The notes beneath the pieces were generated by a model. The model was not told the origin of the DNA and ran no database searches. It saw nothing but the letters and a program-made list of their open reading frames with translations. A program made the translations under genes and the position numbers. Of a stretch of DNA of 64,000 nt, positions 1 through 64,000 are shown one piece after another (the first letter of the stretch is position 1; every line of letters starts with the position of its first letter). Location: assembly GCF_963921235.1 (NCBI RefSeq), contig NC_086108.1, positions 54,004,001 to 54,068,000 on the forward strand. The letters run 5' to 3'. This DNA comes from Mobula hypostoma. Its lineage: Eukaryota.

Positions 1-189
1 TTTCAAGACCAGATCAGGAGTACACTGGAATATACTCCATTTGCAAGTTTATATGTACTACGTCGACTCAGTCCTTCCTATGCAAGGCATAGAAGGCATT
101 ATATGTAGCTCCAAAAAAAAAAATCAATGAATGCTCTGAAACCTGTCACATGACCTACTGCTAGTTGATCAAATGTGATCAAGGCTCTA

Positions 190-625
190 GAAATATAGAA
201 CAGGTACGGGCCTTTCACCCCACAATGTCTGTGCTGAAGTCAATGCCAAATCAAACTAAATCTCTTCAGCCTGTTCAAGATCCATATCCCTCCATTCCCT
301 AGATATTTGTGTATCTACATATATAAAAGCCTCTAAGTACAACTATCATATCTGCTTCCACCTCTACCCTTGGCAGCCTTTTCCAGGCGGCTACTATTCT
401 CTGCATAATGACATTTTCCCTCTCTCACCTTAAATTCATGTCCTTTAGAATTTGACATTTCTACCCTGGGAAGAAGATTCTGACTGGCTATGACTCTCAT
501 AATTGTATAAACTTTCTCTGCAGCAGTTCCTTCCGCTGCAGAGAAAGGAACCACTGCTCAGACCAATAAAGCCAAACATAGCTTCTTTACTGCCTTATTG
601 TGGCCACTTTCAGGGAGCTATGGAC
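190..625 (-). mobile_element. Decayed CR1 LINE 3' fragment
   Basis: Minus-strand VYTIMR..PRVEMSNSKGHEFKVR (CR1 ORF2 C-terminus) and a CR1 3' tail near 190-235. Confidence 0.7.
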
Positions 626-1359
626 CATCCTAGAAATAGATAAATAGACGATACAATTTTAAATAACCATGGAAATTAGTACTTCATCAATAAGGACTGT
701 GGAGTACCCTCCTCAAATTCAGCTGTGTGGAGAAATTGAAAAATACAAGGGGAAAGGCCTTACACTCAACATATTCATTTCAGTTTCTTGAAACTTTCTG
801 GTCTCTCTTCTTTTCAATGAGTAAAATTTCCTGTGAGTTTATTTAAACTGCAGAATTGTCTTATGCTCTGAATGTGTAGAGTTGAACTGCCAGAAAGGGT
901 GAAGGGAATTCAAAACCTAGCGGCAACACTGACAATCATAAGGTTTATACGTGTGATTTTGCTCATTTTGCTCTCATGGCTTTACTGCAAATTTTCTCCA
1001 AAGTGAAAAAAATTAAGATGGTAGTGTTAAGATTGCAGTACAGCTGTAGGGATCGATCAGGGAACAGCAATGTAGTAGGTGCTGCCAGAGATCTGCATGC
1101 ATTTTTATCTTCATTATAGGCTGACTGAAATGAATGGAGAATAGTTATAACGTCCTGAAATACTAGGCATCATAATGATAGTCTTGCAAGAATAGTACCA
1201 ACCCAGACACTGCTAGCTGTATTAACGAGTCTATCCCTTTCATTCATTCAGCGCCTTATATTGGCAAAGTTAAATATTTCATTTCCTGCTGAAAATCTGA
1301 AATAAAACAGAAGATGTTGTGAACAGTAATGTAAAGATACCCAAATAACATATTTTACT

Positions 1360-1567
1360 CATAAACACAAAATAATCTGCAGATGCTGGGGTCAAAGCAA
1401 CACTCAGAACACGCTGGAGGAACTCAGCAGGTCGGGCAGCATCCATGGAAAAGATCGGTCGACATTTTGGGCCGGAACCCTTCGTCGGGTTCCGGCCCGA
1501 AATGTCGACCGATCTTTTCCATGGATGCTGCCGACCTGCTGAGTTCCTCCAGCGTGTTCTGAGTGTT
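1360..1567 (-). mobile_element. Penelope-like element terminal fragment with 5' inversion (fold-back)
   Basis: Inverted arms 1399-1480 and 1487-1567. Flanking direct repeat taacatattttact at 1346-1359 and 1567-1580. Homologous to the Penelope termini at 3375 and 20630. Confidence 0.85.
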
Positions 1568-1744
1568 AACATATTTTACTATTGTGTTGGAGGGATTAAT
1601 ATTGGCTAACTTAAAATAAGGTATTATTTATGAGCCAGAGGAAGCCATTCACTCCTTCAAGCCAGGTCTGATTAACAAGATTATGGCTGATCTGACTTTA
1701 AACAGAATCTTGACAATCTGAATGCTCTCATCATATTTACATAG

Positions 1745-1863
1745 ATTTGATGAGATTATTTATGGAACATTTGGTAAAGAAAGGATGACTCAAGTAACAA
1801 TGAACAAGAAATTGGAACGGATCAACCGCTTGAAGAAGAGCTACATTATGGACAGATTCTCTG
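1745..1863 (+). CDS. UBE2U: Penultimate coding exon of probable ubiquitin-conjugating enzyme E2 U
   Basis: Acceptor tttacatag| and donor |gtgagt. Open frame FDEIIYGTFGKERMTQVTMNKKLERINRLKKSYIMDRFS. It ends in phase 1, and G+AG gives Glu in frame with the exon at 2395. Gene name inferred from vertebrate ROR1-UBE2U-CACHD1 synteny. Confidence 0.55.
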
Positions 1864-2394
1864 GTGAGTTGTTTGATAGTTTCATCCATGAGTGAATGGC
1901 TGGATTTATGCAAGGAGGTTAGTACTCCTTTATTACTTTATCTAATGAGATGACTTTTCTTCTTTATAAAAGGTATTGCTGATAGTTTGTCAATCAGCAG
2001 CATCATAGCTAAATCCAGTCTGAATGGATTTCACATTTACCATAAAGTTTAACATATTATTTGGAGTGAGGATTGTTGTTTAATTTCATGAATAAAATCA
2101 GTAATAATTCAGTGTACTGTATGGTGCCAAGCATGATACTGAACTACACATTTTCGCAGAAGTTTAATTCCTAGTTTGTACTGAGTGTTGGTTGAGATGA
2201 TAATGATGTTATAATTATTATCTTCTTTCTGGTAAAAGAAAAGCTTAAAAGTTAGAAGAGAACATGAAAATAATATACCCAAATTTATTCTGTACAATTG
2301 AAGATAATCAAATAAAAAGTCTTGGAATGTCAGATTATTCAGCTCAGGATGGTCATGCTTAATGAGTTAATGAACGGTGGTATTTTATTTACAG

Positions 2395-2549
2395 AGGCTT
2401 CAACTTCAGTATGCCCAGCTCTATCGATGAACATCAAAGCGGAGCAATCCAGCACCTGTGCAAATGAGGAGGATCTGTGGACGAAAGAAGTAGATAATTT
2501 AGTGAACTGGACAACTGGACTCAATGTAGATGAGCTGGAGGATGATTAA
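2395..2549 (+). CDS. UBE2U: Terminal coding exon of probable UBE2U
   Basis: Acceptor tattttatttacag|. Translation (E)ASTSVCPALSMNIKAEQSSTCANEEDLWTKEVDNLVNWTTGLNVDELEDD*. The W..EVD.LV.WT..L...LED ending resembles long UBE2U C-termini as I recall them. Same strand and just upstream of CACHD1. Confidence 0.6.
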
Positions 2550-2611
2550 GAAACAAAAAAAATCCAAATCCTTTATGAGCCCAAACTAGTCTGTAAATGC
2601 ATTATGTAATC

Positions 2612-2617
2612 ATTAAA
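2612..2617 (+). promoter_or_regulatory. Candidate polyadenylation signal (ATTAAA)
   Basis: ATTAAA about 60 nt after the stop codon; a second copy lies at 2714-2719. Confidence 0.3.
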
Positions 2618-3374
2618 TTAATTTGGAAGATATAATGGCTTTTTCATCCTTGGTCCAGCTCATTTCTCACATTCACCCGCTGCAATATTCAGTATCCTTA
2701 TTGCAGCTTGCAAATTAAAACCTCCTTCAGGCATTGTTGCCACTGCTGCTTCAGGAAGCAAAATGATTTGCAAGCACCAACCAAGTCTTCATAGTCCTTT
2801 GCCTGCTTGCTGCTATCAATTACTTTTTTTAGTGCTCATAAGTATCTCTGATAATAAGAATATTTTTAAAAATTAGATGTGTTTTCAGTAATTTTAGAAA
2901 AGTTGTTTAAAAGATGAACAATATATCACTTAACAACACATTGGAAGGGAGTTGAAAGCCTTAGGTTAGTTAAAAAAAACTTTCTTGAACTTACTTTCCA
3001 ATGCAGTTCAGAGCACCATTTCAGTTGAATGGGAGTGTGCTTTATCCACCAGCCACAGGTACCTTGAAGCCAATAGGCTAAGACAAGTCTCTTGACATAA
3101 CCGAATTTGCTCTTACACAAGAATGTGAAATGTTCCATATTTTCCATTGCCCTCCTCCCATGTGAATATGTCTTTGACTAGATTTGGTATGAGGTTAAGG
3201 AATACTTGTGGAGATTTGCCCTGAACTGCTGCATAACACTGGGCTGTGTGCTGAATAGACTGTACCAGGACACGCACAGTGAAGCAAATAGCTGGTGAGT
3301 GAAACCATCAATACAATGAAAGGTACTCTTTAGTATGCTGTAAACTCACTGATATTTTCAGGTAAGATGTTGTC

Positions 3375-4160
3375 TACAGCAACACACACAAAATGCTGGA
3401 GGAGCTCAGCAGGTCAGGCAGCATCTGTGGAAATGTATAAACAGTTGATGTTTCGGGCCGAGACCCTTCTTCAGAACTGAAAGAAAGGGGGAAGATGTCA
3501 GAATAAAAAGGTAAGGGGGAGGAGAAGGAGGCTAGCAAGAAAGTGATAGGTGAAGCTAAGTGGGTAGGAAAGATGAAGGGCTGGAGAGGAAGGCATCTGA
3601 TAGGAGAGGAGAGTGGACGAAAGGGAAAAGGAATAAGGAGGGGACTTGGGGAGATGATAGGTAGGGGAGAAGATGTAAGAGGCCTGAGTGGGGAATAGAA
3701 GAAGAGGGGAGGGGGAGGGAATTTTTTTTTGCAGAAGGAGAAATTGATATTCATGCCATCAGGTTGGAGGCCACTGAGATAGAATGCAGGGTGTTCCTCT
3801 TCCATCCTGTGTGTGGCCGCTCTTGACACAAGAGGAGAATGTCAGAATGGGAATGGGAATTAAAATCTTTGGCCACTGGGAAGTTCAGCTTTTGGCAGAT
3901 GGAGATGGGGGTGCTCAACGAAGTAGTCCCCCAGTTTATGACGGGTTTCACCAATGTAGAGGAGGTCACATCAGAAGCATTGGACACAATCAACAGCAGA
4001 TTCACAGGTATAGTGTTGCGTCACTTAGAGGGACTGTTTGGGGCTCTGAATGGAGATGAGGGAAGTGACTGGATTGGTGTAGCACTTTAGCCACTTGCAG
4101 GGATAAGTGCCGGGAGGGAGATTTGTGGGAAGGGATGAATGGACAAGGTAATCACGAAGA
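3375..4160 (-). mobile_element. Penelope-like retroelement 3' fragment (GIY-YIG C-terminus, 3' UTR, terminal region)
   Basis: Minus-strand PVAKDFNSHSHSD and MEEEHPAFYLSGLQPDGMNINFS, followed by a pyrimidine-rich UTR and the terminal ctgaagaagggtctcggcccgaaac motif. Confidence 0.85.
3442..3479 (-). ncRNA. Minimal type I hammerhead ribozyme motif (Penelope-associated)
   Basis: Minus strand cagtt-CTGAAGA-a-GGG-tctcgg-CCC-GAAAC-ATC-aactg; stem I is cagtt/aactg. Confidence 0.65.
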
Positions 4161-4164
4161 CAGT

Positions 4165-4490
4165 GTTGTCCATGACTGGGTGGCGCAAAATAGCATACTC
4201 AGAAGTCCAGGACTATGTGCTGAGAGGCACACTTGAAGCAGGATGCAAGCATTGCACATTCTCTTTAAGGAAGGGTCACAGTTTAGGGCTTCCCTGCTAT
4301 CACAAATACAAAACATGAAATCTGTGCTAATATTCCATGGACTATTTGCTTTAAGGGTGTAAATGAATGATAACTAATAATGTGCAAATATTGAATAATG
4401 GAAGTAAAATGATGTTATGGGATTGTTGATTTCAGCATTCTTTTGTACATAACTTTTTTATAAATAAAGTTTACTTTAAAATTTAAAAAT
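4165..4490 (+). mobile_element. Decayed L1/Tx1-like LINE 3' end
   Basis: gtccaggactatgtgctgag-type ORF2 ending, AT-rich UTR, then aataaa and an A-rich tail. Confidence 0.4.
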
Positions 4491-5969
4491 GAGTTTCACT
4501 CTTGGCCTTACGTGTTCATTTGATCATAAGTACACATGACTTCAGATCTAGCTGAATCACTCGCAAGTTACTTAGTACACATAACAGTTTACAAGGATGA
4601 TGTTAAACCAAGCAGATTATTTCATGATCATACCAAGGAGTAATGAAAATAAGTATTTGTCCATCAATTAATTGGTAAAGTGCAGAACTATGTATGCCAG
4701 TAAGCACAAGGGTGAATGGGATTTTGTATCATGCAGAACTTTGGATGACCTCATTTACACAGGATAGAGTGAAGGAGGCCGACTGTGTCTTGGAAGATTC
4801 AAGTACAGCAGTATTAACTGGTGAGTGAAAGGAATAAGCAGTCAAGACAAAGCAGACACCTCAGTATAGCTAGCCATATTTTTATGCAGTTATAATTTTA
4901 TTTACATTACTAGTCTTGAGTCCATTCTTCTCTCCCTCAAACGGACTGTAAAATAAAATCATGTTATGGTTACTGTTACCCAGAGGCGCTTTCAGAAATG
5001 AGGTATTTAACTAATCCATTGCACAAAACCAATTCTAGTTTAATCTACTCAAGGAAATGCTGTATAAAGAAGTTATCCCCAAAATACCGTATGGACTCAA
5101 TATTTAAGTTTCCTTTGCCCATCCTAAAATCACTGATTACCACCTCACTTGTCTAGTACATCTCATTATTTCTTCTCATCAGACCTACCATGGAGTTCCT
5201 ATAGCTGGTCAAAACACCACACCTTGAGTGACTTTATGCTTTCATCATTTCAAATCTCCATCCAAATCACTTCTTCATCCCGGTTTCCTTAACAAAAATT
5301 ATTCCTTTCTGTTGTATTATCAACATCATTAATTGAGAAAGCCTTTACCTGGTCTCCTGTCATTTAAATGTAATGTACCTTTAATATTCAGGTGCTGATC
5401 TATGACAATCCTGCAGTCATGTCTCTAATAAGTATCGATTATATTTATTAATTTCTGTTTTCACTCTTAAAGAATCCATTTGTTTCAAATGCTTCATACA
5501 TTCAGGTATAATCTTTAGTTTTTTTCTTTTTTTATTATTTTTGCAACCCCTGTCTTACCTATTGCTACTTTAACATTTGTATTCTCTATTTCTCCTTGTC
5601 AGTCAGTTTTTCATTTCCCATGTTAATACTTTCCTCTTCAGTCTTCTCTCTGCTCTTTGAATCACCACATTCTTGCAACTTTGATCCTTTATGCCCACTA
5701 TTTAGTTTAAAAACTTCTATAATCTCCTTCTGTTGACTGACCCCCAAACAGTACAGCTTCAACTTTCAACAATACTGGTGCTGGAGGCTCATGAACCAAA
5801 AGCTTTTCTGCCACACCTAAGTATGCCATTCTCTGTAAGTCACAGAAACAGGCCTTTTGGCCCCCTGAATGATCATTAAGTATATTTCTATTTACATTAA
5901 TATTACTCTAAACCATTTTACTATCTCCAGCTCTCACCACCACCAATCTCATCCCCAAACTGTTGTTAC

Positions 5970-6422
5970 TGCGCGGTCGGGAATCTTTCGGAGGGTAGGC
6001 CTCAAAATCCCCGGCTTTGCCTGCTGCTGGCGACCGAGAAGGAGGTTGAATCGGTCGGATAGAGATGGCGCTCAGTACTCAATGTCGGAGAGCTGATCAG
6101 AGCTCAAAGTTTTCGGACGACTCAGAGTCGGACCGTGGTCGGGTATGACAGGGAGAGTTTTTCTTCCTTCTCTCTGTCTGCGTGAGATGTGGGACATTTG
6201 AGAGACTTTGAACTTTTACTGTGCTCATGGACTTCTTCATCAAGTTATGGTATTGTTGCATTGTTGTAACTATATGTTATAATTATGTGGTTTTGTTAGT
6301 TTATTTCAGTCTTGGTCTGTCCTGTGTTTTGTGATATCACACCGGACAAAATATTGTATCATTTCTTAATGCATGCATTACTAAATGAAAATAAAAGAGG
6401 ACTGTGTGTCTTCATAATCTAA
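5970..6422 (+). mobile_element. Young LINE 3' UTR fragment (Rex1/L2-type)
   Basis: CpG-rich segment that ends in aataaaagaggactg..cataatctaa, a simple-repeat tail. Confidence 0.5.
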
Positions 6423-6424
6423 AC

Positions 6425-6625
6425 TGCACAATTTACAGTGACAAATTAACCCACCAATCCTCACACGTTTGGAATAGAGAAGAAAACAGATCACCTGGAG
6501 GAAACCCATGTTGTCACTGGGAGAATATGCAAACCTCATCCTCTCCCAGATTCTCTTACACAAGGTCAGGATTATATGTAGGTCCCTGGATCTGTGAGGC
6601 AGAAGCTCTACCAGCAGCATCACTG
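6425..6625 (-). mobile_element. Decayed tRNA-derived SINE (V-SINE-like)
   Basis: ggaggaaacccatgttgtcactgggagaatatgcaaac core, shared with 55690-55875 and 57280-57420. Confidence 0.55.
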
Positions 6626-7149
6626 AGTTGCTTGTCCTATGCTAATTTGCAAGTGACTCATGTGAAAGTCAAGGAAAATGTGGGTCTGGAATGCACCTGC
6701 AATACAAATATTACATAGACAAACTAAGTTAGGACTAATGTCAGGAAGTTAACTACACATAGTTTTCAAGAATGAAAATGGAAACGGCACCCTTGGAATT
6801 ATATAAGAAACAGCTAGATGTTATTATGCAGGAAGTACATAGTACTTTTGGATGGATACAGTAACAGGTCAAATAAAATCTTTCTCATCTGTATACAGCT
6901 GGTGTTTTGCAAGGAATGGGCTTGGTTTGTGTTAACATCAACTCCTCACCCAGGGGTTTGTATCTAAATTCTAACTTCAACCTATTACTTTTTTTCCCTT
7001 CTCTAGATATGTTGTTGTTTATATTATAAATATTTAAATACATTTTAATATTTATTAAATAAAGTAAAAATTCAAATGCATTTAAAAAGATGTCCCACTT
7101 CCAACATCTTTGCTGAGAAGATTGACAATAAAATGGTAAATTTTCTGGC

Positions 7150-7690
7150 ATCGTAATTGGTAAAGCCCTCTCCTCCATTGTGCACATCTACATGAAGCAT
7201 TGCAGGAAGGCAGCATGCAACATCAGGGGTCCCCACCAGCCCGCCATGCTCTCTTCTTGCTGCTACCATCAGGAAGATGGTACAGGAATCTCAGGATTCA
7301 CACCAGCAGGTTCAGAAACAGTTACTACCCCTCAACCATCAGGCTCTTGAACCAGAGGGGATAAGTTCAATTTCACTTGCCCCATCATTGAAATGTTTCC
7401 TCAACCTATAGACTTACTTTCAAGGACTCTTCAACTCATGTTTTCAATATCCTTTGTTAACTTAATTATTTCTTTATTTTTGTATTTGTATAATTTGTTG
7501 TCTTTTCCACACTGGTTGAACAAAAGACAAATGGTCTCTCATTGATTCTATTATGGTTATTATTCTATTAAGGATTTAATAGAATAAATCCTTAATATTT
7601 ATTAAGGATTAGGCCTCCGAGAAAAGGAATCTCAGGGTTGTATATGGTGACATATATGTACTTCGATAATAAATTTACTTTGGACTTTGA
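7150..7690 (+). mobile_element. Rex1/Babar LINE 3' fragment
   Basis: Typical HP.HALFSLLPSGRRYR / RFRNSYYP coding remnant and an aataaatttactttggactttga tail. Confidence 0.75.
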
Positions 7691-9699
7691 ACCATCTCTC
7701 CGTTGTCCAGGAGCATATGCAAGGAAGATATTTTTCTTGCTTTTGAAGGATTAATCACTAGAAACTGTGTTGCTGTTGAAAAAATACCTGCTTAAAAGAA
7801 ATTTAGATAACTTAAAAGGTAAGAAGTAGAAAAATTCCTTGCAGTTGTGCTATGTGTCTTGCATGGCCGCTGGTTAGAATCTTTAAACTGACAAGAGTCC
7901 AAATGTTCTTGAGAAACCTGGAATTATGTAATTGAATTCACACTCTGGATTTATTAGTTTCTGGTCTAAACTTTGAAACCTCTCTTGAATTGAAGAGTTT
8001 TAAAATTCTAGTAGACTTTTTCAACAGGACCCAAAGCCAAGTGTGTCAAGGGTTATTGAGGTTCCTGCTAGATCACTGTAAACCTTGCCAGTACTACGAT
8101 TTTTTTTCTAATAAGCCTGATGATGTGTTGAGAGATGGAAGGATTTCTATATCCCTAGCTTCCATTTACTCCTGGCGATTGGTCTTGAGCTGTGATAAAA
8201 TTGTCTACACTTATAGCATCAACTTCGGGTCCCGGACAACTGCTCCCACCTGGGGCAAAGAAAGATGCGGGATTGAATAGTTGAGGATCAAGACCCAGGA
8301 ACGAATAGAGGTGGTTTACAAAACTGGGAAACAGCAATCACTAGGTCAAGCTCTCCGTTAAGGGGGAACATAAATTCAAAAGCCAGAGAGAGAGAGTCCG
8401 AATCGGAGATGGAAGGTGTAAACTAGTGGCGCCTGAACAGACGAAGATATAATTAACATTCAGCACCTGAAGCCAACCGAGCTTTACTAAACACATGGAA
8501 TAATTCGAGTTCCAAAATGCAAGAGTTCTCACCATCAAACTAGATCACAAATAGTTAAAGAAAATACGTACTACATTCAAAATTAATTAAAAGGGTATTT
8601 GAAAAATTCCTCCACAAAATATAGATTTAACTGTGCGAAAGTAATTTAAAAAATACAGAGCCTTTTTTTTAGAATAAAGATTCGATTATCTCGTACACTT
8701 TAAGGCTACCATTCGATTTTCTGAGGAGGAAAAGCTTGGTAAAAAAACATTCGATTGTAAACTGAAACCACAGACGAGAAAAGAAAAGCAAACCAGCAGG
8801 TTTCCAAGTCTGCCCAGGCAGGTAAGCTCCATGGGATAAGAGGGGATACTCGGTGTGCAGCAAACAAACATATTCAACATTTTGAAGAATATGTTGCAAT
8901 GTGCAATTTATCACACAAGCACACACTGTAAAAGTACTCTTTCTATTTAACACTTTGCTCAAAATTTTAACGATTTCTTAAATTCTCAATAGATTTTAAA
9001 TGTGATTCAGCATCTCCCTTCACCGATTTGGAAATAAAACATTCCCACAAAAAGTGGAGTGGATTATATTCTTTGAGTGGAATGGATTTGCAAATATCTT
9101 ATTACCTGAAATAAAGTACTGGAGTACATCACCAAGGAGAGGGTGACAGAACGACATAGAGGTTAGGTAATGGCATGTTTGTGTTTATAAACTTAGCAGA
9201 TTTTGGGAAGAACGAAGATTTAAAGGAGTAAAAAAAGTTATAGATCTGTAGAAAAGGGTGAATAAGAGTGGATAACAATGAGATTAGTTTTGATTTCAAT
9301 GCAGTGAGAAAAGAAAGAGGAAGAAGAACATGGAGGATGGTGCATCTGTAGTTTAAAAGAAAACAAGATGGGAACGTTTGGAGGAGAACTAAATATAAAG
9401 CTATTGCAAAAATAAAAGATAAGGTAGGTTGTGTCAGAACAGAGAGGTTTTGAATGCGAATCATTCCAAAGGAGACACATCTTTTTCTTGCATCTAGTGT
9501 AAAAGCCCTGGAGGAGTTGCAACAAATTCACTGCCCTTAAAAAAAGTGAAGGCAGTGTTCATGTTTGGTAGTTCATTGCGTTAATATTTAACGGGAATGA
9601 TTATTAAACATGTATCAAAAATGACAAAGTGCATTTCCTCCGCAACCATGTTTGGAGCTGATTGCATTTCGTCAGGGAGGTTGCCATGGTTATTTGCTT

Positions 9700-10340
9700 G
9701 CCCTATGCGGAGATCCAGCGCGGATTTTGCTGCGATCTTTGCTGCTGGAATCCAAGTGTTTTTCTGCCAAAGAGTGAGCAGCAGCGTGTCGCGGGATCCG
9801 CACAGCAGCAAAGTACTAGCTCGCAGAATCTCTGTGGAATAAACATTTTTGTGTATTTTGTTTACAATTAGTGGGGAAATAAAGAAGGACGACTTCCATT
9901 TGGAAGGATTTGTGCACTTGGTTGACATTAGGAATGTGGGCCACAGTTTTTTAGCATTGGGGGAAAAGTTTGCCGCAGAGTTTCAGAAGTTTCTTGTCGC
10001 ATCCACAGTTTTACATCATGGCGAGAGGGAGCCGCGGATGCGTTGAGATGGGAGCTGGACTCTCGGCCTGGGCAGCGGCAGCAGTAGCTCCCCGGCGCCG
10101 CCGTGCCCGCGCCTACAGCCCCCCGAGCGTTTCCCTCGTCGCCCCCGTGTTCCTGCTGTTGCTGCGGCTCATCTCGCCCGGATCCGCCGCCCCGCCGGAG
10201 TCCGGAGACTTCGCCATCCTGGAGGAAGCACAAGTTCTCGCGAATCAGATGCGAATCCTGGCCACCAGCGAACTTGGAGTCTTCAACATGCAGGTAAGGA
10301 CGTGGATTTTCTCTGGTGGATGCTATCCGTTTGCGGAAGA
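9700..10340. promoter_or_regulatory. CpG island / promoter-exon 1 region of CACHD1
   Basis: Sharp local rise in GC and CpG against an AT-rich, CpG-depleted background; overlaps the first coding exon. Confidence 0.75.
10018..10293 (+). CDS. CACHD1: Coding exon 1 of VWFA and cache domain-containing protein 1 (signal peptide and start of the mature protein)
   Basis: ATG in strong Kozak context (atcATGG). 92 codons with a hydrophobic signal stretch VFLLLLRLI. DFAILEEAQVLANQMRILATSELGVFNMQ matches recalled human DFSILDEAQVLASQMRRLAAEELGVVTMQ. Phase-0 donor CAG|gtaagg. Confidence 0.93.
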
Positions 10341-13300
10341 AAATGGGGAATGCATCTTAATGCTAGAATATTCCATTTGGGGAACCTGCTTCCATTAATT
10401 CTGTCGTTTATCATTGTCTAAGATCTTGGGTGCACAAGTTGCTTGAGAAATTGCACCCATTGTTATTGGCAAATAGTACGGTTGCAAGCGTTTTGTCTCG
10501 TTTATTTAATATATGAACTGGTGTACTACCGGTAATTGGATCGCAGGGTATTAGCTCCTGCTGTCATACTGATCATATGAAATTAATTTTCACTCATTCC
10601 AAATGTTACCCATTCTAATATACTGTCTACCATTTAATATCCTTCTTTTCGCCTGTAAGGTCTCATTTTGCTTTTCACTCACTGATCCCAGCAAAGCTCT
10701 TGCTAGTTCCCAATATTGGATACAATCTATTCCTATTTTATGGAAACACAGATATTTATCATTCATCCCTTTGCCCAATTTGCCTTTGTATAGCTTGTAA
10801 CGCGTTAACCCATTTCCAGTCATTGTTCTCTTCCATTTCTTCATCGACTTCTCTCAATTATTAGTTACCCATGTCTTGAAATCTTGTATCTAAGCTTGAT
10901 ACCAAGATACTCCATTTCTTTTTATCTTCTTGAACATAATTCCTTGTAAAATTTATGCTTTATACTTTCTTTTAGACCCATCATGTTTGGAAGGCATAAT
11001 GTTGCACGATTGAGGATTAAAGGATTTTGGGATTGTTGGGTATCTCTGACCTGTGACTTCTCTATTCTGTTATCCCAGGCATTACAGGCTTTGCATCGGT
11101 GATGTGTTAGAGCTGCTGATGTTTGTAGTCGGATGCATTTCGAGTGGTTCAGTGATCTGTTTCTCATCATTTTGTAGTTTTATTTTGAATGCTCTTCCAG
11201 ATATTATGTCACTTTGTACTCTCATCACAAATGTATGTAATACTGCTGTTTTTAAAATGTATATAAATATGCATCAGCATTCTTTCACTCGCAATGCAAG
11301 GGTGATCCTCCGTTTAAACTGTTTTGGTTTATTCCTCGCCTACATATGTCAGTGACGAACAGAAGGATGGATGGCATCTAAATCTGTATGGGGCTAACAA
11401 AAGGTGAAAGCAAATGGGCTTGACAATCAAAGAGGTGTTAAAACTTGCTGGCTGTGTGTGTCACTTTGACATGTGGGGTGGATTTGCATAGGTGGATGAA
11501 GATCTTTCCCCCACAGCACCCCAGTTCACCCTCTGTTTTTCTAAGTCAGGCGCCAGTAAACATTGATTGGCATTTTATTAGTAGTATAATACAAAGGACA
11601 AGCTTGAAGAACCCCATTGATTTAGGTGCTTGGTGTAGTGTGAAAAGGTATTAAACCAAGATTAGGAAATCCAAGATTTGATCCCTGATCTGTACACAGT
11701 TGGTTGATCACAGCCAATGCAGCAGCTGAGGATGGGGGTGGGGGGGAAGGGCAGTGGTGGGGTTGTTGATATGTTGTATTTCCAGGATGGGAAGGGGAGT
11801 ATTAGCTGAGTTCTAGCATCTGATAACTATTGACCACTGCTTTAAAGTATGTGGGTGGTATATCCTTGATGGTGATGACTGAACTGATAGTCTTTTGACT
11901 GCCTTGAAAAGCAAGATACCAGACCAAACAACTGCCTTTGAGAGAGGAGTTCTATATATTTTCTTCTCTCTAACTCTGCCCAAATTGGCAGGTGTTGATA
12001 AAAGCACAAGGTTCAGGCACAGTATTTAAACTTGAGTAATTCTCACAATAATTTGTCTTCCTTTTAAGCACTTGCCTCACGAGGAATCAAATATTGCTTT
12101 CAGATTTATTTAACTTGCCATTTAAGAATGGTATTTTAATTTTGATAATGTGTATAACTTGGATCCTAAATCATAGTTTCCCGCAGGTGCTAATAGACAT
12201 AATGTAATTTATTTATAGAGACTAATTTTACACTGAATTACTTTCTGCCCTCCTGGAAATGCTGATTTCTCCAGTGATAGATTCACAAGTATGGCCCCCC
12301 CATGGTGGCTTCTGATAATCTGCAGAAAGTGGCAGTCTTTGTGTGCAGTCATGGGTACTGAGTATTACTGAACTATCTTACTGTGGTGTGGCATTTGAGC
12401 CAATATCACTATTCACTGTTTCAATCAGCAATAGGTATGTGGGGATAACAATTGGCCGTGGCAGCCACGGATGATTTTACATTAACTGGTGTAGAGGTAT
12501 GGTGATAGTTAACTAAATCAGTATAAATCAAGAACTGAAACAGGAATGTAGTTCATATTTAACAGATTGTGCATGCCTTTAGAAAAACCAACAATTCTTT
12601 GCATTGAGTGAGTTGGATTCTCAATATTTAATAACTCATTCAGTGTTATGTTGCACAGCTAAGAAGCTTGACAAAATAGTTTCCATTTTGCGCATGAGGA
12701 TTCTAGAATAATAAAAAAATTATTGCACATAGTTGAAGTGTCATACACTCTAGTGAAGATGTTCCGAAGCAAGAGTCAATGCCTTAGAAGAACATATATA
12801 ACTTCTGCTGACAAAAAATGAAGTCTGTGAACAATTGGGATCAGGCTGATCATTGGACTTCAGTAATTTAATCTGAGCCAAATATCAGAGAGAGTCATTT
12901 CTTGTGGATTGGCCAGTGTTTGTTTTATCTGACTTCAGTTTTGTTCTCAAGCTATGTGATAGTCTTAATTGCATATCATCTGAAGAACGCTGTAAAAGCT
13001 GGAATAAATCTAGATTCTGAACTTTTCCTCAGTGTCTTGAAATGCTCAAAGGGCTCGTTAAGCCCTGTGGTGAATAAATGGTCTGACCTCAGTTCTCATT
13101 TGTGGTGAATTCGCCAGCCTGTGCTATTAGTAAAAGAGAGCAACTATTAGTTAAATACCTAAGAAAATGCAATTTTTTAAAAAAATGTTGCGTTTATTTT
13201 TAATCATTATAATCGTAATACAATGGGAAATGTGGATGTGTGTCGCAGTGCAGGCTGATGAATTGTGTGCAAAGGATTCTGCTCAGGTATTAGGATACAA

Positions 13301-14379
13301 GAAATGGGAGCGGAGTAGCACCTTGATTTTTCATAGACTGGTGGTCATCTTTGGTAGTTACTGGAGTAGATCACGTGTGATACTACAGAATGGCCCCACT
13401 TGCATACAGCCTCCCAAGGATATTACATCTCCTTCAAACATTGTCAAAATACATTAATGGTGCTTGTCTGATGGAACATGACAACTCAATGGACAAAATT
13501 GTTGTTTCTCTGGTGTTATGAAGCTTAACAATTTAATTTGGAATTTAGTTTCATGAAAAGGTGCTGCCCTTTGAAATAAGGCACATTGTGCACAAGGGAA
13601 CAGGGAGAAATCTTCCATTGTACGTGATTGCTAGTTGATTTCTTTCCAACTGTAATGTCATTCTGAAAGGTTATTTTGAAAAATGTCACCATTGCCAAAG
13701 ACCGGATTTTTTTCATCTTATTTTACCATGACATTGTTCCATGAAATGCATAAAACAAAGTACATTCAGCACGTCCTGGAGGAACCATTGTTAGAATCCT
13801 GGGGTTTGTGAGAATAAATCAGAATTTTTAATCGCGCTTTGAACTGCAACATCAAAGTGCTCAGAAATCACTAATGATGTAAGCAGTGTCATATTAGCAA
13901 GGACTGACATTTCACTTCAAACACCAAGAGCACAGCTGTCTGAGGCAGATATTAAAAAATGTATATGCTGAGCAAGGTGGACAGGCTGATAATTAGGATT
14001 CCTATTAGCAGACACCAGTCTGAAAGCAGTTACATTTTGTGGTGAATTTTGGGTGGAAATTTTACAGCAAAATTGCAGTGAAATTATTTGAAAATGACAT
14101 TTGCTTGTTTTAAATTGACTGTGAAACTGCAGGGATGAAATGGTCTTATTCAAATCTCAAGAATCTTGTTTTGTCCCCAAGGATATTGGGAATGCTTCAT
14201 TCTTCTCAGAATATGACAGAGTTGTCATGTGAACTTCTATAAAATGTGAAAGTGAAATCTTTTGCTTGAATTGCATTAAAATATTCAGTAATATGAATTT
14301 CTGTCTTGGTTTATGTCAAGAAAACATTTTGAGTTCTGGTTTGAAAAATTTATAGAAACTTGATGTTTCAAATTGATGA

Positions 14380-15002
14380 TGCTACTTCAAAAGTGGTATT
14401 GACCTGAACTGCTAAGTAGATTTGTTGTCCCGGATGCTGCCTGACAAAAAAAATGAAAATAAAAATCCTCACTCAGTGTTGCAGATTTTATCTCTTGCCA
14501 CCCGTTTATATCGTGGTTCCCCCCCCCCATATACTTTTACCAGTATAATTGAAAATCAGAATTTCGGATGTTGGAAATCAAATAAAAACAGAAGTGCTGG
14601 AACTACAAGCGTACAAGGTAGCTCAGACAGAATGTGTGGAGGGTTCAGGTCAATAAATTTGCATCAGACCTTGCAAGTTTGGATGATGGGTTATTCAACT
14701 GGAATGTTAACACTGTTTCTCTGTCTGACCTGCAAGTGTTTAGACCACTTGTCTTTTCATCTTTTGGACATCCTTTCTTAGACATTGCCACCACTATCAC
14801 TCTAGTTTTCCAGGTTTTCCTATTACAAATGTTTGTTTTTGTTTGATCTGCTTTCCCCAATGCTTCCCTTTGACTTAAAACTTGCATTTGAATTTTTTCC
14901 CAGTTCAATGAAACATTATTAACTCGAAACATTAGCGTTATGCCACTCTCCACAGATGCTGCTTGACCTGCTGAATATTGCCTGCCTTTTGTTTTCATTT
15001 CT
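14380..15002. mobile_element. Cluster of old, decayed Penelope terminal fragments in both orientations
   Basis: cagatgctgcttgacctgctgaatatt..gttttcatttc (14950-15002), with a reverse-oriented relative near 14560-14620. Confidence 0.5.
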
Positions 15003-15176
15003 CTCAGTTCAATACTGAGGCGATGGTACTTTCAGCTGAAACTTGAAACCAAGGACTTCTCTGCCTTAAGAAAATATAATCACCCATGGCACTTGTCGAA
15101 GAGGAGCACTAGAAATCTTCTTGGTGACTTGACTAATAGTTACTCCTCAATTATATCACTATATCAGGTTGCCTGT

Positions 15177-16224
15177 GGCTACGTCCACACTACGCCGGAT
15201 AATTTTGAAAACGCCGGTTTCGAGTAAAAATGACAGGCGTCCGCACTAAGCGTTTTTCAAAATATCTCCGTCCACATTAGACGGATATTTGGGCGAATCT
15301 CCTCCTACCGGGCATTCGCAGGACACACAGAAAACAAGCGAAAAGGAAACGGTGTACTTGGTGCGCGTTTGTCCGGTTACGGAGTAGAAAAACTTAAAAG
15401 GAATTGCTCTTGGCTCTCGCGCAGGAGGACTTAAAACTTAAAAAAAACAAATACTGGAGCGTATGGAGGCAACCGACAGGGAGTTCACAGACAGTATGAC
15501 CCGGCTAATGACGAACATTGAAAAACTGACTAACTCTGTTGCATTAATAAAGCACTTTGTTAAATGTATAAAACATGTCTGCATCAGTGTTATCTTGTAT
15601 TTCCATACAATGTTACATCAGGCTGTTACACATCTATTGTCACAGAAGTACTTGCATAAATAGGTAAACCACCTTGGTTCTTGGTTCTTGATCCTCCAAA
15701 ATATTCTGCATGGAATTTAAGCTGGAGGTGGCGGAGGGTGTTTTCTGTCCTTACCTTCATACAAGCGAGGCCAGAAAACAGGGCAAAGTGAGTATACTTA
15801 TTTATTCAGTAAGCTATGGGTCAAAGTATTCGGTGAGTACATTTCTAACTGTTCTGGCTTCAGTCTCGCTGCCGTCTGTTCTGAAATTGTTAGGTTCTGT
15901 GAAGTGCAGAATCAAATATCACTGTGATGATTGTACGCTCTAGTATCAATTGTTTGGCGACAATAAAGTAATAATAATAAGAAAACAATGAAATGCCGTG
16001 CTGCTGCCATCTGTTGCGGCACATCATGACAGCGGTTTTAAAAAGCTCCGTTTACCATGTACTGCAACGGATATTATGCGTTTGCAGATTTATTCACTCT
16101 GGAGACCATTCCTGAAAATCTTCGTTTTCGAGGGATGAAAATGCCGTTTTAGTGTGAACAGAGGGTCAAAACGAAGAGAAAAAGCTTCGTTTTCAAAATT
16201 ATCCAGCGTAGTGAGGACGTAGCC
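15177..16224. mobile_element. Non-autonomous PIF/Harbinger-type DNA transposon
   Basis: About 37-bp TIRs ggctacgtccacactacgccggataattttgaaaacg / cgttttcaaaattatccagcgtagtgaggacgtagcc; 3-bp TSD TGT (15174-15176, 16225-16227). Confidence 0.85.
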
Positions 16225-17124
16225 TGTGTCTGAAGCCTTCCGTTATGCAAATTAACTGCAACTTGGAGTTCGAAATTCAACAGAACAATTAGTCCTGTGG
16301 GCTTTTTTCCTCCTTGTGTGATGGTACTGGACTTGTGCTTGTAGAAAGTCTACACTCTGTAAATCAAGGAGCCTCACTGTGGAGTTGAGCTATCTGCAGT
16401 GTTCATGCAGGAAAACTTGAGAACACTCCTTCTGCAAAGATTGTAATAGAAGAGTTAGTAATGCTGCCCTAAGACCACAAGAGATCTTGGAATGGGGTAA
16501 TACAATCTGATTATGATTAGATATGCCAGTGCCAAGGAATGGAACATACTGACTATTAAAGTCAAGTTGTAAGTTAAAGTTCTGAGTAGGTGAGCTGGCT
16601 TTGAATTGAGTTGATTGGCATTCCAACTCATGAACCAACAAAATAATCAAATGCAAATTAAGGTAGCAGTAGATATATTCAGTGGTTGAAAGTTTAGCAT
16701 TGGAATGGATTATGTTGACTATTGATAATTTATTTATTTTATAAAAATATTGTAACTTCAGATCATGCAGAATAGAATGTTCAATGTAAAGGAAACTTCA
16801 AATTGAATTGTGCTGGTATATTTTAATTTGTATTTGCTCTGCTGCAGTGGTGCCATTTAAAAAAAATTACAGTTGTTGACCTCTGTCATTAATCATATTA
16901 TCAGTTTATTAAAATATTTGGAGCAGTTTTGTTTTAGACTATTATTCTGTGCCATCTGTGACTGGCTTCAATTTTGCCAAATTGAGTTAACGAGCAACCT
17001 TAATAGCTGAGAGAAAGAAAGAAAATTGTGCTTAATTCCAGTTTGGGAAAGTAAATGAATGTCTCCTTAAAGACATTCCTCCTCAAACTGCAGTTTTTAA
17101 CACCCTGCTTGGATTGACTGCAAG

Positions 17125-17975
17125 GAGAGCTCACAAACTGGATACAAAATTGGCTGGATGATAGGAAACAGACGGTAATGGTGGAAGGATGTCTCTCAGA
17201 CTGGAGAACTGTGACTAGTGGTGTGCCTCAGGGTTAGTACTGGGCCCATTGTTATTTGTCATCTATATTAAAGAATTGAAGACATGGATAGTAAATTTGT
17301 ACAAACTTGCAGTGAAGGGGAGGTTCAAGAATCGAAGTGGGATTTTGATCATCAGGTAGGTGGGCTGAGAAATGGCAAATGGAATTTAATTCAGTTTAGT
17401 GTTAAATTTTGGACGTGTTACATTTACAAAGGACTTTTACATTGAAGGGAAAAGCTCTGGATTCTATTGTAAACAGAGGGAACTTGAATTATAGGTGTAT
17501 AGGTCTCTTAAAGTGGAGTCCCAGGAAGTCGGGACAGGGACAAGGGCTTTTGGCATGCCGGACTTCATCAATTTAGGCAATGAATTTAGAAGTCAGGAGG
17601 TTATGTTGCAATTGTACAAAATGTTGCTAATGTTGCACTTGGAGTATCATGTTCAGTTTTGGCCACCCTGTTATAGAAAGGATATGATGAAATTGGAAAG
17701 AGTTCAAAATGATATACAAGGACGTTACCAGGACTTGAGGGACTGAGTTGGAGGGAGAGGTTAGATTGGATGGGCCTTTACTCCATGGAGTGTAGGAGAT
17801 TTGGGTGATCTCATAATAATGTATAAAATCATGAGGGGCACAGATGGGGCCCACAGTTTTTCTTCCCAGGGTTGTTGGGGAATCAAACTCTAGAGGTAAT
17901 AGCTTTAAGCTTAGAGGTGAAAGGTTTAATAACAAACTGAGGGGCAACTTCTTTTTACACAATGGGAGGAAGCAG
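17125..17975 (+). mobile_element. Decayed CR1 LINE RT fragment
   Basis: VTSGVPQG and LYK.L...HLEY.VQFW.P motifs with frameshifts. Confidence 0.85.
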
Positions 17976-18184
17976 ATGCTAAAGAAGGTGGTTGAAGCAG
18001 GTATATGAGATGAGCAATAGGAGCAGAATTAGGCCATACAGCCCATCAAGTCTGCTTATGATTGATTTATTATCCCTCTCAGCCACATTCTTCTGCCTTC
18101 TCCCTGTAATCTTTGACAGCCTTACTAATCAAAGATGCATTGAAGATGTATGTGGGCAGATGTATGGATTTCAAGAGTTTAGAG

Positions 18185-18264
18185 CAGGGGTTCCCAACCT
18201 GGGGTCTACAGACCCCTTGGTTAATGGGAGGGGTCCATGGCATAAAAAAGGTTGGAAGCCCCTG
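18185..18264. mobile_element. 80-bp hAT (Charlie-like) MITE
   Basis: TIRs caggggttcccaacct / aggttggaagcccctg; 8-bp TSD gtttagag / gtttatag. Confidence 0.85.
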
Positions 18265-20136
18265 GTTTATAGGGATATTGGCAAAGTGCTGGGAAATGGG
18301 ATTATCTTGAATACACTTCTCAGTTGGTATGGATACAATTGGGTCCAAGACACTTTTTCAGCATGGTGTGATCATTGACTATGAGAAATTATTAGGAGGG
18401 CCACTTGTTGACATTAAACTTTGGTTTTTCTCTCAACAGGAATGTTATTCTTCAGCGTTTATGGTGTACAGCCCCACATTCTAATCGAACTGATCTATTG
18501 ATCTATTATCCTTCATGTGGTGAAGTGGCAGTTTGTATTTCAGTAGCACTTCTTTATATCACGCAGCCTTGCAATTCCCTTACACTGCCAGTGGAAAGTA
18601 GGGTTGGGAATTGATAAATTGGTAAAGGGAATGGAAAAGTAGAGATTTGGGGGCAATTGAAAAGATGATAATGTTTAAAAGGATCATAGTAAGATGGTTG
18701 TAAGTTGCCCACAGTGTTGGGTGAAGAGAGGTGATGTATATATATAGGGCAGCAGAGACAGAATGAAGAAGGGTGGTTGTGCATGAGGCTAGAAGAAATC
18801 AAGGACTATAATTTTAAATTCATTTTGAAGGAGAATAGGAAATCAGCGGGAGATTCACACAGAACCATGAAGTGATGACGTGTATGGTTTAGGTGTCTGT
18901 CCAGCAGCAAAGAGAGAGCAGGACTTCTTTCAGTGGTTACAACCATATATTACAAAAAAATCATCAGAATCAGGTTTATTATTATTATTGTCTCATCTAA
19001 TTATTTTTTGAGGCAGCAAAATCATACAAAGGCATAAAATTTACTATAAATTTAAAAATAGTGCAAGAAAAGGAATAGTGAGTGAGTGTTTACGGACCAT
19101 TCAGAAAACTAATGTCAGAGAGAAAGCGGCTGTTCCTGCATCACTGAGTGCGGGTCTTCATGCTTTTGTACCTTCCCCAACAGTAGATATTGGAAGGGAG
19201 CCTGTTGTTCAAGGGCTGAGAGAGAAATTTCATGTTCTTGATGCAAGTGTACTTATGGCTTGTATATTGCCAGTGACTAGTGGTGTACCTCAAGGGTCAG
19301 TAATGGGACTGCTGCTTTTCACATTGTTAGAAACATAGAAAACCTACAGCACAATACAGGCCCTTCGGCCCACAAAGTTGTGCGGAACATGTCCCTACCT
19401 TGGAAATCACTAGGCTGACCCACAGCCCTCTATTTTTTTAAGCTCCATGTACCTATCCAAAAGTCTCTTAAAAGACCGTATTGTATCTGCCTCCACCACC
19501 ATTGCCGGCAGCTCATTCCACGCACTTACCACTCTCTGCGTAAAAAACTTACCCAACATCGCCTTTGTACCTGCTCCCAAGCACCTTAAACCTGTGCCCT
19601 CTTGTGGCAGCCATTTCAACCCTGGGAAAAAGCCTCTGACTATCCACACGATCAATGCCTTTCGTCATCTTATACACCTCTATCAGGTCGCCTCTCATCC
19701 TCCATCGCCAAAGATTTAGATAATGGAATTGATGGCTTTGTGGCAAAGTTTGCAGATGATACGAAGATAGGTGGAGGGGTAGGTTGTGCTGAGGAAGCAA
19801 TGTGATTGCAGCAGGACTTGGATAAATTACACTTGAATGGAATACACTCTTGGGAAATGTATGATAGTGGATTTTGGTAGAAGGAACAATAGCGCGGACT
19901 CTTATCTAAATGGAGAGAAGGTTCAAACTTCGGAGGTGCAGAGGGAGTCTTTGTCTGCATGCAAGACTCCCAGTAGGTTAATTTACAGGTTGAGTCAGAA
20001 GGCAAATGCAATGTTGGCATTTATTTCAAGGGGAATAGAATATGAAAGCAAGGAGATAATGCTGAGCCTTTATAAGACACTAGTCAGGCCACACTTGGAG
20101 TATTGTCAACAGTTTTGGGCCTCAGATCTTAAGAGA

Positions 20137-20728
20137 GGTCTCCTAGTGGCCACACATTTTAATTCCACATCCCATTCCCATTCTGATATGTCTATCCACG
20201 GCCTTCTCTAATGTAAAGATGAAGCCACACTCAGGTTGGAGGAACCAGGTTGGAGGAACAACACCTTGCATTCCATCTGGGTAGCCTCCAACCTGATGGC
20301 ATGAACATTGACTTCTCTAACTTCTGCTAATGCCCCACCTCCCCCTCGTTCTCCATCTGTTATTTATTTATATACACACATTCTTTCCCTCTCTCTCCTT
20401 TTTCTCCCTCTGTCCCTCTGACTATACCCCTTGCCCATCCTCTGGGTTTTTTCCCCCCTCCCCCTTTTCCTTCTCCCTGGGCCTCCTGTCCCATGATCCT
20501 CTCATATCCCTTTTGCCAATCACCTGTCCAGCTCTTGGCTCCATCCCTCCCCCCCCCGTCTTTTCCTATCATTTTGGATCTCCCCCTCTCCCTCCCACTT
20601 TCAAATCTCTTACTAGCTCTTCCTTCAGGTAGTCCTGACGAAGGGTCTTGGCCCGAAATGTCGATTGTACCTCTTCCTAGAGATGCTGCCTGGCCTGCTG
20701 CGTTCACCAACAACTTTGATGTGTGTTG
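20137..20728 (+). mobile_element. 5'-truncated Penelope-like element nested in CR1
   Basis: VATHFNSTSHSHSDMSIHGLL..LGSLQPDGMNIDFSNF (GIY-YIG end); TSD cttaagaga at 20128-20136 and 20729-20737. Confidence 0.9.
20631..20666 (+). ncRNA. Minimal type I hammerhead ribozyme motif (Penelope-associated)
   Basis: agtc-CTGACGA-a-GGG-tcttgg-CCC-GAAAT-GTC-gatt; in the sense orientation of the Penelope ORF. Confidence 0.7.
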
Positions 20729-21244
20729 CTTAAGAGAAGTTGTGTTGGCATTGGAGAGAGTCCAGAGGAGGTTCATGAGGATGATTTCAGGAATGAAGGG
20801 GTTAACATTTGGCAGCTTTGGGCCTGTATTCACTGGAATTTAGAAGAATATGGGGAAGGGGGTGTGTCATTGAAACTGTCCTAATGTTGAAAGGATTAGG
20901 TAGGGTGGATGTGGAGAAGATGTCTCCTGTGGTGAGCGTATCCAGAACTAGAGGGCACACCCCCAAAATTGTAAAACAGAGGTAAGGAGGAATTTTTTTT
21001 TAGCCAGAGAATAGTAAATCTGTGGAATGCTCTGCCACAGACTGCGGTGGAGGCCGAGTCCATGCGTATATTTATGGCGGAAATTGATTGTTTCCTGATT
21101 GGTCGGGGTATCAAAGGATATGGTGAGAAGGCAGGTGTATGGGGTGAGTGGGATTTGGGATTGGCAGTGATGGAATGGCAAAGTAGACTTGATGGGCTGA
21201 ATGGCTTGATTTTGCTCCTATGTCTTGTGGTCTTATGGTCTAAA

Positions 21245-21835
21245 TAACAGCTTCAAGTTCCTGGGTATCAGCATCTCCAAGGATATGTCCTGGGCCCAAC
21301 ACTTAAGGCAAAGAATGCATGCCAGTGGCTCTACTGTGTTAGGGGTTTGAGGAGATTGGTCACCATAGACTCTTACACATTTTTTTAGATGTACGATAGA
21401 GAGAATTCTAATTGGCTGCATCACAGTCTGGTATGGATGTTTCAAAACACAGAAACACATAGTGTTGTAGACTCAGCCAGCTCCATCACGGGCCTAAACC
21501 TCCCCACCATCAAGGACATCTTCAAGAGGCAGTACTTCAAGAAATTGGCATCCAGTTTTAAGGACCCTTACCATCCAGAACATGCTGTCTTATCATTACT
21601 ACCATCAGGGAGTAGGTACGGGAGCCTGACCACCCATACTGAATGAGTTGGCAAAAGCTGTTTCCCCTCCGCTATCAGATTTGTGAACAGTGCACAAACC
21701 CATTAAACTACCTCGTTATTCCTTTTTGTTGCACTTTCTGTAGTAATCTTGTGTCTTTGCACTGTACTCTCTACAAAACCAAAAATTTGTGTCATTTAGG
21801 CCAGTGATAATAGATCGGATTGTGATTTTGATTCA
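21245..21835 (+). mobile_element. Rex1/Babar LINE 3' fragment
   Basis: FKFLG..IS.D.SWAQH and KDPYHPEHAVLSLLPSGSRYGSL remnants. Confidence 0.8.
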
Positions 21836-24539
21836 CCACTGAAGTGTATCTAGTTGTCTATATGCATACGTGCCTGCGGATTTGACTACATTTCTAAAAT
21901 TATATTGTGAGGGAGAGCATTGCATGAACTAAGGTAACTGCAGACTGAAAATGATGGTGGGAGGAAAAAATGGCAAAGAAAACTATTTTTCCTGACAGAC
22001 TGATAAGTAACACATGATATGGATCAGACATCTTAATCCCTAAAGCCCCTGGGCAGAGACGTGGCTTTAAGAATTATGGTGTTAATTTTTGAGTTAGACA
22101 GAACTGACACAGTGGAATGATTTGTGAGGAGGGATGTGGAAGTTTTCATTTGGTGGTTCTCCATTCAGCTCCACTAACATGGGATAAAGTTTTAAAGGTA
22201 AGTTAAAATGAGTGTGAATTTCCTTTGTTTATTAAAGCCCAGTGCTTGTCCAAATTCTTAGCTGTCCTCAAATACAAAATTTACTTCTATTTTTCCAAAG
22301 AATGAAGTTAATCGTAGGCTGTACTATTTGGAGTGATATTTATCTTTATTATAATCCATCCTGACTTGTTCCCGCTTTGCTCTCGGTCTTTTTTGCATGC
22401 ACACTTCGAAAGCAAACCTAGTTTGACTGATGGAGGTTTGGATGACTTCATTCCAATAAATGGCAGTTAGAAGTTGTGTTGACTATTTTATTTCGGTCTT
22501 CCAGAAGGAGCTTTTTAACAATAAGAGATAGTGAGAATCTAAAAATCATACTGAAATATTTAGAAGGGAGGAAAAAAAACCAAGTAAATGAAAAGGTCAG
22601 TACTATAGAATCAGTCTGAGAATTAGAAGGCAATGAATGAAGAAGGTGATGATTCCACTATTTTAGGAGAATTGATAGAATATGAGTATGGAAGTGATTT
22701 AATGGATTTTAATATAACAGGTATATCTTTGATTTTTTTTCTGAATAGAGAGCATCGATGCATTTTTGCTAAAAATAAGCGAGTGGGGGGAGATTAAAAG
22801 TGGATGAGAGGTGAGGTGTTTTTAGCCTGGCAATGTTTTCTTTCATGGTCATAAATGTGAGAGTTGTTGAAAGAGCAATAAGGTCCTGGATAAGCATTCC
22901 TGGGATGCATCATTCTGCGTTAATCTGAAGTTTGCCTCGTGTGAGAACTTGTTACTGGTGCATCTCTTACCTATTTTAAAGAGCCACTGATTGCATTGCC
23001 ATTGAAGGCAATTGCTAAATCATGGCAAAATGATAAGGGGGAGTAGAATAAAATTCCGTACCTTCATACACCAATAACTTACTCAATTTCAGGTAGAGAT
23101 CTTGATGTTGCCTCATAATTTCTGTAGTACTGTGTTCTTTTTTCAGAAATGCTTAAATTTGTATACCATCTTTCAAACAATTGTATTATTTCATTTTGAA
23201 GGTGTGTATTTCAATTATACTGTTTCTATTTTTGTGAAAGGTTATTAACTTTTGTAAAATATATCAAAATGACCATAAATTTTTTGTTCATTTATGCATT
23301 GTGTATGCTTATTATTTGCTAGATCAGTACTGTTGTAAAATACAACTTATCTTTTGAAGTTGGTGGTCACCTATCATGTTGCAGTGCTGCAGTTTATGGA
23401 TGTCTCCTTAATGTATGAATCTGTTTATCAAACTTCCTGCTCTTCACTGAGAGGAGTTTTTGACTGCCTTGTGTAATATCCTGGTTAAGATTTCTACTGC
23501 TATGCTGTGAGGTAGTTTGTATTAGCAATGTTCTGTGTGCTGGAAAGAGTGTATTGTCTTCAGCAAAGATAAGGAGGCATGTAGTCCAATTTAGGAATGT
23601 GTGTCAGCCAATCAGGATTGTGGGATGTGAAATAAGGTTCCAGAGAACTGTGGGGAAGAGTTTTCTGAAGGACGGTGGGGTTCGTGGTCTTTTGGTGGGA
23701 GCTGTGGGGCAGGTATATGTACTTGCTTTATAATTTTATGCTGGTGTACAGTCTGTCATTTCTGGGTGACCGGTAACTGTGTATGGGCAGTACTTATACA
23801 GCATTCACTCAAATTGAGCTTCCTTTAACCAGAACATCACGACATTCCTGTTTGTTGGAATCCCAAATCATACTAACTCTAGACGTATATTGTTTATGAG
23901 GGATGGCCTTGGCTGATAGCAGAGTTAGCTAATGAGCTGAGTTTGTATACGAGCCCCCGATGGGAAGATTACACTCGGTACCAGTTTAATTCAGTAACAA
24001 AACATACCCCAGTATTCTTGTATTGTACACTATTCATACAATAACTCCTTGAAAATGTACATTTTCAAATGACTGAATTAGCCATTTTATGTTTTCTTTC
24101 CTTAAAAAAAGGCACTTAACTTTTTTATCAGTGACAGCCACATTGCTATAAATATCTAAAAGCCACTAGAACATAATTGTATTATGTAACTTAAATGTCA
24201 GCCTTAAGTTTATAATCATTTTGTGTGGGAATGTAAAAGATTGACTGTGAGATACAGATGTCTTCCTTTTATAACATTCAGGATTTCGTGAGTTTTCACC
24301 AAATTGGTGAACAGGGATTAATGTGGCTGAAATTCATAGGTTTTTGAACTTTTACTACATTTTAGTATCTTTAATCTTAGCAATCTGATAAACTTGCACC
24401 CTTAATGAAAACTATCAAATATTTAAGTGTAAGGGTTCAGTAAGTTGTAATACGTCTTTGATTTAAAGACAAGGTGCATAAATAAACACTAAACCTGTTC
24501 TTTGGATTAAGTTAGAATGTAGGCAATATTAAGTTAAAG

Positions 24540-27530
24540 ATCACAAGACCATAAGACATTGGAGCAGAGTTTTAGGCCACTTGGCTGATAGTCTATTCCA
24601 ACTTTTGTTCATGGCTAATTTATTTTCCCTCTGATTATCAATCTCCTGCCTTCTCCCTTTAACATTTGCCCTTACAAACCAAGAACCTATCAACCTCTAC
24701 TTTAAATATATCCAATGACTTGGCTTTCACAGCCATCTGTGCCAATGAATTCCACAGATTTACCACCCTCTAGCTAAAAATAATTCCATCTCGTCGCTGT
24801 TCTAAAGGCTGTCTGGTCCTAGGCTCTGCAACTATTGGAAACATCCTCACCATATCCACTCTATTGAGGCCGTTCAATATTTGGTAGGTTTCAATGAGAA
24901 CCTCCTTTATTCTTCTCAACTCCAGTAGGTACAGGCCCAGAGCTATCACATACTCATTTTTCATAACTAATTTTTTCTTCTTCACATACCTAAAGAAGCT
25001 TTTACTATCCTCCTTTATATTCTTGGCTAGCTTACCTTCGTACCTCATCTTTTCCCCCCGTATTGCCTTTTTAGTTACCTTCTGTTGCTCCTTGAAAGTC
25101 TCCCAATCCTCTGGCTCCCCACTCATCCTTGCTATGTTATACTTCCTCTATTTTTATACCATCCTTGATTTCCCTTGTCATCCACGGTCACCCCTTACTC
25201 CCCTTAGAATCTTTCTTCCTCTTTGGAATGAACTGATCCTGCACCTTCTGTATTATTCCCAGAAATACCTACCGTTGTTGTTCCACTGTCATCCCTGCTA
25301 GGGCATCTTTCCAGTCAACTTTGGCCAGCTCCTCCCTCATGGGTCCATAGTCCCCTTTGTTCAACTGTAATTCTGACACTTCCGATCTTCCCTTTTCCCT
25401 CTCAAATTGTAGATTAAAACTTATCATATTATGGTCACTACCTCCTAATGACTCCTTTACTTCGAGTTCCCTTATCAAATCTGGCTCATTACACAACACT
25501 AAATCCAGAATTGCCTTCTCCTTGGTAGGCTGTAATACAAGCTGCTCTAAGAATCCATCTCTGAGGCATTCCACAAACTCCCTTTCTTGGGGTCCAGTAC
25601 CAACCTGATTTTCCCAGTCTACCTGCATGTTGAAATCCCCCATAACAACCGTAGAATTACCATTGCGACATGCCAATTTTAACTCTTGATTTAACTTGCA
25701 CCCTATATCCAGGCTACTGTTCGGGGGCCTGTAGGTAACTCCCTGAAAAGAGGATGCTGTCTAAGTTGCATGCCATCTTGGTCAACGTCTCTCATCCACT
25801 ACATAGTGTACTGGGTGGGCACAGGAGTACAATCAGCCAGAGACTCATTCCTCCGAGATGCAGCACAGAGCGTCATAGGAAGTCATTTCTGCCTGTGGCC
25901 ATCAAACTTTACAACTCCTCCCTTGGAGGGTCAGACACCCTGAGCCGATAGGCTGGTCCTGGACTTATTTCATAATTTACTGGCATAATTTACATATTAC
26001 TATTTAACTATTTATGGTTCTATTACTATTTATGGTGCAAATGTAACGAAAATCGATTCCCCCCAGGATCAATAAAGTAGGACTACGACTATGACTATGA
26101 CTATAACTCCCATCAGGGTCTTTTTGCCCTTACAGTTTCTCAGTTCTATAAACACTGGCTCTACATCTCCTGTCTGTCCCTTCGATAGGATGTATATCCC
26201 TGAATATTCATTTCCTGGTCCTCTTGAAGCCATGTCTCTGTTATTCCCACAACATCATACTTGCCAATTTCCAACTGAGCCTCAAGCTCATCCACATTAT
26301 TTCTTATACTCCGTGCATTCATATATAATACTTTTAATCCTTTTAAAGTAGTACTTTTACTCCCCTCACCTTTCACATCAATTCCTATTGCACTTAGCCA
26401 TACTCTCCGATCCCTTCCTGAGCTCTCTGCCCCTTTAATTCTGTTGTCTTTCTTAACTTTTCTTATCTCTCTTTCCTTTTAACTCCATCCTTATATTTCC
26501 AGTTCGTCCCCTGCTCCCCACTACTTAGTTTAAACACACCCGTGTAGCAGTGGCAAACCTGCCTGCCAGAACGCTGGACCCCGTCTGTTAAGATGCAACC
26601 CGTCCCTTCTGTACAATTCACCCTTACCCCAAAACAGATCCCAGTGGTCTAAGAATCTAAATCCCTGCTCCCCACACCAGCTCCTCAGCCACACATTCAG
26701 ATCCCCTGTCTCCCTGTTCCTGTCCTCTTCAGCACAGGGAACTGGAAGCAAACCCGAGATAACCACCCTGGAGGTCCTGCTTTTCAGCCTTCTTCCAAGT
26801 TCTCTGAAGTCACGCTGCAAAATGTCTCTCATCTTCTTCCCGACGTCATTTGTGCCGACATGCACCACCACCTCCGGCTGATCACCTTCTCCCTTGAGGA
26901 TGCCCTGCAATTGGTCCGTGATGTTCCGGATCCTGGCACCAGGGAGGCAACACACCATCCTTAAATCCTGCCTGTTGCCACAGAACCCCTATCTGTACCT
27001 CTCACTATGGAGTCCTCTACTACCACGGCTCTGGGCTTTGTTTCAGCGTCAATTTTTGACTCGCAGACCTGTCCGCCTCTCAGACTGGCACTGTCTTCTG
27101 TCCTGACAGCTTCCAAGAGGGTGAACCTGTTTTCAAGAGGCACATCCCCCGGGGTCTCCTGTACTCCAAGCATCTATCCCTTCCTTATCGTCACCCCCCC
27201 CCCCCCTTCCGGTATCTTCGGTGTAATGATCTCACTGCAGGTCCTGCCAGAAAAATTTCTGTTTCTCGGATGAACCTGAGGTCATCCAGTTGCCTCTCCA
27301 GTGCCTCAACACGGTCCTTCAGAAGCTGAACCTGGACACACTTTCCACATTTATAGCAGCCAGAGGCACCATCAATGTCCCTGACCTCCCACATCATGCA
27401 AGCAGCACACTGAATCAGTTGACCTGTCACTTCTTCACCACTTCTCACCCTCTCCAACTGTGGCATAGTCTCCTCCCTCAGCCTCCTTGCCGAAGACTCT
27501 CAAGACAAAGACTTGCACTTCCCTCGACAA
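24540..27530 (-). mobile_element. CR1 LINE with ORF1 (zinc finger and SGNH esterase), ORF2 endonuclease and a 3' tail, but no RT
   Basis: CAACMMWEV..CGKC; CLPGA..VHVGTND..DGLHLN (esterase); YMNARSIRN, GITETWL, MGDFN and GSDH (APE). Joins a 3'-end fragment near 24955. Confidence 0.9.
25744..26103 (+). mobile_element. Rex1/Babar-type LINE 3' fragment nested in the CR1 endonuclease
   Basis: HPLH..RHRKSFLPVAIKLYN; (gactat)n tail; TSD taactccc at 25736-25743 and 26104-26111. Confidence 0.85.
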
Positions 27531-27769
27531 GGCCTCTCCCCGACAGGCCGCTCCCCTAGAGCAAACCTTGATTATATTGGCTGATATTTTGACGAATTCG
27601 TTTGAATTGTTGCACCTCGGCCGACCTCGAACGTTTGTCTTGCAGGCTGGTCTCAACCGGGTTTTAAATCAACCACTCCTTCTCAGCCAAGATGTTATGT
27701 CAAACATACTTTTCAGCCCACCGTCACTTGCAAGCTCAAGGAGTTGATCTTCTTCCCACGCTGACATGG

Positions 27770-27924
27770 ATGACACGTGCGTTCAAGTTCATCAGTGGGC
27801 GTGACAGGGAATGAGGAAAGGTGCAGCTGACTCGTATCGCCAAATCATATCGATTCCTCACGGCCCAGTAGCACGTGCTCTGCGGCCTGGTACCGGTCCG
27901 CGGCCCGGTGGTTGGGGACCACTG
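27770..27924. mobile_element. hAT (Charlie-like) element right end
   Basis: Ends ccggtccgcggcccggtggttggggaccactg; no left TIR found. Confidence 0.55.
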
Positions 27925-27964
27925 GCATATATGGAAGGAAGGGAAATAAGCAGCAGTGTCATGG

Positions 27965-29596
27965 AACATATATAGAGACTAAAGAGGAGGAGGTGCTTGC
28001 TGCCTTACAGTGAATACAGGTAGATAAATCCCCCGGGCCTGACATGATATTTCCTTGGACCTTGAGAGAGACTAGTGTAGAAACTGCAGGGGCCCTGGCA
28101 GAAATATTTAAAATGTCCTTAGCCACGGGTATGGTGCCAGAGGATTGGAGGGTAGCTCATGTTGTTCCATTGTTTAAAAAAGGCTCCAAAAGTAAACCAG
28201 GTAATTACAGGCCAGTGAGCCTGACATCAGTAGTAGGTAAATTATTGGAAGGTGTTCTGAGAGATCAGATATACAAGTATTTGGACAGCCAAAGGCTGAT
28301 TAAGGATAGTCAGCATGGCTTTGTGCGTGGTAGATCGTGTTTAATGAATCTTGTAGTGTTTCTTGAGGAGGTTACCAAAAAGTAGATAAAGGAAAGGGTG
28401 TGGATGTTGTCTACATTGACAATAGTAAGGCCTTTGACAAGGTCCCACATGGGAGGTTAGTTCAGAAGGTTCAGACACTAGGTATCCATGGAGAGGTTGT
28501 AAACTGGATTCGAAACTGGCTGTGTGGGAGAGGACAGAGAGTGGTAGTGGATGATTGCTTATCAGACTGGTGGCCTTTGACTAGTAGTGTGCCTCAAGGA
28601 TCTGTGCTGGGACCATTGTTGTTTGTTGTCTATATCAATGATCTAGATGATAATGTGGTAAATTGGATCAGCAAGTTTGCTGATGACACTAAGACTGGAG
28701 GCGTTGTGGACAGCGAGGAAGGCTTTCAAAGCTTGCAGAGGGATCTGGACCAACTGGAAAAATGGGCCAGAAAATGGCAGATGGAATTTAATGCAGAGAA
28801 GTGTGAGGTGTTGCATTTTGGAAGGACAAATCAAGGCAGGACTTACCTAGTAAATGGTAGGGCACTGAGGAGTACGGAGGAACAAAGAGATCTGGGAGTT
28901 CAGATACATAATTCCCTGAAAGTGGCATCACAGGTAGACAGGGTTGTAAAGAAGGCTTTTGGCATCCTGGCATTCATAAATCAAAGTATTGAGTATAGGA
29001 GTTGGGATGTTATGGGGTGGTTGTATAAGACATTGGTGAGGCCAAATTTGGAGCATTGTGTACAGTTCTGGTCACCTAACTGTAGGAAGGACATCGGTAT
29101 GATTGAAAGAGAGTGCAGAGAAGATTTACTAGGATGTTGCTGGGTCTTCAGGAGTTGAGTTACAGGGAAAGATTGAACAGGTTAGGACTTTATTCCTTGG
29201 AGTGTAGAAGAATGAGGGGAGATTTGATAGAGGTTTACAAAATTATGAGGGGTATAGACAGAGTAAATGTGAGTAGGTTCTTTCCACTTAGATTAGGAGA
29301 GATAAATACGAGAGGACATAGCTTTAGGGTGAAAGAGGAAAGGTTTACGGGAACATTAGGGGGAACTTCTTCACTCAGAGAGTGGTGGGAGTGTGGAACG
29401 AGCTGCCATCTGACAGGGTAAATGCGGGCTCACTCTTAAGTTTTAAGAATAAGTTGGATAGGTACATGGATGGGAGAGGTCGGGGTTATGGACTGGATAC
29501 AGGTCAATGGGACTAGCGGAATAATGTTTTGGCACAGACTAGAAAGGCCGAAAGGCCTGTTTTCTGTGCTGTAGTGTTCTATGGTTCTATGGTTCA
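27965..29596 (+). mobile_element. 5'-truncated, relatively young CR1 LINE (RT domain to 3' end)
   Basis: DKSPGPD, PGNYRPVSLTS, QHGFVRGRSC, KAFDKVPH, VPQGSVLGP and KFADDTK; only a few frameshifts; (ttctatgg)n tail. Confidence 0.95.
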
Positions 29597-30830
29597 GCAT
29601 TATATTCTTGCTTGCTAACACTGCATTTGCTTTCCTTACTACTGACTCAACCTGCAAGTTAATCTTTAGGGAATCTGCACCAGGACTCTCGAGACTTTTT
29701 ACATCTCTGATTTCAAAATTTACTTCCCATTTAGAAAATAATGTATGCCTTTATTCTTGTTGCCAGATTGTGTGACCATAGACAACTCTGCACTATATTC
29801 CATCTGTCACTTTTTTTTACCCATTCTCCTAATTTGTCCAAGACTGAAGACTAAGATCACGGGTAAAGCCCTCCCAATGATTGAGCACATCTACACGTAG
29901 TGTTGTCACAGGAAAGCGGCATCCGTTATCAACCCCACTACCCAGCTTATGCTTTCTTCTCGCTCCTGCCATCAGTAAGAAGGTGCAGGAGCCTTAGGAC
30001 TTACACCATTAGGTTCAGGAATAGTTATTGCCCCTTAACTGTCAGGTTCTTAAACCAGGGAAGATAACGTCACTTGCCCCATCACTGATCTATTCCCACA
30101 ACCTGTGGATTCACTTTCAAGGAATCTTCATCTCATGTTCTTGATACTTATTTCTTAGTTATTAATTATTATTATTTACCTTAAAGCTCCATAGATCAAA
30201 TCTGTTCATTACACAGTACTCAAACCAGAATTGCCTTTTCCCTTGTGGGCTTGACCACACGCCGCTCTAAAAAAACATCTTGTAGGCATTCCTCAAATTC
30301 CTTCTCTTGGAATTCAGCACCAACCTGGTTTTCCCAATCTACCTGCATATTGAAAGCCCTCATGACCACCATAATACTGCCCTTTATACATGGCTTTTTA
30401 AATTTATATGCTGTTGTAATTGGTAACCCATATCCTGGCTACTGTTTGGAGGCCCATATATAATTCCTATCAAGTTCTTTTTATCGTTATAGTTTTTCAA
30501 CTCTACCCATATGGATATACATCTTCTGACCCTATGTCACTTCTATAAGGATTTAATTTCATTTTATTTTTTACCCACAAAACCACCTCTCCTCCTCTGC
30601 TCGCTTGCCTGTCCATTCGATACGATGTGTATCCTTGGATATTAAGCTCTCAACTGTGATCTTTCAACCATGGCTGTAATGCCCACAACATCATACATGC
30701 CAATCTCTAACTGCACTACAATATCATCTACCTTATTTTGTATTCTGCATGCATTCAAATATAACACCTTCAGTCCTGTGTTCACTACCCTTCTTTTCAA
30801 TTTTTGTCTCCATATTGCTTGAAGTTAAGT
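29597..30830 (-). mobile_element. Decayed CR1 fragments with a nested Rex1/Babar tail (about 29860-30180, +)
   Basis: QVESVVRKANAVLA and APE remnants on the minus strand; the nested piece is homologous to 7150-7690. Confidence 0.7.
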
Positions 30831-32329
30831 AAGCTAAGTTGTGTAAGTTGCATCACATTTCAAATAATGATTCTGTGGTTAAACACAAGTGATGTTGTGA
30901 ATGTAAATGTTGGTTTCACTTAGCATAAAATAAAATAATACCTTGATTATTTTCAAGGAGGCCTTAAACCAATTATAATTGGGAGGAAGTCTTATTTCTG
31001 AAAACGTTTTTGTGATGTGATTTTAGGTTTGGAATGCTGAAGTGTTAATATTCAGCTCAAAGTTGAGGGTTATTTGACTAAACAAACATTTGTGGGATTG
31101 TGGTTTGTGTAGAGCTGTTGAGTGTTGGAGCATTGTTTTGCCTGTAAAGTGATATTATAGGGCTAATTCAGGAGTGTGTGCGAGGCTCCATCTTGAGTTC
31201 TTTATTTTCCATAATGCATGTTTACAATCCTTATTAAACAGATCCGCTAGCTGAGATGAAAGAAAGATTGTATTTTTTTGTTGGAGGTTTTCTTTACATT
31301 TGGCTCAGGAGCTTTCTAGTCTTGGTGTGAGCTTCCCAAATCTCTGCGACAAGAGAAGGGGGGAGAAAAATCCTTATCACTGCAAGCTTGAGTGGAGAAC
31401 AATGGGGATTGTTGAAAATTGGGAGGGGGGCAAGGGGGCACAGAGGGGGTTGGTGCGAATAAGCTTTGGAATGCAAGGCAATCAGTGCAATTGACACGCA
31501 TGCATCGTGGCATTTGTTTGTGCAGTTAATTCACTTGCTACTCCCAGCAGTGTGCTTTAGCATTCAGAATGAGGAATTTAGGTAAAGGAGATTAGGTTTT
31601 TTTTCACTCATGACAATAGACTTTACAATTCCTATCGCTCCCAGTGAGTACTGATTCTCACACCCTCAGGTAGCTAGCTGTCATTGCTTTTAATGGTTTA
31701 AGTTGTAATGGAGCTTAAATCTTCAAGTCTATGGAAACGAAACCACCAACTGTAATTTTGAGTTGGCTTCATTTGCTTTTTCACTTTCATTTGGTGCTGA
31801 ATGGCCATTCTTTAATTGTAAAGTTAAGGTTGTCTTTGGCATGCTTGCTTTATTGTGGTTGGTAATGGAGCTGAACTCGTGTATGCATGTTGTAATGGAT
31901 TTCATTGGTGAGCAGTCAAAAAGCTGGATAGTCTATTTTTCCTTCTGAACTCAAAAGACCTCAAGGCAAATTACAGAGGAGCTGCTTTTATGCTGATTAA
32001 CATGAATTTATTTAATTTAGTCTGTGCACATAATCTAAGATTTAGATGAAGGTGCTGTTTGTTCTAATTGCTAATGTGTAACACTGGTAATTATTCCTGT
32101 CTTGTCAGGCAGGCAGTCTGTATTTGCAGCTCACCATTAACATGCATAGAAACCACATCCATGAGTACAGCCCAATGGCACCTGGAAAAGGTGAGCAGTT
32201 TCGAATTCTGGATGCCAACATCTCTGGGGATAGGCACAAATGACACTTGCTACTCTTGCGACAAAATTAATCTGGGTTATTAGTACAGAGTGACATTGCA
32301 AAAATACCAGTGGGAAGTTGTAATGACAC

Positions 32330-33165
32330 CAATCCTCACTGACGGATCAGCAGTAGAAAGGGTGAGCAGTTTCAAGTTCCTGGGTGTCAACATCTCTGAA
32401 GATCTTTCCTGGGCCCAACATTTTGATGCTGTTACAAAGAAGACACATCAGCGGCTATATTTCATTCGAGGAGATGTGGTATGTTCCCAAAAACTCAAGC
32501 AAATTTCCAGAGATCCACTCCGCAGAGCATTCTGACTGGTTGCATCACTGTCTGGTGTTGACAGATTACTGGACAGGATCAGAAAAAGTTGCAGAGGGTT
32601 GTAAATTTAGCCAGTTCCATCATGGGCACTGATCTCTCCACCATCAAGAGCATCTTCAAATGGCTATACCTCAAAAAAGCGGCATCCATCATTAAGAACC
32701 TCCACCACTCTTGTCCTCTTCAAGATTGTTTAATTGTCATTTCACCCATGCATGAATACCTGTGAATACAGCCAAGCAAAACAGTGTTACTCTGGGACCA
32801 AGGTGTAAAACACAGTACAAAGAGTCATACACAGCACAAGACACATAGAGCACATATAAAGTAGCAAGTATATATAAGATAGCAGTAAAATACAGTCACA
32901 CAAAAACATCGTACATGGCCCTAATTCCATCACTGTTTTAGCAGTCTGCAGTTGAACACAATACAAAACGAACAGCAGTGACTCCAGCATGTACATAGCA
33001 CCACACCACCTCAGCGCCTTCTCACTACTTCCATCAGCAAGGTACAGGAGTCTGAAGACGCACTCAATGCTTTAGGAGCATCTTCTTCTACTTCCACCAT
33101 CAGGTTTCTGAATTGGTCATGAACACTGTCTCACATTTTTGCTGTCTTTTCACACTCTATATACA
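32330..33165 (+). mobile_element. Rex1/Babar LINE 3' fragment with a reverse LINE tail nested at about 32720-33015
   Basis: VERVSSFKFLGVNISEDLSWAQH..KKTHQRLYF. Confidence 0.8.
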
Positions 33166-33213
33166 AAAATAATGAAATAGAAAGTTTCTAAATATCAAAA
33201 AAATGAATATAAA

Positions 33214-33614
33214 CAATGTTCCCTCTAAGTCGTATGTGCGCGCACATCTTTTGCTACTAGCGTACAAAGGAATTGCACGAAGAATTTGCTTCGTGACGGA
33301 CTTTAGGATCAGGGGGTGCTGGGGAGCTCAGGAACCACCACCCGCAGCTGCTGTTGAGTCCTGAGTCAGGAGTAAGTCAATGTCAATATAAATTTGTGGT
33401 AAATGAAATAAACATGATTTGAGAATTATCAAACCATTAATTTTAATGTGTTAACGGCATCTGTCATGTGGATTCAGCAGCAGCTGCAGGGAGCAGTTCC
33501 TGAGCTCCCTGGGTCCTAAAGTACATCTTCATCACGCAGATTGTTTATGCAGTTCCTTTGTGTACTTTTAGCAAAAGATATGTGTGTGTGGCAAACACAT
33601 TAGAGGGAACATTA
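33214..33614. mobile_element. Long-TIR hAT-like MITE
   Basis: caatgttccctctaa / ttagagggaacatta termini with over 100 bp of imperfect inverted similarity; possible 8-bp TSD aatataaa / actagaaa (6 of 8 match). Confidence 0.7.
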
Positions 33615-34534
33615 ACTAGAAAGAGCATTAAACAGTTTAAAGAAACACTAAATTAAGTCAGTATTTAGTGTGACCACCCTTTGCCTTGAAAATTGTAGCA
33701 GTTCTCTGAGGATCACTCTCATGCACTTTTGTAAGAAAATCAGCTAGTAGGTTGTTCCAAGCATCTTGGAAAACTTACTACAGTTGCTCAGCTCACTTGC
33801 TTTTCTCTCTCCAGGTAATCCCCGACAGCCTCAATGATGTATGTATTGATCTCATCTGCTGTCACAAAACAACGAATTCCTTGACGCATGTCAGTGATAA
33901 TGAACCTGATTCTGAAATAAACCCTTAAGCATTCACTGCAAGCCTTGTTTTCCTGTGTGTCTGTGAGGAAAGAATCAACTGGAGTTTTGATTCTTGACCA
34001 TCTTCAACAATTTTTTGCGTTAATTCAAGTCTGTGAATCAGAAAGGGACAGGACTAGATGTCATTGTAAGAACTGAATATCCCTGTGCAGCTTGTTGTGA
34101 ACATGTGTCAAACACTGAAGAAAAAAAATTTACAAAGTTATTCAGTAGATTAATAGATGCAATTTTTTTTAAAACAAACGATTTGATGTATCTATTGTTA
34201 CTTGTTTTATTCATACATGCAGTAGATTTGTACCCCAGAATTGGAAGTACTGCACGTATTTCCTTATATGAAGTTTGCACTGTGATGCCCATCTTAAATT
34301 CTCTGAAGAAAGGGAGTACAAGGGAAGACTGGAGATTTAACTTGGGTGTATGCAGCCATCAGCTCAGATACAAATGGCCTGCCATTTTATGAAACAAAGT
34401 TCTTTTTAATCAAATAGAGATACAAGTGACTTTAAATAACAGAGCAAGGTTCAAATTAAAAATGCAAAAAACTGAATTTGGATGATCAACAAGTGACCAT
34501 GTATACATGTGCGTGTGTGTATGTATATATGTCT

Positions 34535-35144
34535 GTTAAGGCCCGCCTATTGTGCACCGCCAGTGCATTGTTTTTCTGTCTGGGTGTGCTTCCTTAGCCT
34601 TGTCTCAACAAACCTACCACAAGGCAGTGGGGCTATTTGCCCATAGCTGGGACAGTGGTTGACGGGCACCAGGGTACGTCCACACAGTGGTGGGCCTGTA
34701 TGCCACGTCTCTGGAGCCCACTGCTGCTCCGAGATCCCCTGTAGTTCAGCCTGGGACCGTAAGATACGCAAGGAAGATTTTAAATAGAGGGTGAAAAGAG
34801 GAGCCGAGTGTGTAAGCCTCCTCCTGCCACTACAGAGCCTCTCCACCACCAAGACTCCTTGCGCAGGTCTCCATCTCTGACCACGGTGAACAATACCTGG
34901 ACCTTACATATGGTTGAAGTCTGATGGCGATGGGGTGTCTGGCAACGGGAACAGGTACGAATCGACTGGGAGCTCCTAGTCAGAACCCTGCATGGCAGTG
35001 GCACAGGGTATTTGGTCAGTAGCAGCTGGAACTGAGTGGCATCTGTTTTCGGCAGACCCCTGTGTGACTGAGCAGCCCAATTGGGGAAGGGCCTAGAAAA
35101 GGTGGCCTAAAAATTGCCCATTCAATCACTCACCCGGATAGGTT
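34535..35144 (+). mobile_element. GC-rich repeat, possibly the 5' UTR of an RTE-clade LINE
   Basis: GC-rich block; gggcctagaaaaggtggcctaaaaattgccc resembles RTE 5' regions as I recall them. Confidence 0.35.
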
Positions 35145-36007
35145 ACTGCGCCAAAAAGTTCTATTTTGACCATCAGTCCCCAGGACTTGTTTCCAAAATG
35201 CATCAGGCTTGTTTAGATGTTCCTTTGAACTTTTTGAATAGAACTTTTTGGCCGCAGTGAACAAAGGTATGTTTGGAGAAAAAAGGGTGCAGAATTTCAT
35301 GAAAAGAACTCCTCTCCAACTGTTAAGCGTGGGGGTGGATCGATCATGCTTTGGGCTTGTGTTGCAGCCACTGGCACGGGGAACATTTACTGATAGAGGG
35401 AAGAATGAATTCAATTAAATCCCAGCAAATTCTGGAAGCAAACATCACACCGTCTGTAAAAAAGCTGAAGATGAAAAGAGGATGGCTTCTACAACAGGAT
35501 AATGATCCTAACCACACCTCAAAATCCACAATGCACTACCTCAAGAGGCACAAGCTAAAGGTTTTGCCATGGCCCTCACAGTGCCCTGACCTAAATATCA
35601 TCGAGAATCTGTGGATAGACCTCAAAAGAGCAGTGCATGCAAGACGGCCCAAGAATCTCACAGAACTCGAAGCCTTTTGCAAGGAAGAATGGGTGAAAAT
35701 CCCCCAAACAAGAATTGAAAGACTCTTGGCTGGCTACAAAAAGCGTTTACAAGCTGTGATACTTGCCAAAGGGGGTGTTACTAAGTACTGCCATGCAGGG
35801 TGCCCAAACTTTTGCTTCGGGCCCTTTTCCTTTTTTGTTATTTTGAAACTGTAAAAGATGGAAATAAAGTTTTCTTGCTTAAAATATTAAAGAAATGTGT
35901 CATCTTTAACTTTATGCCTTTTGGAAATCAGTTCATCTTTTACTCACTTAGCTATTCACAGTAACAGACATTTTGACCAGGGGTGCCCAAACCTTTGCAC
36001 AGCACTG
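35145..36007 (+). mobile_element. Tc1-like transposon right half (catalytic domain and IR/DR-type right terminus)
   Basis: LQQDNDPNHTS..WPSQCPDLNIIENLW (DD34E). Direct repeat gggtgcccaaac..ttgc at about 35798 and 35981. Ends cactg|ta. Confidence 0.92.
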
Positions 36008-36647
36008 TATGTATATATGTATGTGTATATAGATATACAGTTAGTTTAATTAAGAATTGCAAATACTTTTTTCATTCCTGTGTTTAGAATTTCAAAACTG
36101 ACTTAGCTTACTTGTAGTAAAATATACTGATGTCATTTTATAATTTCAGCAATTGTTGATGTATTCAAATGCTATTGGTGGTACTCTTTTGTCTCAGAGT
36201 TGGGCTGCCTTTCATTACTCGTAGTATTTCTCCAGAGACATTCCTCTGCTGAATCTAAGTAGGTTCTCCCTTTATGGCCTTTTCAATTCCTAACTCCAAC
36301 CTCATATGAACACCTCTATTCAAGTGACCATACTTTGTGACTGCAAAATTGATTACAAAATTATGTAACAAGAAAACAATATAGTTGGATAAAAGTGTGG
36401 GTAATAATTGGAGAAACGTCCAATAATCTGGAAAACCTACTTGTCTGGCACTTGTAAAATCTATAGCCCGGTGTTGGAAAATACACAGGGTGCCAGATTA
36501 TTGGCAGTAGCATGTTAATTGGCACTGCTGCCATACTGGCATAGGGCATTTACTGCTTGGCCAGTTGATCAATGTACTGGAGAGTAGTCAATGTTGTTGA
36601 AACTTTATAAACCAGTAACTGATGAGGGGGAAAATGGGAAAGAGAGA

Positions 36648-37060
36648 ATTGAATTGAATTGACTTTATTTCTTACATCCTTCACATACATGAGTAAAAAT
36701 TTTTACGTTATGTCTCCATCTAAATGTGCATTGTGCAATCATAGTAACTTATAATAAATGGAACAATCAGTATAACATAGAATACACTCAAATCAGTGTG
36801 AGTTAATCAGTCTGATGGCCTGGTGGAAGAAACTGTCCTGGAGCCTGTTGGTGCTGGCTTTTATACTGCGGTACCGTTTCCTGGATAATAGCAGCTGGAA
36901 TAGATTGTGGTTGGGGTGACTCAGGTCCCGAGTGATCCTACAGGCCCTTTTTTTTTCCCACGCCTGTCCTTGTAAATGCCCTGAATCATGGAAAGTTCAC
37001 AACTACAGATGTGCTGGACTGTCTGCACCACTCTCTGCAGAGTCCTGCGATTAACGGAGT
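36648..37060 (-). mobile_element. Rex1/Babar LINE 3' fragment
   Basis: (aattg)n tail with tttatt, and a reverse LPSGKRYRSI / SFFHQAIRL remnant. Confidence 0.75.
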
Positions 37061-38339
37061 TCACAACCAGATTGAGATAATTCCAACTTTTAAAATTTGG
37101 GCTATGTTATGACATTTTTTAATGAAATAAACTAGAATTGTATTAAATCATCTTCTTGCATTAACTGTGCTATTTTCCTGTTGAAATAACAGTTAGTTTT
37201 CCATTTTATGCTGTTTTAGCCAGGGTGGTTGGAGGGAGCCAAGATTGTGGTCAGTGTTTGAACTAGGATTCCTCATTATCTACCACTGGCTTTGCTGAAA
37301 ATGAGGACAGAATTCTACTTGACTGTCAGTTGGAACTGAAAATTCATTTTGATAAGTTCAGTTAGTTATTTTTGCTGTCTGGACTTTGATAACATAACGC
37401 TGGAAGAAGGCTTGCAGCCACAAGATGTACTCAGAGAGAATGGGCACTGAGGTAAATATTGGGGCAGATTGGAGGAAAATCTTTTTAATTCTATTTTGTG
37501 GCTTGACCAAATTAAAAAAAAATACAGTTATAAGGTTTAAAATGTTATCCTAGACAGAAGTTCCTGTAAACGCCAGATAATGAGCAGCCATAATTAGGGT
37601 AACCTTTATTGCAACTGATTCTTTTGTTTCGCCTCACATTTAAATTCTCTGCATCTAAGTGATATCTGTAATATTTGTCCACATCACAAGAGGTTTTGAG
37701 TTCAAAAAGTCCACTTTCCTGTTTCAGCCATCCATTGTTAACAAGCAGCAGGTAAAAGGAAGCTAAATGTCAAATTCCCTTATTGTAAGGCGAGTAGAGG
37801 ATAAAAGTGGGAAGTCTTGCTGTGACTCCACAGCATATTGGAAAAAACTGCATCTTAAATGCTGTGCATTTTGATCCCCTCATTTAAGGAGGGACATACT
37901 TCGTAGGTAGTGAAGGAATGTTCACAAGATTGGTTATGTATAATGAAGGGGTTGGTTTATGAAGAAAGATTGAGTGGTTGAATCTTTGAACCTTTGAGAT
38001 TGGACCTATTTCATTGAACTTTTAGAATGACGAGAACTGATGGTGTTGCTACGGGGACTTGGCCAGTGTAAAATTCATGAGGATATTTCCCCTCATTGGA
38101 GGGTCTAGAGCTGGATGGCTAGTCCGAAAATATGGGGTTTTTCATTTAAGGCATTGAATCTGCAGGGCACCTTATAAATATTTGGTCCACCAAGTTGAGT
38201 CCTGATCAAAATTAGTCTTGATCTTACTGAATGGTGAAGTAAGCGTAAAGGATCAAATGGTGTCTTACCTCTTATTGTCCCAAGTCAACAGATTGATACC
38301 CAAATCTGGTGATACTTCCTTGTGTATTATAGCACTTCT

Positions 38340-39492
38340 CCCCACTGGTGTACCTGGCAGTCCAGCCTGGTTTTCAGTGCCCTGCCAGGTACATCATTTC
38401 CTCCTTGCTGACAATAAACACAGGCGTGCCTCAAGTCTGCACACTTAGCCCATTGCTCAATTTCCCTGCACTCATGAATGTATGGCTCAAATGCCAACTA
38501 TCAGTTTACCAGTGATGACACGTTGTTGGCTGAATCTCAGATGGTGACGAGGCCATCTCTTTGTTCATTACCTAGGCCAGTATAAGCCCTGGGAGACTTT
38601 TCTGTTTAATTGGGATCAACTAATGTGTTGTAGATCAGAATTCAAACACAAGATCTGAAATTTATTTTTAAAGATTGATGCAACAGAATCCAATTCAAAA
38701 GGATTTCCTGGAGGGGAAAGTTCCAGGCAATAATAAAACCTCTCACAATCTTGCACTAAATTGGTGACAAGGCATACAGGAGTGAGATACATTGGCTGGC
38801 TAAGTGGTGTCGTAACAACTTTGTAGACCAACATCAACAAGACTAAGTGATTGATTTTACTTTAAGTAAGGGGAAATTGGAAGCACACACGCTAGTCCTC
38901 ATTGACGGGTCAGTGGTGGAAAGGGTGAGTAGATTTAAATTCCTGGGCATAAACATCTTGGAGAATCTACCCTGTGCCCAACCCATTGAAATAATCATGA
39001 AGGGTGTGCCACAGGTTCTACTTCATTGGAAGCTTGAGGAGATGTCACTTAAGATTCTTGCAAATTTCTATGGATGTACCATGGAGAACATTCTGACTAG
39101 TCATATCACTACGTGGTGTGGTGACTCTGATGCACAGGACTGCGAGGGGCTGTAGAGGGTTGCTCTACAACCTGGGCACAACCCTCCTGCCACCAAGAAC
39201 ATCGTCAAGAGGCTGTGCCTCAAGATGACAGCATCCAGAATTAAAGACCTCACCATCCAGGACATGCCGCCTTCTCGTTACTACCATCATGACGAGGTAT
39301 AAGAGCCTCAAGACCTTGCCCTCCCGCATCAGATTTGTGAAAAGTTCCTGAACGCTACCTCAATATTTGTCTTTCCCACTGTTTCCCCATTTATTTATTT
39401 TTGTAGCTTGTAGTAAGTTTAATGTCTTGTAAAACAACAGATTTCATGACATGCTCAACGTCAGTGATAATAAACCTGATTTTGATTCTGAT
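38340..39492 (+). mobile_element. Decayed Rex1/Babar LINE RT to 3' end
   Basis: NINKTK..IDF, VERVSRFKFLGINI and FYGCTMENILT; tail aataaacctgattttgattctga. Confidence 0.8.
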
Positions 39493-40524
39493 TTATTTTG
39501 TGTGATACTTGTTTTTATTTATAAATAGAGATATTTTTATTCCTCCTTCCAGCCTTCTCTACGAGATTCGTAAGAAGGATAATTTATTTAGTGCTAGATT
39601 GTGAAAGTTTTTGATGTTTGGGGCTTAGTCCTCCAAGAAACATTTTTACATTGGATTCTGCTGCATTAATCTTGGCAGACTAAATTTCAGAATCTATATT
39701 TGAACTCTGATCTGCAGCATGTCAGTTGTTACCAATTAAGTTGAAATGTGGACCCAATCTCCCAAGGATTTGAATGGATCTGTGACCCAGATGACAAGCA
39801 TTTCCTAACCAGCCAATCTCCAAAGCAGTGGACTTCAGGCAACAAGTCAGCTTTGTTTTTCTTCCCTAGTACTATGATTGCAGTATTCAGTAGCAACTTG
39901 TCTGCTGTCAAAAAAAAAACAAGAGTTGCCATTAGGGTTGTTGTTTACCACACAAAGTGGCTTGTAAAGACTCTCAGAAATTCTGCCAGCAGATTACTGG
40001 TATTGTTGAGACATCATTTCTGGCAAGTGGCAATGGTTTTGTGGGGCATGAGCCTATAGCTCTAACTCCATGAGATGACATTAATACAACTGTGTCTGCC
40101 ATAATGCAACCATTGTTCTAGCTATCGTCTTGTACCTAGCCAGCTTAAACTGCTGCCATCTGAAGCAGAATGATACAGTACAGAGTCGGTCACTCCTTTG
40201 TGAATGTTGAAGTACTTGAGGTCACAGGTAGATAACTGCACTTCTAGCAACCAATAGGACTAGCAGTGTGCAGAACTAAAAGGGGAAAACCATACCGACA
40301 GTAGGATATCACTAATGGAATGTACAGGAAGGTGACTGTTTAAATTAATGTGTCACTGTTTTAATTTGTAAAATGATTTTTGAGTTTCTTGTTGTGTAAT
40401 CATGGCTGTAAGCACATTGTGATGGTAGAGGCAAGGTTTGGGCATGTTGGTGACTTGAGACTTGGGGTCATGGCTGCTGGAACCTCTCTGAAGAGCTGAT
40501 CGTGATGATGAAGCTATGCAGCAC

Positions 40525-42150
40525 ACAGTGGAATCAGATTAGACCACAGAGTCTGCTCCACTATTTGATCATGGCTGGTTTATTTTCCCTCTCAGTCCCA
40601 TTTTCCTGCCTTCTCCCTGTAACCTTTGGCACTTTTACTAATCAACCTATCAATATTCACTTTAAATACACCCACTAGCTTGGCCCCCACAGCCATCTGT
40701 GGCAATGAATTCCTAAGATTCACCATCTTCTGGCTAAAGAAATTCCTCCTCATCGCTGTTTTAAAGGGACATGCTTATATTCTGAGGCTGTGCTCTTTGG
40801 TCCTAGTCTCCTCCATTATAGGAAACGTTCTCTCCATGTTATTTAGACCTTTCAATATTCAACACAGGTTTCCCCCGCTATCCGAATGTAGAGTGTTCCT
40901 ATGAAATCGTTCGTAAGCCGAAATGGCGTAAAGCGAAGAAGCAATTGCCTTTAATTTATATGGGAAATTTTTTGAGTGTTCCCAGACCCAAAAAATAACC
41001 TACCAAATCATACCAAATAACACATAAAACCTAAAATAACAGTAACATATAGTAAAAGGAATGATATGATAAATACACAGCCTATATAAAGTAGAAATAA
41101 TGTATGTACAGTGTAGTTTCACTGAAAAGAATTGGGAAGTTTGAGCCAAAATCAATTTGTTGAAAAAAATTGGCATGTACACGTATGTGCACGTCACACA
41201 TTCGCATGTACATGCAAGCACATGTACACGCATTTGCACGTCACGCATGCGCACGTACCTGCCCGCGCAAGGCTTCATGGTCATGGTAGTCTTTCTCTGG
41301 GTAAACACAAGTTTAAAACGAGTGTCTTTTTTCATAAAAGCGAAAATCCTCTTTCAGTTAACGAAAACAGGTACTAATGTAGGTCTTTCGTAAAAGCTAA
41401 GTGCCATAAAGAGAATGTTTGGAAAGTGGGGGACACCTGTATGCTTCAACGAGATCTCCCTTCATTCTTCTAAACTCCCGCAAGTACAGGCCCGGTGGCA
41501 TCAAATGCTTCTCACATGTCAACCCTTTCACTTCTAGATCATTCTCACCCACCTCATATGAACGCTCTCCAATATCAGTGCATCCATTCTGAGATATGCA
41601 GCCCAAAACTGTTCACAATACTCCAAATATGGTCTGACCAATGCCTTTTAATTCCTCAGCATTACATCCTTGGATTTTATATACTAGTCCTCTGGAAATG
41701 AATGCTAACACTGTATTTGCCTTTCTTACAACTGACTCACCCTGGCAAGTTAACCTATAGAAAATCCTGCATGAGTACTCCCAAGACCCTTTCCACCTCC
41801 CATTTCTGAATTCATTCCCCATGTAAACTATAGTCTTTTCCTTTATTCCTTAAACAAAATTGCTTCACCATACACATCCCAACACTGTATTACATCTGCC
41901 AGTTTGCCTTTTCTCCTCTAATGGCCATATCCTTCTGCAGACTCACTGCTTCCTTAACACTACCTGCCCAAAACCTGTCTTTGTATCATCCACAAACTTG
42001 TCCACAAATCTATTGATTCCATTATCCAAATCATTAACATATAACGAAAAAGTAGTGGACCCACCATAGACCCTTTTGGACTCAGGGTCCAAAACACAGC
42101 TAGTCATTGGCAGCTAACCAGAAAAGGCTTCCTTTATGACCATTCTTTGA
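40525..42150 (-). mobile_element. Decayed CR1 LINE 3' portion
   Basis: ESVVRKANTVLAFISRG and EFRRMKGDLVE on the minus strand; interrupted by a MITE. Confidence 0.85.
40865..41439 (+). mobile_element. Tigger/pogo-like MITE, copy 1
   Basis: caggtttcccccgct / agtgggggacacctg termini; TA on the right and CA on the left; homologous in reverse to 50324-50841. Confidence 0.85.
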
Positions 42151-44724
42151 GTTCTCAAAACTGCAGGGTGAATCCTACCATTAGTGAAATAGTGGTTGAG
42201 GATTGTGTGGCATTCTCTGAAGTCTGGAGCCAATTCCAACAGAGTGATGGTTGGAAATATTACTTCATTCAGATGGTAGGTTAGAACTTCCATAAAGATT
42301 AGTTTTAAAGCTTAAGATGGATAGGGTTTGTGAACCAAGGTATTTTGGAATATAGAGCACAGACGGAATTTTGTAAAAGGGTTACAGATCGGCCTTGCTG
42401 ACTGGTTGAACACATTTGAGAACTAATTCTGTTCCTCGCCACTTCAGATATTAATACTGTATTGCAAAGCTCTTTTAGACCTGCAACAGAAGCTTTGTAT
42501 AATTTTTTTTTTGCAAATGCTTCACAAACCTGCACCATCTTGAGCCATCATGTCAGATCAGAACACCACCACTTGCAAGTAGCCTTTAGGTCACATGGTG
42601 TCCTTGCTTAGAAACATAATGTTCTTTCATTATTGCTAGCTTAAAATCCTGGAACACTCAATGCAGCAGGATCTTTACTCTGAGGGCTCTCAAGAGTTCA
42701 AGAAAATTATTTACAGTTGGGCATTAAGTGCATGCATGCCTTGGCAGTGACGGCGTTATGTGTGTGAGTGAAGAAGAAAACAGAGCCAACTGCAAATGGT
42801 CATGACTGTCTGCGAGGCCATAAACCACGAGCAACCATTTGTAGAAGGGAGAAATCTGAAGGTAAAAAGAAATTAAGAAAGAACACTTGCCCCCATTACT
42901 CATTTGGGTGATTTTGCTTCAAAAGGTTGTGGGAAGGTATTGCCAGCGATAACCGTGGAATCTCATTCGCGTCATAGAAATAGTTGAGCGCATAACCAGC
43001 ATCAATGAGCAACTTCACATGAGTGATACATGTCTTGTGTTTGCTGTGTTGTTTCTCTTGGTAGATCTTCCCTGATTTAGGGAATCCATCTCTACCAATA
43101 GAGTGAACACTGCATCCGTTACTCAGACATGGATATGCTGTTTCACACAGTTACGAAAATGGCATTATTGATCAGTTGTATGTGGTCCGTAACTTGCAGT
43201 TCAGTTGATTAAATTCTGTTGATTAAAACAAAAACCCATATTTTTAAATTAGCTTTCATTTCCTACATCCCATTTCTATTACAGTGGCAGATTGCACTGT
43301 AGTTACAGAGCTTGATATAGTTTTTGTGTCAAAATAACTGCTGCATAACTTCTATCACTGAACACCTTCATGCATTTGCTATGTGCAGTAAATCGGTGCT
43401 AGCAATTTTAAACCTGATGAGCACAATTGTTGATAAAGTTCCAGTGGCCTGAAGCAAATGGGGGGTGGGGGGGTCCTATTGAGATCAATATTATTCTGAA
43501 ATTTGGAAGACGAATATGCTTTTTGAAGAACTATGAAGTAAAATGATGGAACCAGCGGAAGCAAGGGAACATGCCGGAATTTGTAGATTCCAGCATTCCT
43601 AGAAATACTATATGGTTCAAATTGCTTCTGTACTTTTTGGCTTCATACCAATCTCGGTCTTGCTAGGACCAGTAAGAAGCACATTCTGTCAGTGCTGGAT
43701 TCCGCAAAAGTTTGCATGGGTCAGGTGACTTGAGTTGAAGCTATATGAATTTTGGTCCCTTTGGATTATTGTGGAAATTATGCTTAAAAGATCCTATAAA
43801 ATACGAATTGCATCCTCTCATGATCCATGTGAGTTCCAAATATCTCTGGTGATTACAGCTGGTTATTTATGATTGCATTATAATTGTCTTCTTAATACTG
43901 GCCTATTCTATGAAATGTAATTAATATCTGGACAGTGAAGAAAAAAACCAGATGGAACCTGCTGTGCACTTAATGTTTCAGTAATATTTGAGTAACCTTG
44001 TGCGCACGTGTGTATGTATGTGTTTATGTATACATACGTATATAATGTTTGATTAAGCGTTCTTGTTTAAATAATTCATTACAGGTTGTATGCAAAAATA
44101 CGTGAATTTCATATGTCATCACACTACCATGTGAAAGTGCGCGCCCTGCTTCAGCAGAAAGTTATACCTGCATTCCTGGATTCCCGTGTCTTCCTTTTGA
44201 ATTAGCTTAATGTTTTGAAGTTGCAAAACAGAACAGTGCTGACGTGGTATTTCTAAAATGAACCCAGGACGGCTATCGCTCTGTTGAAGCTCAGAGAGAC
44301 ATTAAAACGCAGCGAGGAATGGCGAATAAAAGATTGCAGCCCAGCACCTGCAGAGACTGTCGAGTTAAAATAAAGGCAGAAAATGTAAAAATTCATGGGT
44401 TCATAAAGAGCAAGTACCGGGTGATAATAATCCTTTTTTTAAAAAAAGAACAGAAATGGCTGGCTATATCAGAAAGATTAACACGTTTGATTGCTCAGTG
44501 GGTAACTGGCCCATGCATACTGAGCTAAATCAACAGTATTTTGAAGCAACTGAAATAGCCAATGAGAAACAAGTACCAATTTTGCTGCGTGGATTGGGTT
44601 TAAAGGTGTTTAATTGCCCCAGCCAAATTCCCAGAAATGACCTTCACTGATATTGTGAAAGTAATGCAGGACATTTAGAACCAAAGCCATTGTTGACTAC
44701 AGAACACTTTAGGTTTATAAGCGT

Positions 44725-45218
44725 AACCTACCAATCTGTTGTTGCCAGTACAATCTTCTATGCAGTGGTGCGCTGGGGCAATTAACACAGGTGATGCCAA
44801 CAGGCTCAATAAACTGATAAAAAGGCTGGCTGTGTTACAGGAGTCAAACTGGACACACTGGAGGCTGTGGTAGTACAAAGGTCCCTACGGAAAATCCTGG
44901 TAATTCTGAACAATGTTTCTTGCCCTCTGCATGCCACCTTGGCTGAACAGAGGAGCACCTTAGACAACTGCACTTAGACTAAGACAACTGCACTGGTCTA
45001 AAGTCCGTTACGAGGTCATTCTTGCCCTCAGCCATAAGGCTCTATAATGAGTCAACCTATAGCCAGGGAAGTGATAAACCCCTCCTGTTAGATTGCTTGA
45101 GGTAACTTATTTTTTTAATTATTCTTTGTACTTCTCTAATATTGTATATCTGTGAACTTGTAATGATACTGTGACACTAATCTCCTTTGGGATCAATAAA
45201 GTATCTATCCATCTATCT
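44725..45218 (+). mobile_element. Rex1/Babar-type LINE 3' fragment nested in Gypsy gag
   Basis: YQSVVASTIFYAVV.WG..RLNKLIK; caataaagta followed by a (tcta)n tail. Confidence 0.8.
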
Positions 45219-46005
45219 AAATTGCTTAATCAGTGGAAACTGTAGACACAGATGTAATTGAGTTGCAGTCAGGAATTAAAGTGAACATGAACAAAATTGC
45301 AGTGTCTAAACAGAAACCAACCTGGCCAGACAAATTGTGTTACCATTGTGGCAGGGGCACATATTCATCAAACAAATGCAGATTTAAAGGTGAAACTTGC
45401 AGAAAATGCAGCAGAGTAGGATACATACAAAGAGCATGTTGGGCAGACAAAAATAAATGGACAAGAGAAAAAGCTGAAAAGTCAAGTTGCAGTTTCAAAA
45501 AGAGCACTAATCTGCATGCTGTTGATGGAAAAATTTGATAATTATGAGAGTGACACAGGACTGCGTAGCCTTGAGATTTAGAGGGTGAAAATTAACAATA
45601 AACAAGCAATATTTAAATTTAATTCAACACTGGTTCAGCTGTTTCATTCATTCAACAAAATTAGTTTGAATGGCATTTCAAAGATACTAAACTGAAGCCT
45701 GTAGATATCCAGCTAAGCACTTATATTGGAGAAAAGATAACTCCTATAGGAATGACATTCGTGACAGTGAAATACAATAACCAACAAGTCACATTGAGCT
45801 GGTATGTGGTAAAAACAGGAGGACCAGCATGGTGGGAATGTAGTTGTTTCAGCCATTCACAACTTGATTGGCGACCCGGCCACCATTTACATGCCACATC
45901 CCTTACAAAAAGGTCACCTGAAAGAAAATTAAGAAAGGTACTGGAAGATGGCACAAATGTCTGTGCTGAACCCCATGAACCATTGCCCAACAGAGGACAA
46001 AACAG

Positions 46006-46565
46006 ATGCTGGTGCCAACTTCTGTGCCTCTGGTTGGAAAGCATATTGGACCAAGGAAGGACCATGCTGCTTAGAAGAATCATGAAGTTGTTGAAAGCAG
46101 TGGTCCAACTCCCAACAGTTTTAGTAGGCAACATTTCTGAGAAAGCTACTGATAGGTTAATCAGGCAGTCACTTGCACAATATGGCTTGGTTTTAAGCTG
46201 GGAGAGAGCTCAAGGAGCTTCAGGAAAGTTGCAAGCATTTAGCTTTTGTGAGTATAAAGATCCAGAATCTACTCTGCTTGCATTAAGGTTATTGCATGAA
46301 CTTCAAGTGGGAGACAAAAAGCTGCTTGTAAAAGTAGATGCAAAGTCCAAAGCCCAGCTGATGAATGGGAGGCCAAAAAGAAAGAAATCAATGGAGATAG
46401 GGAAACAGAGGATTCATCGGATGATTGTTGTGGATGAGGAAACCAAGAGGAGAGATCAAATTTTATACAAAGGGAGCAACAGAAGGATTAATAAGAGAAT
46501 CCTCTGGTGAACTGAATGGACCATCCCAAGATCAAGGCACACAAACTAGGAAAAAATAAGGAGAA
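46006..46565 (+). pseudogene. RBM25: Processed (intronless) partial pseudogene of RNA-binding protein 25, including the RRM
   Basis: MLVPTSVPLVGKHIGPRKDH, TVLVGNISEKATDRLIRQ..LVLSWERAQGASGKLQAFSFCEYKDPESTL.ALRLLHELQVGDKKLLVKVDAKSKAQL, DEWEAKKK, DEETKRRDQ and LIRESSGELNGPSQ match recalled RBM25 in order. TAG at 46072-46074 and several frameshifts. Confidence 0.92.
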
Positions 46566-49426
46566 TTCCTTTGAATTAGTTTAATGTTCTGAAGTTAGAA
46601 AATTAACAGGACCCTCCACTAAATTTCGAGAGATAGGCACTGTTTGGTTGCCCTGGATTTTTGATGGGGAGAAGTGGGGAGGGAGAAAATCAGCATCCAC
46701 TTTTTGAAGCAGCACTGTTGTCTTTGCAGCACGCACTTCAAGCAGTTATTGCTGCTGTTCACACTTAACAAAACAGTTGTGCAAGTATTTTTTTCAAAAA
46801 AAAAAGGACAAGCCATTCCAAACTCATCTGGGGAACAGGACTTTTCGTTAGAGCCGAGAAGTGAGGCAAACTGAGCTGTGTGCCCCTTGTTATTTGCACA
46901 TTGTTAAATATATTTGCTCTAAAACTGCCATGTGGAATCTCTTGCTACCCTCTCCCCCATAAATTTCCTGCCTTGCTGCAGTTTCCCCAGGATTATTTTG
47001 AAAGGTAAAATGTTAGTGGTTATGGTGTCCCTGTATGATTTTTTTTTTGGCATGAGTCTACTTTGGGGTGGGATACTATTTCCAGAGTGCATTGAAATTT
47101 TTGTACAAGAAAAACAAGTGGATTCTACTTGTTGCTCGTTTGTAGTTGGAGGTTTCAAGTTTAATTATCATTCAGCCATGCATGAATATAGCCAAACAAA
47201 ACAGTATTCCTCCGGAGCTAAGGTGCAAAGCTAATTACCAACACCACGCAGCATCTAGTACAAATAGCAGATATGGTTACAATTTCAGAAAAAGATACAC
47301 TCATAAAGAGAAAAAATATATAGCCCAAGTCCCTGAGTTGTCCTTGGGGTCCAGCTTGGTCTTCCACTGACCGGACACCAGAGGGCAGCACTGGTGGGAA
47401 TGTCCAGCCCTCAACCCAGTACAAATTCAATGGCTCACGGCTAACTCCAGCATCTTTGTTGCTAGCAACCGCAACAGGCAACTCAAGGCATGAGGGCCTT
47501 GTCCATGGAACAACCAAGACAATACAGCTCCCCCGCCATCGGGAAATTTGTGGTATTCAGGTGCCAAATTAAATTTGCATTTAATGCAACCGCTCCCCTT
47601 TAACACATGACATGCTCCCTGCAAAGAATTGGTTTCTATACTTGCTTTGAAGTCTTTAAGTTTTATTTGTACTTTTTTTAAAAAAAAAGTTTGGCCATTG
47701 CTTACAGAGTTTTGGCTATCCATTATACTAATGAAATTTTTCTTTGGGTCCTATCAACATTGATTTTTTTTAGTTGTGTTTCTTGACCATATAATGTGGT
47801 CCACAATAATGAACTCTTACGTTTTTGTGTTTAATATTCGGTGCTTTTTCACTCTTTCAACGAGATCTCTGGTTTTTTTGTTTAGTAGCTGTGGGAAGGT
47901 GAATCTCAGGGTTGTATACTGCATAAATACTTTGAAAATAAATATACTTTGAATTTTGAATCTTTGAATTCAGCAATTTATAGTTCTGTAAGTTAATGAA
48001 CTCAATGCGGAGCCTCAACAACCTTTGGGGTGGAGAGCTCCAAAGGACAGCTTCCCTCTGAATAAAGAAGTTTCTCCTCGTCTCAGTCCTAAGTACATCT
48101 CTTATTCCAGACTCCTGAGCCGGGGGAGAATTCATCCTGCATTCTGCTTTGAATCCCCATGAGAATTGTGTATGTTTTAATAAGGTCTCTTCAGGAAAAT
48201 ACAAGTCCAGTTCAAACAAATGAGATTTTTCACCTGCGATCCAGTTTCATTTTTTCTGATACCTGCAGTGACCCTTCGTGACTTGGATTCTTTTCAGGAT
48301 CTCGGTTAGGTAGATGTTCGGCATTTGTGAACTTGAGCAGACGAGAGAGGCATCACATATAAACCGAGGTTTATTAACAATCATTGCAGATAATATGGAT
48401 TTTTATCAAGTTATCAGATGGTGGTCAGTATAAAAGCCTGTGTTGGTTTTCCTTTTCTCCTCCAGCCCATGGCAATTGGCTTGTTTGTGGCCTTGGATGA
48501 TGGCAAATGGTAAGATTTAAAGATTGGAAAAGGAGTCTTAAACTGAACAGAAAATAGACATTTGAATCTTAGCTGTTTTTGTTGACAATAGTATGTCAAT
48601 AGCTCAACAATTGGATTTTCAATTTTCACACCAGTTATCTTTCTTCTGTTTTCACATCAGACTTGCTGAACTGAAAATACTTTTCTCATTGCTTATCCAC
48701 CTCTCCTCTCAACATTGTAAGTGAGATGACCAAGAATTTGGCGTGTGACCTGTAAGTCAGAGAAATTTTCATCCCATTGACACAGAGGTTTAAATACAAT
48801 TTTTGTTTTTTGAAACTTCACTTTGTCTTTACCCAACTTGTTTGAAACTCGTAGGAAGCTCATTCTTTTGTTGAACAAAGAACACTAAGTCCAAAAGTAA
48901 AAGCCTGCAGTTTGTGGCCTGGAAAAGGCAGAAAGGATGTTGCATGCAAAGTCTGACTTTGATCATTCCTGAAATGGTCACGTGCCGCAGTGAGCATTTT
49001 AAAAGCTGTGCTTCATTAGTTTTTGCCTTCCAGCTGAATCCTTCCCCATTAAACAGAATAATTTACCACAGCAAGAGGTCTTTTATATAATCCCCAGAGA
49101 GTGGAACCATAAAGGGGTAGAGTGAAAAAGATGTAGGAGATGCTTGTAACCTATAGGGGTCTTGTAGATTGGACACTAACTTGAGACCTTGCTAAGACAT
49201 ATCTGAAACACTATTGAAAACCCATTTATAGCAGACAAGCTGAATGATCCTTGCTGTTGACTAACCACTGCACACAAGGGATGGGTTGCACATACCCATA
49301 CCAAAGGGACGGGTTAGACCTGAACCTGAGGGGGTTCAATATCCTTGCAGGCAGGTTGACTAGATTTGTTCGGGTGGGTTTAAACTAATTTGGCAGGGGG
49401 TTGGGAGCTGGAGTGATAGTGCTGAA

Positions 49427-49523
49427 CGCACAACATGCTGGAAAACTCAGCAGACCAGGTAGCATCAATGGAAAAAAAAGTACAGTGAATGTTTTGGGCC
49501 GAAACCCTTAGGCAGGGCTGACT
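49427..49523 (-). mobile_element. Penelope terminal fragment with a degenerate hammerhead motif
   Basis: caacatgctggaaaactcagcagaccagg..gttttgggccgaaaccctt, homologous to 3380-3479. Confidence 0.7.
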
Positions 49524-50323
49524 CGTAGGGGATTCCAAGAGGAGGATTTTCTGGAATGCCTCTGAGATGGCTCTTTAGAGCTGCTTGTGGTTTAGTCCAC
49601 TAGGAGAGCAGCTATTCTGGATTGGACGTTGTGCAATGAACTGGACTTGATCAAAGAGCTTAAGGTAAAAGAAACCTTCGGGGCAAGTGATCATAATATG
49701 ATCGAATTCACCCTGAAATTTGAGGAGAAGCTAAAGTCAGATGCAACAGTATTACAGTGGAGTAAAGGAAGTTACCGAGGCGTGAGAGAGGAGCTGGGCA
49801 GAATTGATTGACAAAGAATACTGGCAGGGATGATGACAAAGCAGCGATGGCTGGAATTTCTGGAAGCAGTTCGGAAGGCACAGGATATATGTCCCAAAGA
49901 GGAAGAAGTATCCTAAAGGCAAGATGACACAACCATGGCTAACAAGGGACGTCAAAGTCAACACCAAAGCCAAAGAAAGGGCCTATAAATGAGCAAAAAT
50001 GAGTGAGAAGTAGAGGATTGGGAAGCTTTTAACCACCAACAGAGGGCAACTAAAAAAGTTATTAAGAAGGTAAAGGTGGGATATGAAAGTAAGCTAGCCA
50101 ATAATATTAAAGAGGATACCAAAATTTTCTTTAGATACATAAAGTGTAAAACAGAGATGAGAGTGGATATTGGACTGCTGAAAAACAGAGCTGGAGAGGT
50201 AGTAATGGAGGACAAGGAAATGGCAGACGAACTGAATAAGTATTTTGTATAAGTCTTCACTGTGGAAGATGCAGCAGCATGGTGGAAGTTCCAGACTGTC
50301 AGAGGTGTGTAAAGTTGCCTTTA

Positions 50324-50841
50324 CAGGTGTCCCCCGCTTTATGAAAGTTCACTTTACTCCACTTCGCTTTTACAAAAGACCTACATTAGTTCCTGCTTTC
50401 GCTAACTGAAAGAAATCTGAAGAGGATTTTCGCTTTTACAAGAAAGGGTGCCCGCTTTAAACTTGTGTTTACCTCGAGAAAGACTACCATGACCGTGAAG
50501 CCTTGCACAGCCAGGTGTGTGCGCGAGAGTGTACGTGCTGATTTTTTTCCCTACAAATTGGTTTTGGCTAAATCTTCCCAATTCTGGTAAGTGAAACTAC
50601 ACTGTACACACATTATTTCTACTTTATATAGGCTGTGTATTCATCATATCATTCCTGCTTTTACTATATGTTAGGTTTTATGTGCTCTTTGATATGATTT
50701 GGTAGGTTATTTTTTGGGTCTGGGAACACTCAAAAATTTTTCCCATATAAATTAATGGTAATTGCTTCTTCACTTTACGACATTCCGGCTTGCTAAAGGT
50801 TTCATAGGAATGCTCTACTTTCAGATAGTGGGGGAAACCTC
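50324..50841 (-). mobile_element. Tigger/pogo-like MITE, copy 2
   Basis: ta|caggtgtcccccgct ... agtgggggaaacctc|ta with a TA TSD. Confidence 0.88.
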
Positions 50842-53800
50842 TACTAGGGAGAAGGTTCTTTAGAAACTGAAAGATCTCAAGATGGATAAGTCACCTGGAC
50901 CAGATGGTGTACACCCCAGGGTTCTGAAAGAGGTGGCTGAAGAGATTGTGGAGGCATTAGTAATCATCTTTCAAGAATCACTATATTTTGGAATGGTTTC
51001 AGAAGACTGGAAAATTGCAAATGTCACTCCACTTTTCAAGAAGGGATCGAGGCAGAAGAAAGGAAATAATAGGCTGCTAAGTCTGAAGTCAGTGGTTGGG
51101 AAGATGTTGGAGTTGATTGTTAAGGATGTAGTTTTGAGGTGCTTGGAGTTACATGATAAAGTAGGCCATAGTCAGCATGGTTTCTTCAACCTGAAAAATC
51201 TGTTGGAATGTTTTAAAGAGATAACAAGCCGGATAGACAAAGGAGCATTGGTTGATGTTGGTTGCGTACTTGGATTTTCAGAAGGCCTTTGGTAAGGTGC
51301 ACACCTGAGGCTGCTTAACAAGCTACTAGCCCATGGTATTACAGGAAAGATTCTAGCATGGATAAAGCAGTGGCTGATTGGCACGAGGCAAAGAGTGGGA
51401 ATAAAGGGAGCCTTTTCTGGTTGGCTGCCGTTGGTGATTAGGGGTGTTCCACAAGAGTCTGTGTTGGGACTGATTCTCTTTACGTTGTATATTAATGATT
51501 TGGATGATGGAATTGGAGGCTTTGTTGATATGAAGATAGGTGGAGGGGCAAGTCATCTTGAGGAAGTAGAAAGGCTAGAGAAGGCCTTAGGCAGGTTAGG
51601 AGAATGGGCAAAGAAATGACAGACAGAATACAGTGTCAAGAAGTGTACGGCCATGCACTTTGTTTGAGGAAATGAAAGGATTGATTATTTTCTAAATGGA
51701 GAGACAATGCAAAAATCTGAGGCGCAAGGGGATTTGGGAGTCCTTGTGCAGTATTCTCTAAAGCTTAATTTGTAGGTTGACCTGCTGCGTTCACCAGCAA
51801 CTTTTATGTGTGTTGTTTGTAGGCTGAGTCTGTGTTGAGGAAAGTAAATGCAATGTTAACATTTGTTTTAAGAGGACTAGAATATTAAAAGCAAGGGTGT
51901 AATATTGAGACTTTATAAAGAATTGGTGAGGCCTCACTTGGAGTATTGAGAGCAGGTGTGGACCCTTTATCTTAGAAAGGATGTGCTGGAACTGGAGAGG
52001 GTTCAAAGGAGGTTCCAGAATTAACCGGCTTGTCATATGGTGAGCGTTTGATGGCTCTGGGCCTGTATTCACTAGAATTCAGAAGAATGAGGGATGACCT
52101 CATTGAAGCATCGAATGGTAAAAGGCCTTGATAGAGTGGACGTGGAGAAGGTGTTTCTTATGGTGGGAGAGTCTAAGACCAGAAGACGCAGCCTTAGAAT
52201 AGAGTGGAGTTCTTTTAGAACGGAGATGAGGAAGAATTTCTTTATCCAGAGAGTAGTGAATCTATGGAATTCTTTGCACAAGAGCTGTGGAGCCCAAGTC
52301 TTTATATATATTTAAGGCAGACGTTGATAGATTCTTGATTGGTCAGGGTATGATTGGTCAGGGAGAAGGCAGGAAATTGGGGCTGAAAGGAAATGTGGAT
52401 CAGCCATGACCAAATGGTGGAGCAGACTTGATGGGCCAAATGGCCTAATTCTCAGATACCTTATGGTCTTCTAATATGACTGTATCCAAGAAGTTAACAC
52501 TTAAATATTGAATGAACATGTGCATGGAGAGCATTTGCACACTGTGTCTTGTCACTAGTTGTTGGGTGGCAGTTAGTCCAAGTTGTGTTTTATATATAGC
52601 CTGGTTTCAGAACATTGGGCCATTCTAGTAAAATGCTTTTGAATTGTAACTACTGTTGCAATGTTTTTGGAGAAGTATTTGTATTTCAGAGAAATGTAGA
52701 ACAACCCATTCTGTCTCTAAAGATATTCAGATTCTTCATTCTTCTGTCCTTTCCTCATAGCTCTTGTTTTTGTTTTACCCCTCCCCCAAACCTTTCTGGT
52801 ATTTATCCAATTTCCTTTTGAATGTCAGAGTTGAATCTCCTTCTATCATGCTGTTTGGAATATTCCAGTTCACAAAATCTCACTGTTTACACTTTCTCCT
52901 TGTGTCTGTTTTGATTCATTGGCCATTGCATTAAGTCAGTATCTGCTGGTGCTTATTATCCTTAGTTTTGCTTTTCAAAATATGGTTTGGTTTACATTCT
53001 TGTCTCTTCCAATAACTTTTAGTTGATCTGGCTCAGTATATTTTATTAGACTCGTCTGTAGAAAGAGTTAGACACTTTGTTTTAGGTACATCAGCTATAT
53101 CTAATCAATAGAACTGATAAGGTTTAAAACTCAGTTGACTTAATAATGGATCCTTTTAAACTATGACTGGGTTTAGCTGTGAAGCTCCATTTTCATGCTC
53201 AAATGGGTTGCTGGCACTTACCAGCTTGCATTCTCTGAAATTAACTTACTTCTATGATGTATCCAGCGGTTTTAGCACTCTGAATTAATTACACACAATT
53301 ATCATCAAGAAAAGGAAAAAAATTAAAGTGAAGGTAAATAAAAGTGTTTCCTTTGTCTTCTGACCGATTATAATATAAATATACAAGATGTATAATTATA
53401 GTTAATAAATTCCTTGTAATAAGGATGGGGAATTTTACTGCTAGCTATGGAACGTGTTCCATTTTTGGTTTTCAGTGTCAACTTCGAGTACACCCAGGTA
53501 GGGTTTTAATGAGTTAGGCAACAAAGCTGCCTGCATTCTTCCACCAAGAGAAGAATGCCTCTAACTATATTAATATGCTTGTTAATCTATTTTCCTTACC
53601 AATCATAATTTATTGGAATGAAGTTAGTTCCACATAACGAGCTAAGTCTTTAAGTACGGTGCTTAAAACTGTTAATATGAGGTCCATAGTGACTTGCACT
53701 TTGTTAAATAAAATTTGTGGAATAATACTAAAATCAAAAACAGTGATTCTCAATTCCAGTTTCTTTGCCTCTAGCACCAGGCCTAAAAACATCTTGTAAA

Positions 53801-54774
53801 CTGGTTTATTGAATTGCTGTAGCTGAGGAGAGCCTCAGACTGATTTTGGCAATGGTAAAAATCACAGCTGCTGCAGATCCTCCTGGGTTTCATCATGCTT
53901 AAATCTCTGCCTTCCCACAGCCATCTCCAATTAGTGGCTTAATTTCAAAAGATTGCCAGTTCTTTTCATCTTCAAAAAAACAAATGTAACCCAAAGGATG
54001 TCATGGCAACTGCAACCAAGGTCATTTCCTGTCTGAACTGCACCAGCCGATAACAAAAATGAAACCTACCAACTGTATTTCAATTGAAAATAGATAAGAT
54101 TTTAGGAATAGATGTTACACAACACCTGTCAAAATGAAATCTCATTAGGGTTGCTACAAGTAAGATAGGGCTGAGCAAACAGAAGGTGAAAAATGTCCTG
54201 TAAAAGTGCTCTTCTTATTATGAATTATTTCAGGTCAATTTGAATGAAAATTGGTCTCCTTAAAATGATAAACCAGAGACTGACTAGAAGCCATATAATC
54301 GATGGTTTCAATGTTTTCAAACGATCAGACTTGAATATGTTTAATTGTGGGAAACTATGCTAAAGAGAAAAAGTGAGTTATCAGGGAAGTGGTGAAAGTT
54401 GTGGGGCTATCTGAGAAAGTACACGAGAGAAGACTGTGGAGAGTTCATAACATTGATAAGGTTTTAAATTGATTGAAAAGGAAAATGCAGTGGTAGTTCT
54501 TTGTATATAAAAACTCAGAAAGACTATTTGTACCTAGGAAGGCAACGTATGATTCTTGAGTATGCTGTAAAAATTTCTGTCCATGTATATTAAGCATTAG
54601 AGCATGATCTTGAAGTCAGAAGTTAAAGGTTTGGATCTTGCTGGTAAACGTCAGCAGTTTTGAATGTTTAAATATAAGTAGTACTGGGACTTCTATGTAT
54701 GCATTGTCAAACCTAGAAGCCATAAAGCATTGACTGGCTTAGAATACCAGACCTGGCAGCTCTCTCCCCAGTAC

Positions 54775-55402
54775 TTCAGAATCAGAGTCAAGTTTATCGC
54801 TGTCTTACATGAAGGGAAATTTGTTGTTTTGAGGCAGCAGTGCAAAGATGAAAAATTTCTATAAATTACAAAATAAATCAATAAATAGTCTAAAATAAAG
54901 AATAGTGAGCTAGTGTTCATGGACCATTCAGAAATCTGATGGTGGCAGCGGAGAAGCTGTTTCTGAGTTATTGAGCGTGTGTCTTCAGGCGATGGTACCG
55001 CCTCCCAGGTTGGTAGTACTGACAGGCATGTCCCAATGGTGAGGGTCCTTCTTGAGGTGCACTCGGGCAGCGTTGTGCACTGAGTGGTGGGCAGCGTTGG
55101 CAGTGGTGGGCAGCATTGTGGGCAGTGGTAGGCAGCGTTGTGCTCTCAGTGATGGGCGTCGTTGTGCCAGAGTCTACAACCCCTCTGCAGCCTGTTACAA
55201 TTTTTTGCAATGGAGTCCCCATATGCATTCTGGATGCAATTAGTCCGAATGCTCTCCACCATCCATCTATAGAGATCTGCTGAAACCTTTGGTGACTTAA
55301 TAAATCTCCTCAAAGGAAATAAAGCCACTGCCATGCTGCCTTCGGATTTGCATCAGTGTTTTGGGCCCAGAACAGATCCTCCATGGCTTTGACACCCAGG
55401 GA
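54775..55402 (-). mobile_element. Rex1/Babar LINE 3' fragment containing a minisatellite expansion
   Basis: LYRWMVESI and GHA..PGRRYHRLKTH on the minus strand; repeat array at about 55065-55167. Confidence 0.75.
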
Positions 55403-56967
55403 CAACGGCACTTCCTGTATCCAATGGCAAGTATCCCTCAGATTCACCTATTCTGCCGAATTATTTCTAAGATCTTGTGACATGTGATACTTGGTGCAGG
55501 ACCTGAGAGTCCATTGATTTTACTGTAGGTATCTTTAACATCCAACCTGCATAAAATCAGAGGAGGCCATTTTGTCGTTTGAGCACGGCTGCAGAAGCTA
55601 TCGGAACAATCCCTTTCCCCACTGACTTCGGCGTTACCTGGTCTCACCGATGTGCTCGTCAGCTCTGACTTTCCTTTCACCCACTTAAAGCAGCCAGTTG
55701 AACTAACAACCAGAGTGTCCTAGGGGCATAGGATGAAACTGGGGCACTTGGTGGAAACTTGTGCAGTTACAGGGAGTTCCTGCAAACTCTGTATAGGGAG
55801 CACTGATGGTGAGGATTGAACCTGGGCTGATAAAGTAAGCGAGGCAGTAGCTCTCACATCTGCTCCACTGTGTGACCTCAGAGAGGGAAAGGCAGGTTTT
55901 CTCCTACTTTTTTTTTGTTGGGGAAAATCTCAAGTTTAATATTTATGTTTTCATCCTTTTAAAAGTAGATCAATATTAAATTATTTGCTTCAGTTTTGAT
56001 ATTTTGAATACCTCAATGTCTTATGGGTTTTGGCGTCAACACTTTTGGGCAGGCATGAGGAGTCCGAAGTTATCAAAGAACTAATGCAGGTGTCAGGTGA
56101 AGCTCTGGCTCCTTGAGGCCAGCAAAATTAGCACTCTATATTGAAACTAGACCAGTACAGGGACGACGAGACCAAACTCTGTTGATCTGACTCAGTAACA
56201 ATAAGCTCAACCTTCTTCTGTTGAGGGCTTTTTCCCCCATTAGCAGCAGTAAACTTCAAGTTTGATGCCATGATCTCCTGTTTCAATATGATGTTAAATT
56301 TAGTGTACATTCATCAATGTATTTCAGCAAACTTTGGGATGGGAAGCAGTGAAATGCAATGTGATTTGGCGAGTAAATGCTAAACAAATGTAGAACTGAC
56401 TCATGCAAACTGTGAAAGGCCCTGGGTTGTTCCTGGAAAGGTATATAACCTGATCATAGTGTGAGACTGGATTGGACACTGGCTCAGCAGGATGTGAACA
56501 TTGGTGTCTAGCCTGTCTCTAGTTAATTTTCCATTTGGTTGTGGGGGGTTGGGGTTACTTGTCCATTTCAAAATCAGAAAAGACTCTGAATGTGGCCCTG
56601 AAAGAATGGCAAATTTCCTTCCTATTAGACTGGTGCGTTCTATATTGCCAGCTGTGTTGTAATCCCAAGTAGTGTTTTTTAATAAATAACAAAGGACCAG
56701 AACTGATTTTCTAAGGAGTACATTGACTTGAAGTTCAATGATTACTGTAAACTTGATGTCATATTAGCACTAGAACATGCTTCCCTTTGTGCCTACCCCT
56801 CAATGAAACAAGATAAAAGTCTGCATGTACTCGCGTTAATCCCAGATTTGAGTTTGTGGGTGATCTAGGAAGGCACGAATTCTGGATACTGCATTTAAGA
56901 GGAACGATGGCTAAATCTTGAAGATTAGCTGTATTTGTCACACGTTTATTGAGCCATCAATGGTTTT

Positions 56968-57161
56968 GGGTCGGCTGGTGGTGTAGTGGCATCAGCACTG
57001 GACTTTGAGGCAGATGGTCCTGAGTTCGAATCTGGCCAGGTCCCAACCTGGGCAGCGTGTCGACTGGAACCTGGAAAGCCCTGTGGACAACTACACTATA
57101 TAGTTCGGCACGGACTAGAAGGGCCGAGATGGCCTGTTTCCGTGTTGTGATTGTTATATGG
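56968..57161 (+). mobile_element. tRNA-derived SINE with a CR1-derived 3' tail
   Basis: A box tggtgtagtgg (56979-56989) and B box gagttcgaatc (57022-57032). Tail ggcacggactagaagggccgagatggcctgtttccgtg matches the CR1 end at 29531-29570. Confidence 0.85.
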
Positions 57162-58978
57162 TACAGGGAAATGCAGTTTGTGTCAATGATCAACACAAGT
57201 CTGTGTTTGTGCTGCTGGGTAGCCTGCAAATGTCACCATGCTTCAGGCACCCACGTAGTATATCCATAACTCACTGACCTTTAGAATGTGGTAGGAAACC
57301 GGAGCACCCAGAGGAAACCGGCACAGTCACGGAGAGAATTTACGAGCTCTGAACAGACAGCGGCAGGAATTGAGCCCCAAATTGCCGACACTGTGAATAT
57401 CTTTACACTATTGTGGCGCTTTCGTCATGACTTCATTTACTTCCAAACCAAAAAGTGGCACATTCTAGAAATCCGATTACAGTCAACCAGCACTAATCCA
57501 CGGTGTGATTTATTTGTAAATCACCGTATGATGTTTCCCATATGGTCTTTAGACTTCCTGGGCCCCATCTTTCCCAGTGCTTTGATTAAAAGAATTGTTG
57601 CTGTATTGATAGGAATGGTATCCAATTGTTTAGAAAGTCTACTACCACTAAACTCTCACTCGCTGGGCAATGAAAATGACTATGTTGCTTCAGCTCCTGC
57701 CATGGTATAAATCTGAAGACCTTCCCTCACTGTTTTGTGACCATTCTAATTCTGGGAGTGACTTTCCCGTTTGTTTTTGCACACAACAATTTTGCAGGTG
57801 ATGCAGAAGAGGTCAGCTGGAATGGTTCCAGGGAGGACCTGTGGAACAGCCTGAAGTAACGTGAGAGACTAATTTTTATGATTTGGAAGGTGTGGTGGAA
57901 ACACATTCAATAATAATGTAACAGGAGAATTGGGAGGAGTAAGAATTTGCAGGCAATTGGCACCAGTTCACCGATCTATCAGATTTGGTTTGCTAAGCTC
58001 TACTCTGTGTAGTATCATTTGATAATTCTACAGAGATAAAAGCAAGATTGTCCGAGTTTTTCATTAACTACTGGCCACTGACCTCTGCTGGAAATGTGGT
58101 TGCCTATGTAAATTGGTTAAGCACAGGATTAGATTTCTCTTTGATGTATTCACAGTCAATTATTCTGCCAACACTCATAGGCTAATGAAGAATGGTGTGT
58201 GCTCGATAACAAGGGCAGTCAGCACCTTTAAAATTGATGACAACACGAGTTGGCAGCTTCTAAGGGAGAGGGGAAGAGAATGTTGTAATTAAAAAAAGAT
58301 TTGAATGTAACTTAGTTCTTTCATAATTTGATGGCGACTTTCCCTTGATTTCTGATTCTCTGGCGTTTCACGTCCTGTATCAAGAACAGTTCAAACTTGA
58401 CCAGAACTGAGAACAGGGGACTTCACTATTTCTGGTTTACGGGTCTGAGATTTTCCGCAGTGCACAGTAACTGTGCTTGCAAATGTCTCACTCCGTCTGG
58501 CTATGAATCTTGCTCAAATGCAGAAGAAATCTAATAAACAGAAGTCCTAGTAATTTATCATTTTACTTTTCTCTTAGTTTCTTTCTGTGGGGGATTCTTC
58601 TGGTGAATATTCATGCTGTTCACTTTGATGAGATCTATGTTTAATAATTGTGTTATATCTCAGATTAGTTTTGCATGGTTCCCAGTCTTCTCAATAGATG
58701 CAGTTGGTTTATCATCAGTAGAGGAACACCACTAAATGAATAAAGACCAAGTTAGTAATGGTTATCTGCCTGAGGTAGCCATTTGCAGGGTGCGAGGAAT
58801 AGCATTAATAATGTTATTGCTGTTGGTCAGTTTGCATGCAGTTAAGTTCCAGAAACATCAAATGAAAATGCAATAAATGCTAGAAACTGAAGTAAATTAG
58901 AAGTAGACAGCTGGTCAGGCAGTGTGAATGCAAAGAGAAACAGGATATTTCCCATGTTCTCTCCACCACTGTGCCACC

Positions 58979-59075
58979 TATTCTGATGAAGGGTCTCGGC
59001 CTGAAACGTCGACTGTTTACACTGTCCCTGAGACGCTGCCTGTCCTGCTGAGTTCCACCAGTTTGTGTGTGTTAC
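58979..59075 (+). mobile_element. Penelope terminal fragment with a hammerhead core
   Basis: CTGATGA-agggtctcggcct-GAAAC-GTC-gactg followed by the Penelope tail. Confidence 0.8.
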
Positions 59076-59399
59076 CCATTCTGTAAGTTAAGATTCTGTA
59101 CTGTTGGATTGGCCATCTTTCAAATGAAACACTAAACTGAAGCCATGTCTTCTCTCAATCTGTGAAGCAGTATTTTGATGGGGGGATGAAATACATTAAA
59201 CAGTTAATATATTAGTTTCATCATGGAAGCAGGAAATCATCAGCTTTTGAAAACTCCATATTTAGCGCTCAACTTCAGGCCAAGAAACTAGGATCTACTA
59301 TTCTTCTGAATAAATTAGCTATGCTCAAAACTATGAATATGTTAGCCTGCACAGACATGATGGGCCAAATGGTTCACTTTGACTCTGCAATTTCTGTCA

Positions 59400-61600
59400 A
59401 TTCAATATTGAGTTGGAATCACCAGCATATGTTGTGAAATTTGTTGGTTTGTGGCAGCTGTACATTGCAATACATGATAAAAACTATAAAACTATAAATT
59501 ACAGTAAGTATATATTTTTTTAAAAAGTAGTGCAAGAAAGAGGGGAAAAATACTGAGTTAGTTTTCATGAGTTCATTGTCCATTCAGGAATCTGATGGCG
59601 AAGGGGAAGAAGCTGTTTCTAAACATTGACTGTGTGTCTTCAGGCTCCTGTACCACGTCCTTGATGGTAGCAATGAGAAGAGGGCATGTCCTGGCTGCTG
59701 GGAGTCCTTCCTGATGGATTTTGCCTTTTTGAGGGTGACCTGGATGCTACAGAGACTGATGCTCATTATGGAGCTGGCTGAGTTTACAACTTTCTGCAGC
59801 TTTTTCCAATCCTGTGCAGTGGCTGAGCAACCAGTTGGAATGCACTCCGAGGCACATCTCCAGAAATCTGCCAGTGAATTTGGTGACATACCTTAAACTC
59901 CTAATGAAATACAGCCGCTGTTTTGCCGTCTTTATGATTTCATCAGATGTACTGACTTCTGACTTGCTGCATTGCCTTCTGGTATGGGGAGGGGCTACTG
60001 CGCAGGATCAAAAGAAGCTACAGGAAGTTGTAAAATTAGTCAGCTCCATTTTGGGAAATAACCTCCATCGTGTCCAAGACATCTTCAAGGAGCGGTGTCT
60101 CAGAAAGACGGCGCCTATCATTAAGGACCCCCATCACCCAGTACATGCCCTCCTCTCATTGTTAGTGTCAGGAAGGAGGTACAGAAGCCTGAAGGCACAC
60201 ACTCAGTGATTCAGGAACAGCTTCTTCCCCTGTGCCATCAGATTTCTAAATGGGCATTGAACCCATGAGCACCACCTCACTCCTATTATTTCTGTTTTCG
60301 CACTATTTTTAACTTAACTACTCAATAAGCATATATATACTTAGTGTAATTCATCTATTTATTACTTTTCTATATTATGTATTGCATTGTACTTTTGCCA
60401 CTGTTAAAAATTTCTCAACATATGCTGGTGATATTAAACCTGATTCTACGTCAGTATGTTGGGCCCAGGATAGATCCTCAGAGATATTGACACCCAGGAA
60501 CTTGAAAAGGCTCTCCCTTTCCACTTCTGGTCCCTCGATGAGGACTGGTGTGTGCTCCTTCGCCTTCCCCTTCCTGAAGTCAACAATCAGTTCTTGGTCT
60601 TCCTGACGTTGAGTGCAAGGTTGTTTTTGTAGCACCACTCAACCAGCTGATCTATCTCACTCCTGTACGCCCCCTCGTCTCCATCTGAAATTCTGCCAGC
60701 AATAGTTGTGTTGGCGGTAAATTTATAGATGAGGTTTTAGCTGTGCCAAGCCACTCAGTTGTGGCTGTAGAGGGAGTAGAGTAATAGGCTAAGCACTAGT
60801 GTGCCAGTGTTGATTATCAGCGATGAGATGCTATTTCTGATCCGCTCAGACTTTGGTCTCCCGGTAGGATGCCAAAGATCCAGTTTCAGAGAGAGGTACA
60901 TTTTGGATCTTGTTGAATAGAATTGAAGGAACGATAATGTTAATGATAATGTTGAATGCTGAGGTATGATCAATAAACAGCAGCCTGACATGGATATTGC
61001 TATTGTCCAGATGATCCAGGGTTGAGTGGAGAGCCAGTGAGGTTGCATCCACTGTAGACCTATTGTGGCAATGGGCAAATTGCAGTGAGTCTAGGTCCTT
61101 CCTTGGGCAGGAATTGATTGTGGCCTGACTAACTTCTCAAAGCACTTCATCATAGTAGATGTGAATGCATCTGGGCGATAGTCATTGAGGCTGCTCACCC
61201 TGCTCTTCTTGGCCACTGGTGTGATAGTTGCCCTTTTGAATCTGGTATGAGCCTCTGACTGCTGCAATGAGAGATTGAAGGTGTCCATGAATACCTGCCA
61301 CCAGTTGGTTGGCACAGGTTTTCAGAGGCCTCCCAGGTACACCACCAGAGCCTTGTGAGGGTTCACCCACTTGAAAGATGTTCTGACATTGGCCTCTGAG
61401 ACAAAATCACAGGGTCACTAGATGCTTCAGGGATTCACACACGTGTAGTTTTAATCTCCCTTTCAAAGCGTGCATAAAAGGTGCTGTGCTCATCTGGTAG
61501 TGAAGCATCACTGCTATTCATGATGTTTCTCTTTGTAGGAAATAATTGCAAACCCTGCCAGAGCTGACGTGCATCTGATTCTATCTCTTGCCTCAGTTGG
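59400..61600 (-). mobile_element. Decayed Rex1/Babar LINE with an oppositely oriented Rex 3' fragment nested at about 59947-60448
   Basis: [34 protein letters not shown] and VRLLFID..SAFN; the nested piece is flanked by catcag / cgtcag. Confidence 0.88.
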
Positions 61601-61614
61601 AATTGTTTTTCGTT

Positions 61615-63690
61615 CTTAAGATAAGATATAGGAGCAAGATTAGGCCTTTTGGCTCATCCAGTGTGCTCTATCATTTCATTATGGCTGATCCACTTTTCCA
61701 AACTCTCCAATCTCCTGCCTTCTCCCCATGCATGACCATACATTTCCTGGCGCTGTATTCCATCTGCCCATTCTCATACTCTTAAGTCCTTTTCTAGCCT
61801 CTCCTACTTCTTCAAAACTTAACTGCCCCTCCACCTATCTTCGTATTGTCTGCAAACCTTGCAACAAAGCCATCAATTCCATCATCTAAATCATTGGCAT
61901 ATAACATGAAAAGATTTGGTCCCAACACAGACCCCTGTGGAACACCATTAGTCACCAACCAGCAGCCAATCAGAAAAGGCTCCCTTTATTCCCACTCTTT
62001 GCCTTCTGTCAATCAGCCCTTGCTTTATCCATGCTAGTATCTTTCCTGTAATACCATGGGCCTGTAGCTTGTTAAGCAGCCTCAAGTGTGGCACCTTGTC
62101 AAAGGCCTTCTGAAAATCCAAGACCACAACATCAACCAATTCTCCTTTGTCTGTCCTGCTTGTTATTTCTTCAAAGAATCCCAGCAGATTTGTCAGGCAA
62201 GCTTTTCATGCTGACTTTGGCCTATTTTATCATGTGCCTCCAAGTACTCTGAGACCTCATCCTTAATAATTCACTCCAACATCTTCACAAACACTGAAGT
62301 CCGACTACTTGGCCTATAGTTTCCTTTCTTCTGCCCTTTTCCCTTCTTGAAGCGTGGAGTGTCATTTTCAATCTTCCGGTCTTCTGGAACCATTCCAGAA
62401 TCTAGTGATTCTTGAAAGATCATTATTAATACCTCCACGATCTCTTTAGCCACCTCCTTCAGAACCCTGAGGTGTACACCATCTGGTCCAGCTGACTTAT
62501 CTAGCTTTGGGTCTTTCATAGAACATGGAAAACTACAGCACATTGCAGGCCCTTCGGCCCACAATGTTGTGCCGAGGTAAGTTTCAGTTTCCTAAGTACC
62601 TTCTCTTTAGTTATGGTAACTTCACACACTTTATGCCCCCTGACACCTTGAACTTCCATCCTACTGCTAGTGTCTTCCACAGTGAAGACGGACCCAAAAT
62701 ACTTAGCTTGTCTGCTATTTCTTTGTCCCCCATTACTACCTCTCCAGCATCATTTTCCAGTGGTCCACTCTTGCCCCTATTTTACACTTTAGTTATCTGA
62801 AGAAACTTTTGGTATCCTCTTTAATATTATTGGCTTGCTTACTTTTGTATTCCATCTTTACCTTCTTAATGGCTTTTTCGTTATCTTCTATTAGTTTTTA
62901 AAAGTTTTCTAATCCTCTGACTTCCCATTAAGTTTTGCTCTTTTATATGCCCTTTCTTTGGTTTTGATGTTGACTCTGACTTCTCTTTTTAGCCACGGTT
63001 GTGTCACCTTGCCTTTTGGATGTTTTGTCCTCTTTGGGATATATATATCCTGTGCCTTCCAAATTACTTGCAGAAATTCCAACCATTACTGTATTGATAT
63101 ACAGGCAGCTCAACCTTTTGATTCCTATCTTTGTTTGAAACCTTACCAAAATCTGCCTCTGCAACCTCTCCACTCACTGTTCTGGCATTCTGGTTCCCAT
63201 CCCCCTCCAACTCTAGTTTAAACCCCACTGTGCAGCATTAACAAATCCTTCCCGCTAGGATATTAGTTCCCCTCCAGTTCAGGTGCAAACTATCTCTTCA
63301 GTGCAAGTCCCACCTTCCTTAGAAGAGAGCCCAATGATCCAAAAATCTTATTCCTTCCCTCCTACACCAACTTCTTAGCTACATATTAAACTGTATAATA
63401 TTCCTAGTTCTGGCCTCACTAACACGTGGCATGGGTAGCAATCCTGAGATCACATTCCTGGAGGCCATGCCCTTAAGTTAACACCTAACTCCCCGAACAC
63501 CCTCTGCAGAACCTCATCACTCGTCCTACCCATGTCATTGGTACCTACATGGACCACAACTTCTGGCTGTTCGCCCCCCATTTAAGAACGCTGAGGACTC
63601 GATCCAGGAATCTTATTCTCTCCTACAGAACCTCCTGTCCATTTCCCTGACTAACAAATCCCCTATCACCACAGCATGCCTCAGATAGCC
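61615..63690 (-). mobile_element. Decayed CR1 LINE fragments (ORF1 esterase to RT, with deletions)
   Basis: LDFQKAFDKVPH, DKSAGPDGVHLRVLKE and an esterase remnant near 63220-63600; same family as 49250-52472. Confidence 0.88.
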
Positions 63691-64000
63691 TGTGTTCTGT
63701 AATGATGAACTTCCTGACCAATCGTGGAGTCCTATAATTAATCTCTGGAAAACTCAGATTCTAGACAAGGCCAACCTCCCATCTTTGGTAACCGCAAGTC
63801 CAGAAGTAATCTCTTCCATCCTAATACACTCCACTTACATTGGCTCAAATTACAACCCAGATGGTAATTTGGTAGCCAAGTCTGAAAATTACTCAAATAA
63901 TAGATGATGAAGTATAATAAGTATTAGTAGTTATGTTACGTCATATTTAAGGTAAGTGGGGGGAAGGTCTTGGAGATGAATAATTGAAGCCATAGAAACT

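What the first reader, a model, noticed from the sequence alone, without database searches (positions are those of the whole stretch)
43960..46613. Gypsy LTR element that has captured a spliced RBM25 mRNA segment
Seen: a TG..CA 5' LTR (43960-44235), a PBS-like site, and gag and protease remnants. Near 45950-46005 the sequence switches into about 560 nt of RBM25 coding sequence. At 46566 it switches back into the last 43 nt of the same LTR (ttcctttgaattagtttaatgttctgaagttagaaaattaaca vs 44191-44235). The whole unit is flanked by gaacc/ggacc. The RBM25 part has no poly(A) tail or TSD of its own, so it does not look like a standard LINE-made retrocopy. Known: RBM25 is multi-exon over this span, and template switching during LTR reverse transcription can capture cellular mRNA. 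Inference: either LTR-mediated mRNA capture, or a cDNA-patched deletion of an integrated element. The host segment replaces pol, the PPT and most of the 3' LTR, and it ends in a purine run (aggaaaaaataaggaga) just before the LTR remnant, where a PPT would sit.
Basis: partly seen in the sequence, partly recalled or inferred. Interest (0 to 1): 0.8.

Follow-up and report, generated by a model that had tools for sequence, protein, structure and literature searches.

The report
Retrotransposon family carrying spliced RBM25 mRNA
This is one decayed copy of a jumping-gene family in a cartilaginous fish whose copying enzymes are replaced by an intron-free piece of the host splicing gene RBM25, likely picked up once by a known copying slip and then spread to more than a thousand places in the genome.

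Summary
Window 45949-46565 matches six exons of the genome's RBM25 gene with five introns (18.6 kb) missing. It sits inside a Gypsy element: LTR, tRNA-Ser primer site, gag, protease, 5-bp target duplication. It belongs to a large family: the same 5' junction occurs 1,074 times (control 0), which extrapolates to about 2,400 copies, beside 2,363 matches to the uncaptured pol-type site. The original capture took about 1,070 nt (nine exons, including a 48-nt exon seen only in cartilaginous fish) in place of RT-RNaseH-integrase. It has 7-nt and 9-nt microhomologies at its ends and is in frame with gag-protease. Complete copies keep a normal PPT and 3' LTR. The join at 46565/46566 is a later deletion of about 500-570 nt unique to this locus, and a LINE fragment sits in gag. 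The family is old (LTR-LTR K about 0.22) and decayed neutrally (pN/pS about 1; 0 of 96 copies intact). The mechanism is known (Tan et al. 2016); the scale is unusual. This scan already noted the family at many other loci.

The parts
43955..43959 (+). left target-site duplication (GAACC)
   Evidence: 5-bp TSD fits the family: flank identity 0.51 vs 0.25 null in the 15 of 78 copies with both LTRs
43960..44235 (+). 5' LTR, 276 nt, TG..CA
44237..44247 (+). decayed primer-binding site, 8 of 11 bases complementary to the 3' end (with CCA) of tRNA-Ser(GCT)
   Evidence: PBS of other copies compared by eye with genomic tRNA-Ser(GCT) genes
44456..44722 (+). gag 5' part, broken
   Evidence: tblastn of P0122 aa 1-93, 42%
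44723..45218 (+). nested 5'-truncated LINE-like 3' fragment ending in a TATC-type tail; about 190-200 nt of gag are missing at this site
   Evidence: absent from all other element copies aligned; summed depth up to 99,000 and loose ends at 44728 and 45219; gag aa 94-155 missing; LINE label rests on recalled motifs, Pfam gave no hit
45219..45948 (+). gag 3' part with two Cys-His knuckles, aspartic protease remnant and PR-RT linker, broken
   Evidence: P0122 aa 156-419, 38%; protease domain at P0122 aa 297-383
45949..45955 (+). 5' capture junction: 7-nt microhomology TGCCACA (one change in this copy) shared by the Gypsy linker and the end of RBM25 coding exon 2; in frame
45949..46565 (+). captured spliced RBM25 cDNA: exon 2 tail 45949-45958, 48-nt exon 45959-46005, exons 46006-46177, 46178-46235, 46236-46395 (RRM), 46396-about 46542, then a short piece of a later Glu/Arg-rich exon at about 46543-46561; six indels, no intact frame
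   Evidence: RRM_1 E=2e-7; 11.9% divergent from the parent gene
46565..46566 (+). locus-specific deletion of about 500-570 nt (pol tail, PPT, first ~230 nt of the 3' LTR)
   Evidence: a contig of organism C bridges it (record 32)
46566..46608 (+). last 43 nt of the 3' LTR
46609..46613 (+). right target-site duplication (GGACC)

Best explanation
This locus is a dead copy of a non-autonomous Gypsy LTR family that carries a spliced RBM25 cDNA in place of RT-RNaseH-integrase, likely made once by two microhomology-guided template switches onto co-packaged host mRNA and likely spread in trans by its pol-bearing parent family. Shown: intron loss, both junctions shared across the family, both microhomologies, LTRs, primer site, PPT, 5-bp TSDs, a coexisting pol-bearing family of similar divergence, later internal deletions in the purine-rich part of the cargo, and neutral decay. 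Inferred: (1) reverse transcriptase left the element RNA at the 9-nt match in the pol tail, copied about 1,070 nt of RBM25 mRNA, and returned at the 7-nt match in the PR-RT linker; (2) the chimera kept all cis signals and used helper enzymes; (3) this copy lost its PPT and most of its 3' LTR, and gained the LINE piece, after integration. A full 5' LTR needs a full U3 on the template, so the 3' LTR must have been complete at insertion.
For: Parent gene on C1 has introns of 1.1-6.1 kb at every exon join present in the copies. All 150 of 150 scored RRM hits are uninterrupted. The 5' junction 22-mer gives 1,074 matches, control 0; 35 of 78 fetched copies meet that pattern, giving about 2,400, in line with 2,877 and 3,075 candidates. 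59 of 78 copies start at mRNA nt 144-151 and 17 of 78 end at nt 1215-1221. Microhomology null: P(>=7) 7e-4, P(>=9) 6e-5. The pol-type site gives 2,363 matches; 9 of 12 such loci carry RT and 0 of 12 carry RBM25. 0 of 30 integrase loci carry RBM25, and 0 of 78 chimeric loci carry an RT/RH/IN-core match. One of 38 chimeric loci (L013) rejoins the element earlier, inside the integrase C-terminal region, as recombination with a co-packaged helper RNA would give.
Against: Template switching and helper mobilisation are inferred from end products, not observed. The 3' microhomology lies in low-complexity purine sequence and is exact in only 7 of the 18 alignable integrase loci. Only 15 of 78 copies gave both LTRs, and 7 of these match the TSD at 2 of 5 bases or fewer. 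The sample is biased to the best-preserved RRM copies, so the copy estimate is rough. One of 78 alignments starts at nt 134, upstream of the junction; it was not examined.
Confidence: 0.92

Rival explanations
1. The in-frame Gag-protease-RBM25(RRM) fusion, or the purine-rich RBM25 RNA itself, was useful to the element (packaging, export or splicing control), and this drove the amplification.
For: The 5' junction is in frame. No frameshift in the RRM part is shared by more than 5 of 96 copies. The chimera reached roughly half the count of its helper (1,074 vs 2,363 matches).
Against: Pooled pN/pS is 1.10 (transitions) and 1.02 (transversions). The only two linked subfamily variants are both non-synonymous. 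The commonest internal deletion (65-70 of 81 copies) shifts the frame of the downstream exon. The Glu/Arg-rich part was repeatedly lost; exon F survives in 8 of 74 copies. An in-frame join has a 1-in-3 prior. The tree is star-like, so power is low.
Confidence: 0.1
2. A LINE-made RBM25 processed pseudogene inserted into a Gypsy copy, a later deletion fused the two, and the hybrid was then amplified.
For: LINEs are abundant here (nested piece). DNA-level deletions can also leave microhomology.
Against: Both ends are internal to the coding sequence, with no poly(A), 3' UTR or TSD. It would need two independent deletions, each ending exactly on an element-mRNA microhomology.
Confidence: 0.05
3. 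One reading: a one-off cDNA-patched deletion of this integrated element, with the host purine run acting as a substitute PPT.
For: The sequence of this copy alone allows it.
Against: The 5' junction is shared by at least 1,074 loci. The 3' join is unique to this locus. Complete copies have a normal PPT. The 5' LTR here is full length.
Confidence: 0.01

Closest known systems
LTR-mediated retrocopies of animals (Tan et al. 2016, Genome Res, PMC5131818; passages and section 5 read)
   Same: Partial spliced mRNA replacing internal ORFs between two LTRs; microsimilarity at both switch points (median 6 bp there, 7 and 9 here); no poly(A) or TSD of its own; further spread as a non-autonomous element.
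   Different: In what I read, cases are single or few copies (18 insertion sites for nine fly retrocopies; 5 zebrafish, 4 chicken, 8 mouse, 3 human retrocopies). Here one capture made at least 1,074 and probably about 2,400 copies, with deletion subfamilies, and it is old and shared by several species.
Crocodilian ERV captures of KIT-ligand (CrocERV29) and nectin3 (CrocERV31) (Chong et al. 2014, PMC4299795; passages read)
   Same: Ancient host-mRNA capture by a vertebrate LTR element, then amplification; shared across species.
   Different: Those are retroviruses with 9 and 6 copies, near-complete ORFs under purifying selection, and pol retained. Here it is a Gypsy element, pol is lost, the cargo is partial and evolves neutrally.
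Maize Bs1, HERV-K/FAM8A1, and large retrotransposon derivatives (as cited in PMC5131818 and PMC6431247; passages read, originals not read)
   Same: Host sequence trapped between LTRs in place of coding sequence and moved in trans.
   Different: Different hosts and element classes. This family keeps gag-protease and fuses the cargo in frame.
K02A2.6-like Gypsy polyproteins of fish and molluscs (P0122, P0123, P0144)
   Same: Single gag-pol ORF in the order PR-RT-RH-IN, two Cys-His knuckles, same C-terminal motif.
   Different: All copies here are broken. The placement in the Mag lineage is recalled, not tested by a tree.

Membership tests
Ty3/Gypsy LTR retrotransposon | Two TG..CA LTRs with short TSD | tested here: met
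   15 of 78 copies with both LTRs; 5-bp flank identity 0.51 vs 0.25 null; this copy has a full 5' LTR and 43 nt of the 3' LTR
Ty3/Gypsy LTR retrotransposon | tRNA-complementary PBS and a PPT before the 3' LTR | tested here: met
   PBS matches tRNA-Ser(GCT); PPT in complete copies, deleted in this copy
Ty3/Gypsy LTR retrotransposon | Pol order PR-RT-RNaseH-IN, no env | tested here: met
   pol-bearing partners L087 and L088 align colinearly to P0122; no room for env before the PPT
Ty3/Gypsy LTR retrotransposon | RT phylogeny (lineage placement) | not tested
   only best hits to K02A2.6-like proteins
LTR-mediated retrocopy (Tan et al. 2016) | Intron loss relative to a multi-exon parent | tested here: met
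   5 introns in this copy, 8 in the longest copies
LTR-mediated retrocopy (Tan et al. 2016) | Host piece replaces element ORFs (discontinuous flanks) | tested here: met
   element left near P0122 aa 415 and rejoined after the integrase C-terminal motif near aa 1250
LTR-mediated retrocopy (Tan et al. 2016) | Microsimilarity at both switch points beyond chance | tested here: met
   7 nt and 9 nt; null 7e-4 and 6e-5
LTR-mediated retrocopy (Tan et al. 2016) | No poly(A) tail or own TSD | tested here: met
   both ends internal to the CDS
LTR-mediated retrocopy (Tan et al. 2016) | Transcription from the LTR | tested here: inconclusive
   only contigs of runs guessed to be RNA; no listed contig bridges a capture junction
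Functional (selected) gene capture, as in CrocERV29/31 or v-onc | Intact captured ORF under purifying selection | tested here: not met
   0 of 96 copies free of both stops and frameshifts; pN/pS 1.0-1.1
LINE-made processed pseudogene | 3' poly(A) and flanking TSD around the cDNA | tested here: not met

The most novel reading that the evidence does not exclude
The capture was adaptive for the element: an in-frame Gag-protease-RBM25 RRM fusion, or the purine-rich RBM25 RNA, gave a pol-less Gypsy element a packaging or RNA-processing advantage that let it rival its own helper. That would make it a retrotransposon counterpart of retroviral oncogene capture, built on a host splicing factor.
Probability: 0.1. 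Interest if true: 0.75.

Novelty: new member of a known kind. Interest (0 to 1): 0.45.

Why it matters
It is an unusually complete vertebrate record of LTR-mediated gene capture. The parent gene, helper family, both switch points and more than a thousand descendants are all readable in one genome. It shows that such a chimera can found a major repeat family rather than stay a one-off retrocopy. The copies preserve an old RBM25 splice form with a 48-nt exon seen here only in cartilaginous fish; as inherited insertions they imply a germline or early-embryo transcript. They give many neutral replicates for dating and presence/absence markers across related species. They will also confound RBM25 annotation and read mapping in these genomes. 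The mechanism itself is not new.

Tried and rejected
A PWI-domain search for the parent gene returned SRRM1- and PRPF3-like exons (labels recalled), not RBM25; the C-terminal protein search found it. Pfam scans of short broken gag, RT, integrase and LINE pieces gave nothing useful. Expression: no RNA holder on record was listed. Four runs guessed to be RNA cover the element in short contigs, but none listed bridges a capture junction, and the host mRNA maps to the same region, so nothing is concluded. Summed contig depth (2,800-35,000 over RBM25 vs 7-9 on flanks) fits high copy number in four organisms but is not a copy count. The 3' junction pattern gave 724 matches, control 1; pol-type copies differ from it by only 2-3 bases, so it may include some and was not used as a count. 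Polarity of one amino-acid difference (S/A at codon 245) is ambiguous: Ala in P0001, Ser in P0158. No absolute age was derived because no rate was tested. Literature searches pairing RBM25 with shark, elasmobranch or cartilaginous terms, or gene capture and retrocopies with chondrichthyan or batoid terms, returned 0 papers; broader listings showed nothing on this family. Repeat libraries (Repbase, Dfam), subscription papers and supplements were not seen and may already hold the family.
Full report
OBSERVATION. The window lies at G000:C50:54004001-54068000 in a 3.48-Gb genome. The closest protein relative of the cargo is from a shark, so the host is taken to be a cartilaginous fish. The LTR at 43960-44235, the 43-nt LTR tail at 46566-46608 (37 of 43 identical) and the GAACC/GGACC flanks are as described. 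An intact Gypsy polyprotein (P0122, domain order PR-RT-RH-IN) aligns to 44456-44716 and 45212-45961. Between these lies a foreign piece, 44723-45218, absent from all other copies aligned and of much higher copy number. It looks like a truncated LINE 3' end (label from recalled motifs), and about 190-200 nt of gag are missing there.

PARENT GENE. RBM25 lies on C1, minus strand. I fetched 200 kb and mapped the exons by splice sites. The window holds the last 10 nt of coding exon 2, a 48-nt exon and four further exons at 83-91% identity per exon (8 of 10 in the exon 2 tail), with introns of 5,805, 3,425, 1,738, 2,778 and 4,824 nt cleanly missing. The 48-nt exon has AG/GT ends. It is identical over 14 of 14 residues to Heptranchias P0001 and is joined to both neighbours in P0158. 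It occurs in only 1 of 114 RBM25 proteins long enough to show it (mostly bony vertebrates). The window copy has six indels in the cargo, so no fusion protein is encoded; the 281-codon open frame is a mosaic of frames.

FAMILY. The cargo DNA gave 2,877 candidates (40 scored, 82-85% identical) and the RRM protein 3,075 (150 of 150 scored uninterrupted). The 22-nt 5' junction occurs 1,074 times with up to two mismatches, control 0. Of 78 fetched copies (taken from the top 80 or so of the 150), 35 meet that pattern, giving about 2,400 copies; this is rough. The uncaptured version of the site occurs 2,363 times (two degenerate positions); 9 of 12 such loci carry RT and none carries RBM25. Integrase copies are 81-84% identical to their query, like the chimeric ones, so the two families are of similar age.

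JUNCTIONS. At the 5' end, element and host share TGCCACA, read as the same codons in both frames, so the cargo is fused in frame to gag-protease. 59 of 78 copies start at mRNA nt 144-151, 18 later, and one at 134. At the 3' end, 17 of 78 copies reach nt 1215-1221 in a ninth exon, where host and element share GAGAAGAAA. That motif is exact in 7 of 18 alignable integrase loci (11 of 30 gave no anchor, one was unrelated). Random switch points give 7 or more shared bases at 7e-4 and 9 or more at 6e-5. So one capture of about 1,070 nt (nine exons, about 28 kb of introns) replaced RT, RNase H and integrase; 0 of 78 chimeric loci match that core. Shorter forms arose by deletions in the purine-rich part: exon F survives in 8 of 74 copies, and the window's form, shared by 65-70 of 81, joins exon E to the start of exon G. 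L013 rejoins the element inside the integrase C-terminal region, which suggests recombination with a helper RNA.

THIS COPY'S 3' END. Complete copies continue for about 500-570 nt through the pol tail, a PPT and the first part of the 3' LTR before reaching the 43 nt kept here. The window's join gives 4 matches against 3 in the control, so it is unique. A full 5' LTR requires a full U3 at the RNA 3' end (established LTR replication), so the deletion is inferred to be post-integration. A contig of organism C bridges this join and the right flank, and one of organism B bridges the left flank and LTR (records 32 and 17). The insertion and the deletion therefore predate those splits.

AGE AND SELECTION. 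In the 15 of 78 copies with both LTRs, K2P distance is 0.16-0.31, median 0.22; a 5-bp TSD fits best (0.51 vs 0.25 null); median length is 2.8 kb. Over 603 nt, 96 distinct copies (of 108 given, with at least 450 nt aligned) differ from the parent by a median 12.6% and from each other by 16.4%. Majority differences from the parent outside CpG are 20 synonymous and 3 non-synonymous (two of these at the deletion join), as expected if the host gene went on under purifying selection. All other changes are neutral: pN/pS 1.10 and 1.02; 86 copies have frameshifts, 83 have stops, and none has neither. Only two alleles are significantly linked, both non-synonymous, so the tree is star-like and gives little power to see selection in replicating copies.

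MECHANISM AND COMPARISON. The anatomy matches the template-switch model of Tan et al. 2016 (PMC5131818; passages and section 5 read) in every feature I could test except transcription, which was inconclusive. The vertebrate cases I read have at most a few copies; crocodilian ERV captures have 6-9 copies and purifying selection (PMC4299795, passages). Host DNA between LTRs moved in trans is a recognised class (PMC6431247, passages). Five targeted searches found no paper on this family; repeat libraries and supplements were not seen. Earlier notes of this scan describe the same family at many other loci. My reading was fixed before I opened them, and they are not counted as support.

VERDICT. 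A real, well-resolved, high-copy example of a known mechanism. Interest 0.45.

Noticed in passing
L071:7586-7633 (G000:C1:99832586-99832633, minus): A 48-nt in-frame exon of RBM25 between coding exons 2 and 3, conserved with Heptranchias and found in only 1 of 114 RBM25 proteins checked; apparently specific to cartilaginous fish and preserved in the retrocopies.
   Followed up: partly
L013 / L104 (C67:49970140 region): A chimeric copy rejoins the element upstream of the usual site, inside the integrase C-terminal region; likely a recombinant with a pol-bearing RNA.
   Followed up: partly
L027 (C96:22422000-22425000): Tandem internal duplication of the protease-RBM25 junction region within one copy.
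   Followed up: no
L139 and L145 (C91:14.72 Mb and 12.59 Mb): Two copies differ by only 1%, which points to a recent segmental duplication or an assembly duplicate.
   Followed up: no
L088 (C76:7326000-7335999): The downstream LTR of a pol-bearing copy is followed by another PBS-like sequence, suggesting a tandem element sharing an LTR.
   Followed up: no
L076:1852-1890 and L079:1592-1628: LTR-tail matches of the same family lie 36-66 kb upstream of the parent RBM25 start codon.
   Followed up: no
window 44723-45218: Nested LINE-like fragment with about 190-200 nt of gag missing at the insertion site; family not identified by tool.
   Followed up: partly
window 47083-47200: Summed contig depth jumps to 7,000-9,600, showing another repeat just downstream of the element.
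   Followed up: no
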